From Leucoraja ocellata (taxonomy: Eukaryota), in assembly GCA_036785375.1 (NCBI GenBank), contig JAWMAR010000007.1, positions 17,174,001-17,238,000 on the forward strand: a stretch of DNA of 64,000 nucleotides. The letters run 5' to 3'. Both the position numbers and the translations under genes were made by a program. This document shows, piece after piece, positions 1 through 64,000 of this stretch; positions within the stretch are counted from its first letter, which is position 1, and every line of letters begins with the position of its first letter. The notes beneath the pieces are model-generated. The model had not been told where the DNA came from. It saw only the letters and a program-made list of their open reading frames with translations, and ran no database searches.

Positions 1-50
1 GTCTGAAGAAGGGTCTTGACCCGAAACGGCACCCATTCCTTCTCTCCAGA
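1..50 (+). repeat. Penelope pLTR fragment with hammerhead motif
   Basis: gtCTGAAGAagggtcttgacccGAAAcggcaccc; the cleavage triplet is mutated. Confidence 0.7.
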
Positions 51-1221
51 TAATCTTTTCCCTAGCATCCCACAATGTCCTTGGATCAGGCCCCTGAGAT
101 TTGTCTACCTTAAAATGCCTTAAGAACGCCAGCATCTCCTCTGTTGTAATGTGGATATGTTTCAATATATCAGTCTTCATATCCCTTAACTTCTTGAAAT
201 TTGCTCATTACTGTGTATTAGTTTGATTTGTAAATAAATGTTTTATTTCATTGTTCTCTAAGAACTGATTGGAGATTAACATGTGCAATTATGGAAATGA
301 GTACAAGGATCCTAATTGTACTCTTCTGACAGAGATCACACAAACATGGGCCAGTATGTTCCAATCTGTATAAACTCGGCTGCCCTGTGAGGAGAGCAGA
401 AACTCTGGATTAAATTTTACATTTAAACCAATAAGAAGCAGAGTTATTATTAATTCCTCATTGTAAAATTATCTTGGGATTTCACACGATAGGTTGGCTT
501 CAGTATTATACAATGAGGATTAGTATTGAATCATTGAAAGAGAAAGCAGTTCTATATTACTTTTAAAAATGTTATGCTCCATATTTATCAAAAAGTGATC
601 GGCTGCTAAATCAAAATGTCTTCTTTAAACATAGACCCCTTATCTTCATCAAAACAGTGATGGTTAGATTCCCAAAAGTCAAAACATTTTTAGTGTTTAT
701 TATTTGGCAGTATTAAATTGTTTGACTTATGTTTTGTAAAGCTTTAGCAAACAACGTAAACTAACTAGGTTACAACACTAAATAGTGTAAATGTTGAGTG
801 GGAAGAAATCCCAAGTGGTATCTTAAGCATGGCCTTGGGCTGTTCCACATAAATTTTTACAGGGTAAATTTGCAGCTATTCCCATTCGTAATACAGACTT
901 AGAAGCTAAAACCACATGGAACAAGAGGATTGGGGCTCTGCTAGCTGAGCAATTTGCGTTTTTCCCCCACTCTCTTCAGAAATGGAAACACCATTATCAC
1001 TGTCTGGTAAATGAGTGCTCTTTAAAATATCCCATATATTTGTAGCAATAATTCTAGAACATGAAACAGTACAGCACAGGGACAGAGACCTTTCATCCCA
1101 CAACGTCTGTTGTAAACATGATATCAAATTACACTAATCTCCTGTGCCTACTTCTAACCCTAACCTCTGATGCTCCAGAAAAAAGAATCCAAGTTTGTCC
1201 AACCTTTCCTTGTAGCTGAAG

Positions 1222-1440
1222 ATAGACATAAGATGCTGGAGTAACAACACAACAGACAGTATCTCATGAGAGAAGGAATGGGTGACGTTTCGGGACGAGA
1301 TCCTTCTTCAGACCCGACGCATCTCAACCCGAAATGTCACCCATTCCTTCTCTCCTGAGATACTGACTGTCCCACTGCGTTACTCCAACTTTTTGTGTCT
1401 ATCTTTGGTGTAAACCAGCATCTGCAATTCATTTCTATAC
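1222..1440. mobile_element. Palindromic Penelope-derived mini-element with hammerhead motif
   Basis: Arms atagaca...gctggagtaac / gttactcca...tgtctat; minus-strand gggtCTGAAGAagg...ccGAAAcgtcaccc at 1280-1315. Confidence 0.75.
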
Positions 1441-1519
1441 ACTCTCCTTATAGCTTGTATCCTCTAATCCAGGCAGCATTCCGATAAACCTCTTCTGCAC
1501 CATCTCCATAGCCTCCAAA

Positions 1520-4500
1520 AAAAGCAGCAGTTGGTTGGTTAAGTCAGTCTATTTCAGTGTCAGAGCGGCAGCAGGAGATTTCAAACAGCAGCTGGTAGAG
1601 TGATCAAAAATTGACTAATTGAGCAACCAATAAAAAGAAGGCAAGATGTAATGGAGTGGCTCTGTTGTGAGAGAGGCTGTGTTGAGGGTAAGTGCCATGT
1701 TGAGTGAGGCTTTTGCTCAAGGGGCTTCACTAATGAGATTCAGCAGAAAAGGACAGGAGGTAAAGGTACCGTCTGCTGTTTCTTGTGTGCGTTTGTTGTG
1801 CCCTTTTTTCCTCTTAGATTTAGTGCAATAGTGATGGCAAGTAGAATGGTGCAATGTTCCTCCTGCAGGGTGTTGGTAGTCAAGGAAACTGTTGGGGTCC
1901 CTGAGTACTACACCTGTGGGAAGACTGGCGAGTGGTAAATGTTGTGCCTCTACTGAAGAAGGGCTGTGGGGAAAAGCCAGGTAACTACAGGCCAATGAGC
2001 CTATCATCTGTGGTCAGAATGTTACTATGCATTTGGAATATTGTGGACAGTTTTGGGCCCCACATCTGAGGAAGGATGTGCTGGCGTTGGAAAGGTTTCA
2101 GAGGAGGTTTACGAGAATGATCGCAGGAATGATTGGGCTAAAATATGATGAGCGTTTGAATGGCGGAGTAGACTTGATTCTGCTCCTAGAACATATGAAC
2201 ATGAATTTATAAGCTTAGAAATAAGAATGGTGCATGCAATCTAATAGGATTGTGCTTTAGGCGTCTCAATGGCAAGTGGGAGATAGACAAACTGATATGA
2301 ACTGATTAACAAAAGATGTCAAAACAAAAGGTTTGTCAGTGGTTTAACAAGGAACTGCAGATGCTGGAAAATCGAAGATAGATAAAAATGCTGGAGAAAC
2401 TCAGCGGGTGCGGCTCAGTGGGCAGTTTTAACTTTCCCAATATTGCCAAAGGCTTATTCAAGGCAGAATTTGTGAAGTGTATCCAGGAAGGTTTCTTGAA
2501 AAAATATGTGGATGGTCCAACCCAAGAAGGGAATATATTCGATCTTGGGAAATGAGCCTGGCTAGGTGACTGGTGTTTCAGTGGAAGATTATATTGGAGA
2601 TAATGATCACTAGTCTATTAGTGTCAGGATTGTTTTTGAATAGGGGGACGACTGGACCTTGCAGGATGGTGCTACATTGGAGTACGGTAAACTACAATGT
2701 TATTCGGCAGGAACTTGAGAGCGTACATGGGAGCAATTGTTATTGGGTAAGTCCACATCTGACATGTGGGAATTTTTTAAAGGCCAGTTGATCAATGACC
2801 AGAACCGACATGTTCCAGCAAGGAGGAAAGATAAGAATATGAAATTAGATAACGTCAGAAAGTAAAGAGATTCTAACTTTTGTCAAAAAGTAAAAGAAAG
2901 CGCTTGCAAGATTTGAGAGGTTGGATTCGAACAGGGCCTTTGAGAAATATAAAGAAAGGAGGAAAGAACTCGTGGCCAAAAGGGGCCACAAAATGAGCTT
3001 GTCGAGTTGAATTAAATACAATTCCAAAGCTTTTTATACGTGTTAAAAGCCTGAGGATAACTAGGGAGAAGGTTGGACCACTCAAGGATAAAGGAGGGAA
3101 TTTGTGCTTGGAGTCTCGGGGTGTAGGCGAGGTACTACACAAGTCCTTTGCAGGAGAAGAACATGGAGGACATTGAGATCATCATGGAGAATACAATGTG
3201 GAGAATGCAAGAGCAGTTTGACATTAAGAAGAAGGAAGTGTTGGGGCTCTTGAATAAATCTGCAAAACCTGATGTGATTTAACCCAGGTTATTGAGAGAG
3301 GCAGGAGAGAAGATTATGGGAGCCTTGACGAGGATCTTTATGTCTTCTCTAGCCACAGGTGAGATCCTGGGGGGGGGGGGGGGGTCCACCCTGTTTCGAC
3401 GAATGCAATCAACCTGGTGTGCACAATCAAATAAGATCACATAGAACAAGTTGTCCTACAACTTTAGGCTGTGCACGTCATACGCAAGAAAAAGAAGGTC
3501 CTGGGGAATTGGAGACTAGCTAATAGAGTCATAGAGTGATACAGTGTGGAAACAGGCCCTTCATCCCATCTTGCCCATACCAGCCAACATGTCCCAGCTA
3601 CACTATTCCCACCTGCCACCAATTGGTCCTCATCCCTCCAAACCTGTCCTATTCATGTATCTGTCTAACTGTTTCTTAAATGTTGGGATATTTCCTGCCT
3701 CAGCTACCTCCTCCGGCTGCTTGTTCCCTTTTTCACCTTTGTGTGAAAAAGTTACCCCCTCGGATTCCTATTAAATCTTTTTCCCTTCACCTTAAACCTA
3801 TGTCCCCTGGTCCTCGATTCACCTTTTCTGAGCAAGCAACTCTGTGCATCTGCCCGATCTTTTCATCATGATCTTATACACCTCTATAAGATCACTCCTC
3901 ATCCTCCTGTTGTTTCCTTATTTAAGTACGCGTAGGGAGAATCCAGGGAATTATAGCCTCTTGTCAGTGGTAAGGAAACTACTGAAGACAATTATTTGGG
4001 ATAGAATTTGCTCCCATTTGGAAGAGAATGAGTTAATTAAGCATGGTTAGCATGGCTTTGTACACAACTGGTCGTGTCTGACTAACTTGATTGAGTTTTT
4101 TGATGAGGTGACAAAGGTGATCGATGAGTGGTGGATGTAGTCTGCATGGAATTTAGTAAGGCATTTGATAAAGTCCCCCATGGTAGGCTGATCTGGAAGA
4201 TTAATAGTAACTGTTAACAACATTGATGTACAGAGGGATTTGGGGGACCAAGTCTACAGCTTCCTAAAGTGGCTCTGAAAGTGGCCACACCATCAGATAG
4301 AGCAGTAAGGGAGGTGTATGGTATGCTTGATAACATAGGTTAGGGTATTGAGTGCAAGTCAGGAAGTCATGGTGTTGCTTTACAGGACTTTGATTAGGCC
4401 TCATTTGGAATATTTTGGGCAGATCTGGTCACACCATTACAAGAAGGATGTGAAGACTTTGGAAAGGCTGCTACGGAGGTTCCCAAAATGATGCCTAGAT

Positions 4501-5350
4501 TTGGGGATATTAGCAACGGGGAAAGATTGGACAGACTTGGATTGTTTTATCTGGAATGCCGTAGGTTGCAGGTAGACCTGATAGAAATATACAACATTAT
4601 GAGAGGCATAGATAGGATAGACAGCCAGAATCTTTTTTTCTAAGATGGAAAAATCAAATACAGGAGTATATAGCTTTACGGTGAGATGGGCAAAATTTAG
4701 AGGAGGTGTGTGGGAGAAGTTTTTTTACATAGAAGGTGGTAAATGTCTGGAATGTGCTGCTGGGGGTATTGGTTGAATCAGATATGTTAGTGGCATTTAA
4801 AGGATTTTTGGACAGACATGTAGATATATAGGGAATGGAGGGATATGGGTTATGTGCAGTCAATGTGATAAGACCTTCACAGTGAATGGCAGGACCCTGA
4901 GAAGTGTTGTGGAGAGTGGAATCTAGCAGCGCATGTACATAGTTTCTTGAAAGTTCCATCACAGGTAGATAGAGTAGTCAAGAAGGCTTTCGGTACATTG
5001 GTCTTGTACCGAAAGCCTGTGTATTCAGACAGTGCATTGAGTATAGAAGTTAGGATGTTATGTTACAGTCGGTTTTGGTCACCTTGCTATTTGAAGGATA
5101 TGTTGTAAGAGTGCACCTTATCCTTCAAATTAATAGACCTAATAAGAGTGCAGGAGTATGAAAGGTGATCTTATCGAGGTGTATACAGTCATGAGAGGAA
5201 TAGATAGGGTAAATGCAGTTTTTTACCCAGATGAGGGGAATCAAGAACCAAGGGACATGGGTTTATCGTGAGAGGGGAAAGATTTAATGGGGCATCTTGG
5301 TCACAATGAACAAGTTGGGCTGAATGGTCTGTTTCAGTGCTGTATGATTA
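1520..5350 (+). mobile_element. Degenerate CR1 (HER1-like) mosaic with nested insertions
   Basis: ORF1-like Cys motifs near 1835-1925, EN/RT remnants, QHGF, LEYC.QFW.P; nested minus-strand CR1 3' end at 3524-3908. Confidence 0.8.
3369..3497 (+). mobile_element. Second, 5'-truncated copy of the ribozyme-headed retroposon, inserted in CR1 RT
   Basis: Homologous to the reverse complement of 38922-39026; tail caagaaaaagaag; TSD agatcctgggg (3362-3372) / aggtcctgggg (3496-3506); 5' part replaced by a G run. Confidence 0.8.
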
Positions 5351-6915
5351 TGTCCCTCATAATGCTGTACACTTCAATTAGTTCCCTTCTCGGCCTCCTC
5401 CACACATAGGAAAATAAACCCAGTCTATCTCATCTCCCCTCATAACTCCATCAGTGAAAATATGCTGGTGAATTCCTCTATACCTTCTCCAGTGAACTCA
5501 TATGTGTCTGATCAATTTTGCACAAGGTAGTCCAGCTGTAACATCATTAATGTTTTAAATAGTTTTACCATTTTGAACACATCCTCTTAAGTCTTATGTT
5601 CTGTAACACAACTAAAGAAGGCAAGTATTTTGTATGGCTTCTTAACCACCTTATCAAGCTATTCTGCTGTATTTAGGGATCTTTGGATATCTATGCCAAT
5701 TCTTAAATACTTCCTAAGTTTCTATCATTTGTTGTTGCTAGTGTGGCTTTATAAGATCTCCCAAACTGTATCGCCTTACATTTTTCAGAATTAAAATTAA
5801 TCTGCTATTTCTCTGGCTGTCTTATCAAATCATCAGTATAGTTCTGCAACTGAGGATTACCCTTCTCAATATTCATAACACTAACAATCTCTCTGTCATC
5901 TGTTGGTCATTCAATAGACAATAGGTTCGGCTCTTCAAGTCAGCACCGACATTCAGTGTGATCATGGCTGATCATCCATAGTCAGTACCCCGTTCCCGTC
6001 TTCTCCCCATATCCCTTGACTCCGCTATCTTTAAGAGCTCAGTCTAACTCTCTTGAAAGCATCCAGAGAAACAGCCTCCATCACTCGCTGAGGTGGAGAA
6101 TTCCACAGACTCACAACTCTCTGTGTGAAAAAATATTTCCTCATCTCCGTTCTAAATGGCTTACCCCCTTATTCTTAAACTGTGGCCCCTGGTTCTGAAC
6201 TCCCCCAAAATTGGGAACATGTTTCCTGCCTCTAGCGTGTCCAAACCCTTAATAATCTTATATAAGATTTCAATAAGATCCCCTCTCATCCTTCTAAATT
6301 CCAGAGTATACAAGCCCAGCCGCTCCATTCTATCAACATATGACAGTCCCGCCGGCCCGGGAACTAAGTCTTGTGAATCTACGCTGCACTCCCTCAATAA
6401 CAAGAATAGCATTCCTCCAGTGTTTACACGCAGGTCGTTAGTATATACAACAAGCACAAATTCCCATGGTATACCACTGGCCAAAAACCTCTGGTTGCTA
6501 AAAACAACCTTTGACTATCATCCGTTGTTTCCCATTTTTAATCCAAATTGCCTTGGATTTTGTAGACTCTTATTGTTTAGACCAGCCTCCCATGTGGAAC
6601 TATATTGAAGGCCTTACACAAGTCACATAAAGACCATAGTAGCAATCGCACTGCCCTCGGTAACACATGTATTCAGCTATTCGAAAAATTCAATCAAGTT
6701 AGTCAGACAAGACCTCCCCATAACAAGGAATGCTATCTCTAATATAATCACTCCCTCTCCAAGTACAGATTAATCCTGTCCTGCAGAATTTTTAATTTCC
6801 CTCCAATTGATGTTAGATTCACATTTGTGTAAATACCTGGGATATCCCAACTTCCCTTCATAAATGAAGGTAGCACATTTTCTTTCCTCCATTCATCCAG
6901 CTCTCCTCTGTAGCC
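5350..6915 (-). mobile_element. CR1 fragments (younger 3' end at 5912-6415 inside an older copy)
   Basis: ERLGLYTLEFRRMRGDLIE..RTRGHSLRIRG. Confidence 0.8.
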
Positions 6916-6985
6916 AATGACGTATTAAAGTTCTGGAAAATGGTAAATTTTGACAGTTTTATTCTTCATCCAAGAAATGTTTCCC

Positions 6986-7490
6986 TAAAACTGTAGTTAT
7001 AAAAATAACTACGATAAATATCATCCCCATATCCCAAAGCACACTTTCATAACTCATCTGAAAATTCTATCATATCATCCAATTGTACTTTACATTTACC
7101 TCGGTGCTTCCTCAGCCATAGAACTGTGAGTAAGGTAAGATCATTTTAAAGTCCCTTAAAATGTGTAAGCTCTTTCACTTGAAGAGAGTCTAGCTATTTA
7201 AAACTTTATTGTGCTATGGGAATATTATAATTAAAGAAATGGTTCTATGGTTTGCAAATTTTGTTTCTGTTTCTATTGTTATTGCAATTTGAGACAAAGT
7301 GTCACTTTTTTTTTCATCTACGCGTGAAATAAATATGCATCTCAAAAGTTGTGAAGGTTCTTGTGACTTTTGTGTGAATGGTTGAGGAAGCACCGGGGTA
7401 AGATTAGAAGAGAATTTTCAGATGAGTTATGGGCTCTTTGCGCTGCAGATATGATATCTAATGTGTGGTGTATTTATAATTGCAGTTTTA
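6986..7490. repeat. Long interrupted inverted repeat (hairpin element)
   Basis: Arms 6986-7003/7473-7490, 7048-7068/7411-7431 (21/21) and 7096-7118/7379-7401. Confidence 0.8.
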
Positions 7491-7735
7491 AAGATAAGTA
7501 ATCTTAGCCATCTAGCCATGGGCACCCGGCCGATATGGTCTTTCTTTATAACTGAAACGTTCCATTGTTGGCATAAGTTCCTCTGCACCCTCTCAGGGCA
7601 TTCACATCCTTCCTATAGTATGCCAAACAGAATTGTGTAGTACTCCCACTGAGGCCTGATCAAAGCTTTATGAAGGTCCACAAAAAAGCTGGAGAAACTC
7701 AGCGGGTGCAGCAGCATCTATGGAGCGAAGGAAAT

Positions 7736-7770
7736 AGGCAACGTTTCGGGCCGAAACCCTTCTTCAGACT
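7736..7770 (-). ncRNA. Minimal type I hammerhead ribozyme motif in the Penelope 3' repeat
   Basis: CUGAAGA-A-GGGU(UUCG)GCCC-GAAACGUU: hammerhead core with palindromic ACGU stem III, as described for Penelope-like elements. Confidence 0.75.
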
Positions 7771-7883
7771 GATCGGGGGTGGGGGGGGGGCGGGGACAAG
7801 AAAAGAAAAAGGAGGAGGAGCCCAAGGCTGGGGGATGGGAGGAGACAGCAGGGGGGCTGAGGAAGGGGAGGAGATAGCAAGGA

Positions 7884-10307
7884 CTAACAAAATTGGGAGA
7901 ATTCGATGTTCATGCCCCCAGGATGCAGACTCCCCAAGCGGAATATGAGGTGCTGTTCCTCCAATTTCCGGTGCTGCTCGCTGTGGCCATGGAGGAGACC
8001 CAGGACAGAGAGGTCGGAGACGGAGTGGGAGGGGGAGTTGAAGTGCTGAGCCACCGGGAGGTCAGCTTGGTTAGTGTGGACCGAGCGGAGGTGTTCGGCG
8101 AAACGATCGCCCAACCTCCGCTTGGTCTCACCGATATAGATCAGCTGACATCTAGAGCTGCGGATGCAATAGATGAGGTTGGAGGAGATGCAGGTAAACC
8201 TCTGTCGCACCTGGAACGACTGCTTGGGTCCTTGAACGGAGTCGAGGGGGGAGGTAAAGGGACAAGTGTTGCATCTCTTGCGGTTGCAAGGGAAAGTGCC
8301 CGGGGAGGGGGTGGTACGAGAGGGAAGGGAAGAATTGACAAGGGAGTTATGGAGGGAGCAGTCTTTGCAGAAGGCAGATATGGGGGGAGATGGGAAGATG
8401 TGGCGAATGGTGGGGTCACGTTGCAGGTGGCGAAACTGATGGAGGATTACTTTTTGTATGTGACGGCTGATGGGGTGAAAGGTGAGGACTAGGAGGACTC
8501 TGCCCTTGTTGCGAGTGGGGGGATGAGGAGAGAGAGCAGTGTTGCCGGGTATGGAAGAGACCCTGGTGCGAGCCTCATTTATGGTGGAGGAGGGGAAGCC
8601 CCGTTCCCTGAATAATGAGGACATTTCAGATGTTCTGGTGTGGAACGCCTCATCCGTGGAGCAGATGCGGCGTAGACGGAGGAATTGGGAGTAGGGGATG
8701 GAGTCCTTACAGGAAGCAGGGTGGGAAGAAGTGTAGTCCAGATAGCCATGGGAGTCAGTGGGTTTATAGTGGATGTCGGTCAGAAGTCTATCACCTGCAA
8801 TGGAGATAGTGAGGTGAAGGAACGGTATGGAAGTGTCGGAAATGGTCCAGGTGTATTTGAGTGTCGGATGGAAGTTAGTGGTGAAGTGGATGAAGTCAGT
8901 CAGTTGTGTGCGGGTGCAGGAGGTGGCACCAAAGCAGTCGTCGATGTAGCGGAGGTAGAGGTCGGGGATGGGGCCCTGGTATGTATTGAACAAGGATTGC
9001 TCGACGTAACCGACAAATAGGCAGGCATAGCTGGGGCCCATGCGTGTGCCCATAGCTAAGCCTTGTATTTGGAAGAAATGGGAGGAGTCGAACGTGAAGT
9101 TATTGAGGGTAAGGACCAGCTCCGCTAGGCGGAGGAGAGTGTCAGTGGCTGGGTATAGGTTACTTCTCTGGTCAAGGAAGAACCGGAGGGCTTTGAGACC
9201 ATCGTGGTGAGGGATGGAGGTGAAGAGTGACTGGACGTCCATGGTAAAGATGAGGGGGTGAGGGCCTAGAGAATGAAATGCGCGGAGACGACGGAGAGTG
9301 TCTGAGGTGTCTTGAACATAGGGAGGGAGGGATTTAACCAAGGGGGATAGGATGGAGTCAAGGTACTTGGAAATGAGTTCGGTGGGGCACGAACAGGCAG
9401 AGACAATGGGTCTTCCGGGATAGTCAGGTTTGTGGATTTTAGGGAGAAGGTAAAATCGGGCCGTGCGCGGCTGGGGAACGATGAGGTTGGAGGCTCGGTC
9501 GGGTAGGGCATTAGAGTTGATGAAGTCGGTGATGGTGCTGGAGATGGTGGCCTGGTGCTCGTCAGTGGGGTCATGGTCCAGGGGTAAGTAGGAGGAGGTG
9601 TCCGAGAGTTGGCACGTGGCCTCAGCTTTGTAGAGATCGGCGCGCCAGACTACCACGGCACCTCCCTTGTCGGCGGGTTTGATAACCCAATCTGGGTTGT
9701 TGCAGAGTGAGTCGATTGCAGAACGTTCATGGGGGGAGAGATTGGAGTGAGACAGTGGAGTGGAGAAGTTGAGGCGGTTGCTGTCACGACGGCAGTTATT
9801 GATGAAGTGTTCTAAAGCCGGAAATTGGCCACGAGGGGGGTTCCACGAGGAGGGGGTGCGTTGGAGACGGGAAAAGGGGTCATCAGTGGGGGGCGAGGAC
9901 TCCTTCCCATGGAAGTACGCTGTGAGGCAGAGGCGACGGTAGAAGAGCTCCAAATCGTGGTGGGCGCGGAATTCATTGAGGTGGGGACGGAGGGGGACAA
10001 AGGTAAGACCTCTGTTGAGGACAGACCGTTCGGTGTTGGAGTGGGGGAGGTCGGGGGGGATGGTGAACACCCGGCAGGGATGGGGGTTGGGGCCGGAGGA
10101 AGGCAGGTGGGTGGACTGGGGACGAGGCGATGTGTGGTGGGGGGGTGGTGGGTGGTCAGGGGGTGGGGGGTGAGAGGTGAGAGGGCTGTGATGTGGGTGG
10201 GGAAGAGCAGGGGTCACATAGTTAGAGGGGGTTGGGGAAGACTCAGTGGAACTGCCACTGAGGTAGACCAGGCTGGGTCGACTGGCACTAGTACCCAGTG
10301 GAGTCAA
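7884..10307 (-). CDS. Penelope-like RT / GIY-YIG endonuclease polyprotein (807 aa open)
   Basis: PADKGG, LPKIHK..PGRPIVS, GLAMGT, YLRYIDD RT motifs; CNRKRCNTC linker; NLIYCI...YIGETKR GIY-YIG; ends GMNIEF. The TTG start is probably not the real start. Confidence 0.92.
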   Translation of the reverse strand: MTPLGTSASRPSLVYLSGSSTESSPTPSNYVTPALPHPHHSPLTSHPPPPDHPPPPHHTSPRPQSTHLPSSGPNPHPCRVFTIPPDLPHSNTERSVLNRGLTFVPLRPHLNEFRAHHDLELFYRRLCLTAYFHGKESSPPTDDPFSRLQRTPSSWNPPRGQFPALEHFINNCRRDSNRLNFSTPLSHSNLSPHERSAIDSLCNNPDWVIKPADKGGAVVVWRADLYKAEATCQLSDTSSYLPLDHDPTDEHQATISSTITDFINSNALPDRASNLIVPQPRTARFYLLPKIHKPDYPGRPIVSACSCPTELISKYLDSILSPLVKSLPPYVQDTSDTLRRLRAFHSLGPHPLIFTMDVQSLFTSIPHHDGLKALRFFLDQRSNLYPATDTLLRLAELVLTLNNFTFDSSHFFQIQGLAMGTRMGPSYACLFVGYVEQSLFNTYQGPIPDLYLRYIDDCFGATSCTRTQLTDFIHFTTNFHPTLKYTWTISDTSIPFLHLTISIAGDRLLTDIHYKPTDSHGYLDYTSSHPASCKDSIPYSQFLRLRRICSTDEAFHTRTSEMSSLFRERGFPSSTINEARTRVSSIPGNTALSPHPPTRNKGRVLLVLTFHPISRHIQKVILHQFRHLQRDPTIRHIFPSPPISAFCKDCSLHNSLVNSSLPSRTTPSPGTFPCNRKRCNTCPFTSPLDSVQGPKQSFQVRQRFTCISSNLIYCIRSSRCQLIYIGETKRRLGDRFAEHLRSVHTNQADLPVAQHFNSPSHSVSDLSVLGLLHGHSEQHRKLEEQHLIFRLGSLHPGGMNIEFSQFC

Positions 10308-11040
10308 ACCCAGGAGAGTTGGGAGTAAGCAGCGTGAAGGCTTCGGGCCCAGTGCAGAGTCCAGGCTCCAGGTAAGGCGACGGCTGTGGGTTGTTGGAGG
10401 GAGGTGGAGTGGCGAGGGTCAGCGGACCCGATGTTCGGAGTCGATGGGCGGTTGAGTCAGGGTCCGCGGGCGATGTGTGGGAGGTCCCGGTGGGCGGATG
10501 GTCGGCGGGGCGGCGCGGTTCGGCCAGCCCGGGAAGGCGACAAGATGGGTTGGGTGCGGCGCGGCAGCCATGCTGGGGGAGCCTCGGTCCGGCGGCGATA
10601 TTGGGCGGGCCCAGTGCGACGGCGAAGTTCAGTGGGCCCGGTCCGGTGGCGATGCTGGGCGGGCCCAGTGGAACGGCGACATTGGGTGGGCCATGTGCGG
10701 CTGTGATGTTCTGCCGGCCCAGTGCGATGGTGTTGTCGGGTGGGCCCGGGCCGGCGATGAGGCTGGGCGGTCCCGGGGGGCGTCGAGGGTTGGAGGAATC
10801 GGCGAGGGGGAGAAAGTCCGAGTTACCGAAGCTGCGAGGCTGAGCGTCATCGGTAGGCAGGTGAGGGTCGGCGGCGGCATCGATGTGGAGGTCGGTGAAG
10901 GCAGCGTCCTGGTGAGTATTGAAGTCACTCCTCCTGGCCAAGATGACGTCGCAGGACTCGGGCAGGCGATGCAGGTCAGAGTTGGGGCCCGGAGTCTGCG
11001 GGTGTCGCGGGGTGTTTATGAAGGTCCCTCTGTGTGTCTT
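10288..11040 (-). CDS. Pro/Gly-rich upstream frame of the Penelope element (likely N-terminal extension, frameshifted)
   Basis: Open frame overlapping the RT ORF by 20 nt; GC-rich; contains ~10-aa GPPNIA.A.G repeats. Confidence 0.45.
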   Translation of the reverse strand, partial: KTHRGTFINTPRHPQTPGPNSDLHRLPESCDVILARRSDFNTHQDAAFTDLHIDAAADPHLPTDDAQPRSFGNSDFLPLADSSNPRRPPGPPSLIAGPGPPDNTIALGRQNITAAHGPPNVAVPLGPPSIATGPGPLNFAVALGPPNIAAGPRLPQHGCRAAPNPSCRLPGLAEPRRPADHPPTGTSHTSPADPDSTAHRLRTSGPLTLATPPPSNNPQPSPYLEPGLCTGPEAFTLLTPNSPGFDSTGY

Positions 11041-11358
11041 AATAGCATCCACATTACAAACTGACCTTATGGGCAATTAGGATTGGGCAAAGTCAGCATG
11101 GATTTTATCGAAGTTGAAGTTATGTTTGATAAATCTGTTTGAGAATTTTGAGCATGTAACTTGGAGCATTCAGTCGGTTAGGGGAATCAGTGGATGTGTT
11201 ATATTTGGGCTTATAAACAGTACATCTTCTATAAGGTGCAATGCAAGTTATTATTAAACAAATTAGAGATCACCACAGCCCCTGGTCAAGGCCCCTAATA
11301 CTCTGTGGAGGCCTCCCCACTCTCGTCCCGCCTGGGCCCAGTCTCACCCCCCGGCACT

Positions 11359-11968
11359 CTTGGATCTTGGTTACTTGGTCCTCCAAAATATTCCAACTGG
11401 AATTTAAACTGGAGGTGGTGAAGGGAGGGATTAAGCCAGAAAGGGTTATTGGGAAGAAAGTGCTACTTTAAATTTAGTTGCATCTGGTTGGGTAACTATA
11501 GTTGGGTGGAGATTATTCCATGCTTTAATTGTGCGTGGGAAGAACGAATTGCTGTACACATCTGTCTTTGTAGCTGGGATCACGAATTGGATCGAATGCC
11601 CTCGTCTGCTCCTAATTGGTTTGGGTTTGGTGTAGGTCTTGTGATCCATGTCTAGCTGACCATTTAACATTTTGTAAAAACAGGTCAAACGGTGAGCTTC
11701 ACGTCTGTCTTGGAGAGGGTTCCACCCCAGAGAATTCAGAAGTTTGGTGACACTCGCTTCTCTCTCATAGGTGTTAGTAACAAATCGAGCGGCCTGTCTT
11801 TGGACACGTTCGATGGATGAAATGTTTTTATCTGTGTATGGGTCCCAAGCTGCAACTGCGTAGTCCAAATGAGGTCTAACGAGGGTGAAATACAGCTTCT
11901 CCTTGACAGAAGCTGAACAATGATGAAAGTTGCGCCTCAGGAAGTTTAGGACACCTGTTGCTTTCACC
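11359..11968 (-). mobile_element. RTE-X-type LINE 3' fragment
   Basis: Open C-terminal peptide HLDYAVAAWDPY..ERVQRQAARFV..SFFPRTIKAWNNL; tail ccaagtaaccaagatccaaga. Confidence 0.75.
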
Positions 11969-12393
11969 GTTGCAAGAATGGGGGGTGAGGACACATTGTC
12001 AAAGAAATACAGGTCTTGTCCAGGTTACGGCACGGTTCCATTCCAACCCCACTGTTGCAACAGGTACCCACTCCAGTGGCCTTCCCACTACTACTGGGCT
12101 GCCACCCAGTCCAGGCCCTTGACACTACAGAGGGGACTCTCTTCACCTCTCCTGACCACCCTGAGTCTAGGCCCCCAGCGCTCCTCTCCCTACTCATTAT
12201 CCCCTTCTCCCTAGGCTCGACCCCAGTTCTAACCATTGCCATGTCTGCACCATCACCCCCACACCCTCTCTCGAACGTCGGGTTGTCTAACAGCGGCAGA
12301 GAGCATGGCTTTGTACCCTGCACCCACTCCTCAAACAGTTCTGAGGCCAATATAATGATGAGCTCTTCTTTCATTGTCTCCAGCTCCAGGCCT

Positions 12394-12606
12394 TGCAGTC
12401 CCTCCCCTGCTTACAAACGGCTAACTTATGTATAGCTAGTACAGGTAGGTGAGTGTTTGGGAGGCCAGCAGGATTGATTTGCTGGCTGCCTCAAGCTGTG
12501 GGCATTATCTGTTATATGGGAGCACGGTTTATCGCCATATATCTGACAGCGAACTGTTCCGGCTACGAATAAATCACAGGAATGGAACCGTGCCGTAACC
12601 TGGACA
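12394..12606 (+). mobile_element. Probable solo LTR (213 bp)
   Basis: TG...CA ends, AATAAA at 12568, flanks aggcct/agacct; interrupts colinear Penelope sequence. Confidence 0.55.
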
Positions 12607-13248
12607 AGACCTGTATTTCTTTGACAATGTGTCCTCACCCCCCATTCTTGCAACTTCAAAACTCTCTTCCTCTTGGGCACACCTTTCAGTCCTGTTACCC
12701 ACTCTTGATCTTTTCATTTCCAACTTCCATCACAACATCAATTTCCTTGACTTCACCCAGACCAAATGCACATTTCTCCATTTACTTTGTATCAATCCTG
12801 TCCTCATAATAACACCTGCAGATAAGGCAGTGCCTTTGTGGTTTAGCGGACTGACCACCCTCTACCTTGCAAGGGCCGAGTCTTACCTCTCCCAGACCAT
12901 GAACCCCACCAATGAACATGAGGCCACTGTCTCCTGTACCATCACAGATCTCATCACATCAGGAGATCTCCCCTTCATACCCTCCATCCGGAAAGTGTCC
13001 CAACCTCGCGTTGTCCGCTTCTCATTTATCCAAGATACACAAACAGGACTGTCAAGGCATGCCTCTCATCTCAACCTGCATTTTCGCCACCAAACTTAAT
13101 TCTTCATACTTCGATCTGACCTATCTGCCCTTGTCCCTTCCCATCTGGGACACCTATCATATCCTCCACCATTTTTACAACTTCCAATTCTCTGGCCCCA
13201 ATCGCCTTATTTGTCTTGCATAGCTCAGTTCCCATCAGGGAAGTCTTA

Positions 13249-13430
13249 AGGGTCTGTCCCACTTGGGCGCCATTTGTGCGTAATTTAAGTGTCATCATGG
13301 TGCGCATTATGCGCGCATGGTTCCTGGTTACCTTGGCGGTTGCGCGAGGCGCCCCAGTATATTGTGATGTACAAAATCTTTGCGCGCCATCTGCGTGACG
13401 CGCAAATGACATCCAAGCGGGACAGGCCTT
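13249..13430. mobile_element. PIF/Harbinger-type MITE
   Basis: TIR agggtctgtcccacttgg / ccaagcgggacaggcctt; TTA TSD; removing it restores the Penelope sequence. Confidence 0.8.
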
Positions 13431-14429
13431 TTAGGGCCCTCCACTTCTTTCTGGACAAAGACCTAATTAGCTCCCATTCACTAACCAAGGCAGAATGTAT
13501 TCTTACCTTCAACACCTTCATTTCCTCCCACATGGATATTCAAATAGACCCGAGTATGATAGTCTTTTCATCAGCTACGTGGAATAGTTTTTGTCCCAAA
13601 CCTACTCTGCGACTCCACCTTAACTTCCTCTGCTACAATGACAACTGCAGAATTCATCAATTTTATCACATACCTTACACCCTGCCCTCAAATTCATTTA
13701 GACTATTTCTAACACCACTCTAACTTGATCTCTCCATCTCCATCACAGGAGACAAACTATCCACCACCAAATAGTATAAACCCACTGACTTTCAAAGCTA
13801 TCTCAACGACACCTCATTTCATCCTGTCTCGGGTCAGGTCACCTTCCATTTCTTTCAATGTTTCCATCTCTACCGCATCTGTTCTCACGATGAAACTTTT
13901 TGTACCAGTATCTCTGAATTTTCCTCCTTTTGTAGGAAATATGGCTTCCCCTTCACCATTGTTGAAGAAGCGAGCCCTCACTGACATTCTTACTCCCAAT
14001 CCTACTGGTCCATCTTGGGTCTCTCTCCCTTGTTCACCTTTCCCATTTATACCTGTCCATTACTTACACACACATTGACCTGAACTTCCCTCTCCCCTGA
14101 CCTGCTTTCCCTATCTCCAACTGTATCTCGTTCTGTCTTTCCATTATACCCCTCTTCCTCTCCTTACCTGGTACCACATTTCTTTCTTCCTGCCATTGCT
14201 TTGCCTCTACCTGCTGAGTTCCTCCAGTGGTTTGTTTTTTGATCCTGATTCCAGCATCTTATGTTTGCAGGGAATGTGGAATAGCGTATAATAAACTGTC
14301 GCGAATTGAGGATTAATTGGGGACAGAGTTGAGACGGAAGAGTATGAGCTGCAGTGTCACGTGGACTGCTGTTGAGTCTCCAACTGTTACCACCTGTAAC
14401 AATAATTTGGATGAGAGGACCAAGAAACG

Positions 14430-15840
14430 GGAATAGTGCCGGAGGATTGGCGTACTGCGCATGTTGTTCCATTGTTTAAAAAGGGGTCTAAGAGTAAACC
14501 TAGCAATTATAGACCTGTTAGGTTGAAGTCAGTGGTGGGCAAATTAATGGAAAGGATACTTAGAGATAATATATATAAGCATATGGATAAACAGGGTCTG
14601 ATTAGGAACAGTCAACATGGATGTGTGCCTGGAAGGTCATGTTTGACTAATCTTCTTGAATTTTTTGAAGAGGTTACTCGGGAAATTGATGAGGGTAAAG
14701 CAGTGGATGTTGTATATATGGACTTCAGTAAGGCCTTTGACAAGTAGCAAGATGTATTCAACAGTGGCTGAATGGGAGACGCCAGAGAGTAATGGTGGAT
14801 GGTTGTTTGTCAGGTTGGAGGCCAGTGACTAGTGGCGTGCCACAGGGATCTGTGGTGGGTCCACTGTTGTTTGTCATGTATATCAATGATCTGGATGATG
14901 GTGTGGTCAATTGGATTAGTAAGTATGCAGATGATACTAAGATAGGTGGGGTTGTGGATAATGAAGTAGATTTTCAAAGTCTACAGAGAGATTTATGCCA
15001 GTTGGAAGAGTGGGCTGAAAGATGGCAGATGGAGTTTAATGCTGATAAGTGTGAGGTGCTACATCTCGGCAGGACAAATCAAAATAGGACGTACATGATA
15101 AATGGTAGGGAATTGAAGAATGCAGGTGAACAGAGGGATCTGGGAATAACTGTGCACAGTTCCCTGAAAGTGGAATCTCATGTAGATAGGGTGGTAAAGA
15201 AAGCTTTTGGTGTGCTGGCCTTTATAAATCAGAGCATTGAGTATAGAAGTTGGGATGCAATGTTAAAATGTACAAGGCATTGGTGTGGCCAATTCTGGAG
15301 TATGGTGTACAATTTTGGTCGCCTAATTATAGGAAGGATGTCAACAAAATAGAGAGAGTACAGAGGAGATTTACTGGAATGTTGCCTGGGTTTCAGCAAC
15401 TAAGTTACAGAGAAAGGTTGAACAAGTTAGGGCTTTATTCTTTGGAGCGCAGAAGGTTAAGGGGGGACTTGATAGAGGTCTTTAAAATGATGAGAGGGAT
15501 AGACAGAGTTGACGTGGATAAGCTTTTCCCACTGAGAGTATGGAAGATTCAAACAAGGGGACATGACTTGAGAATTAAGGGACAGAAGTTTAGGGGTAAC
15601 ATGAGGGGGAACTTCTTTACTCAGAGAGTGGTGGCTGTGTGGAATGAGCTTCCAGTGAAGGTGATGGAGGCAGGTTTGTTTTTATCATTTAAAAATAAAT
15701 TGGATAGTTATATGGACGGAAAAGGAATGGAGGGTTATGGTCTGAGCGCAGGTATATGGGACTAGGGGAGAATACGTGTTCGGCACGGACTAGAAGGGTC
15801 GAGATGGCCTGTTTCCGTGCTGTAATTGTTATATGGTTAT
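14430..15840 (+). mobile_element. CR1 LINE RT + 3' end, relatively young
   Basis: PEDWR..NYRPV..SQHG..DFSKAFDK; SGVPQGS; KYADD; TRGH; (gttatat) tail. Confidence 0.92.
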
Positions 15841-15842
15841 AC

Positions 15843-16360
15843 GAGTCAAGAGTGCTTTATTGTCATATGTCCTAATAGTGGACATAATATTGCAAAAAGG
15901 CAAAACCATGACTATGTACTTCAGAGTTTATTTGCAGTGTTTAATAGACTGATTACTGTAGGGAAGAAACTGTTCTGAACCTCGATGTTACAGTATTCAG
16001 GCTCCTATATCTTCTTCCCGATGGCAGGAGTGAAATGAGTGTGTTGCCAGGGTGGTGTGGGTCTCTGATAATGCTGGCTGCCTTTTTGAGGCAGCGACTC
16101 CTGTAAATCCTTTTGATGGTGGGGAGGTCAGAGTCAGTGATGGACTGCGCAGTGTTCGCTGCTTTTTGCAGTCTTCGTCGCTCCTGGGTATTCAGGTTGC
16201 CGAACCAGTCAATATGCTCCCTACTGTGTACACCCATAAAATTTCAAGAGAGTCCTCTCTGAAAACCAGAATCTCTGCAATCTCCTCAGGAATTAGAGGT
16301 GTTGATGGGCTTACTTTATAATTGCATCAGTGTGCTGGGTCCAGGACAGATCTTCAGAAA
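15843..16360 (-). mobile_element. Rex1-type LINE 3' fragment
   Basis: RCLKKAASIIRDPHHPG..LLPSGRRYRSL. Confidence 0.8.
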
Positions 16361-16734
16361 TTTTGTAAAAGGAATTTGTAATAATCCAAACTTGTACAAA
16401 ATTAGGTGCCAGTGTGTATCATGAGGAGTATGTAGAGAGGGCGACAACAGGCAAATGGAGTTTAATTTACAAAACTTTTTTTAATAGTGAGCTTATTGAA
16501 AAGTATTTGTGTTCAAAGCAATCAATATGTCCTTGAACATTAATAACTGAAAATGAAGGTGTAGGTGTAACACGTTATTGGTAAGGCACACGATATAGAG
16601 TTATACAGCACGGAAACAGACCCTGGCCCAACTCATCCATTCCAACCTATATTGGCTTTGTTGACCTTTACTGCAAGAAGATTCAAGCACAGAAGCAGCA
16701 AATTCCTACTGCAATTATTTTGGGTCATTGAGAG

Positions 16735-18425
16735 AGTAGAGTCATAGATAGTCATAGAGTGATACAATGTGGAAACAGGCCCTTCGGCCCAACTGGCCCA
16801 CAACGGCCAACAATGTCCCAGCTACACTAGTCCCACTTGCCTGCACTTGGTCCATACCACTCCAAACCTGTCCTATCCATGTAGCTGTCTAACTGTTTCT
16901 TAAACGATGGGATAGTCCCAGCCTCAACTACCACCTCTGGCAACTTATTCCATACACTCACCACCCTTTGTATGAAAAAGTTACCTCTCGGATTCCTATT
17001 AAATCTTTTCCCCTTCACCTTGAACCTATGTCCTCTGGTCCTCGATTCCCCTACTCTGGGCAAAAGACTCTGTGCATCCACCCAATCTATTACTCTCATG
17101 ATCTTATACACCTCTATAGGATCACCCCTTATCCTCTTTTCTGAACCCTTTTAAGCTTGACAACATGGTGCCCCGAACTGAACACAATATTCTAAATGTC
17201 GTCTCACGAACGTCTTGTACAACTGTAACATGACCTCCTAACTTCTATATTCAATACCCTGATTGATGATGGCCAAAGTGCCAAAAGCCTTTTTGACCAC
17301 CTTATCTACCTGCAACTCGACCTTCAAGGAACCATGCACCTGTAATCCTTGATCCCTCTGCTCTACAACACTACCCAGAGGCCTACCATTTACTGTGTAG
17401 GCCCTGCCCATGTTCGATGTCCTAAAATACAACACTTCACACTTCTCTGTATTAAATTCCATCAACCATTCCTCCGCCCACCTGACCAATCGATCCAGAT
17501 CCTGCAGCAATCGTTCACAATCATCTTCACTATCTGCAAAACCACTAACTTTTGTATCATCAGCAAACTTGTTAATCTTGGCCTGTAGGTTCTCATTCAA
17601 ATCATTGATATAGATGACAAACAGTAATGGGCCCAGCACCGAATCCTGAAGCACACCACTAGTCACAGGCATCCAGTCTGAGAAGTAACTTTCCACCATT
17701 ATCCTCTGCTTCCTTCCATTTTTGCCAATTTGCTATCCATTCAGCTATCTCTCCTTGGATCCCATGCGATATAACCTTCCAGAGCAGCCTACCATGCAGA
17801 ATCTTGTTGAACGTCTTACTGAAGTCCATGTATACAACATTTGCAGCTTTGCCTTTTTGGTCACGTCTTCAAAAAAATCAAACAGATTTGTGAGACACGA
17901 CCTCCCACGTATAAAACGATGCTGACTATCCCTAATCAGCGCTTGCCCATCCAAATTCCTGTATATCCTATCCCACAGAATACTCTCTCCAGTAACTTAC
18001 CAACTACAGATGTTAAGCTCACCGGCCTATAGTTCCCAGCATTTTCCCTGCAACCCTTCTTGAAAAGAGGTACAACATTTGCCACCCTCCAGTCTTCTGG
18101 CACCTCTCCTGTATTTAAGGACGACTCGTAAATTTCAACCAGGGCTATTTTGTCCACTAACCTTTCCCACACCATCCTTTATACGAACCTCTAGCCTCTC
18201 ACGTGCCTCTGTCCAGCATGAGATCCCACCCCCCGCCAATCTAGTTTAAACCCTCACGTGTAGCATTAGCAAACCTTCCCGCTGGGATGTTAGCCCTCCT
18301 CCAGTTTAGGTGCAACCCGTCCATTTTATACTGATCACCTACTGCCCCGGAAGAGATCCCAATTATCCAAGAAATCTGAATTCCTGCCCCTGCACCAACT
18401 CCTCAGCCACACATTCATTTCCCCC
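16735..18425 (-). mobile_element. CR1 LINE; RT portion abuts an ORF1 esterase remnant
   Basis: EVPEDWR, KFADD and 3' (ctatgact) tail; 18240-18412 encodes a WLRSWC..FRFLD.W..DGLHL-like SGNH segment. Confidence 0.85.
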
Positions 18426-21400
18426 TATCTTCCTATTCTGAAACATTCTTCTTGAATCTGGCCTGCTAAAGTTACGGTATGCATGTGATATACTGAGAAC
18501 AGTGAAGGTTCATCAGGTTGAATCCTGGGATGTCATTTGAGGGGAGATTAAGCAGAATGAGCCTCTTGTTTATTATGATTGTGACTGCATTGAAACTTGC
18601 AGAATTCTTACAAGGAATTTGATGCAGGGATAATGTTTCCCCTGACTGGTGGTGCCAAGGACAAGGAGCAAAGTAAGGAATCTGGCATGTTTAGTACAGA
18701 GATAAAAAATAATTTTCATCTGGAAAGTTATGAATCTTTGGAATTTTCCAACCAAGAGGGCTGTGGAGCTCAGTCAGGACAAAGTATATTCAAACTATTT
18801 TGGGGGTTGAGGGATTTTAGGCCGCTGCAAGGAAGGGATGTGAAAATAAAAGATCATGTTGAGTGGCAGAAAAGTAAAACAGGGCTGAATGGCTTTCCTT
18901 GCTATATTACCTGTAGTCATATGTTGAATTCCTGTCAGAAAAAGTCCTTCATAAAAGATCCTATGTGTCATTTAAGAAAAATTGTACACCCTGACACATT
19001 TTCATTTTGACAAGGATTAATTAAATCAAAAGATTTTTTTAGCAGAATCCCAAAAATATTTTTTAAATGAAGCATTGTTAGACATAAGCTTAACTATAAA
19101 ATGCAGGTGCAGTAAATTCTATTAAAAGACGTACCCATTATTTTGTATTGTAAATATTCATCCATCTCAGAAAATAGCATCATGACTGAAATATGTAGTT
19201 ACATATATTTATTTATGCCATGCTTGCCATGCAGGTTTCCCAAATCAGCTATGCATGTGAAGTCTAAATTAAGTTTAGCAAATGTTTTCTTTCCAATAAA
19301 GCTTACGCAGTAAATGCATGTTCATACAAAATCTGTTCAAGTATATGCTCTTTAATGTTGAAAATAGAAATGCATATCATAAGGATATCATCTATTTTGC
19401 TTGAAGAAGGTCAGCTGTGGGAGAGAGCTGAGTAATAAGTCAGATATTATTGACTGGAAGGAATGTGTAAAATACCACACTGTTTGGTCTTTGGTGTCAT
19501 ATGTACATTGTTCCCTGCTGTTATTGGCAATCTTTCTTTGTATTCTGACACCAAACATTTCCCTGGTGGCTGTTGTCACAGAAAAAAGAGAATTATCAAT
19601 ATTGCAGTTAAACTCAACTTTCAAAGATGATAGCAACTCATTGGAGGGCTCAGATTTAATGAATTTTCTTTGATTTTTGGTGAGATTTTAAACATCAAAC
19701 AATAAATTGGCCTGGGTGCAGTAAAATATTTAGATCTATTGACTGTAGCAGTGAGATGGAGACAGCAAAAAAAATCACTTGTGGTTTGGGTTTTTCCTTT
19801 TATCAGCCTGAATTTCTGTAAAAAGGCTAAAGAAAGATTTTCAGAAGTATTTTAATATTTAATTATACATTTACTACAGAACTAGAGATGAGTGTACCCT
19901 TGCTGAACACGTTCATTTTTGTGATAATTGTTACCAGCTCAAATTTTGTATGCACATAAGTCCAATTGTCTCCGAGGAGATGTCCTCTCCTTCATCCAGT
20001 ATGCCTTGTATCCAGCCCAGAGCATGAAAAACTAGTTCACTCAAGACCCAGTTTTTCCATAAAAATTGCATCACGGTATTTCTAGTAGGTATTTGCTAGG
20101 CCAAAATATTGTTTGTACTTGAGCAATGTAACGGGGGAAATGTGAAATCCCAATTTCTCAAGCCAAAGGCCTGGAATAATAAGGAAGCTCTCCATAAAAG
20201 AGAAAGGAAACCTGACTGTTATTTTGTAAACATGTTTTCCCATAAAATAAATTACTTTTAATACAAGACATGCCTTTGTTTTGTTTTTTAATTGGACTTT
20301 AGAATTGTACTCAGAAGCAATGATCAGCTCTTCTGAGATGTTTAAGAAAGAATCATTGTTTTGCACTTTCCCTTCTCTCAGCCCTGGATTTTGCTTCAGG
20401 AGCTTACTGACTGCTAAGTAAGTTGTTACTGGCAATGCATTTCATCAACATTTAAAAGGAGCCAGGGTGTAAATATAGTTGCGCTCTGTCATTAAATCCA
20501 ATGTTTATATTATTTGGCTGGGTTTATTAAATAAAATGTCATGACAAAAACTAATCTATATGACTCTTACTGTCGTGAGGGTCAAAGTTGGATTCCTAGG
20601 TGCAGGGCATAACAGTTTTGTAAGTGGGAATATCACATTCTGGAAGATCACTTTGAAAGGAAGTTAGGGCTCTTTAACAAGAAAATAAGTATTTTCTAAT
20701 GTGGCTTTCTTATTGTGAAGTGAAACATTGCCATATAAAACATTCTGCAAGCCATGCCTGTTTTTTTTTTGCCTCAGTCATTGGAACTCTCTTGCTCGAA
20801 ATGCAGTGGAAGGGAAATATTTCAATGTTTTTAAGATGGAGGTAAATAAATACAATAATTAAGGAGGTTAAAGATAAGGACTAATCAATAAAAGTCTTTA
20901 TGACTATGTCTAGTGAAGATCCTATTTGACAAATTTGATTGAATTTAAACGTGTATTGATGAGAATGATGAAATAAAGATGAAGATTTACAAGGACTTCA
21001 GTGGAGTCTTTAACAATATCCCTCTTGACAGATTAGTTCAAAAGTTCAAAGTTTTTTAGCCTCTGATCCAGGGCAAGTTCATGGTGTGGAAGGAAGTTTT
21101 ACGCTGTAGAGAGACATCGATGTTTTGCTGAAATAGGCTGAAAAATGGCAGATGTTTAATCCAGACAAATTAGAGAAGATGCATTTGGGGAGATTATGTC
21201 TTAAGGGGTATTAGAGTGAGGGACTCCAAAATAAAAGTTCCAAGATCCTAAAAGGTGGCAACACAGATAAACAATTTGTTTGGGAGTCCAAATGGGTGAC
21301 CACCGTGTTACAACTGTTTGTGTAATAGAACTTCCCAGTAAAGAAAACACAAATCACCACCCAAGAAATTTCACTCTCACAGAATCTATGTGAAAAAGCA

Positions 21401-22154
21401 AATAAATAATAATTTATTATTCAACTCTTGTTTCTTGACATGTACAGATTAAGCAGCTTCATGTTACGAGACATTTTCTAGTATTGCAACCTCCCCCCTA
21501 CAAGTGTGGAGATCATCTGTACCCACATTCATTCATTGGAGCATTGAATACAAAAGTAGGGAAGTTATTCCCCAACGTTACAAAACCTTGGTCAGACCTC
21601 AGTTGGAGTACAGTGTTCGGTTCTGGTTACCATACTGTAGGAAGGATGTGATAACGATGGAGAGGATAGAGAAGATTCCCTAGCATGTTGCCTAGGGTCA
21701 AATGTGTTATTTGTGGGGAGAGACTGGCGAGGCTAGAAGTTAGGTTGGGACATAATTAAGGTGCATAAAATGATGATGGTATTGATAGGATAGACTGCAG
21801 GAAACCTTTCCCCATGTCATAGTAAGGTAAAACTAGAGGACATAGGTTTATGGTAAATGAGAAGAGACCCAGAGGGGTTATTAGGGGGGGGTCCTTCATC
21901 ACCCTGAGGGTGAGTACTTGAAATGCATTGCCTGAAACAGTGGTAGGAAATGGTTTGCTGACAACATTTAAGCAGTGTCTAGATGACCACTTCAATCGCT
22001 TAGGTATGCTCCAGTTAAACAGGATGAGACCATATAGATGGCATTGCATAGAACGTTACTTGCATTATTTAAGGAAGAATGCTTGAAAGTAGTTTGATAC
22101 TAATATCCGGAATGGGCAAGTTGTCCTTTATGGAGATAGGTTAGATTTGTAGTC

Positions 22155-22571
22155 ACTGGATTGTTAACTTGTCGTGGTGGAGAAAATTGTGTGGACCTAA
22201 GATCCTGAGAGCGATACCGTCAGGAGCTATGCTCCTGGTAGGGCCACCCATGGCGGTACGGTCGAGGGGGAGGTCTCTGATAAAGAGCAATCCAACCAAG
22301 ACCTCAACAGTGGAACAGACAGAGGATGACGGCTGACCATAGTGGAGTGTAACAACGGCTGGGAAGGCGGATGAAGGCTGCAGCAGAAAAGGGTCTCCGG
22401 TCGTCTTGGACTCCATGCCACTGGATCCTGACCCAGATCAAAGACCGTGGGGTGGCTGTCTGTGCACCAGTCTCCCCACGTTAAACAAAGTCACGCACAG
22501 GCGTCCTCCATATAGAGAATAACACCCTGGAGCCACCCATGGTCAGCCATGACCAAGGGGGGCCTAAGAAG
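22155..22571 (+). mobile_element. Non-autonomous RTE-derived (Expander/BovB-like 5' end) short element
   Basis: cttgtcgtggtg...tgctcctggtagggccaccca leader recalled from RTE 5' UTRs; aagaag tail; agtc flanks; interrupts a CR1. Confidence 0.65.
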
Positions 22572-23769
22572 AGTCAAGGGTGAGAGGGGACCTGTTGAAA
22601 CATAAGATACTTACCGAGCGGTCTTGAGAATGTGGATGTGGAGAGAATCAAGAAGCTGTCACCCATTTAAAAAGAGAAAGGAATGACTTTTCTTTCCTTT
22701 CAGAGTGTTGTGAGTTTCAAAGTACAGTGGAAGCAGAATCTTTGAATATTTTCAATGCAGAGTATTTTCAATTCTAGATAAGCAAGTTGGTGAAGGGTTA
22801 TCAAGGGCGGGTAAGAATATAGAATTAAATTTAGTGTCAGATCCATCACAATCCTTCTGAATGGCCGCATCGGATTGATGGCTGAATGGCCTACTTCTAT
22901 TCCTAATCCTTATGAATGTTTGGGAATCACTCGCCTAAATGGTGAGAGATTGCTGAGCTCTGAGTTGCAGAGGCATTAAGCGTCCCAATGCATTTTCATA
23001 AAAGGCAAGTATAGAGTACAGTAAGTAATTAGGAAAATTTGCAGAATATTGTTGCTTACTCAGAGGAATTCTGTATTAAGTAGGGAGCTCAGAAACATTC
23101 AGGATGGCATTAAGAAACTCATCCATTTGTTGGGAGCACAAGAAGCCCAAGTGGCAGAAGGAGTAGTCCACCTCCAAAACTATTCACCTGTCTATTGCAC
23201 CAAATACCATAGCCTGACCTGTAGCATTGGCCTCAACAGTCGACTCAAAAATCACAAGAACAGGAGTGGATGATTTCAATTCTTCTAATAAATAGAGTCT
23301 ATGACTCCTTAGTCCTGTTGAATGACCTGTCAGTTGTGGGAGAATCCTTCTCCCATGCTGGACAACCACGAGTCATCAATTGGGAACGGCTCAGATTTTT
23401 GATTTTAGAAGTTAAATAATCACTGTTATGACTGAAGTGCATTTGTGAGATTGATTGTGATATATGTTCGAGAAAGTGGTCACCCACAGCTTAAACTGAA
23501 CTGAGAGGGATCTGGTTGATATACACCTGATTAGGAAGACCAAGCAAGGGATACATCACTCCTTTTAACCAATATCACCTCTGAACACTAAAGTAATATT
23601 CTCCAACATACAGCCAGAATTAAGTCTTTAGGACCAGGGTGCATCGTTGACTCAGGAACAGCATGGGGATAGAAACTACAGGAGAAATACAGTGAGAGAA
23701 CATTTGATAGGTATTGATGTGGCCACAAACATGCCTCTTGGTATCAGAGCCTAGGATGGTGTGATCAAA

Positions 23770-24545
23770 CAAGAAATTGCTGAAGAAATTCGGCAGGTCA
23801 AAAGCAGCATCTGTGGAGGTAAAGGAATGTTCTAGATTTCTGCTCGAAACCCTGCTTCATGACTGAGAGTGTTAAGGGAAGGTAGCCGGTGTACAGAGGT
23901 GAAAAGGAGAGATGATAGCAGAGCTGGTACGTGATAGGCAGAACCAAGTGAGGTGGGAATGATGGGCAGATGAAGTCAGGTGGAAAATGGGGAGGGGAAA
24001 GTAGAACTAAACACTGGAGATGATAAATGGAACCACATTAATTAAGGATAATGGACAGATGGAGTCAGAGGGGAGTGGGACCGGAGGTTATAGACAGAGG
24101 CTGGGGGAAACAGATAAAGATAGAAAGAGAAGAATGGGATGTAGGTCAGAAAAATAGCACCTCACATTCTATTTGGGTAGCCTGTAACTGAATGGTGAGA
24201 AAACTGAAATTTCCATTGTCATGCAAATCCTGTGTTCCTTCCACAGTCCCATCGGCCCCCCTAATTTATCTCTCCCATTTCTTCTTTATTCACCTATTCC
24301 ACCCCCCATCCTCTCTCTACATCAGTTACCTGGATGTAGTATCCTCCCCCAACTTGGTTATGCCTACTCATCACTAGGCACCTAAACGCCCCTGGGTTTC
24401 TTATCCCTTGGCTCCTCGTCCTATTCCCCCCACACACACATACCATTCTATCTGCCCATCATTCCCGCTTTCCCTAGATCAACTACCACCCTCTAAGTCC
24501 ACCTTCACCCTCTCCATTCCCCACTAGTCTGCATCTGAACTTTCT
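23770..24545. repeat. Old Penelope remnant with inverted arrangement
   Basis: Minus-strand 3' tail at 23770-24150, then a plus-strand remnant of the QHLIFRLGSL..GMNIEF terminus at ~24153-24215. Confidence 0.55.
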
Positions 24546-25311
24546 CCCTTCCTCCTTGAGCACAACTGAACACCCACATGTTATGGACTTCTCAGGTAGG
24601 GTAGGGTTGGTGTGTAAAAGGAAGAGATTTAGCAATATTTGTTAAGAAAACACTTGTGGGGGTGAGGACAGATGAACACTGTTTCAGTTTAATCGGGAAT
24701 AAGCAATTATATTGATGGGAATGCACTATAGGTGCCCTAAAAGTTAAAGGTCAAAGGAAGACAACTGTGCGCCAAATATCCGAGAAATACAAAACAACAA
24801 AGCTGTGATAAATGGGAGATTTCAACAACCTTAACAATAACGGAGACAATACTAAATGGATGAACATATAGAAGGAGCAGAATTCCTGAAATCTGTTCAA
24901 GGGACCGCTTTGAATTAGTGTGAAGTGAGCATAACTGGAGAGATGGAGCAATAGAATTAAGCTGGCAACTGAAAAAAGTGGCATTGTGAGAGTAAGCAGG
25001 GAATAGTGGATTCAGTTGGATTTAACATTCATATGGAAAGGGATAGAACAGATAGAATATGAAAAATGACCAGTTTTATTGATATGAATATAAGAAATGG
25101 ACTGAAAACAGCCACATTGGGGTTAACCAGTGCCAGATGATGAGGCTTCAAAACAGTTGTAACCAACAGGGTGAACACACAGTATTTTACCCAGAGAAGG
25201 GGTAAGAACCAGAAGACATAGGTTTAAGATAAGAGGGGAAAGATTTAATTGGAACTCAAGGGGCAACTTTTTTCACTCAGGGTGGTGGGTATATGGAAGG
25301 AACTACCAGAT

Positions 25312-25609
25312 GGTGGCACAGATGGTCAAGCTGATGCTTCACAATGCCAGAGACCCAGGTTCGATCCTGACCTTGGGTGCTGTTTGTGTGGTGTTTGCGC
25401 ATTTTCTTTGTTACCACGTGGTCTCCTCCGGGTCTTCTGGTTTCCTCCCACATCCCCAGACATTTGGGTTGTAGATTAATTGGCCTCTGTTTAATTTCCC
25501 CTAGTTTGTAGAAAGTTTCTAGAAGGTGGGATAACATTGGACTAGTGTGAATGGTTGATGTGGACTTGGTGGGCCAAAGCATGATTTATCTCTAACTAAA
25601 CTAAATTAA
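25312..25609 (+). mobile_element. tRNA-derived SINE (HE1/V-SINE-like)
   Basis: A/B boxes (ggtggcacag...ggttcgatcc), V-domain ggtttcctccca, (aacta)n tail. Confidence 0.8.
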
Positions 25610-25797
25610 GGCAATTGAGGCAAGTGCTATAACGGTATTTAAAAGACATTTGGACAGGTACAGGGATAGGAAAGGTTTAGAAGGATATGGGCCACTTGTG
25701 AACACGTGGGACTAGCTTTCACAAGACATCGTATTGGCATTGATGAGTTTGACCATGCTGTATGACAATATGACTCAAAAAGGGATTCGAACAGAAA

Positions 25798-26388
25798 TAC
25801 TGAAATGATTATATTTGGTGTAATGGAAGATTGGAATAAGTTGAACACATCTCAAAATCTATTCCGTAGCTATGGTTTGATAATAGCAAAAAAATTATTA
25901 CTTAAATTTTGGAAGGGTACATCAATACCAACGCTTAAAATGTGGATTGCAAGTATGTTGGACACCGCTCACCTTGAGGAAATGCGATTCCTCCTAATGG
26001 ATAAATCAGACCAATTCATAACGAGTTGGTCTCCATTCGTCATTTTTTTGGAATCATATGGTGCAACACAATTGTAAAAAATAACTGTTTCAGGACTGGA
26101 CGAGGGTTGGTCAAGATTATAAATAATGATCTCCTTTTCTTTTTTATTTTATTTTATTTTCTCTATTTTCTCTCTCAACTTTCTTCATTTACTCGTTTTC
26201 TTTCTTCACACACTATATATTTCACATCTTTCTATCCTTTACTATCTAACTTCTTTTTCTTATTCTAATCTTTTTTCAATGTAACAAAAAAAAAAGAAGT
26301 TGTACATGTATTATGAAAATATATATTAGGCACTTTGGTGCCATATGACTGTACTTACTTCTAATAAAATAAAATATTTTAAAAAAAA
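25798..26388 (+). mobile_element. L1/Tx1 3' fragment
   Basis: Peptide AKKLLLKFWK..PTLKMW..WSPF resembles the 34054 ORF C-terminus; AATAAA and A tail; TSD gaacagaaa. Confidence 0.85.
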
Positions 26389-28094
26389 GAACAGAAAGAT
26401 TGGATCCTATTAGGAACCAAAAATGTAGGATTTAGAGACTAAAGATGTGTATGTTTATGAATGAGTGCTTTTCATCTGTTTTCACGGAACATGGTATAGA
26501 ATCTCAGAGCATTCATAGATGCACCAACTCTCCACCAGAGCAATTCTCTAGTTCCACATACTGGTCCTTTCTCCAAAACCTTGCAGTTTTTCTGCACCGT
26601 ATTTGTATTCAATTTTCTCTGAAAGCCCATAATAGAACCTGCCTCTATTAAACATGCCAAGTACTTAAGCTGAGTAAAAAAAAAAAATTATCTTATCACT
26701 CTTAATGCTCCCACCCCTTTATTTTATAGCAGTGATCTTTCATTCTTGACTCAACATGAACAGCTTCCCACTGTCCAGAGCCCTTGTGAATATTTAGATT
26801 GAGTTGCCAAAGGTGTTAGCAGAGGCAGATACTATTGCAACGTTTAAAAGGCATTTGGACATGTGCTTGGCTTTGAAAAGGTCAAGAGGGATGCGGGTCT
26901 AACATGAGCAAATGGGATTAGCATAGAAAGGCACTATAGTCCTTATGGAAGAGATGGTCCATAAGGGCAGAATTCTATGCTGTACATTTCTATGATTGTA
27001 TATTATTCATAAAGCTTCCCTCAGTTATCTCCAAAGGAAATAGTCCCAACTTCCCTAATCTATCCTCATCCCAGGAACCATTCTTGTAACTCTCCTTTGG
27101 GCCTTCACTCTTTTCTTCCCCTTCTTTATACTGTGACAACCATTATTAAACACATTCCTTAATTTGAGGCCAGACAGGGCAGGGCTTTACAAAAGATCAG
27201 CATGATTTCCATATTTTTTTTTCCAAAGAATGACTTGGGTAGTAACTTTAAGGATGAAGAATCCAAGTGAATGTGACCAACATTGCTTGCTGATCCCTAA
27301 TTGACATGCGTGTAAACCTATTTAGGAATCTACAGGGCAGCACAATGGTGTGCAGGTTGGGGTGCAGCTTCATAGCTCCTCGTATCCGGGCTCACTCTGC
27401 GTGGAGTTTTTCAGCGTGGAACTTTGTCTCACAGTGTATTTTCTCTGGGTGTTATGCTTTACTCTCACATCCCATATGTATGTTGGTAAGTTAACTGGAT
27501 GCTATAAATAACTCCAACTGGACAATCCGAAGGGACCTGATGGCAGCATGTGTGAAAATAGATATCGAGAGATGGGGGGCAATGGGACTATTAGTTGTGC
27601 TCTGATAACTGATATAGACTTGATTCAGATTCAGATTCAGATTCAATTTTAATTGTCATTGTCAGTGTACAGTACAGAGACAACGAAATGCATTAAAGAC
27701 GATGAGCTGAATAGCCTCCTTAGTTCTGTGTTATAAGGGAATATAATATAAATATACAACTGTAGTATATAAAAATACTGCCGTTGGGCTGGTGTCACAT
27801 GTAGGCTCGACTAGCAAATGTGTGCATCAGTAAGCCAGATGAGCTTTCACAGACAGTTTTATGGTTATGATTACTTAGACTAGCTGCTCATTTTAAACAC
27901 TGGTATACCCACTGAATGAAAGTTTATGGCTGCTGTGTGTGAGTTGAACTCAGGTTCTCTAGGATTTCAAGTCTGGAAATTTGGTGGGGCCATAACTAAG
28001 ATACTGTCACCACACTGCAGGAAGGATATAACACTGGAGAAGATGGAGAGGGATTGACAAGATTATTGTCAGGCTGGAGAACAATAGCTAGGAA

Positions 28095-28360
28095 GAGACA
28101 CAAAATGCTGGAGTACCTCAGCGGGACAGGCAGCATCTCTGGAGAGAAGGAATGGGTGACATTTCGGGTCGAGACCCTTCTTCAGACTGATGTCAGGATA
28201 GAGGGAGATACATCGATAAAGAAGTGGAAGGTGTGAAAACAGGACAAAGAGAATGGAGATCATGGAAAATTTAGAATAGATCATTGTTAGCTTGGAGAAG
28301 GTAACAACAAAGCAAACACAGATAAAATGTAGTCGGAGACAGTAAAAATGGTCGGAAGTG
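28095..28360 (-). repeat. Penelope 3' fragment with hammerhead motif
   Basis: Reverse complement reads gtCTGAAGAagggtctcgacccGAAAtgtcaccc followed by the shared tail. Confidence 0.75.
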
Positions 28361-31300
28361 ACTACAGTGGGGGTCTATTTTCTTTGGAACAAAAGAGACG
28401 AGCGAAAGTTGAATTGAGGCATGATAACATCTAAAGCGATACACAGGATAAAACAAAAAGGAAAAGCAATTCCTACAACAGAAATAAGAGGCATAGATTT
28501 GTTAATTAGTAAAGAAATTATAGGGGAATTGAAAAAATATTATTTCACTTAACAGTTAGTGAGGATCTAGAACTTATTGCCTGAAAGGATGGTGGAGGCA
28601 GAAAGCCTCATCACATTTAAAATGTGCCCGGATGAGCAGTTGTGCTTTAACCCAAATGGCCATGGACCAAAAGCTGAGAAGTGGAATTTTCTTTAAGTGC
28701 AACTAGCATGGAAATAATAAACCTAAAGACATCCTTTCATGTAGTTCAATCATAAAAAAATTACATGTTTGAGTACACAAAATGCTGTTCAAATAGGGTA
28801 AAGTGGGATTGTGGTTTTGTTGGTGAATTGATATTGTAGAGGTTAGAGTAAAAATCCAAAGAACGAAGCTGAGCAAAAATCACTTCACTGTAGCAGGAAT
28901 CAAAACCTGTTGCACAATAGTTTGTGGTAATCTGTATGTGTGACTACAAAAACACTGAAAAAACGGCTAACACTCAAAATCAAAACTGAGACTACTCATC
29001 GCGATACTGTTTCTTTTTCTGCCTCGAGATACGAGTGGTTTGTGACAGCTCACATAAATGAGAGAGAAAAGTATTTAAAATTTTATATTTGATGAATTCA
29101 GGGAAAACAATCACAAATGCAATAAAATCATCAATATTCAAAGTGGACGTTTAATCCAAATTTGGCATCTTTATTCCTTTTAAAGTGCTCATCCACACTT
29201 TAGACTTTTAAAACAGAAAGGACAGCAGAGGAATTACCCCTTTGGTCGACATGATGCTAAATTAAACTGTTCTCTGTCTGCACGTGATCCACATACCTCC
29301 ATTTCCTGCATATGCCTATCTAAAAGTCACTATCATATTTGCTTCTACCACCAACCCTGGCAGCCCTTTGGTCCCACTACATTAGGTAATAGTGAACGTA
29401 TGTATGTGCATGGTGGCCCAGCAGGAGAGATAAATCCAACTATGCATACTTGCTGCTGTTTGAAAAAATCAATGTTTTTTTTCAATAAATGGGACAACAC
29501 TTTGGAAAAGTACTGTCTTTGTGTATATAATTGGGGAGTGTTTGCAATAAAAAAGTATAAACCTTAGATGTGCCTTTTATTAATGATTATATATTCAATA
29601 GCTCGCATATTTATTTCTGGAAATTTAATTATTTCAAAAAATAATGTAGCCAGGTATAATCTGAATGAATAATATGATTTGAGCATATCCGTTTTATTGT
29701 ACACTGTATGGAAGGCATTTTATCTTCAATCATACTAATCACCGTTGTATAAACAGCAGTGAACAAAATAATAATTAGGCTTCAATCAAATAATTGTTTG
29801 CTAATTTTTTATGGTTATTTCAAAATTGGAATGAAAGGAAAAAATACTTACATGCTGGTATATTCCTAAATTCTCATTTCTAGTTTTCACATATTAAAGA
29901 AAAATGTGTTCCCTTTTATTATAGCTTTTAGCAAGTCCACTGTAATTGTCACAAAGGAGTTTCTTATTTTGTACACTTTTGTTACATTGCAAATTATAAT
30001 TAATTTGCCTTGTTGCATCAGCGTAAAACTTAGACTAAAATTATTTCAGGATCTTTTGTAGAAAGCAAGGAGCAAGGAAGAGTAGTGAAATAGATTAATA
30101 TGAATATTCAGGGACATAAATCAGCATTTGGACAAATAAATTAATTATTTCTGCAATTCGGTCAAGTAGTGTATTGAATATCAGCCTGACAAGTAAGGTT
30201 TTTGAAAAGATTGTTGCCATTTACTGCGCTCTGCTCATTTTCATGTCCAGAGTGAGTTTCAATCTTTTTATGTAAATGTGTCTTTAACCCAGTTTACTTT
30301 GATAAACTTGAATGATGCAAATAAGAAATGCAAGGCAGAGCAGGCCACCCAAGTCCACTCAAATTTTATCCCACTAGGTCACAGACTTGGACGCTTTATT
30401 TACAAATGTTTGAAACATGATAAATAGGCAGCAAGAGATAATTTTATACTGCTCCAAGATGCTGCAGGGAAGTTATGCAGAATAAGGCAGTAATGGGTTT
30501 TACTGCCCTTTCACCAAATGTGCCATATATCGTGAAAGTGTTGACATAATTTATATTCATCTAGAATTCCTGATATTCTAACACAACATTTATATTTATG
30601 GCATTTATGTAAATTTGAATTGCTAATCAAGCAGCCTTTTTCATCTGGTGGATTGCTTAGGTATCGCTGAATTTTATGTGCATATGTGCATTTGCCCACT
30701 TTTTATAAATTATGAGATTTTTATATTTATAATATATAATGACGTCCACTTCCTAAAAATATGCTACGTGATTTCGATCAACTTCTTGGAAATAGACAGA
30801 TGCAATCTGTGCAATCTATTTGTATTGCAAATAAATGTTGCAATCGATCACGGTGTTTCTGCTTTTCTATATATTTGTTGTCCTGATTTAACAGTGAAAT
30901 TAATACCCTCATATCTGTGCAGTATGACGGTAATTCTTTTGAAAGCACCATATTAGCTTGAATGTACCTAAAGCTTTTAGTGTAGAAGAAAAGCATTTTT
31001 AAAAGGTGTGGAGTATGAATGATTTTTATGAAGAGCCACTGATGAATGTTGTTTGTATTTTTGAATAATATAGGCCAGGATTAATTTTGATGAGATAAAG
31101 CTAAGTACTAAAATAACTGAATATTAACAGATCACTAATCCATGCAATGTATTTATTGGTCACAATCATAAAAAAGGTAAGATTCCCATTGATGATTTTT
31201 CAATTGTATTTTACAAATAACTAACTCTACAGAATACATGCACGATCATTTTTGAAAGAAATATATATTTTTAGTCACTATCCAAAATAAATAATTGTCT

Positions 31301-31946
31301 TCTTTAGTACATTTCTATTCATGTTGGATAAGATTCTTATCTACAAATTATATTTTTCAATGTTTTACTTAAATCAATTTCCATTAGATTTTACAAGACC
31401 CATTTATTGTCAAACTTAGCCAAAGGTTTTTTTTAAGTCTGTCCCTCTGGTTGTGGTGGTCAAAGAAGCAAAGTTAATACTTTGTTAATAAATTTGAAAA
31501 TTTCTGTCTGCAAAATCCTGCTAGCCTAAGTGAGACTTATTTTGCACTGCGAAAGGAATTGGTAAGCTGTAGAAAGAAATTGTATTTTACCACAGGGTGG
31601 CACTATGATACTAACAGCTTGCTTATTTAATCCTACATGATCAAACACAGTTACTGCATGTGCAGAACTTGTGCTGGTCTTTAATGTTTTACTGTGCAAG
31701 AATTTTAAATGCAAGGACATGGCCTAGAGACTGCTTAACCATAGTGCTTTGTAAAGCTTGATGTAGACCTGGTTGTAAGAATTTAACTGCTCAAAGGTTT
31801 AAGGAAAGTATTCTAGTGACTTACGAAAGGCTCTTGGTAACTTTAACAAAAATTCAATCAAATAATACTACACTATCTTCTTAAAATTCTCAGTGGCTGT
31901 TCTGAATTACTGATTTATTTGCAACAAAAAAATCAATTAGTCTTAA

Positions 31947-32213
<267 letters not shown>

Positions 32214-33691
32214 TGATACACTGTGCAGAGTTAATCTTAAACTTGGGAGCTGATTGTTTATTATGGCTTTGTGATTCGCTGATTGATTTCATTTGCTGTC
32301 AGTTAAAGCTCCCTTAATGTCAGTTTTCTTTGCATAATGCCTTGAAACAAAGGCTGGTGAAGTTCCCCAGATTGAAGTAGCTGACATAAACTGACCCTGA
32401 TTTGCCCTATTCTGCATGGTAATTTAAGCAAAGCAGTTACTGGAAATGCTGTGATGAATATGAAAATACCACTGTTAGCAAGCTGTGATACAAAATCTCA
32501 GAATGCAGAAAAAGGAACAGGAGCTTATATGCAAATATGTCTTCTTCACATAGTGCGTGCCACACTACTTTACTGCACAGGGTGTGGCACACTATGTACC
32601 ATCGCAGTATACGTGATCAAAATTATTTTATTCCACATACATAGTATGTATGTCATATTCCCTTACAATACAATGTTGTATGAAAGAATATGATGTAGAT
32701 ATCGTAGTGTTATTTTTGTACAGTGCATTTAAATAACAAATGAACAGCTCATTTACCATGGAGACTTCTGGTGAATCTGGGGTTATGGATTATGGGTGTG
32801 AACATAAAGAATCAGAAAGTCATAAGAGCAGAATCAGATCCATAGGCCCAATATGGCCATGCTACATATCAAATCCCTTCAAACATCACATTAATAGACA
32901 TACGGCAAGGAAACAGGCCCTTTGGCCAAACGCCTATGCTGACCAAAATGCCCCCATCAATGCTAATCCAACATGTTCACATTTTTGCCCATATCTTTCA
33001 GCTCCTGTCCAAATGTCTTTTAAATGTTGTTATAGTACCTGCCTTAACTATGTCCTATGGCAACTTGTCCCATATACCTATCACCTTCTGTGTGAAAATG
33101 TTGCCCCTCTGGTTCCTATTAAATTTTTCCCTTCTCACCCTAAAGCACTGTCATCCGGTTCTTGATTCCACTATTGGTAGTAGACTGTGTGTTCACACTA
33201 TCTATTTCATTCATGATCTTATACATCTTTATAAAATGACCCCCTCATCCTCCTATGCAACACAAAATAAAGTCCTAGCCTGCCCAACCTCTCCCTGTAG
33301 CTCAAGCCCTCAGGTCCAAATGTAATTCCAGTCCTAAACTTACCCCCTAGTCTGGTTCAGTCAAACATCAACTACGAGCACTGGAAATCCTACTCTCTTT
33401 TATTGTGCACAATACCAATACAATACCTAGTCCATTACCGCGGGTCCAATCCTAGTCACTACTTACTCGAGTCCAACAGCCTCGCGCAAATAGAGCACAC
33501 ACCCCAGAAGATCGGCACGCCCCAATGTGCTCCCACTCTTTTATACCCTTACAGTCCCTTGGCGCGAAAATACATGGGGGTGGGTCAACCCCTACAAGCC
33601 AATTGTCGATAAGGGCTGCAAAATACTAACCTAATCATATAATAGCACATAACATAGTTTCAGCACATAGCACTTCGGGGAAAACACTTCT

Positions 33692-36600
33692 TTTTTTTTT
33701 TTTTTTTATTTAATTTTTTATTATTGGAGATAGGTACATGATCTATTACATCTATTACATCATTATTACATCATTTTTAAATTGATAATATTGTCAGTTA
33801 TTATTACATTGTCTCCAATACTTTTTGCATTTTTCTTCATTTTTTTTTTATAACTAGATAGGGCTAAAGGGATAGATGAAATAGAGAGAGGGAAGAAGGA
33901 AAAAGAAAACTAAAATAAAAAATAAAAAAAGGAAAAGGAGTGAAAGAGGTAGTTGAAGAAGAATGGAAAAATTTGTTAAAGTTTAAAAACATCATTCGAG
34001 ATATGTTCGTACATTTCGAAGTATAGCATTTCATCCAATCTTTAGTCCGGGTGCTAGTCAGGTTCCTGTGCTGAACTATTCTGACCCTTTAAATAATCAA
34101 TAAAAGGAGACCATGTTCCAACGAATAATTCCTGTTTATCCAACAGGGAAAATCTGATTCTTTCCATGTTTAAGGTCTCCGTCATTTCTATAATCCACAT
34201 TTTGATTGTGGGGGCCGTAGGGCCTTTCCAAAATTTTAGGATTAATTTTTTTCCTGTTATTAAACTGTAATCGATAAAGTTTCTTTGTGTTATTCTAAGT
34301 GTTTGATTTGATTCTAATATTCCGAGTATTATTAATTTTGAGTTGGGTTCCAGTTGTGTGTTGATTACTTTGGATATTATACTAAAAATATTTACCCAAA
34401 ATTTTTTAATTTTTGTACAGTTTGTAAACATGTGCGATAACGTAGCTTCTAAATGTTGACATTTATCACATATAGGTGAGATATGTTGAAAAATTTTATG
34501 TAATTTTGTTTTGGCGTAGTGTAACCTATGTATTACTTTAAATTGTATTAGAGAATGTCTCGCGTTTAGTGAACATTGATGTATGTGTTGTAGACTTTCT
34601 TCCCAAGTGTCTTTCGTTATTACCTGGTTTAATTCTTTTTCCCATGCTTGTCTGTGTAAGTCCGTCAAAGGAATGTCACTATCTAATAAGATATTATATA
34701 TATAAGATATTAATTTTTCTGTATTAGGATGCTTATTCCAACATTCATCAAGAATCTCTGGGTTTCTATTTCGAAAATTTTTAGAATTCGATTTAACATA
34801 ATCTCTGAGTTGAAGATATCTGAAATAATCATTTCCTCGAAGTCCATAAATCTGTTGCAACTCCTGAAATGTCAAAAAAGAGCCTTCTTTGTAAAGGTGT
34901 CCTATATTTTTAATTCCATTATTCTTCCATTGTGTAAAACCCCCGTCTAAACATGAAGGCTTAAACAATGAATTATTCACAATTGGAAGAAAAAGAGATA
35001 AGTTATCTAATTTTAATGTCTTTTTTAATTGTTTCCAAATTTTTATAGCACTAAATATTATAGGGTTTTCCTTATAAATTTTCTTGTTTAATTTAGACGT
35101 AGCAAATAATATCGAACCAATATCATAAGGCATACAATCTTCCCTTTCCAGTTTTAACCAGTCTGGTTGCTGGTCTATTTCTCCCAACCAGAAGTTCATA
35201 TTTTTAATATTAACTGCCCAGTAATAAAACAAAAAGTTAGGTAAAACCAAGCCTCCATTATTTTTTGATTTACACAGGTGTCTTTTGCTTATCCTATGAT
35301 TCTTATAATCCCAGATAAAATCATTAACAATAGAGTCCAATTTTTTAAAGAAGTTTTTTGCCAGGTATATCGGAATCGTCTGAAAAAGGTATAATATTTG
35401 CGGTAAAAAAATCATTTTTATGGCATTAATTTTACCAACCATTGAAATAGGTAATGTTTTCCAGTATTGGATATTCTTATGTAATTTATTCAATAATGGG
35501 GGGAAATTTGCTTTAAATAATGATGTATATATCTTAGTTACATAGATACCTAGATATTTAAATTTTTCATTTACTACTTTAAATGGGAATTGTTGTATTA
35601 TCTGTTTATTATGTTCCCTTATTGGCATAATTTCACTTTTATTCCAATTTATTCTGTATCCTGAAAGTGCACCGAATTGGTTTATTAGTTTTAATAGGTT
35701 TGGGATACTAATTTCTGGTTTTGTGATGTAAATTAATACGTCATCTGCATATAGAGAAATTTTATTCACTGTGTCTTTACTGTTATACCCATATATTTCC
35801 GGATGCCCCCTAATTCTTTCTGCAAGTGGCTCAATTGCAAGTGCAAATAGTAATGGAGATAACGGGCATCCTTGTCTACACCCTCTAGATAGACTGAATT
35901 TAGATGACAGTCTTTGGTTGGTAAGTATTCTGGCCGTAGGATTTGTGTATAGCAGTTTTATCCATGTGCAAAATTTCTCCCCTAGCTGCATCTTTTCCAT
36001 CACCGAAAATAAATAAGGCCATTCGACCTGATCAAATGCTTTTTCAGCGTCAAGTGAGATTATTGCTAAATCTTCATTAATAATTCTCTTGGTATATATA
36101 ATATTAAATAATCTTCTTAGGTTATAATATGAATACCGTTTCTGAATAAAGCCTGTTTGGTCAGGGTGTATTAATTTATTCATCACTGTACTTAATCTAC
36201 GTGCTAGTATTTTAGTTAGTATTTTCTGGTCTGTATTCAGAAGTGCAATTGCTCTGTATGATCCCGGATCTTCCGGATCTTTATCAGCTTTAGGAATAAG
36301 CGTTATTATAGATTCATTTAAGGTATCTGGGAGTTTCTGTTGGGTGTAGATATAATCATATAGTCTTTGCAAGCGTGGGCACAGTAAATCATGAAATTTC
36401 TTGTAAAATTCTGAACCTAGACCATCTGGCCCTACTGCCTTACCATTTTTAAGAGAGCCAATAGACTCCTCAATATCCTTTATCGTGATTTCCCTTTCTA
36501 ATAATTCTCTATCCTTTGAATCTAAACCTTTTAAATTACATTTTATTAAAAAATCTGCTATTCCTTCTGATTGTGCTACAGTTTTAGTTGAATAAAGGTT

Positions 36601-36701
36601 ATGATAGTATTGTAGAAATCTATCATTTATATCCTTGGGCATTTTTAATAATTCTCCTGTCTCTGTTCTAATTTTATGAATTATTTTTTCCCCTTCCAGA
36701 A
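33692..36701 (-). mobile_element. Young 5'-truncated L1/Tx1-clade LINE
   Basis: Poly(A) at the left end; perfect 14-bp TSD gggaaaacacttct (33678-33691, 36702-36715); uninterrupted ORF2. Confidence 0.92.
34054..36696 (-). CDS. L1-type ORF2 remnant (RT + C-terminal CCHC; endonuclease missing)
   Basis: GPDG, SYRAIALLN, DQTGFI, LDAEKAFD, RGCRQGCPLSP, LYADD, CDKC..HMFTNC. The first ~27 aa of the tracked ORF come from the junction and flanking DNA. Confidence 0.9.
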   Translation of the reverse strand, partial: EGEKIIHKIRTETGELLKMPKDINDRFLQYYHNLYSTKTVAQSEGIADFLIKCNLKGLDSKDRELLEREITIKDIEESIGSLKNGKAVGPDGLGSEFYKKFHDLLCPRLQRLYDYIYTQQKLPDTLNESIITLIPKADKDPEDPGSYRAIALLNTDQKILTKILARRLSTVMNKLIHPDQTGFIQKRYSYYNLRRLFNIIYTKRIINEDLAIISLDAEKAFDQVEWPYLFSVMEKMQLGEKFCTWIKLLYTNPTARILTNQRLSSKFSLSRGCRQGCPLSPLLFALAIEPLAERIRGHPEIYGYNSKDTVNKISLYADDVLIYITKPEISIPNLLKLINQFGALSGYRINWNKSEIMPIREHNKQIIQQFPFKVVNEKFKYLGIYVTKIYTSLFKANFPPLLNKLHKNIQYWKTLPISMVGKINAIKMIFLPQILYLFQTIPIYLAKNFFKKLDSIVNDFIWDYKNHRISKRHLCKSKNNGGLVLPNFLFYYWAVNIKNMNFWLGEIDQQPDWLKLEREDCMPYDIGSILFATSKLNKKIYKENPIIFSAIKIWKQLKKTLKLDNLSLFLPIVNNSLFKPSCLDGGFTQWKNNGIKNIGHLYKEGSFLTFQELQQIYGLRGNDYFRYLQLRDYVKSNSKNFRNRNPEILDECWNKHPNTEKLISYIYNILLDSDIPLTDLHRQAWEKELNQVITKDTWEESLQHIHQCSLNARHSLIQFKVIHRLHYAKTKLHKIFQHISPICDKCQHLEATLSHMFTNCTKIKKFWVNIFSIISKVINTQLEPNSKLIILGILESNQTLRITQRNFIDYSLITGKKLILKFWKGPTAPTIKMWIIEMTETLNMERIRFSLLDKQELFVGTWSPFIDYLKGQNSSAQEPD

Positions 36702-37419
36702 GGGAAAACACTTCTGTTAAGTAAAGAAACATTATCCCCAGGTAAAGTAAATACCTTTGTTGAGGCTCCTGCAACATAATTGTATCCCATCATTTCCCCA
36801 ACCAATCCCAAGCATGCATTTGCAACAGGGCCTAACTCCTGCAAAATCTCATACATATTAACAATTAAAGGCCATCTGGACATCAACCCCTTCCCAGGCC
36901 ACAGACTTTCTGGTCTTGCAGATTTTTGCAAAAGATGCCAAGCAGGTTTTATAGATCTCTTAAACATAAATCCTCCATTTTGTCAAGTACCCCCAAATGT
37001 CTGATATTAACACTAACAATATTGTCATAAATCTACTGTGCACTTTTTTCAGCTTAACAACATCCTTCATATAGAAGGGTAACTGAGTCTGAGCACAATA
37101 CTACAAATGCGACCTCGCCAACGTCTTGTACAACTGTAACATGACATCCCAATTTCTATACTCAATACCCTGACTAATGATGGCCAGTGTACCGAAGGTC
37201 TTCTTGACCACCCTCTCTACCTGTGGCACCAAGTTCAGAGAACAATGCATCGGCACTCCTAGATCCCTCTGCTCAACAACACTCGCCCCAGGGCCCTGCC
37301 ATTCGCAGTGAAACTCCTGCCGTAGCCTGACTTCTCAAAATGCACCTCCCACTTATCTGCATCAAATTCCATTGACCATTCTTCATCCCACTTGTCCAGT
37401 TGATCAAGTTGCTTAGCGC

Positions 37420-37725
37420 AGAGATACAACATGGAAACAGGTCCTTCAGCTCACCGAGTCCACGCCAACTATCGTTCACCCGTTCACATTAATTTTTACA
37501 TTATCCCACTTTCTCATCCAGTCCCTACACACTACGGACATTTTACAGTGGCCAATTAACCTACAAGCACTCATGTCTTTGGGATGTGGGAGGAATCCAG
37601 AGCACCCAGAGGAAACCCATGTGGTCACATGGAGAACGTGCAAGCTCTGCACAGACATCACCCAAGGTCAGGATTGAACCTGGGTCTCTGGCACTGCAGC
37701 TCTACTAGCCCCCCACTGTACCACA
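37420..37725 (-). mobile_element. tRNA-derived SINE (HE1/V-SINE-like)
   Basis: Reverse complement of the same head, V-domain and CR1-like tail. Confidence 0.8.
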
Positions 37726-38921
37726 GATCCTACTATAATTTTTGATAACCATCTTTGCTATAAACGATACCACCCACTTTAGTGTCATCTGCAAACTTTC
37801 TAATCATGCCTTCTTTATTTTCATACAAATCATTGATATAAACCACACACAGCATTGGGCCCAGAACCAACCCCCTGAGGCACACCACTCGTCACAGACC
37901 TCCAGTCAAATAAACAACTTTCCACCATCACTCTCTGCTTCCTTCCTTGAAGTCAATTCTCTATCCAGTCGGCTAGCTCTCTCTGGATTCCATGCAATCT
38001 AACCTTCCAGAGCAGCATACCATGCGAAACATCAAATGCCTTGTTGAAGTTCAAATAGAAAATGTCTACAGTTTTGCACCCATCAACCTTTTTGGTTACT
38101 TCAAAAAACTCAATCAGATTTGTAAGACATGTTCTCCCACATAAAAAACAATGCTGACTGTCCCTAATCAGCCCATGTCTCTCCAAATATCCTAACCCTC
38201 AGAATCCTCCCTAGAAGTTTAGTTTAGTTTATTTTCGTCATGTTTTCCAAGGTACAGTGAAAAACTTTTGTGGAGTGCTGTGCTATCCAGTCAAAGAAAA
38301 GACTATACATGATTACAATCAAGCCGTCCACAGTGTACATATAAAGGATAAAGAACACCAACAATGCAAAATAAAGTTCAACTAAAGATAGCTCAAAGGT
38401 CTCCAATGAATAGATCAGATGTCAGGAATACACTCTGGTTGGTGAGCGAACAGTTCAGTTGCTTGATAACAGATGGGGGAAAACTTTCCCTGAATCTGGA
38501 CCTGAAACTGTAACTCCCAGACTTTGTCTTGCAGCCCTTCTTAAATAGGGGCACAACATTAGCCACCCTCCAGTCTTGCGGCACCTCACCTGTGTGTAAT
38601 GATAATTCATATATCTCAGCCAGGCCTGCAATTTCTTCTCTAACTTCCCATGCTGTCTTTGGATATATCTGATCATTTGACTTTATCAGAACTTGATTCT
38701 TAGCCTTATATGTCTTGGCTATTCTAGATATTGTGACAGCAACTGCTTCCATTAAGTGTGACCCAGAAACCAACCATCCTCTAGTTCAGTGTTCCCAGAC
38801 TTTTTCGGGACACCATCCCCTTGGTTCCATAAACCCATCCCCCTTGCCCGCCTACCCTAGCCTATAAAAAACATTATTCACAATAGCGATTTGCACAACC
38901 CCGAAGGTCAACCTTAGTGGT

Positions 38922-39052
38922 CTTCTTGCGTATGACGTGCACAGCCTATAGTTGTAGGTCAAGCTGTTCTATTTGATCTTGTTTGTGCACGTCGGGTTGA
39001 TTGCATTAGTCGAAACAGGGCGGACCACGTGAAGGTTGCAATCTCCCACCCC
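38922..39052 (-). mobile_element. Ribozyme-headed short retroposon, full-length copy
   Basis: HDV-like head, GACGTGCACA/TGTGCACGTC stem, CAAGAAG tail; TSD aaccttagtggt (38910-38921) / aacattagtggt (39053-39064). Confidence 0.85.
38999..39052 (-). ncRNA. Minimal HDV-like self-cleaving ribozyme (54 nt)
   Basis: GGGGUGG-GA-GAUUGCA-ACC-UUCACGU-GGU-CCGCCCU-G-UUUCGA-CUAA-UGCAAUC: 7-bp P1 with G1.U wobble, perfect 7-bp P2, 3-bp P3, 7-nt L3, single C-G P1.1, and J4/2 C-N-A-A. Confidence 0.85.
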
Positions 39053-39818
39053 AACATTAGTGGTACATATGTAGTACTATTTACTAACATTTCTAATGAA
39101 CTAAAATACTGCTTTCGTGACAATTATAAGCGTGAGTATGCTAACTACACCATTTAGCCTATTGCCTCAATAATTATGCATGAATCATATGCAAGTAATA
39201 ACATTGAAAAGTTCCAAGAAATACTATTCAGCAAAACAGTGTGCGCTTTTAGAGATGGTCAGTGGAGTGCACAGCAGAAGATGCTGCTTGACCCACTGAG
39301 TTGCTCCAGTATTTTGTTTCTCTCTACAACAGAACAATCCCTCCGCAAGCATGTCAAGTGTATACTGGCACCTCTCTTGCCCAATGCCACACCCACCTCC
39401 GGTATCTCACTACCATCCCTTGCCCGATATGTAGCCAAACTGAATCCTATCTGCCTGCACTTAATCCATTGCCCCGAAAAATGACCAGAGCAAAACAATC
39501 CCAAGAAGCTAAAAGAGTGCCAGTCACTGACCTTAGGGAAAAGAGGGCTGATATTGCTTATTCTGGTTGAGGCAGATAGGATATAAACATTTAAGAGACT
39601 TTTGGATAAACATATGAATATGCATGTAATGGAGGGTTATGGATTATGTGCAGGCAGCTAAGATTTAGTCTTAGCACCATGTTTGGGGCAGACATCATGG
39701 GCAGAAAAGCCCGTTCCTCTGCTGTACTGTTCTATTTATGCCATTCTTTACCACCTTATACACTCACGTTGTCACTTTCAGCGAGCTATATATATGCACC
39801 CCAACATACTTCTGTATT

Positions 39819-40105
39819 AGGGTGGCACGGTGGTGCAGCTGTAGATTTGCTGCCTCACAGTGCCAGAGACCCGGGTTCAATCCTGACTACGGTTGCTGGT
39901 CTGTAGGGAGTTTGTATGTTATCCCCGTGACCTGCGTGGGTTTTTTCCGAGATCTCCGGTTTTCTCCCACATTCCAAAGATGTAAAGGTTTGCAGGCTAA
40001 TTGGCTTGGTATAATTGTAAATTGGCCCTAGCGTGTGCAGGATAGTGTTAGAGTGCAGGGGATCGCTGGTTGCCGTGGGGGCCGCGCTGTATATCTAAAC
40101 TAAAC
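39819..40105 (+). mobile_element. tRNA-derived SINE (HE1/V-SINE-like)
   Basis: gggtggcacggtggtgcag...gggttcaatcc; ctaaactaaac tail. Confidence 0.85.
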
Positions 40106-41059
40106 ATCAATATTTCTCTGCATATCGCCATTTGTCCTCTCATCTTCCCTTCTTCCTCCCACATGCATTAGCTCTGTCTGCTATTTCTCTGGCCACATTT
40201 CCAAATTATTTATACCATGCAGTATTGTTTAACAACATTCTGCTATTCACAACACCCCCAATGTTCATGTCATCTGCAAACTGATTAATCTGAGCTCCCA
40301 AACTCTCATCTTGCATATTGACAAATATTACAGACAACAGAGTCCCAGCTTTGATCCTTGCAGAAAAATACTTGTCATAGGTTTTTATTGTGAAAAACAC
40401 TGCTCCGTCACTACCCTCTGTCTTCTCTGACTCAGGCAAGTTTGAATTCAATTTACTAACTCACCATGGATCCCATCTGACTAAATCTTCTGGACCATTC
40501 AATATGATCAAGAAAATTGGCGGTGTTGCTGATTGTGAGCAGGATAGCCTCGGGTTACAGGAAGATATTGATCAGTTGGTAAAATGGGCAGAGTGATGCC
40601 AGATGGAATTTCATTCTAATAACTGTCAGGTAATCAAGTTTGGGAAGGCTAACAAGGTTAGTACATACACAATGAATAGCAGGACCTGAGGAATACTGAG
40701 GAATAGTACTTGGCTTACAAGTCTAAGAATCCCTGAAGGTAGTGAGGAAAGTAGGCGGCACATAGAATATAAGAGCGGAATGATGCAGTACAGCTTTAAG
40801 AAAACTTAGTTAGGTCACAAATGGGAAACTGTCTGAATTTCTAGTCACCACACTACAAGAAGGATGGAATTGCACTGGAGAGGGTGCAGAGGAGATTCAC
40901 TTGGATGTTGCCTGGAATGGAGGATGGGTTTGTTTTTATTTAACTGGAGAAGGCTGATGGTGACCTAACTGAGGTATAGAAAATTAGAAAGTAAGAAACT
41001 GCCCATATAACTACAGCATTTTCCTCCATAACTCTATCTTTCCCCCATTTCCCCCATAA

Positions 41060-41445
41060 CCTTTTTGTTGCGTGCTATCCAGTCAAAGAAAAGACGATAC
41101 ATGAATACTATCAAGCCGTCCACAGTGTACATATAAAAGATAAAGGGTACACATTTAGTGCAAGATAAAGTCCGATTAAATATCGTTCAAACGTCTCCAA
41201 TGTGATATTTGGGAGGTCAGGACCACATTCAAGCTGGTGTGAAAACGATTCAGTTGTCTGATAACGGGTGGGAAGAAATTGTCCGTGAACCTGGAGGTAT
41301 GTCTCTTCAACCTTCTGTACGTCTTGCCTAATGCGAGAGGGGAGAAGAGGGAATTACTGGGGTGAGACTGGTCCTTGATTATGCTGGTGGCCTTGTCGAG
41401 GTAGCATGAAGTGTAGATACAGTCAGTGGAAGGAAAGTTTGTTTT
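41060..41445 (-). mobile_element. Rex1-type LINE 3' fragment
   Basis: KATSIIKDQSHP..FSPL..FFPPVIRQLN; a related piece lies at 38218-38510. Confidence 0.7.
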
Positions 41446-41521
41446 TTGACGTGCCAAATGTCCTAAGCCTCTAAGGACTTAGAGGTGTTGGCGTGGTCAA
41501 ACTTGTAATTTGAGGAGTCAA

Positions 41522-41727
41522 AGAACTGCAGACTGGCTTATACCAAAGATAGACATAAAGTGCTGGAGTAACTCAGCGGGTCAGTCTGCATGTCTGGTGA
41601 CCTTCCGGGTCAGGACCCTTCTTGAGACCCTTCAGTCTAAAGAAGGGTCCCGACTCGAAGCGTCACCCATCCTTTTTCTCCAGAGATGCTGCCAGACCAA
41701 CTGAGGTACGCCAGCACTTTGTGTCTA
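41522..41727. mobile_element. Palindromic Penelope-derived mini-element with two degenerate hammerheads
   Basis: Inverted arms tagacataaagtgctgg / ccagcactttgtgtcta with opposed hammerhead-like cores. Confidence 0.7.
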
Positions 41728-42617
41728 ACTTTTAAATTTTAGTTTGATTAGTATTTCTCTACAACCCAACCAGACCAAGCTCTGGTACTCCAGTTCCCAA
41801 TTCTCCGGAGTCTGCCTTCAGACAAGACTACCTTGGTCTTGAAGTGTGACTGCACTTTGCATTAAAGCACCAGTGATTGAACTAATCATTAGCCTAATGC
41901 ATGCCCTTGGGGGGATTAGAATTTGTAGCTACAATCACCAATAAATAAATGTTGGCAATTTTTAGCAGTTTTAACAGTTTATTAATTTAAACTGCTTAAG
42001 CCCCACATTTATAGAAATTAAAACCAAAATGATTTTGAGACATTTGTACCTTTTTGACCAGATTTGCAGCCATCAGTATTTTAAGGAAGTGTAAGATACT
42101 GACAGAATCGCTTAATCTTTTGATCATCTTTCTTTAAGTGCTCCCCTTCATTCAAAAGTGGATTAAGTAGAGGTACCGCAAAGGACACATTCTCATTAAC
42201 TTCTTGTTAAAGGTCAATTGTAAAAGGTCAAGTGCGATTCCCCCAAAGACTTGTACAAACTGTAACATAATATCCCAATTTCTATACTAGATTCATTGGC
42301 AGATAAATGCCAGCATGCCAAAGCCTTCTTCACCACCCTATCTACTGGCGATGCCAATTTTGGGGAGCTATGTACTTCTAGTCTTGGATCCCTATGTTCT
42401 ACAACACTCTCCTAGGTCGTACCATTCTTGATGAAGGTCCTATCCTGCCTGGTTTGACCTACCAAAATGCAACACCTCACACATCTGAATTAAACTCAAT
42501 TAGCCATTTCTCAGCCTATTTGCTTAGTTGATCAAGATCCTGGTGTCAATCTTGATAATCTTCTTCATTGTCTATGATGAGACCTATTTTAGAATAATCT
42601 GTAAATTTACTAATCAT

Positions 42618-42932
42618 GGGTGGCACAGTAGCGCAGCTGATAGAGCTGCCAACTCACAGCGCCAGATTCCCAAGTTTGATCCTGACCTTGAGTTCTGTCT
42701 TTATGGAGTTTGCATGTACTCCTTGTGACCATGTAGATTTCCTCTGGGTGCTCCTGTTTCCTGCCACATCCCAAAGACATGCGGGCTTGTAGGTTAATTA
42801 GGCTCTGTAAATTGCTAGTGTGTAGGGAGTGGGTGCAAAAGTGGAATAACATAGAACTAGTGTGAACAGGTGATAAATGGTCAGCGTGGACTTGGTAGGT
42901 CAAAGGGCCTGTTTCCATGCTGTATCAATCAA
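42618..42932 (+). mobile_element. tRNA-derived SINE (HE1/V-SINE-like)
   Basis: Same head; tail aagggcctgtttccatgctgta. Confidence 0.8.
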
Positions 42933-43094
42933 TGCCTTGTATATTCTCAGCCAACTCGTTGATATTGATGACAAATAGCAATGGGCCCAGCACCGATTCC
43001 TGAGATACACCACTAGTCACAGGCCCCCAGTCCAAAAACCAACCTTCCATCAACATCCACTGCTTTCTATCATGTGGACAATTTTGTATCCAGT

Positions 43095-43252
43095 TAGACA
43101 CAAAATGCTGGAGTAACTCAACGGGACTGAAGAAGGGTCTCGACCCGAAACGTCACCCATTCCTTCTCTCCAGAAATATTGCCTACCCATTGAGTTACAC
43201 CAGCATTTTGTGTCTACCTTCGATTTAAACCAGCATCTGCAGTTCTTTCCTC
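43095..43252 (+). mobile_element. Palindromic Penelope-derived mini-element with intact hammerhead core
   Basis: CTGAAGAagggtctcgacccGAAAcgtc at 43127-43154, enclosed by tagacacaaaatgctgg / ccagcattttgtgtcta. Confidence 0.8.
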
Positions 43253-44555
43253 CACACTCTGTGTCCAGTTAGCTGGCTCTCTCTGGATCCCATACAATCC
43301 AACCTTCCCAAGCAGCCTACCATGCGGAATATTTTCAAAGGTCTTGCTGAATTTTATATACACTTCATCTACAGCTCTTCCCTCATCAACCCTCTTGATT
43401 ACTTGTTCATAAAACAATCAAAATCACACAATCTCCCATTCACAAAACCATGCTGATTATCCCTAATCAACTGTTAAAGGTCAATTGTAAATTGTATTTT
43501 ACAATTTACAATTTACAATTTGCTGCCTTTCAAAATACATATATATATTATCCTTCAGAGTCCTCTCCAGTTACTCTCCTACACAAATGTTTGGCTTTCT
43601 GATCTATAGCTCCCACGTTTTTCTTTGCAGCCCTTCTTAAATAGAACCACAACATTAGTCACCCTAATCTGCCAGCATCTCAATTCTAGCAGTGATTCAT
43701 ATATATTCTAGCCAGCACTCCTGCAATTTCTTCTCTAGCTTTCCACAGTGTCCTTGGATATATCTGAACAGGCTCGAGAGATGTATGTACCTTCGTATGT
43801 TCTATGATATCCAGCACCTCCTCGACTGTAATACAGATATTATCACCATTAACTTTACCAACATCTTTACCCCTCATGTCGTTCTCCGCAATGGAAAAGA
43901 AGGAGAAATATTTATTTTGTCCATCTCCTGTGGCTCCATACATAGATGACCACTTTTTTTTTGAGGGGTCCAATGGATAGAATTTAATCTTGAAAAATGT
44001 GAAATGGTGCCTTTTGACTGGACTAATACAACTAGGATATGAATAATGAATGGTAAGACATTCAGATGTCCAAAGGAACAGAGAGACATGTACAAGTCTT
44101 GATAGCAACAGTATCAGTAGACAAGGTGGTTGAGAAGCCTTGCCTTGATATTTGCCCTATTTAGTGGAGGCATAAAAAATAAAAACAGGGAGTTATGGTC
44201 ATCTATGTAAAATATTATTAAGGTTAGTAGTAGTAATGACAGGAATTATGTGATTGTACTGGAATGGGTACAAAGAAATTCACCAGGATGCGTGGGATGC
44301 ATCTGTGAGCGCAAATTGGATAGATGGGGTTTAATTTCCTTGAAGGGGAGGAGGCTGAGGGAGGACCTGATAGAGGTATACAAAATTTTGAAGGGCATAA
44401 ATGGGGTAGATAGTGAGAAATCTTTCCATGTGGCAGAGGTGTCTGTAACAAGGGGCATGTTCTAGTGACTTATGGTGTGCCTTGGTGACCAGTGCTGGAT
44501 CCATTTGTGGTTATACCAGCAACTTGAATGAGAATGTACAAGGCATGAATAGTTA

Positions 44556-45094
44556 AGGGCCTGTCCCACTTGGGCGTCATTTGCATGTCATTTATGTGAC
44601 AGGCCGGCAGTGACTGACGCGCGACAGTTGCGTGAAAATCGTCTAGCAGTACGACAGTCGCATGCCAAATAGCGCCAGTCTCCGTGGCAAGGATTTTCTC
44701 AGTAAACATTTTTCAAAACACGGCGCGCTTTATGCCCGGGTGATCGCGTGATGTGGCGCTCAAATGACGCGCTGACGGCGTACGTGCGCCGACGCATGGT
44801 TACGGATGTTGACGCATAATAAATTAGCATAGGCAATGTTCATGCGTCACCGTGCAGAACCATGCATCACCAGGCTCTACACGTACGCCATCAGTACGTT
44901 CGCGTGCGCAAGGGATACGTCACGCAGGTGGCGCCTGAGGATTTTGAACATTCCAAAATCCTGGGGCGATAGGGAAGCACCGGGCGTTACCCCACGTCAC
45001 TGCATACGCCACCACGCCTCACCATGCGAGCGTCACGACGCGCCAACCAATTTTTAGGATGTCGCGTAAATGACGCACAATTGGGACAGGCCCT
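44556..45094. mobile_element. PIF/Harbinger-type MITE, same TIR family, CpG-rich
   Basis: TIR agggcctgtccca / tgggacaggccct; TTA/TAA flanks; inserted in CR1 just before the FADD-like motif. Confidence 0.8.
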
Positions 45095-45326
45095 TAAGTT
45101 TACAGATGACACTAAAGTAGGTGATACCGAAGATGGTGAAAATGATTTATGAAAAATTACAGCAGGATTTTAATCAGCAAAGCAAGTGAGCTGAGGAATG
45201 GCTAATGGAATTTAATGCAGATAAATGTGAGGTGTTGTATTTTGGGAAGTCAAACCAGGGTAAGATCTTCACAGTGAATGGTAGGGCTCTGGGGAATGTA
45301 GTAGAGGGGGAAGTTCGAGAAGCACA

Positions 45327-45555
45327 NNNNNNNNNNNNNNNNNNNNNNNNNNNNNNNNNNNNNNNNNNNNNNNNNNNNNNNNNNNNNNNNNNNNNNNNNN
45401 NNNNNNNNNNNNNNNNNNNNNNNNNNNNNNNNNNNNNNNNNNNNNNNNNNNNNNNNNNNNNNNNNNNNNNNNNNNNNNNNNNNNNNNNNNNNNNNNNNNN
45501 NNNNNNNNNNNNNNNNNNNNNNNNNNNNNNNNNNNNNNNNNNNNNNNNNNNNNNN
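45327..45555. other. Assembly gap
   Basis: Run of N. Confidence 1.
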
Positions 45556-45589
45556 TGGCCTTCATCAGTCAAGGTATTGAGTATAGAGA

Positions 45590-45915
45590 AAAACACACAG
45601 AGCCACAAAACTCAGCGGGACAGGCAGCATCCCTGAAGATGACGTTTTGGGTTCAGACCCTTCTTAAGACTGATTGTGGCAGGGGGATGGAAGGAAATTA
45701 GGAGAGGAGAGGCAAGATAAGCCTGTCAAGTAATAGCTGATCACAGGTGAAGGGGTTTTTTGACAAAGGCCAGTGATGAAAAGACAGAAGGTATGAGACA
45801 AAAAGATTGAAGAGTTGAGAATTGTGAAGCTAGAGGACGCAATGTAGGTGGATGGGGAGGGTAGAAATAGGTCCAACTGGGACCGAGGGAAGGGGAGGAA
45901 AGAAAGTGGGGAGTG
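45590..45915 (-). repeat. Degenerate Penelope 3' fragment
   Basis: Shared tail and decayed hammerhead motif (gacgttttgggttcagacccttctt). Confidence 0.6.
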
Positions 45916-46292
45916 TATAGAGGTTGTGACGTTATGTTGCAGATGTACAATATGTCGGTGAGGCCGCATTTGGAGTATTGTGTTCAGGGTCTTTAAGCTG
46001 GAAAGAGTGCAGAGATTTAGAAGGATGCTGACAGGCTAGGACTCCTTGGAGTGCAAGAGGCCGAGGGCTGATCTTATAAAGGTGCACAAATTCATGAAGG
46101 GAATACATAAGGTTAATGCCCAGGGCAGGGGAACCAAGAACCAGAGGACATAGGTTTACAGTGAGATGGGACAAGATTTAATAGGAAGATGAGGGGCAAT
46201 CTTTTCACTCCGAGAGTGGTGGGTATATAGAACAAGCTGGTAGTTGAGGTAGGTACTATAACAGCATTAAAAAGACACTTGGGCAGATACAT

Positions 46293-47207
46293 TGTATTGT
46301 ATTGTATTCAATTTATTGTCATTGTCTCAATTTGAGACAACGAAATGAATTTTCCTTACAGGCAGTATCGTTAAAAAAAAAATCACAAGAAAAATAATAA
46401 AAATAAATAATAAATAATAAATAAATAATAAAACATATTAAAAATAAAATTGAAATTGAATTAAAAAATTTTAAAAAAGCACAAACACATAAAGTCCACA
46501 ACATAACATAAATGGCACCCAGGTGAGGAAGGCACCATAGTCCAGCCAGCCTCCCCTCCGTGTTCATCCGTGGTCGGGGCCTTCCGAGCACCCGCAGTCG
46601 CCGCCCCGGGTGGCCCGATGTTCAGGCCCTCACGCCGGGCTGGTGGAACGCCGACGCCGAACCCCGACGGTGAGCATCCTCCTCCTCAGCGGCCCGGACC
46701 TCCTGATCAGCCGCCTCCCGCTGCCGGAGTCTGCAGCTCCTGAGTCCGCAGGCCGAGCCGGGCAGAGTCGCAGGACCCCGCGTTGTAGTCAGCGCCGCCC
46801 GCGTTGGGAGCTCTGCAAACCGCAGCTCCATGATGTCGGCAGCAGGTCCAGCACTCCGGGCTCCAGACGGCGACCCCCGGTAAGGCATCGCCAGCCCCGC
46901 GATGTTCCAGCGCTGTCCCGCCGCTGCTGGAGCTCCGGTCGATCCCGGCAGGAAAGGCCGCGGCAATCCAGGTAGGTAGGCCGCTGTGGGGGGAGGGGGG
47001 GGGGGGAGGACGCGACTCGGATAATAGTCGCGTCCTCACCAGGAAGCGGCTGAAGTACGGTATCCCCCGCACCGTGCCCTCTTCCCCCACATAAAAAACA
47101 CAAACAAACACAAAAAAATACACTTTAACATAACTAAATAAACAAAAAAACAAAAAGATACCGGGCTGTAGGTGGAGGCTGCTGGCACCAGCGCCACCGG
47201 AAGCACA
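46293..47207 (-). mobile_element. Non-coding retroposon with GC-rich body and Rex1-type 3' end
   Basis: TSD atacat; 3' hairpin ttgtctcaaattgagacaa, then tgacaataaa and a (caata)n tail; no convincing ORF. Confidence 0.7.
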
Positions 47208-48694
47208 ATACATGGATAGGAAAGATTGAGATGGATATGGACCAAACTGGGTAAATGGGTCAAGTTTAGATTGGGAACTTGGTCGGTATGGACCAATTGG
47301 GCTGAAGGACCTATTTCCGTGCTGTATGGCTCTATAATTCTAATTGGTCTTTAGCAAGCAGTAACCGGGTAATTGCCAGAAATTAGTCCTTGATCATTTG
47401 TAGACAGTTATATTCGGCACCCTGGTAACTGTACATCAGTGATTAGTACATTACATTGGTCCAAGGCATTAGTAACCAATCATACTCAAGCACAAACAAC
47501 AAGCTGTTATTTGTGTGTAGGATTAGCTCTATAACCAGGCACAATTGGCATCAATCAGCCAATCTACAGTTAGTTCTCAACTATCAATCGCGATTTACTC
47601 TCAACATGCAACTAACGGAATCAAAAAGACAGACAGTTTAGGACTATTTCTCTTTCTACAGATACTGCCCAACTTGCTGAACTTTTTCAGAATTTGCTAT
47701 TTTAGTTGTAATATATTGTGGTCAAAGCACTAGCAATACCCAGTGACCTAATCCTTGAGCATCAGAAATAAGTTTAGTTCATGTCCATAAGTGATAGGAG
47801 CCACTCGGCCCATCAAGTCTACTTCACCATTCAATCATGATCTATCTTCCCCTCTCAACCCCCTTCTCCTGCCTTCTCTCCATAACCCCTGATACCATAC
47901 TAATCAAGGATGTATCAATTTCTGTCTTAAAAATATCCATTGACTTGGCCTGTACAGCCTTCTGTCGCAACAAATTCCACAGATTCACCACCCTCTGACT
48001 ATGAGATGCAGTTAGCATCTAACTACCATTTCCTTGATCACCAGTCAAATATCTGGCTAACCTTTGATCTAATATCATTAGTCAGTCATTCCTAGAGCCC
48101 AGAGTCTGGCCACCATTGGCCAGCCACTCTTAGAACCCAACAACCTTACCCTTTGCCTTCGGCATTCAATCTTCTGAGTCATCCTCAGTCATCCTTTGTG
48201 AAACTTCAGTCTTACTTCCATGTTATAATAAATGCTGACATTGTGTCTTGTGCATGTCTGCAAGGTGCCAGTGTGGGTCTGCCATTGATCCGATTAGTCA
48301 GACTTTGCAGTCATCATCTCATTAACTTTACTGTGCCTTCGGGGAGGAAACCCTTCAAACAGGCAATTGAGCAAAATGTGGGTTGAATTTACAGTCAAAA
48401 TACAAAGATATGCTTGTTAGCTAAATGTTTGAAGTAGGCATATGACATTTACTGCCATATAGCCCGATTTATACCATTGAGCTCAGAATCTTCAAGATGT
48501 ACAAAGAACTTGAAAACCGTGAACACTGTCCCAGACACTGTTCCATTCCGACATAAGTGTTTACATGAGCACTGGTTATGACTGAGGTGTACGATGCAGT
48601 CTATAAAGGGCTGTAAGGAAAAATGACTATCAGACCTTTGCTATTATAGGTTTTAATTTCTTGTTTTCATTTCATGCCCTCAACTTGGGTACAC

Positions 48695-49522
48695 AGAACA
48701 TCATTGCAAAGGTTGTCTATATAGTGCCAGCGCAATAACCTGGCCCTCAACACCAGCAAAACCAAGGAACTGATAGTGGACTTTGGAAGGAGTAGGAGGG
48801 GGACCCACAGCCCCATCTATATCAACGATGGTTGAAAGGGTCAAGAGCTTCAAATTCCTGGGCGTGCACATCTCTGAAGATCTCTCCTGGTCCGAGAACA
48901 CTAATGCAATTATCAAGAAAGCTCATCAGCGCCTCTACTTCCTGAGAAGATTACGGAGAGTCGGTTTGTCAAGGAAGACTCTCTCTAACTTCTACAGGTG
49001 CACAGTAGAGAGCATACTGACCGGTTGCATCGTGGCTTGGTTCTGCAATTTGAGCGCCCTGGAGAGCAAAAGACTACAAAAAGTAGTAAACACTGCCCAG
49101 TCCATCATCGGCTCTGACCTTCCTTCCATCGAGGGGATTTATCGCAGTCGCTGCCTCAAAAAGGCTGGCAACATCATCAAAGACCCACACCATCCTGGCC
49201 ACACACTCATCTCCCTGCTACCTTCAGGTAGAAGGTACAGGAGCCTGAAGACTGCAACAACTAGGTTCAGGAATAGCTACTTCCCCACAGCCATCAGGCT
49301 ATTAAACCTGGCTCGGACAAATCTCTGATTATTAATAGCCCATTTTCTGTTATTTGCACTTTATCCGTTTATTTATTCATGTGTGTATATATTTATATTA
49401 TGGTATATGGACACACTTATCTGTTTTGTAGTAAATGCCTACTATGTTCTGTGTGCTGAAGCAAAGCAAGAATTTCATTGTCCGATACAGGGACACATGA
49501 CAATAAACTCACTTGAACTTGA
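48695..49522 (+). mobile_element. Rex1/Babar-type LINE 3' fragment
   Basis: FKFLGVHISEDLSW..KKAHQRLYFLRRL..LLPSGRRYRS..SYFPTAIRLLN; tail tgacaataaa...cttgaacttga. Confidence 0.85.
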
Positions 49523-49645
49523 TGATGCAGAACTGAGAACTGCAGTAAGCAATAAGAACAATAGTTAGTACTGACCTCCAAGGACATAGACTGGTGAATT
49601 TGGCACCAACATGTGAGTTGTATTTTAACATAGATACCTGAATGA

Positions 49646-49930
49646 GTAGGGAGGAACTGTAGATGCTGGTTTACACCAAAGACAGTCACAAAAATCTGGA
49701 GTAACTCAGCGGTTCAGGCAGCTGGAGCTCTGGAGAAAAGGAATAGATGATGTTTCAGGTCGAGACCCTTCTTCGGACTCAGGGGAAAAGGGAATGAGAG
49801 ATATAGGCGGTACTTAGGACAAATGTATGGAAGATCTGCAAAAAGCAATGATAATCAAGGAAACGTGGGTCACACAATAGGCCATAGTTGGTTGTGGGAT
49901 AGGTGATAATGTGTTATACAGACAGAGCAA
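49646..49930 (-). repeat. Degenerate Penelope 3' fragment
   Basis: aggaactgtagatgctgg...ctggagtaactcagc...gtttcaggtcgagacccttcttc. Confidence 0.65.
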
Positions 49931-51151
49931 CTGAAGTTCTGTTTTGATAGAACGAATGAGCAGAAGTAATATAAGCTAAATAATGACATTTTAAAAGAGA
50001 TGGTTTTAGTTCAAAAGACCTGGGTATGGATTAACAACAATCCCTATGCCTCTTTCCTCACTGTAAACTAGGCAAATGATTTGTCGAGCACCTGCGTTCT
50101 GTTTGCACGGGTCACGTATTGGTTTGGACTTGAATTGTCAAATATCCACATAAGGTTATGACGAGCATTCTAAATGCAGATCTTCTGTTTAGCTGGACAT
50201 GTAACTGATTAAAATCATTATCTGAAAAATCATATTTTTAAGATACTTCAGTTATTTATTAGCTATTCCATATGGCCCTTGCCGGCTTATTTTCCTGCAT
50301 TTATGGTGTGATAATGGACGAAAAATGTTCTACACTGGAGAAATTCCTATTACCAGGTCCATCAAGTTTGTGTTCCGAGATTATATTTTAACTACTACCG
50401 CTTTCTTTAATTATTATCTTTATTGACCTCTAAAGGGAAAGTGATTAATTGAAGAGCAAAGTATTGTTCACTTGTTACAAAGAGCTCCACTAATCCCCAC
50501 AATATTTGAGCAATCTGAGTGAATATAAAGTTACAAGCACTATCGTACCATTTTGCCTCACTTCTACAATTAACTTTATTATCTTGTCTGTTCATTATTA
50601 TGCAATTGAGACTCTAGTTTTCCAAGATACACATGAAGGGAATTGTATTTCCTGTTATATTCTAGTGCATTCAGAGAATACACGGAGAGCTGGGTGTCAT
50701 TGTAAAGCCAGTAATTTACTAAGCTCCATAAATGATGCTGAGGAAATTATCCTGTGATATGTTTTATGAAGAATGTAATATACAGTGTTAAAATATTTAG
50801 ACCTACTATGTACTTCACTGTCCATATAAGACTGTTGGTTAAAACAGTTTCTTTATCAAAGTGTTATAGGATCTTGACTCCTGACATTTCCACAATTTAT
50901 ATTACATTGCGCGTTGAATACCAGAAGAGCAGTATGGTGAAAATGTAGGGCGAATTGTTTATATGAACAGTAATGTGATAAATATGATGGATATTAACAA
51001 AGCAGTGTTATTTAAAATATTAGTTCAATGTGGAATTGTTTACCAAAGCCTGTCACTTCAATATGGTGGACCCAATGCACTGTGAAATGTTTCTGAACAA
51101 GCTTAGTCATAATTGATAATTACCTCTGCCTTATTTTTTCTGTTTTGCTAG

Positions 51152-51304
51152 AACTTAACCCAGACTTTTACGGACATTTACCAGCTGGCTAGCTCCAGGG
51201 TTACCGCTCTGGAAGCAGAAATTGCTTCACATCAAAAACACATTGGGGCTCTTAAATCAGAACTTCAGACGGCATGCCTGCGTGAAAATAATGCCTTAGT
51301 TCCA
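51152..51304 (+). CDS. CCDC171: Coding exon of CCDC171-like gene (NLTQTFTDIYQLASSRVTALEAEIASHQKHIGALKSELQTACLRENNALVP)
   Basis: Acceptor ttattttttctgttttgctag, donor gtaagt; 153 nt, phase 0/0, in frame with the 32073 exon. Motif HI.ALKSEL.TACLREN recalled from CCDC171. Too short to appear in the ORF track. Confidence 0.85.
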
Positions 51305-52150
51305 GTAAGTTCCTGTTTTCACACATAACAGTTTACAGGTAGGTCGTTGGTAAATTATCAGCAGCAGATGTATGAAGACCACGCTCAATGTAATCTAAGT
51401 AAATATTTATACTTATGTGACAGTTATCATCATCAGAATATTGTAGGAAGATGTATTTTTATTTGTTACTTGATATACAGTATATGCATTGAAAAAGTAT
51501 AAATTTACACAGATCATACTTGTTAGGACTAGGAAAAGTAATGGAGACCATTTACCTGCTGTCAGGAAGTGCTTCATAATATACTAAATGTTATATTGGT
51601 GACTACGTTGATCCAGATATCTGCCATTCGCCTGTTTCCAGACTGCTAAATGGGCAAGTACCATTCCATTGTGACAAACAGAAAAAGCACATTATTATGA
51701 GCCATAATATTAAAGCCAAAATTAGACTTTAAGTTGCCATACCTGAAATAATGTGATGGGGTTTTCATCGCCCCATACTGGTTGGAGCATTGGTTCACAG
51801 TAGTCAGTCTGATTGGTAATGAGCACCAGCTAATTTCTGAAACTCATCAACACAATGAAGATAAAGCTGAAGGCTTAAAAAATGAATCTGACATTCCTCT
51901 GACAAAAAAAATGACCACTCAAAATTTGTAGGCCATAATTTAAAAATTCAATGAAAAAGTTAAGCAACTATCTCTTATTTGTCTTTATCAGTCAAATTGT
52001 TTCATTTATTTATGGCCCAGTATCCTGGTTCTCATCTTTAAATTTTTCTCATTAAAATAAAAGGATAATAATCAACAGAATACTGTCATAGCATTTCTCA
52101 CAGTTGTTAGGATAACTGGCTATTTTTTATATAGTTTTAATACAGTTTCC

Positions 52151-53617
52151 GGGGTTGCACAGTGGCACAGCGGTAGGGTTGCTGCCTTAGAGCGCCAGAG
52201 ACCCGGGTTCAATCTAGACTCCGGGTGCTGTCTGTACCTAATTCGTACGTTCTTCCTGTGACCGCGTGGGTTTTCTCCAGGTGCTCCGCTTTACTCCAAC
52301 AGTCCATAGATGTACAGGTTTGCAGGTTAATTGGCTTCTGTAAATTGTCCCTAGAGTGTAGGGTAGAACTAGTGTATGGGTGATTTTTGGTCGATGTGGA
52401 TTGTTGGGCCGAAGGGCATGTTTTCACGTATCTCTAAAACCTAAAGTGCAGCTGTCTCACAACTCCGGCGACCGTGTTCAATTATGACATCTGCTGCTGC
52501 CTGTGTAGAGTTTGCGTGTTTTCCCTGCAACTGTGCGTACTTCCGCTGATGTCTTCCCACATCCCAAGTGCTGGTTGTAAGCGGGATGATAGAAGAATAA
52601 GGGGGTAGATGATGGGCACGTGTGAGAGAATAGATTACAGGAGAGTAAGTGGGGAATGAGAATGCTGGGATTACAGTGGTGGAGTGGTAGAGCTGCTGCC
52701 TCACAGGCCAGAGGCCCGGATTCAATCCTGATGTGCTGTCTGTGTGGTGTTTGCACATTCTCTCTGTGGCCACGTGGATTTCCTCAGTGCTCCGGTTTCC
52801 TCCCACATACCAAAGATGTCAGGGTTTGTATGTTATTTAGCCTCTGCAAACTTTCTTAGTGTGTAGAGGGTGTATGAGAAAGTGGGATAACCTTAGAACT
52901 AGTGTGCACAGGTCGGTGTGGACTCAGTGGGCCGATAGTCGGTGTGAGCTAAAGGCAGTGGCGTAGGGTGGGTTTTGAGCGCCCGGGGCAGTTTAAAGTT
53001 TTGTGCCTCCTCATTAGCGAGGGGGGGGGGAGAGGGGGAGAAGGGAAGGGGGAAGGGGGGAAGGGGAATGGGAAGGGGAAGGAGAAAGGGAAAGGGGAGG
53101 GGAAGGGGAAGGAACACATTTTTGGTCTCTTCCTTCGGGGGATGCGACTTCTTTTGTCGTATCCCCTGTCTCCGCCTGCGCCGAGGCCTAATGGCGGAGC
53201 TGGCAGCCTCGGAGCTGTGGCAGAGGCAGCGGCGGCTGGGACAGCAGCAGCGGCGACCAGAACTCAGAGCAGGGACAGCGACAGCGGCGGCCTGGCCTCG
53301 GAGCTGGGGCGGCGGCAGCGGCGGCCTGGCCCGCGCTGTTGTTATACTCACAGCTCCAGGTAACCCCCTCCTCGCTCCAACGGCTTCCCGGGCCTCTGTA
53401 GAAGCAAGCCCCGCGCTGTTTTTATACTCACAGCTCCAGGTAACCCCTCCTCGCTCCAACGGCTCCCCGAGCCTCTTAATTTTATTTAAAAAATTTATCC
53501 AACAATTTTTTTGCACCCCTAAAAATTTAGCGCCCGGGGCAACTGCCCCTCTGGCCCCCCCCCACGCTACGCCACTGGCTAAAGGGCCTGTTTCCATGTT
53601 GTATCGCTAAACTAAAC
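52151..53617 (+). mobile_element. Cluster of tRNA-SINEs (52151-52445, partial 52447-52570, and 52669-53617 interrupted by hAT)
   Basis: Repeated A/B-box heads and V-domains. Confidence 0.8.
52956..53577. mobile_element. Non-autonomous hAT DNA transposon
   Basis: TIR CAGTGGCGTAG(G/C)GTGGG; perfect 8-bp TSD GCTAAAGG (52948-52955, 53578-53585); inserted in a SINE tail. Confidence 0.9.
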
Positions 53618-54177
53618 CGGTATAAACACAATGAACTGAATAGTCTCCCAAGTCATGTGAATATAAAGAGATACATTTCACTCAATTTCGGACTGAATTT
53701 TAAAGGCACAATACTGTGTTTTGACTGTGGCATGCTTATTGTTGGCACTTGGGGATACATTTCTAGGCATATGTAGTTATAGCTGAGATGCTTTTGATTC
53801 TTAGCCTTCAGTTTTAGATAATATTACGTTATGAATTTTAGAAAATAAGAATGTATATTTTTTTGCTGATTAAACTTTAATTCCCTTACCTGGATGACAA
53901 TGATTTGGTCTTTATGGAGGTAATTGCAATTCATTTCAATGGCTCAGTTAGATTTCCCATTTATTGTTTGCACTGTGGTAGATAAGGGAATTATTTTGGG
54001 CATGATTTACTGTATTTTACAAATTTGAGCAAGAATTGTGAATATTCACAAAATTGTGCTTTGTGAGAAAATTTCAATATAACATTTGAAAATGAAAATT
54101 GAATTCCATGCTATTAGCCCATAAACTACAAAAATAATCTCACATTGTGAAATTTAATGTTAATTATCTAGCACTTT

Positions 54178-55010
54178 CATAGAACATAGAACAGAGCAGC
54201 ACACAGAGGCCCTTCAGCCCACAATGTCTATGCTGAATATGATGCCAAACTGAACTAATTTCCTCTGCATGGATATGATCCATCTCCCCACATTCTCTGC
54301 AAATCATTGTGCTTATCTAAAAGCCTCTTAAATGCCACTATCTTGTCTACTTCCACCACCACCTATGGGAGATACCACCTACCCCTCTTTGTGTAAAAAA
54401 AATTGGCCAAAACTACTTACTTAAACGTATACGTTTTGACATTTCTACCATGGGAAAAAGATTCTGACTGTTTACCCCATCTATGACTCATGATTTTACA
54501 TACATCAGGTCTCCCATCAATCTCTGATGCTCGAGAGAAAACAACTCAAGTTTTTCCAAACTGTCCTTGTAGCTAATACCATCTAATTAATGAATCTCAT
54601 CTGCACCTGCGCTAAAGCCTCTATTTTCTCTAGAATTGGCCAACCAGAACACTTAATACTCCAAATGTGGCATTACCAAAGTTTCACAAAACTGAACGTG
54701 GCTTCCTGACTCTTACACTCAAAGCCCCGACAAATGAAGGCAAGCATACCATATGCTTTCTTTACCACTTTATCTACTGGTGTTGCCACTTTCAGGGACC
54801 TACGGACTTGGAGTCCTAAATCCCTCTGTACGTCAAGATTGTTATAGGTTTTGCTATTACCTGTATATTTTCCCTTTACTTTCGACCTCCCAAAGTGCAA
54901 ACTTTACACTTGTTTGGCATAAATTCCATTTGCCATTTTTCCACCAATATCTGTAACTAATTTATATCCCACTGTATCCCTAGACAGCCTTCCTCACTGT
55001 CTGCAAACTT
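54178..55010 (-). mobile_element. CR1 3' fragment
   Basis: QRDLGLQV..VDKVVKKAYGMLAFI and CR1 tail. Confidence 0.75.
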
Positions 55011-57533
55011 AAAAGCTGCCGTGTAGTGCTCTAAGCTAGTTATTATAAAATAGGCCTGGATTTAAGTGCCCAAGTTCCTTGCTGATCTTCATTGATATCA
55101 TGCACCTACTTTTTCTGCATCAGGAAAAGTAACCTTTCCACCTGAGACTGTTTGTGAGCTGTAAGGTGAGACTGGTATCATGACGTAAAACAAGAAGTAC
55201 AACTAAATTCCTCCAGGGACCATTAGCTGATGAAATAAAAGCTCCAATATTTTGCTATCTGTCAAAGCTGTTGTTTTTTCAAATCTCTCTTAATGCAAGG
55301 CATTCCAAAATATTTGTAAGGAGTGAAACAAACAGTTAAACAATTTAAAGCATTACTATATATTCAAATAATGAAAATCAAACATAATCTAGATTATTAC
55401 TTTTCTTCCTCATAGCCTTGACATCTCAATTGAAATTAATGGTCTTGCAGATCCTGCTTTAGGATCGGAGAGCCGATTCCCAGGGATAACAGCTGGGAAA
55501 TTAAGGCAAGCTCCTGCTCCACTGTTCTGCTCCACACAGTCTAGCAGTGAAGTGCCGCCATGAGATCACCATCATGCTTGGCCAGCAAGTTCAGGACATC
55601 CGCATTCACATGGGAGTTCCAAACTTGTCTGCACTTACAAGAACAAATTCCAGCAGTTCCGCTTTGCAAAATCCAAGCCATGGTTTTTTTTGCATTGGAA
55701 ATTAATTCAAATTTAGTTTCTAGATGGGAAAAAGGAGGAATGAGTTGAAAAATTAAATCCATTTAAATCCAAATTCAGAATTGGTGGCAGGAAATACATT
55801 GTACACTAAGTGTACAAGTGTACATAAAATTAGCTTCTGAATAAAGTAGAGCAACAGCATCTTACAATTCTATAACATTTTAATATATTACAACGGCTCA
55901 ATGTGCTTTTACAAGTGTGTTATCAATTTGCTGTTACCAATGATTCGCATCTGCATCATAATTAAAAATGTTCAGCCTTTATATTCATATTTTTCCATGG
56001 TCTTAACATCCCATCTCTAGAATCTTCCTGGTTGAACAAACATGGATTGTCTGAGGTTGGGGGGAGATCTGATAGAAGTATATACATTTGTGGGAGATAT
56101 AGATAAGGTAGACAGTTGGACCCTTTTCCAAAGATGAAAATATCAAAGTGTCAAGGCATAGTTTTGTGGTCAGAGGGGGTGAATTTAATGGATATGTAAG
56201 AGTAGTGGGTGCCTGGAATGCACTGCCAGGGGTGGCGGTGGAAGCAGATAAGATGGTGGTATTTAAGAGGCTTTTAGATAGGCATATGAATATACAGGGA
56301 TTTGAGGGATATGGATCACATGCAGATAGAGGAGATTAGTTTAACATGGCATCATGTTCGGACAGACAATGTGTTCCAATGTATGTTAGCATGAAAGGAG
56401 GATTTGTGGTTACTTCAAAAAACATAATCAGATTTGTAAGACACGATCTCCCACGTACAAACCATGCTGATTATCCCTAATCAGCGCCTATCTAAATCCA
56501 TATATATCTTATGTCATAAGGAATAATTAGGCCATTCGACTCATCAAGTCTACTCCGCCATTCATTCATGGCTGATCCATCTCTCCTTCCAAACCCCATT
56601 CTCCTGCCTTCTCCCCATAACCTCTGATACCTGTACTAATCAAGAATCCATCTATCTCTGCTGTAAAAATATCCACTGATGGCCTCCACAGCCTGTGGCA
56701 AATAATTCCACAGATTTACCACCCTCTGACTAAATACAAGTCTCCTCATCTCCTGAGGCTATAACTTCTAGTCCTAGACTCTCCCATTAGTGGAAACATC
56801 CTCTCCACATCCACTTTATCCAAGCCTTTCATTCTTCTATATGTTTCAATGTGGCCCCCCCTCATTCGTCTAAACTCCAGCTAGTACAGGCCCACTGCCG
56901 ACAAACACTCATCATAGATTAATGGACTCATTCCTGGAATCATTCTTATAAACCTCCAGAGTCAGCACATCCTTCCTCAGATATGGTGCCCAAAATTGCT
57001 TACATCCTTAAGAATCCTGTCCAGTAGCTTGCCTACTACAGATGTTAGACTCACTGGTGTAACAGGACATGTTAGTAGGTTATTATGCAGATTTTATGTC
57101 ATCTTAGTTCATTCAGCGTTAAAGATTTTACAAGTATAATAAGTGATGTTACCAGTGATTCCATGGTTAGCATCTATATCATTATTTTAATTTTTTTGTC
57201 CTGTGCATTCAAATCTTTCCATGGCGTCAACCCATCTAATTTCTAGAATCATCCCAGCCTATCATCTAATCAGAGAAACTTGCACTCTATTTCCTTTTAC
57301 AATGTCAAAGTGCTTAAGAGCTGGAGGTACATTTTTTAAAGTGTTGTCAGTTATAATTTAGGATTCAGATTAATTTATTAATAAACATCAGGATGTAATT
57401 ATAATCCTAGTTTGCATGAAACTCATAAAGTACACTGATCATCACAATAAATGCAACGATGAACGCAAAACAGCAGAATAGTACAAAGTTTGCAATGCCA
57501 TCTGAAGTAGTGTAAAAAAAACTAAAGTACTAT

Positions 57534-57898
57534 TGTAGAGGCACCAAATGCGGTGACAAATTTGTTACTTTATTCAGGCATAATAGGTTTGTTATATATG
57601 CACGTTGGTCCTCTAACACAAAGTTGTTGTTGCTGCTGCGAGGCTGGCACCTCGTGGGCTCGAGCTGAGCCTCTACTGAGGTGGATGAACACTCACCAGT
57701 AGAGAGAAGAGAGCTGGTCAGCTTGAAGTAAGAGAGAGAGAAGAGAGTGAGGGGGTTGTCCCGGGGTTGGTTATATATACCAGGACACACCCCTCCCTAT
57801 ACCCTTCGACAACTCATCCCTGCCATTGCCCACATGACCCGACCCCCGACAGCTGAGGGTTTGTGTAGCTAGTGGCCCAACCACTGTGTGCCGCCACA
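57534..57898 (-). mobile_element. Solo LTR (Gypsy-like, 365 bp)
   Basis: TGT...ACA ends, 4-bp TSD CTAT, minus-strand TATA (~57771) and AATAAA (~57568). Confidence 0.7.
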
Positions 57899-59731
57899 CT
57901 ATAATGGAATGACATAATGAGGGAGAATTGAGAGTGAGGGTACGTTGCAGCACCTCTGGCAAGCGGATGTGTAATAGGTGATTGGTTCAAGAGTCTCATA
58001 GCAGAAGCTCATATATCTTCTCCCAGATGGTAGTAGAGAGAAAAGGGAATGGCCAGGGTGGCAGGCATACTTGACAATAATGCCTCGCTTCCTGATGCAA
58101 CGCACTGTGAACACTGTAATAGAAGGAAATTATGACCCTGTGATGGAATGGGCTGTGTTCACCAATCTCTGCAGGTCCACGGGATCAAGATCAGCCGTTG
58201 CCTTTCCAAGATGCATCTCATTAGAGTACTTTCTACAGTGCATCTCTCGAAGCTTTAGGGAATCCTTGTAGACATGCCAAATCTTCACAGATACCTCAAA
58301 AAATAAATGCGCCAATGCGCCTTCTTGATAAACACATCTGTGTGATGTCACCACGTTAGGTTGCTAGTGCTATTGACGCCTAGAAATTTGAAGTTATCAA
58401 CAATCTCTACAGCTCTATGGATATTCAATCCCCCGTTTCCATAGTTCAACAATCAATTCTTTCATCTTGCTGACATTAATGGTTGTTGCTGGCCTGACAC
58501 CATGAAACGCAGTTCCTGATCTATTTCCTATACTCCGCTTATCAAGTTGGGGTTATTACCTGGCTACACAGCCATCCGTGCTCATGAAGAAGAGCAGGAG
58601 ACTGCACAGACAACCTAGAGAAATACCAGTGTTGAAGGAAATATTACGACTAATTCTAACCATGATATTTGTCGTTCAGGAAGTCCAGAAGCCAGTGCAA
58701 AAGAAGGCTCCAAGATACAGAAATTTAGAGATGAGCAATTCAGCATTATGGTGTTCAAGGCTGAGCTATAGGCAATGTGTAACACACTGACTTGGTGTTC
58801 GTATTGTCAAGGTGACCCTGAACTGAATGTAGTTGAAGGAAGATGGTGTTTTCTGTAGAATTATTTTTCCTGCACGCAAATGTGGGTCGTTACCAATCTT
58901 GCAAAGCACCATTATAATTGATGTAAGAGCTACTGGGTGGTAGTCATTGCGACAGGGCACTTCACGTTTCATGGGAACTGGAATAATAGAGGTTTCCTTA
59001 AAGCAGATGGGACCAGTAAACTGTTGAAGAGAGAGGTTGAAAATGTCAGTGAAGACTGACCACTTGATTAGTGCATGATTTCAAAACTCACTCATGGATT
59101 TCATCTTGGCTGGTTGCTTTCTGAGAGTTTACCCTCATGAAAACAGACCTAACCTGCTACTGCAACATGTGGGACAGAACTAGAAGGGGATGGGAATCTT
59201 GGTGGAACTTAGTTTGCCTGTTTAAAATGGATGTAAAAGGTACTAGGCTCATCTGGTAGAGATGAGCTGTTGCCAGAAATTGCCCCCGATTTCAGCTTGA
59301 GGTCTGTGATGCTATTCAGGCTCTGCCACAGTTGCCTGGCATTCACCTGATTGAATTGAGCCTCTATGAGTCTGTGACTGTCATACTTGGCCTTCTTATA
59401 CAGGCTCTTGAAAGGATTTAGCAGAGAGTGAATCTCCCAGTTCATCCAAGGTTTCTGGTTAGGGTAAGCTTAATTGTATTTGGTTGGACCCGGTCGAGAA
59501 AGCATTTCTCGAAGAAACCAGTCACGATCTGAGGTATGGCTCGAAGAAGTAATCTTTAACATGTCCCAATCCACCAACTCGAGACAGTCCTGAAGATCAT
59601 TGGAGCCTTGCAATTCAATCTCTGTCTGCAATCCGGTAGGAGCAGTCACAACAGATGACCAGACTGATCAAAATGAGGGCAAGGTTTGGAGCCACGGGCA
59701 TGCTTGATAGTGGTGTAGCAGTGCTCTAGAG

Positions 59732-60443
59732 CAGGCGGCTCCAAACTTTTCAGCATGAGGGTCACATTATATATTTGGTACATTTTNNNNNNNNNNNNNN
59801 NNNNNNNNNNNNNNNNNNNNNNNNNNNNNNNNNNNNNNNNNNNNNNNNNNNNNNNNNNNNNNNNNNNNNNNNNNNNNNNNNNNNNNNNNNNNNNNNNNNN
59901 NNNNNNNNNNNNNNNNNNNNNNNNNNNNNNNNNNNNNNNNNNNNNNNNNNNNNNNNNNNNNNNNNNNNNNNNNNNNNNNNNNNNNNNNNNNNNNNNNNNN
60001 NNNNNNNNNNNNNNNNNNNNNNNNNNNNNNNNNNNNNNNNNNNNNNNNNNNNNNNNNNNNNNNNNNNNNNNNNNNNNNNNNNNNNNNNNNNNNNNNNNNN
60101 NNNNNNNNNNNNNNNNNNNNNNNNNNNNNNNNNNNNNNNNNNNNNNNNNNNNNNNNNNNNNNNNNNNNNNNNNNNNNNNNNNNNNNNNNNNNNNNNNNNN
60201 NNGCCACCGCCACCGCTGTCGCCTATCTTCACTGTCCCCCGGGGGCATTGACGGTAACCTGTCAGCAGCTGCACACAAACCCTCAACTTGATAGCCTACG
60301 GCAAATTGACGTGTAAATTCCCGCGCTACCACAGAACCCGCTAAATAGCCCGCCGCACGGAACGTGTTAAGTGCTTGCCGCAGGCCGGATAAATCTCGTG
60401 GCGGACCGGATGTGGCCCGTGGTCCATAGTTTGGAGACCCCTG
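59732..60443. mobile_element. Non-autonomous hAT (Charlie-like) transposon spanning an assembly gap
   Basis: TIR caggcggctccaaact / agtttggagacccctg; TSD ctctagag / cactagag. Confidence 0.8.
59787..60201. other. Assembly gap
   Basis: Run of N. Confidence 1.
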
Positions 60444-61119
60444 CACTAGAGTATCGACATTACTTAACGGACAGGAGACCTGCTGATTGTATTTAGAGAG
60501 TATGTTCATGAAGTTTGCTTGATTGAACTTCAGGGCTTGCTATCTCAAGAGAGTTGGTCCAGGTATAATTTGTTCCAAGGTTGGTGGTAGGGGTCGAGAT
60601 GCTCTCAACATTTAAGATGTATCTAGTTGAGCATTTGCATTGTCTAGGCGTACGCTACATTACAAGTGCTGATAAATGGGATTACTCCTAATGCATACTT
60701 CATGGGCATTATGGGTTGAACAGCCTGTATCTCTGCTATATGACTCTGATTCCATTGAACATTTTACATAAATAATATTTATATTTGTTTTACATTCTAA
60801 TGTTTTTTTCTGTTTATCCATATAACATTGTTGCTCTTAAATGTTTTGAATGTCAGAAATGTATGGTTTAACAGCTTTAACTGTTCTGCATTGTGGTCGG
60901 CCATTTCGGCAGACCCTCGAGATTGACTACAATTTATTTCCGGTCTAGCATGTGGATTATGAAATGAGGGAACTGCAGATTCTTCCACAGATGAGGATGG
61001 TGATGCCGGATGGGAGGCATGGGTGGCTAGTGTATGAAGCAGTCTTCTCTTACCTTCATTAATGCAGGATTTTTCTGTGTTCCTTGTACTTGGCCTTGAT
61101 ATTTTCAACACCTCGTTCA

Positions 61120-61426
61120 ATTAGGTTAGTTTAGAGATACAGCGTGGATTCAGGCCTTTCAGCCCATAGTGTCACCCATACCCATAGTGTCATCAATGAT
61201 CACCCAAACACTAGTTCTATCCAACACACTAAGGACAATTTACAGAAGCCAATTTAACCTACAAACCCGCACATCTTTCGCATGTGGAAGGAAATGAGAA
61301 GACCCTTGTGTAGAGAAAACCCTTGCTGTCGCAGGGAGAACGTGCAAACTCCACACAGGCAGCACCTGTAATGATCGAACTCAGGTCTCTGGCATTGTAA
61401 GGCAGCAACCCTACCTCTGCACCACT
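61120..61426 (-). mobile_element. tRNA-derived SINE (HE1/V-SINE-like)
   Basis: Reverse-complement head (agtggcgcagaggtagggttgctgcc) and tail. Confidence 0.8.
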
Positions 61427-61469
61427 ATTTCACTCCACTGTTTATGGGCCAAGAGTCGGTGGGGGGATT

Positions 61470-61960
61470 GCATTTTTTCAATAAAGCTTCAATCACATCC
61501 TTGAATCTTTACCTTTGTCCCCCTGGTAATCTCTTCCCATGACAGAGCTTCAAATAAAATGGCTGTTTTGACAGTCAGCTATAGTGCAAGTGCAGGATAC
61601 GTCATACACTTGCACAATACCTGATTCAAATGAAAACAGCTGAATGTAACCAGAGCGTCAATATTGATGTTGGTCTGGGAGGGTAATTAACATTTGTAGC
61701 ATAGATCAGGTTGAAGAACGGCCACAACACAAAACATTGTGCATCCATTTTCCTTTACAGATGACACCTGACCCTTTACGTTCCTTCAGCATTTTATTAT
61801 TTGCTTAACATTTGTTCACTTTTCTTGGCTGTGAATTTGTAATATTTAAAAAGTAATGTTGGTATTTTAGTAATGTGGTTGCTCTCGGTAGTTCACATCT
61901 CAGAAGTACGGAGGGATTATTACAGAGGGGAGGGGGTGGAATAATATTTAACCATCAAAG
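61470..61960 (-). pseudogene. Old RTE-clade LINE remnant
   Basis: Reverse complement encodes a GKRLPGGQR.RFKDVIEA-like RTE motif. Confidence 0.5.
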
Positions 61961-62629
61961 CATTTCTGACATTTATTTCCAGTACTGTTTTGAACTTTGG
62001 TGATCATACTGGAGCTGGTTGCAATGTAGAAAACTGCATGGATAGGAATATTTTAGAGGGATAATGGCATATGCAGGCAAATGGGACAAGCTCAAATAGA
62101 TACTTAAGTCGGCATGGACGAGTTGGGATGAAGGGCTTGTTTCCACACAGTATGACTACTGACAAGCACTAAAAAATGGGAGGATATCATCAAAATGAAA
62201 CTATGATTGGCTTTTTTCAATACAGACTTAAAGTGCACGTGGGCATGTTGAACTGAACATGAAGGACTGTCATGTGGAAATTCGCTACATTAGCACTGTC
62301 TCAGGAATTATGTGTCAGCATCACCCAATCATGGATGAAGGGAAACAGCTACATCATTGAGATAAATAAAGTATTGACAACAGAATTATTGACCTTGAGT
62401 TGAAAGTATCCTTGCCATTTTAAATGGTGTACTATTCGTTCTACTGTTGCATAGAACACGGAGTCATGTAAACAGGCCATTCTGCCCAACAGATCCAGAC
62501 TGTACTGAAGCCTCATCCCACTTTTTCATCTCCCTCTGTGAACATATCATTTTCTTTCTATCTTGAGCGTTTATCCTGCTCCTCAATGGCAATTCTACTC
62601 TTCTTCGGAATCACTTCCTGTGAGAGTGA

Positions 62630-63512
62630 GATACATAGATACATAGAAAATAGGTGCAGGAGTAGGCCATTCGGCCCTTCGTGCCTGCACCGCCATTCAA
62701 TATGATCATGGCTGATCATCCAACTGAGTAGCCCGTACCTGCCTTCTCTCCATACCCCCTGATTCCTTTAGCCACAAGGGCCACATCTAACTCCCTCTTA
62801 AATATAGCCAATGAACTGGCCTCAACTACCTTCTGTGGCAGAGAGTTCCAGAGATTCACCACTCTCTGTGTGAAAAATGTTTTTCTCATCTCGGTCGGAA
62901 AGGATTTCCCCTCTATCCTTAATCTGTGACCCCTTGTCCTGGACTTCCCCAACATCGGGAACAATGTTCCTGCATCTAGCCTGTCCAACCCCTTAAGAAT
63001 TTTGTAAGTTTCTATAAGATCCCCTCTCAATCTCCTAAATTCTAGCGAGTACAAGTCGAGTCTATCCAGTCTTTCTTCATATGAAAGTCCTGACATCCCA
63101 GGAATCAGTCTGGTGGATCTTCCCTGCACTCCCTCTTTGGCAAGAATGTCTTTCGTCAGATTTGGAGACCAAAACTGTACGCAATACTCCAGGTGTGGTC
63201 TCACCAAGACCCTGTACAACTGCAGTTGAACCTCCCTGCTCCTATACTCAAATTATTTTGCTATGAATGCCAACATACCATTCGCTTTCTTCACTGCCTA
63301 CTGCACCTGCATTCCTACTTTCAATGACATGACAGGTGTACCATGACACCCAGGTCTCGTTGCATCTCCCCTTTTCCTAATCGGCCACCATTTAGATAAT
63401 AGACTGCTTTCCTGTTTTTGCCACCAAAGTGGATAACCTCACATTTATCCACATTATACTGCATCTGCCATACATTTGCCCACTCACCCAGCCTATCCAA
63501 GTCACCTTGCAG
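62630..63512 (-). mobile_element. Young CR1 3' fragment
   Basis: 167-aa open frame LVRPHLEYCVQFWSP..RGDLIETYKIL..TRGH. Confidence 0.9.
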
Positions 63513-63554
63513 TATTCACCATTCCCACAGTATAGAATCTATAGACACAGTATA

Positions 63555-63745
63555 GAACCTATCATTTGCCAGGCTTTGTCCCGTCCCCCCCGTCCCCCCA
63601 CCTCTTTTCCAACCTCCTCCTTCCCAACTACAATTAATCTGAAGAAGGGTCCCAACCTGAAATGTCACCTATGCTTGTTCTTCAGGGATGTTGCTTGGCC
63701 CGTGGAGTTACTCCAGCACTTTTGTAAACCAGCATCTACAACAGT
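63555..63745 (+). repeat. Penelope 3' fragment with decayed hammerhead
   Basis: ctgaagaagggtcccaacctgaaatgtcacc followed by the tail gagttactccagca. Confidence 0.65.
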
Positions 63746-64000
63746 TGTGCATGTTGACTCTATGGAAATTTCTGATAAATTTCCTTTCACCCTTGGGAAG
63801 GACATTTAAATAAATGGTGCTAAGAAATGTTAACAGACAGAAGAATTCTGGGGATCAAGATCATATTTTCCTGAAAGAGAAAGTGGTGAAGGGGGCAGAT
63901 GGTATCCTTTCCTCAATAGGTCAAGATGTAAAATGTAAAAGCTTAGAAATCGGAGACTGCAGATGATGGAATCTTAAGCAAAAAACAAAATGCTGAAGAA

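Follow-up and report, generated by a model that had tools for sequence, protein, structure and literature searches.

Sequence features of the insertion

An insertion of 131 nt, bounded by a 12-bp TSD, lies on the minus strand of the window, which is the whole stretch of 64,000 nucleotides of Leucoraja ocellata DNA analyzed here (Table 1). All letters described in the original prediction are found at their positions, the TSD with its one mismatch is confirmed, and the HDV-type double pseudoknot proposed for the head is borne out by a hand-written HDV descriptor, which is matched with 7/7 P1, 7/7 P2 and 3/3 P3 pairs. This site is the sole match of the descriptor on both window strands, and when the letters of the head were shuffled 20,000 times, no shuffle passed it. 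P4 is replaced by a 6-nt loop, as in minimal HDV-like ribozymes, and the L3 sequence is the same as that of the Rfam CPEB3 consensus line. An Rfam scan of the window gave no family matches at the element, its head included, and no tRNA-type gene was found within 38500-39500. A theta ribozyme was considered and ruled out, given the absence of a tRNA in that interval and the eukaryotic nature of the repeat. The plain single-strand fold has a z of -1.08, in a model that leaves out the pseudoknot and hence says little about it.

Table 1. Parts of the insertion and its flanks, in window positions
Feature	Positions	Strand	Remarks
5' TSD copy	39053-39064	-	12 bp; last base T directly precedes G1
3' TSD copy	38910-38921	-	one mismatch vs 5' copy
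Insertion	38922-39052	-	131 nt
G1	39052	-	first base of element
P4-less HDV-like ribozyme fold (predicted), 54 nt	38999-39052	-	descriptor match, cross-family pairs
P1	39046-39052 with 39017-39023	-	ribozyme fold
P2	39037-39043 with 38999-39005	-	ribozyme fold
P3	39034-39036 with 39024-39026	-	ribozyme fold
L3	39027-39033	-	ribozyme fold
P1.1 G	39016	-	single-pair P1.1
L4, 6 nt	39010-39015	-	ribozyme fold
J4/2	39006-39009	-	ribozyme fold
C44, catalytic-cytosine position	39009	-	C in 68/72 full-length copies
ATG inside J4/2-P2	39004-39006	-	in parent LINE, in frame with next ATG of APE ORF and 60 nt before it
Part from parent LINE 5' end (nt 1-74)	38979-39052	-	93% to L121, 98.6% to L124
5' arm of end-to-end stem	38984-38993	-	5 nt behind ribozyme; source is LINE 5' end
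Deletion junction with short local duplication	38964-38978	-	differs between subfamilies; loose ends at 38979 in public runs
Part from parent LINE 3' end (last ORF codons, stop, 3' UTR, tail)	38922-38963	-	81-88% to L122-L124
3' arm of end-to-end stem	38934-38943	-	ends directly before conserved A(C/T)ACG-like motif
Conserved 3' motif and (AAG)n tail	38922-38933	-	family comparison; tail end at 38922

Other retroelements occupy the same window. A stop-free frame of 911 aa with an RT domain (34054-36789, minus strand), by eye an L1/Tx1-like ORF2, follows the element downstream at about 2 kb, in the same orientation. A second stop-free frame of 844 aa (7884-10418, minus strand) combines an RT domain with a C-terminus that is GIY-YIG-like by eye, and is likely a Penelope-like element. 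The best named match of a neighboring CR1-like fragment is a Mobula protein (81%).

Copies in the genome

The genome searched comprises 3.44 Gb, in which a 19-nt tail pattern has 4209 exact matches and a 34-nt ribozyme-core pattern has 3568, with 0 matches for the reversed control of either. From the overlap of the two match lists on contigs C1-C2, family size is roughly estimated at 24,000-27,000 copies. Ninety tail matches, the first in the list of 4209 and picked without regard to the head, comprise 84 short head-tail units, 2 LINE fragments and 4 tails only. Among the 84 head-bearing copies, the 5' start falls exactly on G1 in 57, within 1 nt of it in 65 and within 2 nt in 72, and 12 copies are cut further inside the head; the pile-up of 5' ends at G1 that had been anticipated genome-wide is thus seen in copies selected by their tails. 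Copies were not found to extend routinely upstream of G1: the aligned upstream columns of 65 full-length copies hold no shared sequence except T (35) or C (15) at -1. A TSD was detected in 54 of these 65, measuring 10-12 bp in 43 of the 54. Some of the copies are duplicated pairs, so that the counts are not all independent. The element has been amplified as a unit with TSDs and a simple-repeat tail, as a bipartite non-autonomous LINE, and the retroposon family with TSDs and an AAG tail that was proposed from a single copy exists in thousands of copies.

The flanks of the 65 full-length copies show some target preference, with a pyrimidine at -1 in 50 and an enrichment of T at the positions 13-14 nt before G1. 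At two places on contig C1 (L325 and L326, 19.26 Mb and 19.41-19.43 Mb), a copy of the element lies inside a unit of about 1.9-2 kb that is repeated at least seven times at each place. The tandem matches on C1 were considered as a second family, and this was rejected in favor of one insertion inside a repeated unit of about 1.9 kb.

In all eight public runs, loose ends pile up at 39052-39054 and 38921; these runs consist of contigs and are silent on transcript start, strand, level or cleavage, and they yielded no clean empty site. Both junctions of the insertion are present in the runs of organisms C and E, so the insertion is old. The family as a whole is old and probably no longer mobile.

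The parent LINE and its probable clade

One tail match, L044, runs on into coding sequence, and a walk upstream from it recovered 5'-truncated and near-full LINE copies that are about 84-87% alike in long pairs. In L121, the head of the element (nt 1-74, 93%) comes first and APE and RT follow, and the 3' ends of the LINE family match the tail of the element (nt 90-131, 81-88%). The element is made up of two ends of a single-ORF APE-RT LINE of the same genome, 74 nt from its start and ~42 nt from its end. An autonomous-type LINE sharing both head and tail, for which the original prediction had called, is therefore present, in copies with broken frames (about 3.2 kb in the long copies read). The closest intact protein homolog, P0001 (1019 aa, 67% in the APE part), contains APE and RT without RNase H, and a more distant homolog, P0078, carries RNase H.

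Judged from these sequence matches, the element is an internal-deletion derivative (SIDE) and not a SINE that acquired a ribozyme. A SINE in the strict sense has a tRNA, 5S or 7SL head with a Pol III promoter, and the head here is a LINE 5' end; the claim that it is not tRNA-derived holds, and the description as a SINE headed by a ribozyme gives way to that of a SIDE. Because the P4-less head is already present in the parent, the ribozyme was inherited by the short element. Of 30 long-LINE heads, only about 9 by eye extend to G1, and the others end 1-15 nt inside it. The in-frame ATG inside the fold is kept in all 21 that were scored of 26 LINE heads. Such an ATG inside J4/2-P2 occurs in two families, the parent LINE and L158 (L158:77-79); in V5 and L201 the ATG by eye either lies in another frame or runs into a stop, so the feature is not universal. 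At L124:2572-2652 (contig C305, minus-strand reading), head nt 5-74 are inverted beside the body, as in twin-priming insertions.

The parent has a compact single ORF with APE and RT and no RNase H, judging from P0001 and the broken ~3.2-kb copies. RTE elements are likewise single-ORF APE-RT LINEs without RNase H, and the layout is common to both clades. Vingi has been described as a compact single-ORF sister clade of Ingi without RNase H (PMC13708176). The link that decides for Vingi is provided by the heads of relatives. The 5' end of Vingi-2_Gav is printed in the supplement of Kojima 2018 (PMC5786205), and by eye 34 of its first 36 printed bases agree with the head of L181; the V2 head likewise matches it by eye. 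In an RT tree, in which named Vingi or RTE proteins are absent, the parent groups with all ribozyme-headed relatives (support 91/78). L350, a contig from a prokaryotic genome, was used in this tree alone; six prokaryotic-genome contigs carry fragments, which are probably contamination, no relatives were found on viral contigs, and cluster look-ups returned no names of clades. The parent LINE is likely Vingi-type rather than RTE. The tail is shared with this Vingi-like LINE, in a comparison made without an RTE reference, and the RTE-like partner originally proposed is, as far as these comparisons reach, replaced by a LINE whose relatives have heads matching the Vingi-2_Gav 5' end.

Conservation of the fold across families

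Eighty related loci from metagenomes (700,202 bases) were scanned on both strands with the descriptor, giving five strict and nine relaxed hits in six families. All nine relaxed hits are in sense orientation and precede the protein match by 157-384 nt. C is the first base of J4/2 in 9/9, as the descriptor demands. No hit was obtained in 20 of the 29 related loci with an N-terminal match, many of which are cut or decayed, and loci of the skate genome itself (976,250 bases) gave one unrelated hit; this genome holds further LINE families with their own heads. Altogether, in eleven related LINE families an HDV-type fold with covariation closely precedes the ORF. Across the 12 families, pairing is kept at 83/84 P1, 70/72 P2 and 36/36 P3 positions, and several pair types occur at P1 positions 5-7, in all six scored P2 columns and at P3 positions 1 and 3. 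The P1/P2 covariation that the prediction had led one to look for is thus observed, in counts that use anchors chosen by the analyst and are hence partly circular, so it is the position of the hits upstream of the ORF that provides the non-circular evidence.

Within the SIDE family itself, covariation consists of a one-sided U-A/U.G change only. The subfamily-variable head positions 8, 32 and 45 are structure-neutral, being located in J1/2, in that U-A/U.G pair and at the free second base of J4/2. The distance from P1.1 to C44 is 6 nt here vs 15-41 nt in the other 11 families, and P4 is absent in this family alone; since all 11 others have a long P4, its loss could be decay. The curated Rfam HDV-type models, proposed as a check on the fold, do not match this head and do match P4-bearing relatives. 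Self-cleavage 5' of G1 is predicted and considered likely.

Two further heads were seen among the relatives. L160 has by eye a possible HDV-like head at about 420-580, with a long hairpin in the P3/L3 region, that the descriptor missed. Family V7 (L385, L387, L390-L409, mostly small contigs) is a Vingi-like 5' fragment with a decaying head, amplified in a satellite-like manner at a spacing of about 1.8 kb.

A probable stem between the two ends

The hairpin behind the ribozyme had been read as a purely 3' element. Its 5' arm derives from the 5' part of the LINE and its 3' arm from the 3' part, which places the two arms about 3 kb from each other in the parent. The perfect 10-bp stem is present in this copy, although it rests on a base change seen sporadically in the family. 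GTC tails number 191 vs 4209 for GCC, and the GTC form is unlinked to the GA 5' arm (2/21 scored of 30 loci, one of the two being this copy). Family-wide, the stem is an 8-bp core, extended to 10 bp in the commonest subfamily (GG arm, 51/84 copies). The GA/TC and GG/CC variants were tested as a compensatory pair and failed, no compensatory change was found inside the stem of the SIDE family, and the stem contains a 6-nt palindrome.

The full-length relatives show a comparable complementarity: the segment that begins 3-5 nt past the ribozyme can pair with the one that ends just before the conserved A(C/T)ACG-like motif and the tail, with 13 bp paired in L158, 11/12 in L181 and 7/8 in L176. Windows of 25 and 30 nt were fixed after these three pairings had been seen. 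When own ends were compared with swapped ends in the seven discovery families, the own arrangement ranked 1 and 2 of 5040 on two measures; first, wider windows had given rank 7 of 5040, with single-family shuffles significant in only 3/7. In five held-out families fetched afterwards and analyzed with the same windows, the rank was 1 of 120 on both measures, and it spans 1-17 of 120 across 20 window pairs. For four families in the test, the two ends were taken from different copies. When a strict register without gaps is imposed, at least 8/10 pairs are formed in 5 of 12 own vs 6 of 132 swapped pairs; the helix of V2 is perfect over 9 bp in the predicted register, and L165, L220, L177, L176, V5, V6 and V8 fall below 8/10. 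L165, L220 and V5 show weak pairing or none, V5 being no better than background, and bulges are needed in V6, V8 and L177. The alligator element SINE2-1_AMi, made of a tRNA, a Vingi 5' part and an unknown 3' part (PMC5786205), has by eye a hairpin of 5 bp that starts 4 nt after the Vingi head and is followed directly by the same 3' motif. The end-to-end stem is probably real and recurrent in related LINEs, as far as sequence comparison can indicate, and a role in template recognition is held with less confidence than the stem itself.

Similarity to the CPEB3 ribozyme

Sister LINE heads are close to the mammalian CPEB3 ribozyme. The head of L181 scores 55.6 bits against the Rfam CPEB3 model (RF00622), for which the cut-off is 35. 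The model has 56 matches above the cut-off in this genome, of 59 scored, and 0 in 14 control genomes, and a Vingi-like frame follows 17 of the 30 CPEB3-matching loci that were fetched. L181, V2, L165 and L168 fall in one well-supported RT group. In L370 (1510-1575) and L377 (1511-1580), old heads have P4 arms that are also CPEB3-consensus-like, which makes them the best candidates here for a comparison with CPEB3. A term search of the available text of a CPEB3 evolution paper (PMC8233481) found neither origin nor transposons mentioned, and the literature search on the origin of the CPEB3 ribozyme returned nothing on a Vingi-head source, so that novelty is provisional; that retrotransposition spreads HDV-like ribozymes has already been proposed in general terms (PMC8256844).

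Proposed mechanism and alternative explanations

The explanation that best fits the whole, with a probability of about 0.72, is a two-ended Vingi-type derivative with a self-cutting head and a stem that marks the RNA for the protein of the parent. Read-through transcription from the host would produce an RNA containing the element, and its first 54 bases would cut this RNA free of the host transcript at G1, after which the pseudoknot would protect the uncapped 5' end. The two RNA ends would likely pair into the stem, the LINE protein would bind stem and 3' motif, and reverse transcription primed by the target at the (AAG)n tail would leave TSDs of 10-12 bp.

Transcription starting at G1 would explain the 5' pile-up equally well if the head were mainly an internal promoter like Pr77 of L1Tc, with the ribozyme second or minor. 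The 77-nt head of L1Tc combines promoter and ribozyme (PMC8256844; PMC3383444), and Vingi is the sister clade of Ingi (PMC13708176). However, it is the fold and not the sequence that is kept across families, and a tRNA-type gene is absent. Moreover, the nine copies with an extra base between TSD and G1 (T in 3, C in 3, A in 2 and G in 1, including duplicated pairs) lack the excess of G that a copied cap might give, a weak point in the same direction, and a head that is mainly a promoter is considered improbable. Another suggestion starts from the absence of P4, missing only in this family of 12, and from the single-pair P1.1: the head may no longer cleave usefully and may be kept as a 5' protector, a protein-binding site or a translation-initiation element. 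The in-frame ATG inside the fold in the parent and L158, together with the IRES-like roles proposed for R2 and L1Tc ribozymes (PMC6765202), fits such a function. Yet HDV-like ribozymes that lack P4 show activity in vitro (PMC10879173), C44 and all helices are preserved across several subfamilies of the non-coding derivative, and the 5' end at G1 still has to be set in some way; little probability is given to a head that has ceased to cut.

The ribozyme and the Vingi origin could both be retained with an incidental hairpin, the protein recognizing the 3' end only, as in R2 SIDEs, which were concluded to need just the ribozyme and the 3' UTR (PMC3414825). The palindrome in the stem, the lack of compensatory change within the family and the seven of 12 families below 8/10 in the strict register all favor this possibility. 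The rank of the held-out families speaks against it, as do the perfect 9-bp (V2) and 13-bp (L158) helices formed in the same register by unrelated sequences, and the derivative keeps 20 nt past the ribozyme with the arm included; an incidental hairpin is regarded as unlikely, if still a serious contender. Far less can be said for mobilization of a SINE by an RTE-clade LINE, as first proposed. The RTE layout is the same, and RTE also makes bipartite derivatives with predicted ribozymes (PMC5786205), but the parent has been found, its relatives L181 and V2 start with Vingi-2_Gav-matching heads, and its protein matches include the RNase H-bearing P0078, as expected of an Ingi-type sister. This reading is very improbable.

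The preferred explanation, a self-cutting Vingi-type derivative marked by its stem, can tentatively be extended to the whole clade, at somewhat less than even odds. In Vingi, the ribozyme might make the 5' end and the ends might then clasp, licensing only full-length cleaved RNA; if so, Vingi parasites must keep both ends. The SIDE family described here would then carry the ribozyme reduced to its smallest size, without P4, in a vertebrate, and the CPEB3 ribozyme of mammals would be a domesticated Vingi head.

Comparison with known systems

Ribozyme-headed internal-deletion derivatives are established for R2 and for L1Tc/ingi (PMC3414825; PMC4035085), and Vingi is absent from the clades with ribozymes listed in Kojima 2018 (PMC5786205). 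In the text portions retrieved, a literature search on HDV-like ribozymes and Vingi found no paper linking the two, the nearest being a review that ties the ribozyme to R2, and a search on HDV-like ribozymes and sharks found an R2 survey alone. Searches on minimal HDV-like forms in vertebrate LINE heads and on long-range pairing of the ends of such LINEs found nothing, so novelty is provisional on both points, pending Repbase, Dfam and patents. If the prediction holds, self-cleaving heads would extend to a LINE clade that is not on the published list. The end-to-end stem would also offer a testable answer to the question left unanswered in Kojima 2018 of why only some LINE clades yield two-ended derivatives, and it bears on Vingi-1 gene-insertion platforms, in which donor RNAs carry both Vingi UTRs (PMC13708176).

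The R2 SIDEs of Drosophila are, like this element, short internally deleted LINE derivatives with an HDV-like ribozyme head and mostly precise 5' junctions (PMC3414825). Their ribozyme has been shown to cleave, whereas cleavage is here predicted from the fold. They are also rDNA-specific and about 500 nt long, with a full P4 and a long J1/2, and are said to need no more than ribozyme and 3' UTR (PMC3414825), whereas the present element is dispersed, 131 nt long, P4-less, APE-type and provided with an end-to-end stem. NARTc/L1Tc, RIME/ingi and SIDERs (PMC4035085; PMC3383444) are bipartite derivatives of the Ingi group that share their ribozyme head with the parent in the same manner; the trypanosomatid heads measure 77 nt, possess P4 and have proven promoter activity, in contrast to the 54-nt fold in a vertebrate host. 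Bipartite, internally deleted derivatives of Vingi are themselves already known, as the non-autonomous Vingi-1_EE derivatives of the hedgehog (PMC5786205).

With minimal HDV-like and theta ribozymes, the head shares the absence of P4, a short J1/2 and L4, and a catalytic C that comes first in J4/2 (PMC10879173). Nearly 99% of these minimal forms are found in phages, many beside tRNAs, in a search that also covered human, mouse and protist genomes, and their origin is called undetermined in that work (PMC10879173). Here, such a form would head a vertebrate retrotransposon present in thousands of copies, which would bring a so far almost phage-only ribozyme into a vertebrate repeat whose natural variants number in the thousands. 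The CPEB3 ribozyme (RF00622) is a single conserved intronic copy with P4; it shares the L3 sequence with this P4-less head, which itself does not match RF00622, and the heads of sister LINEs, which exceed the Rfam cut-off, are a concrete candidate source for it.
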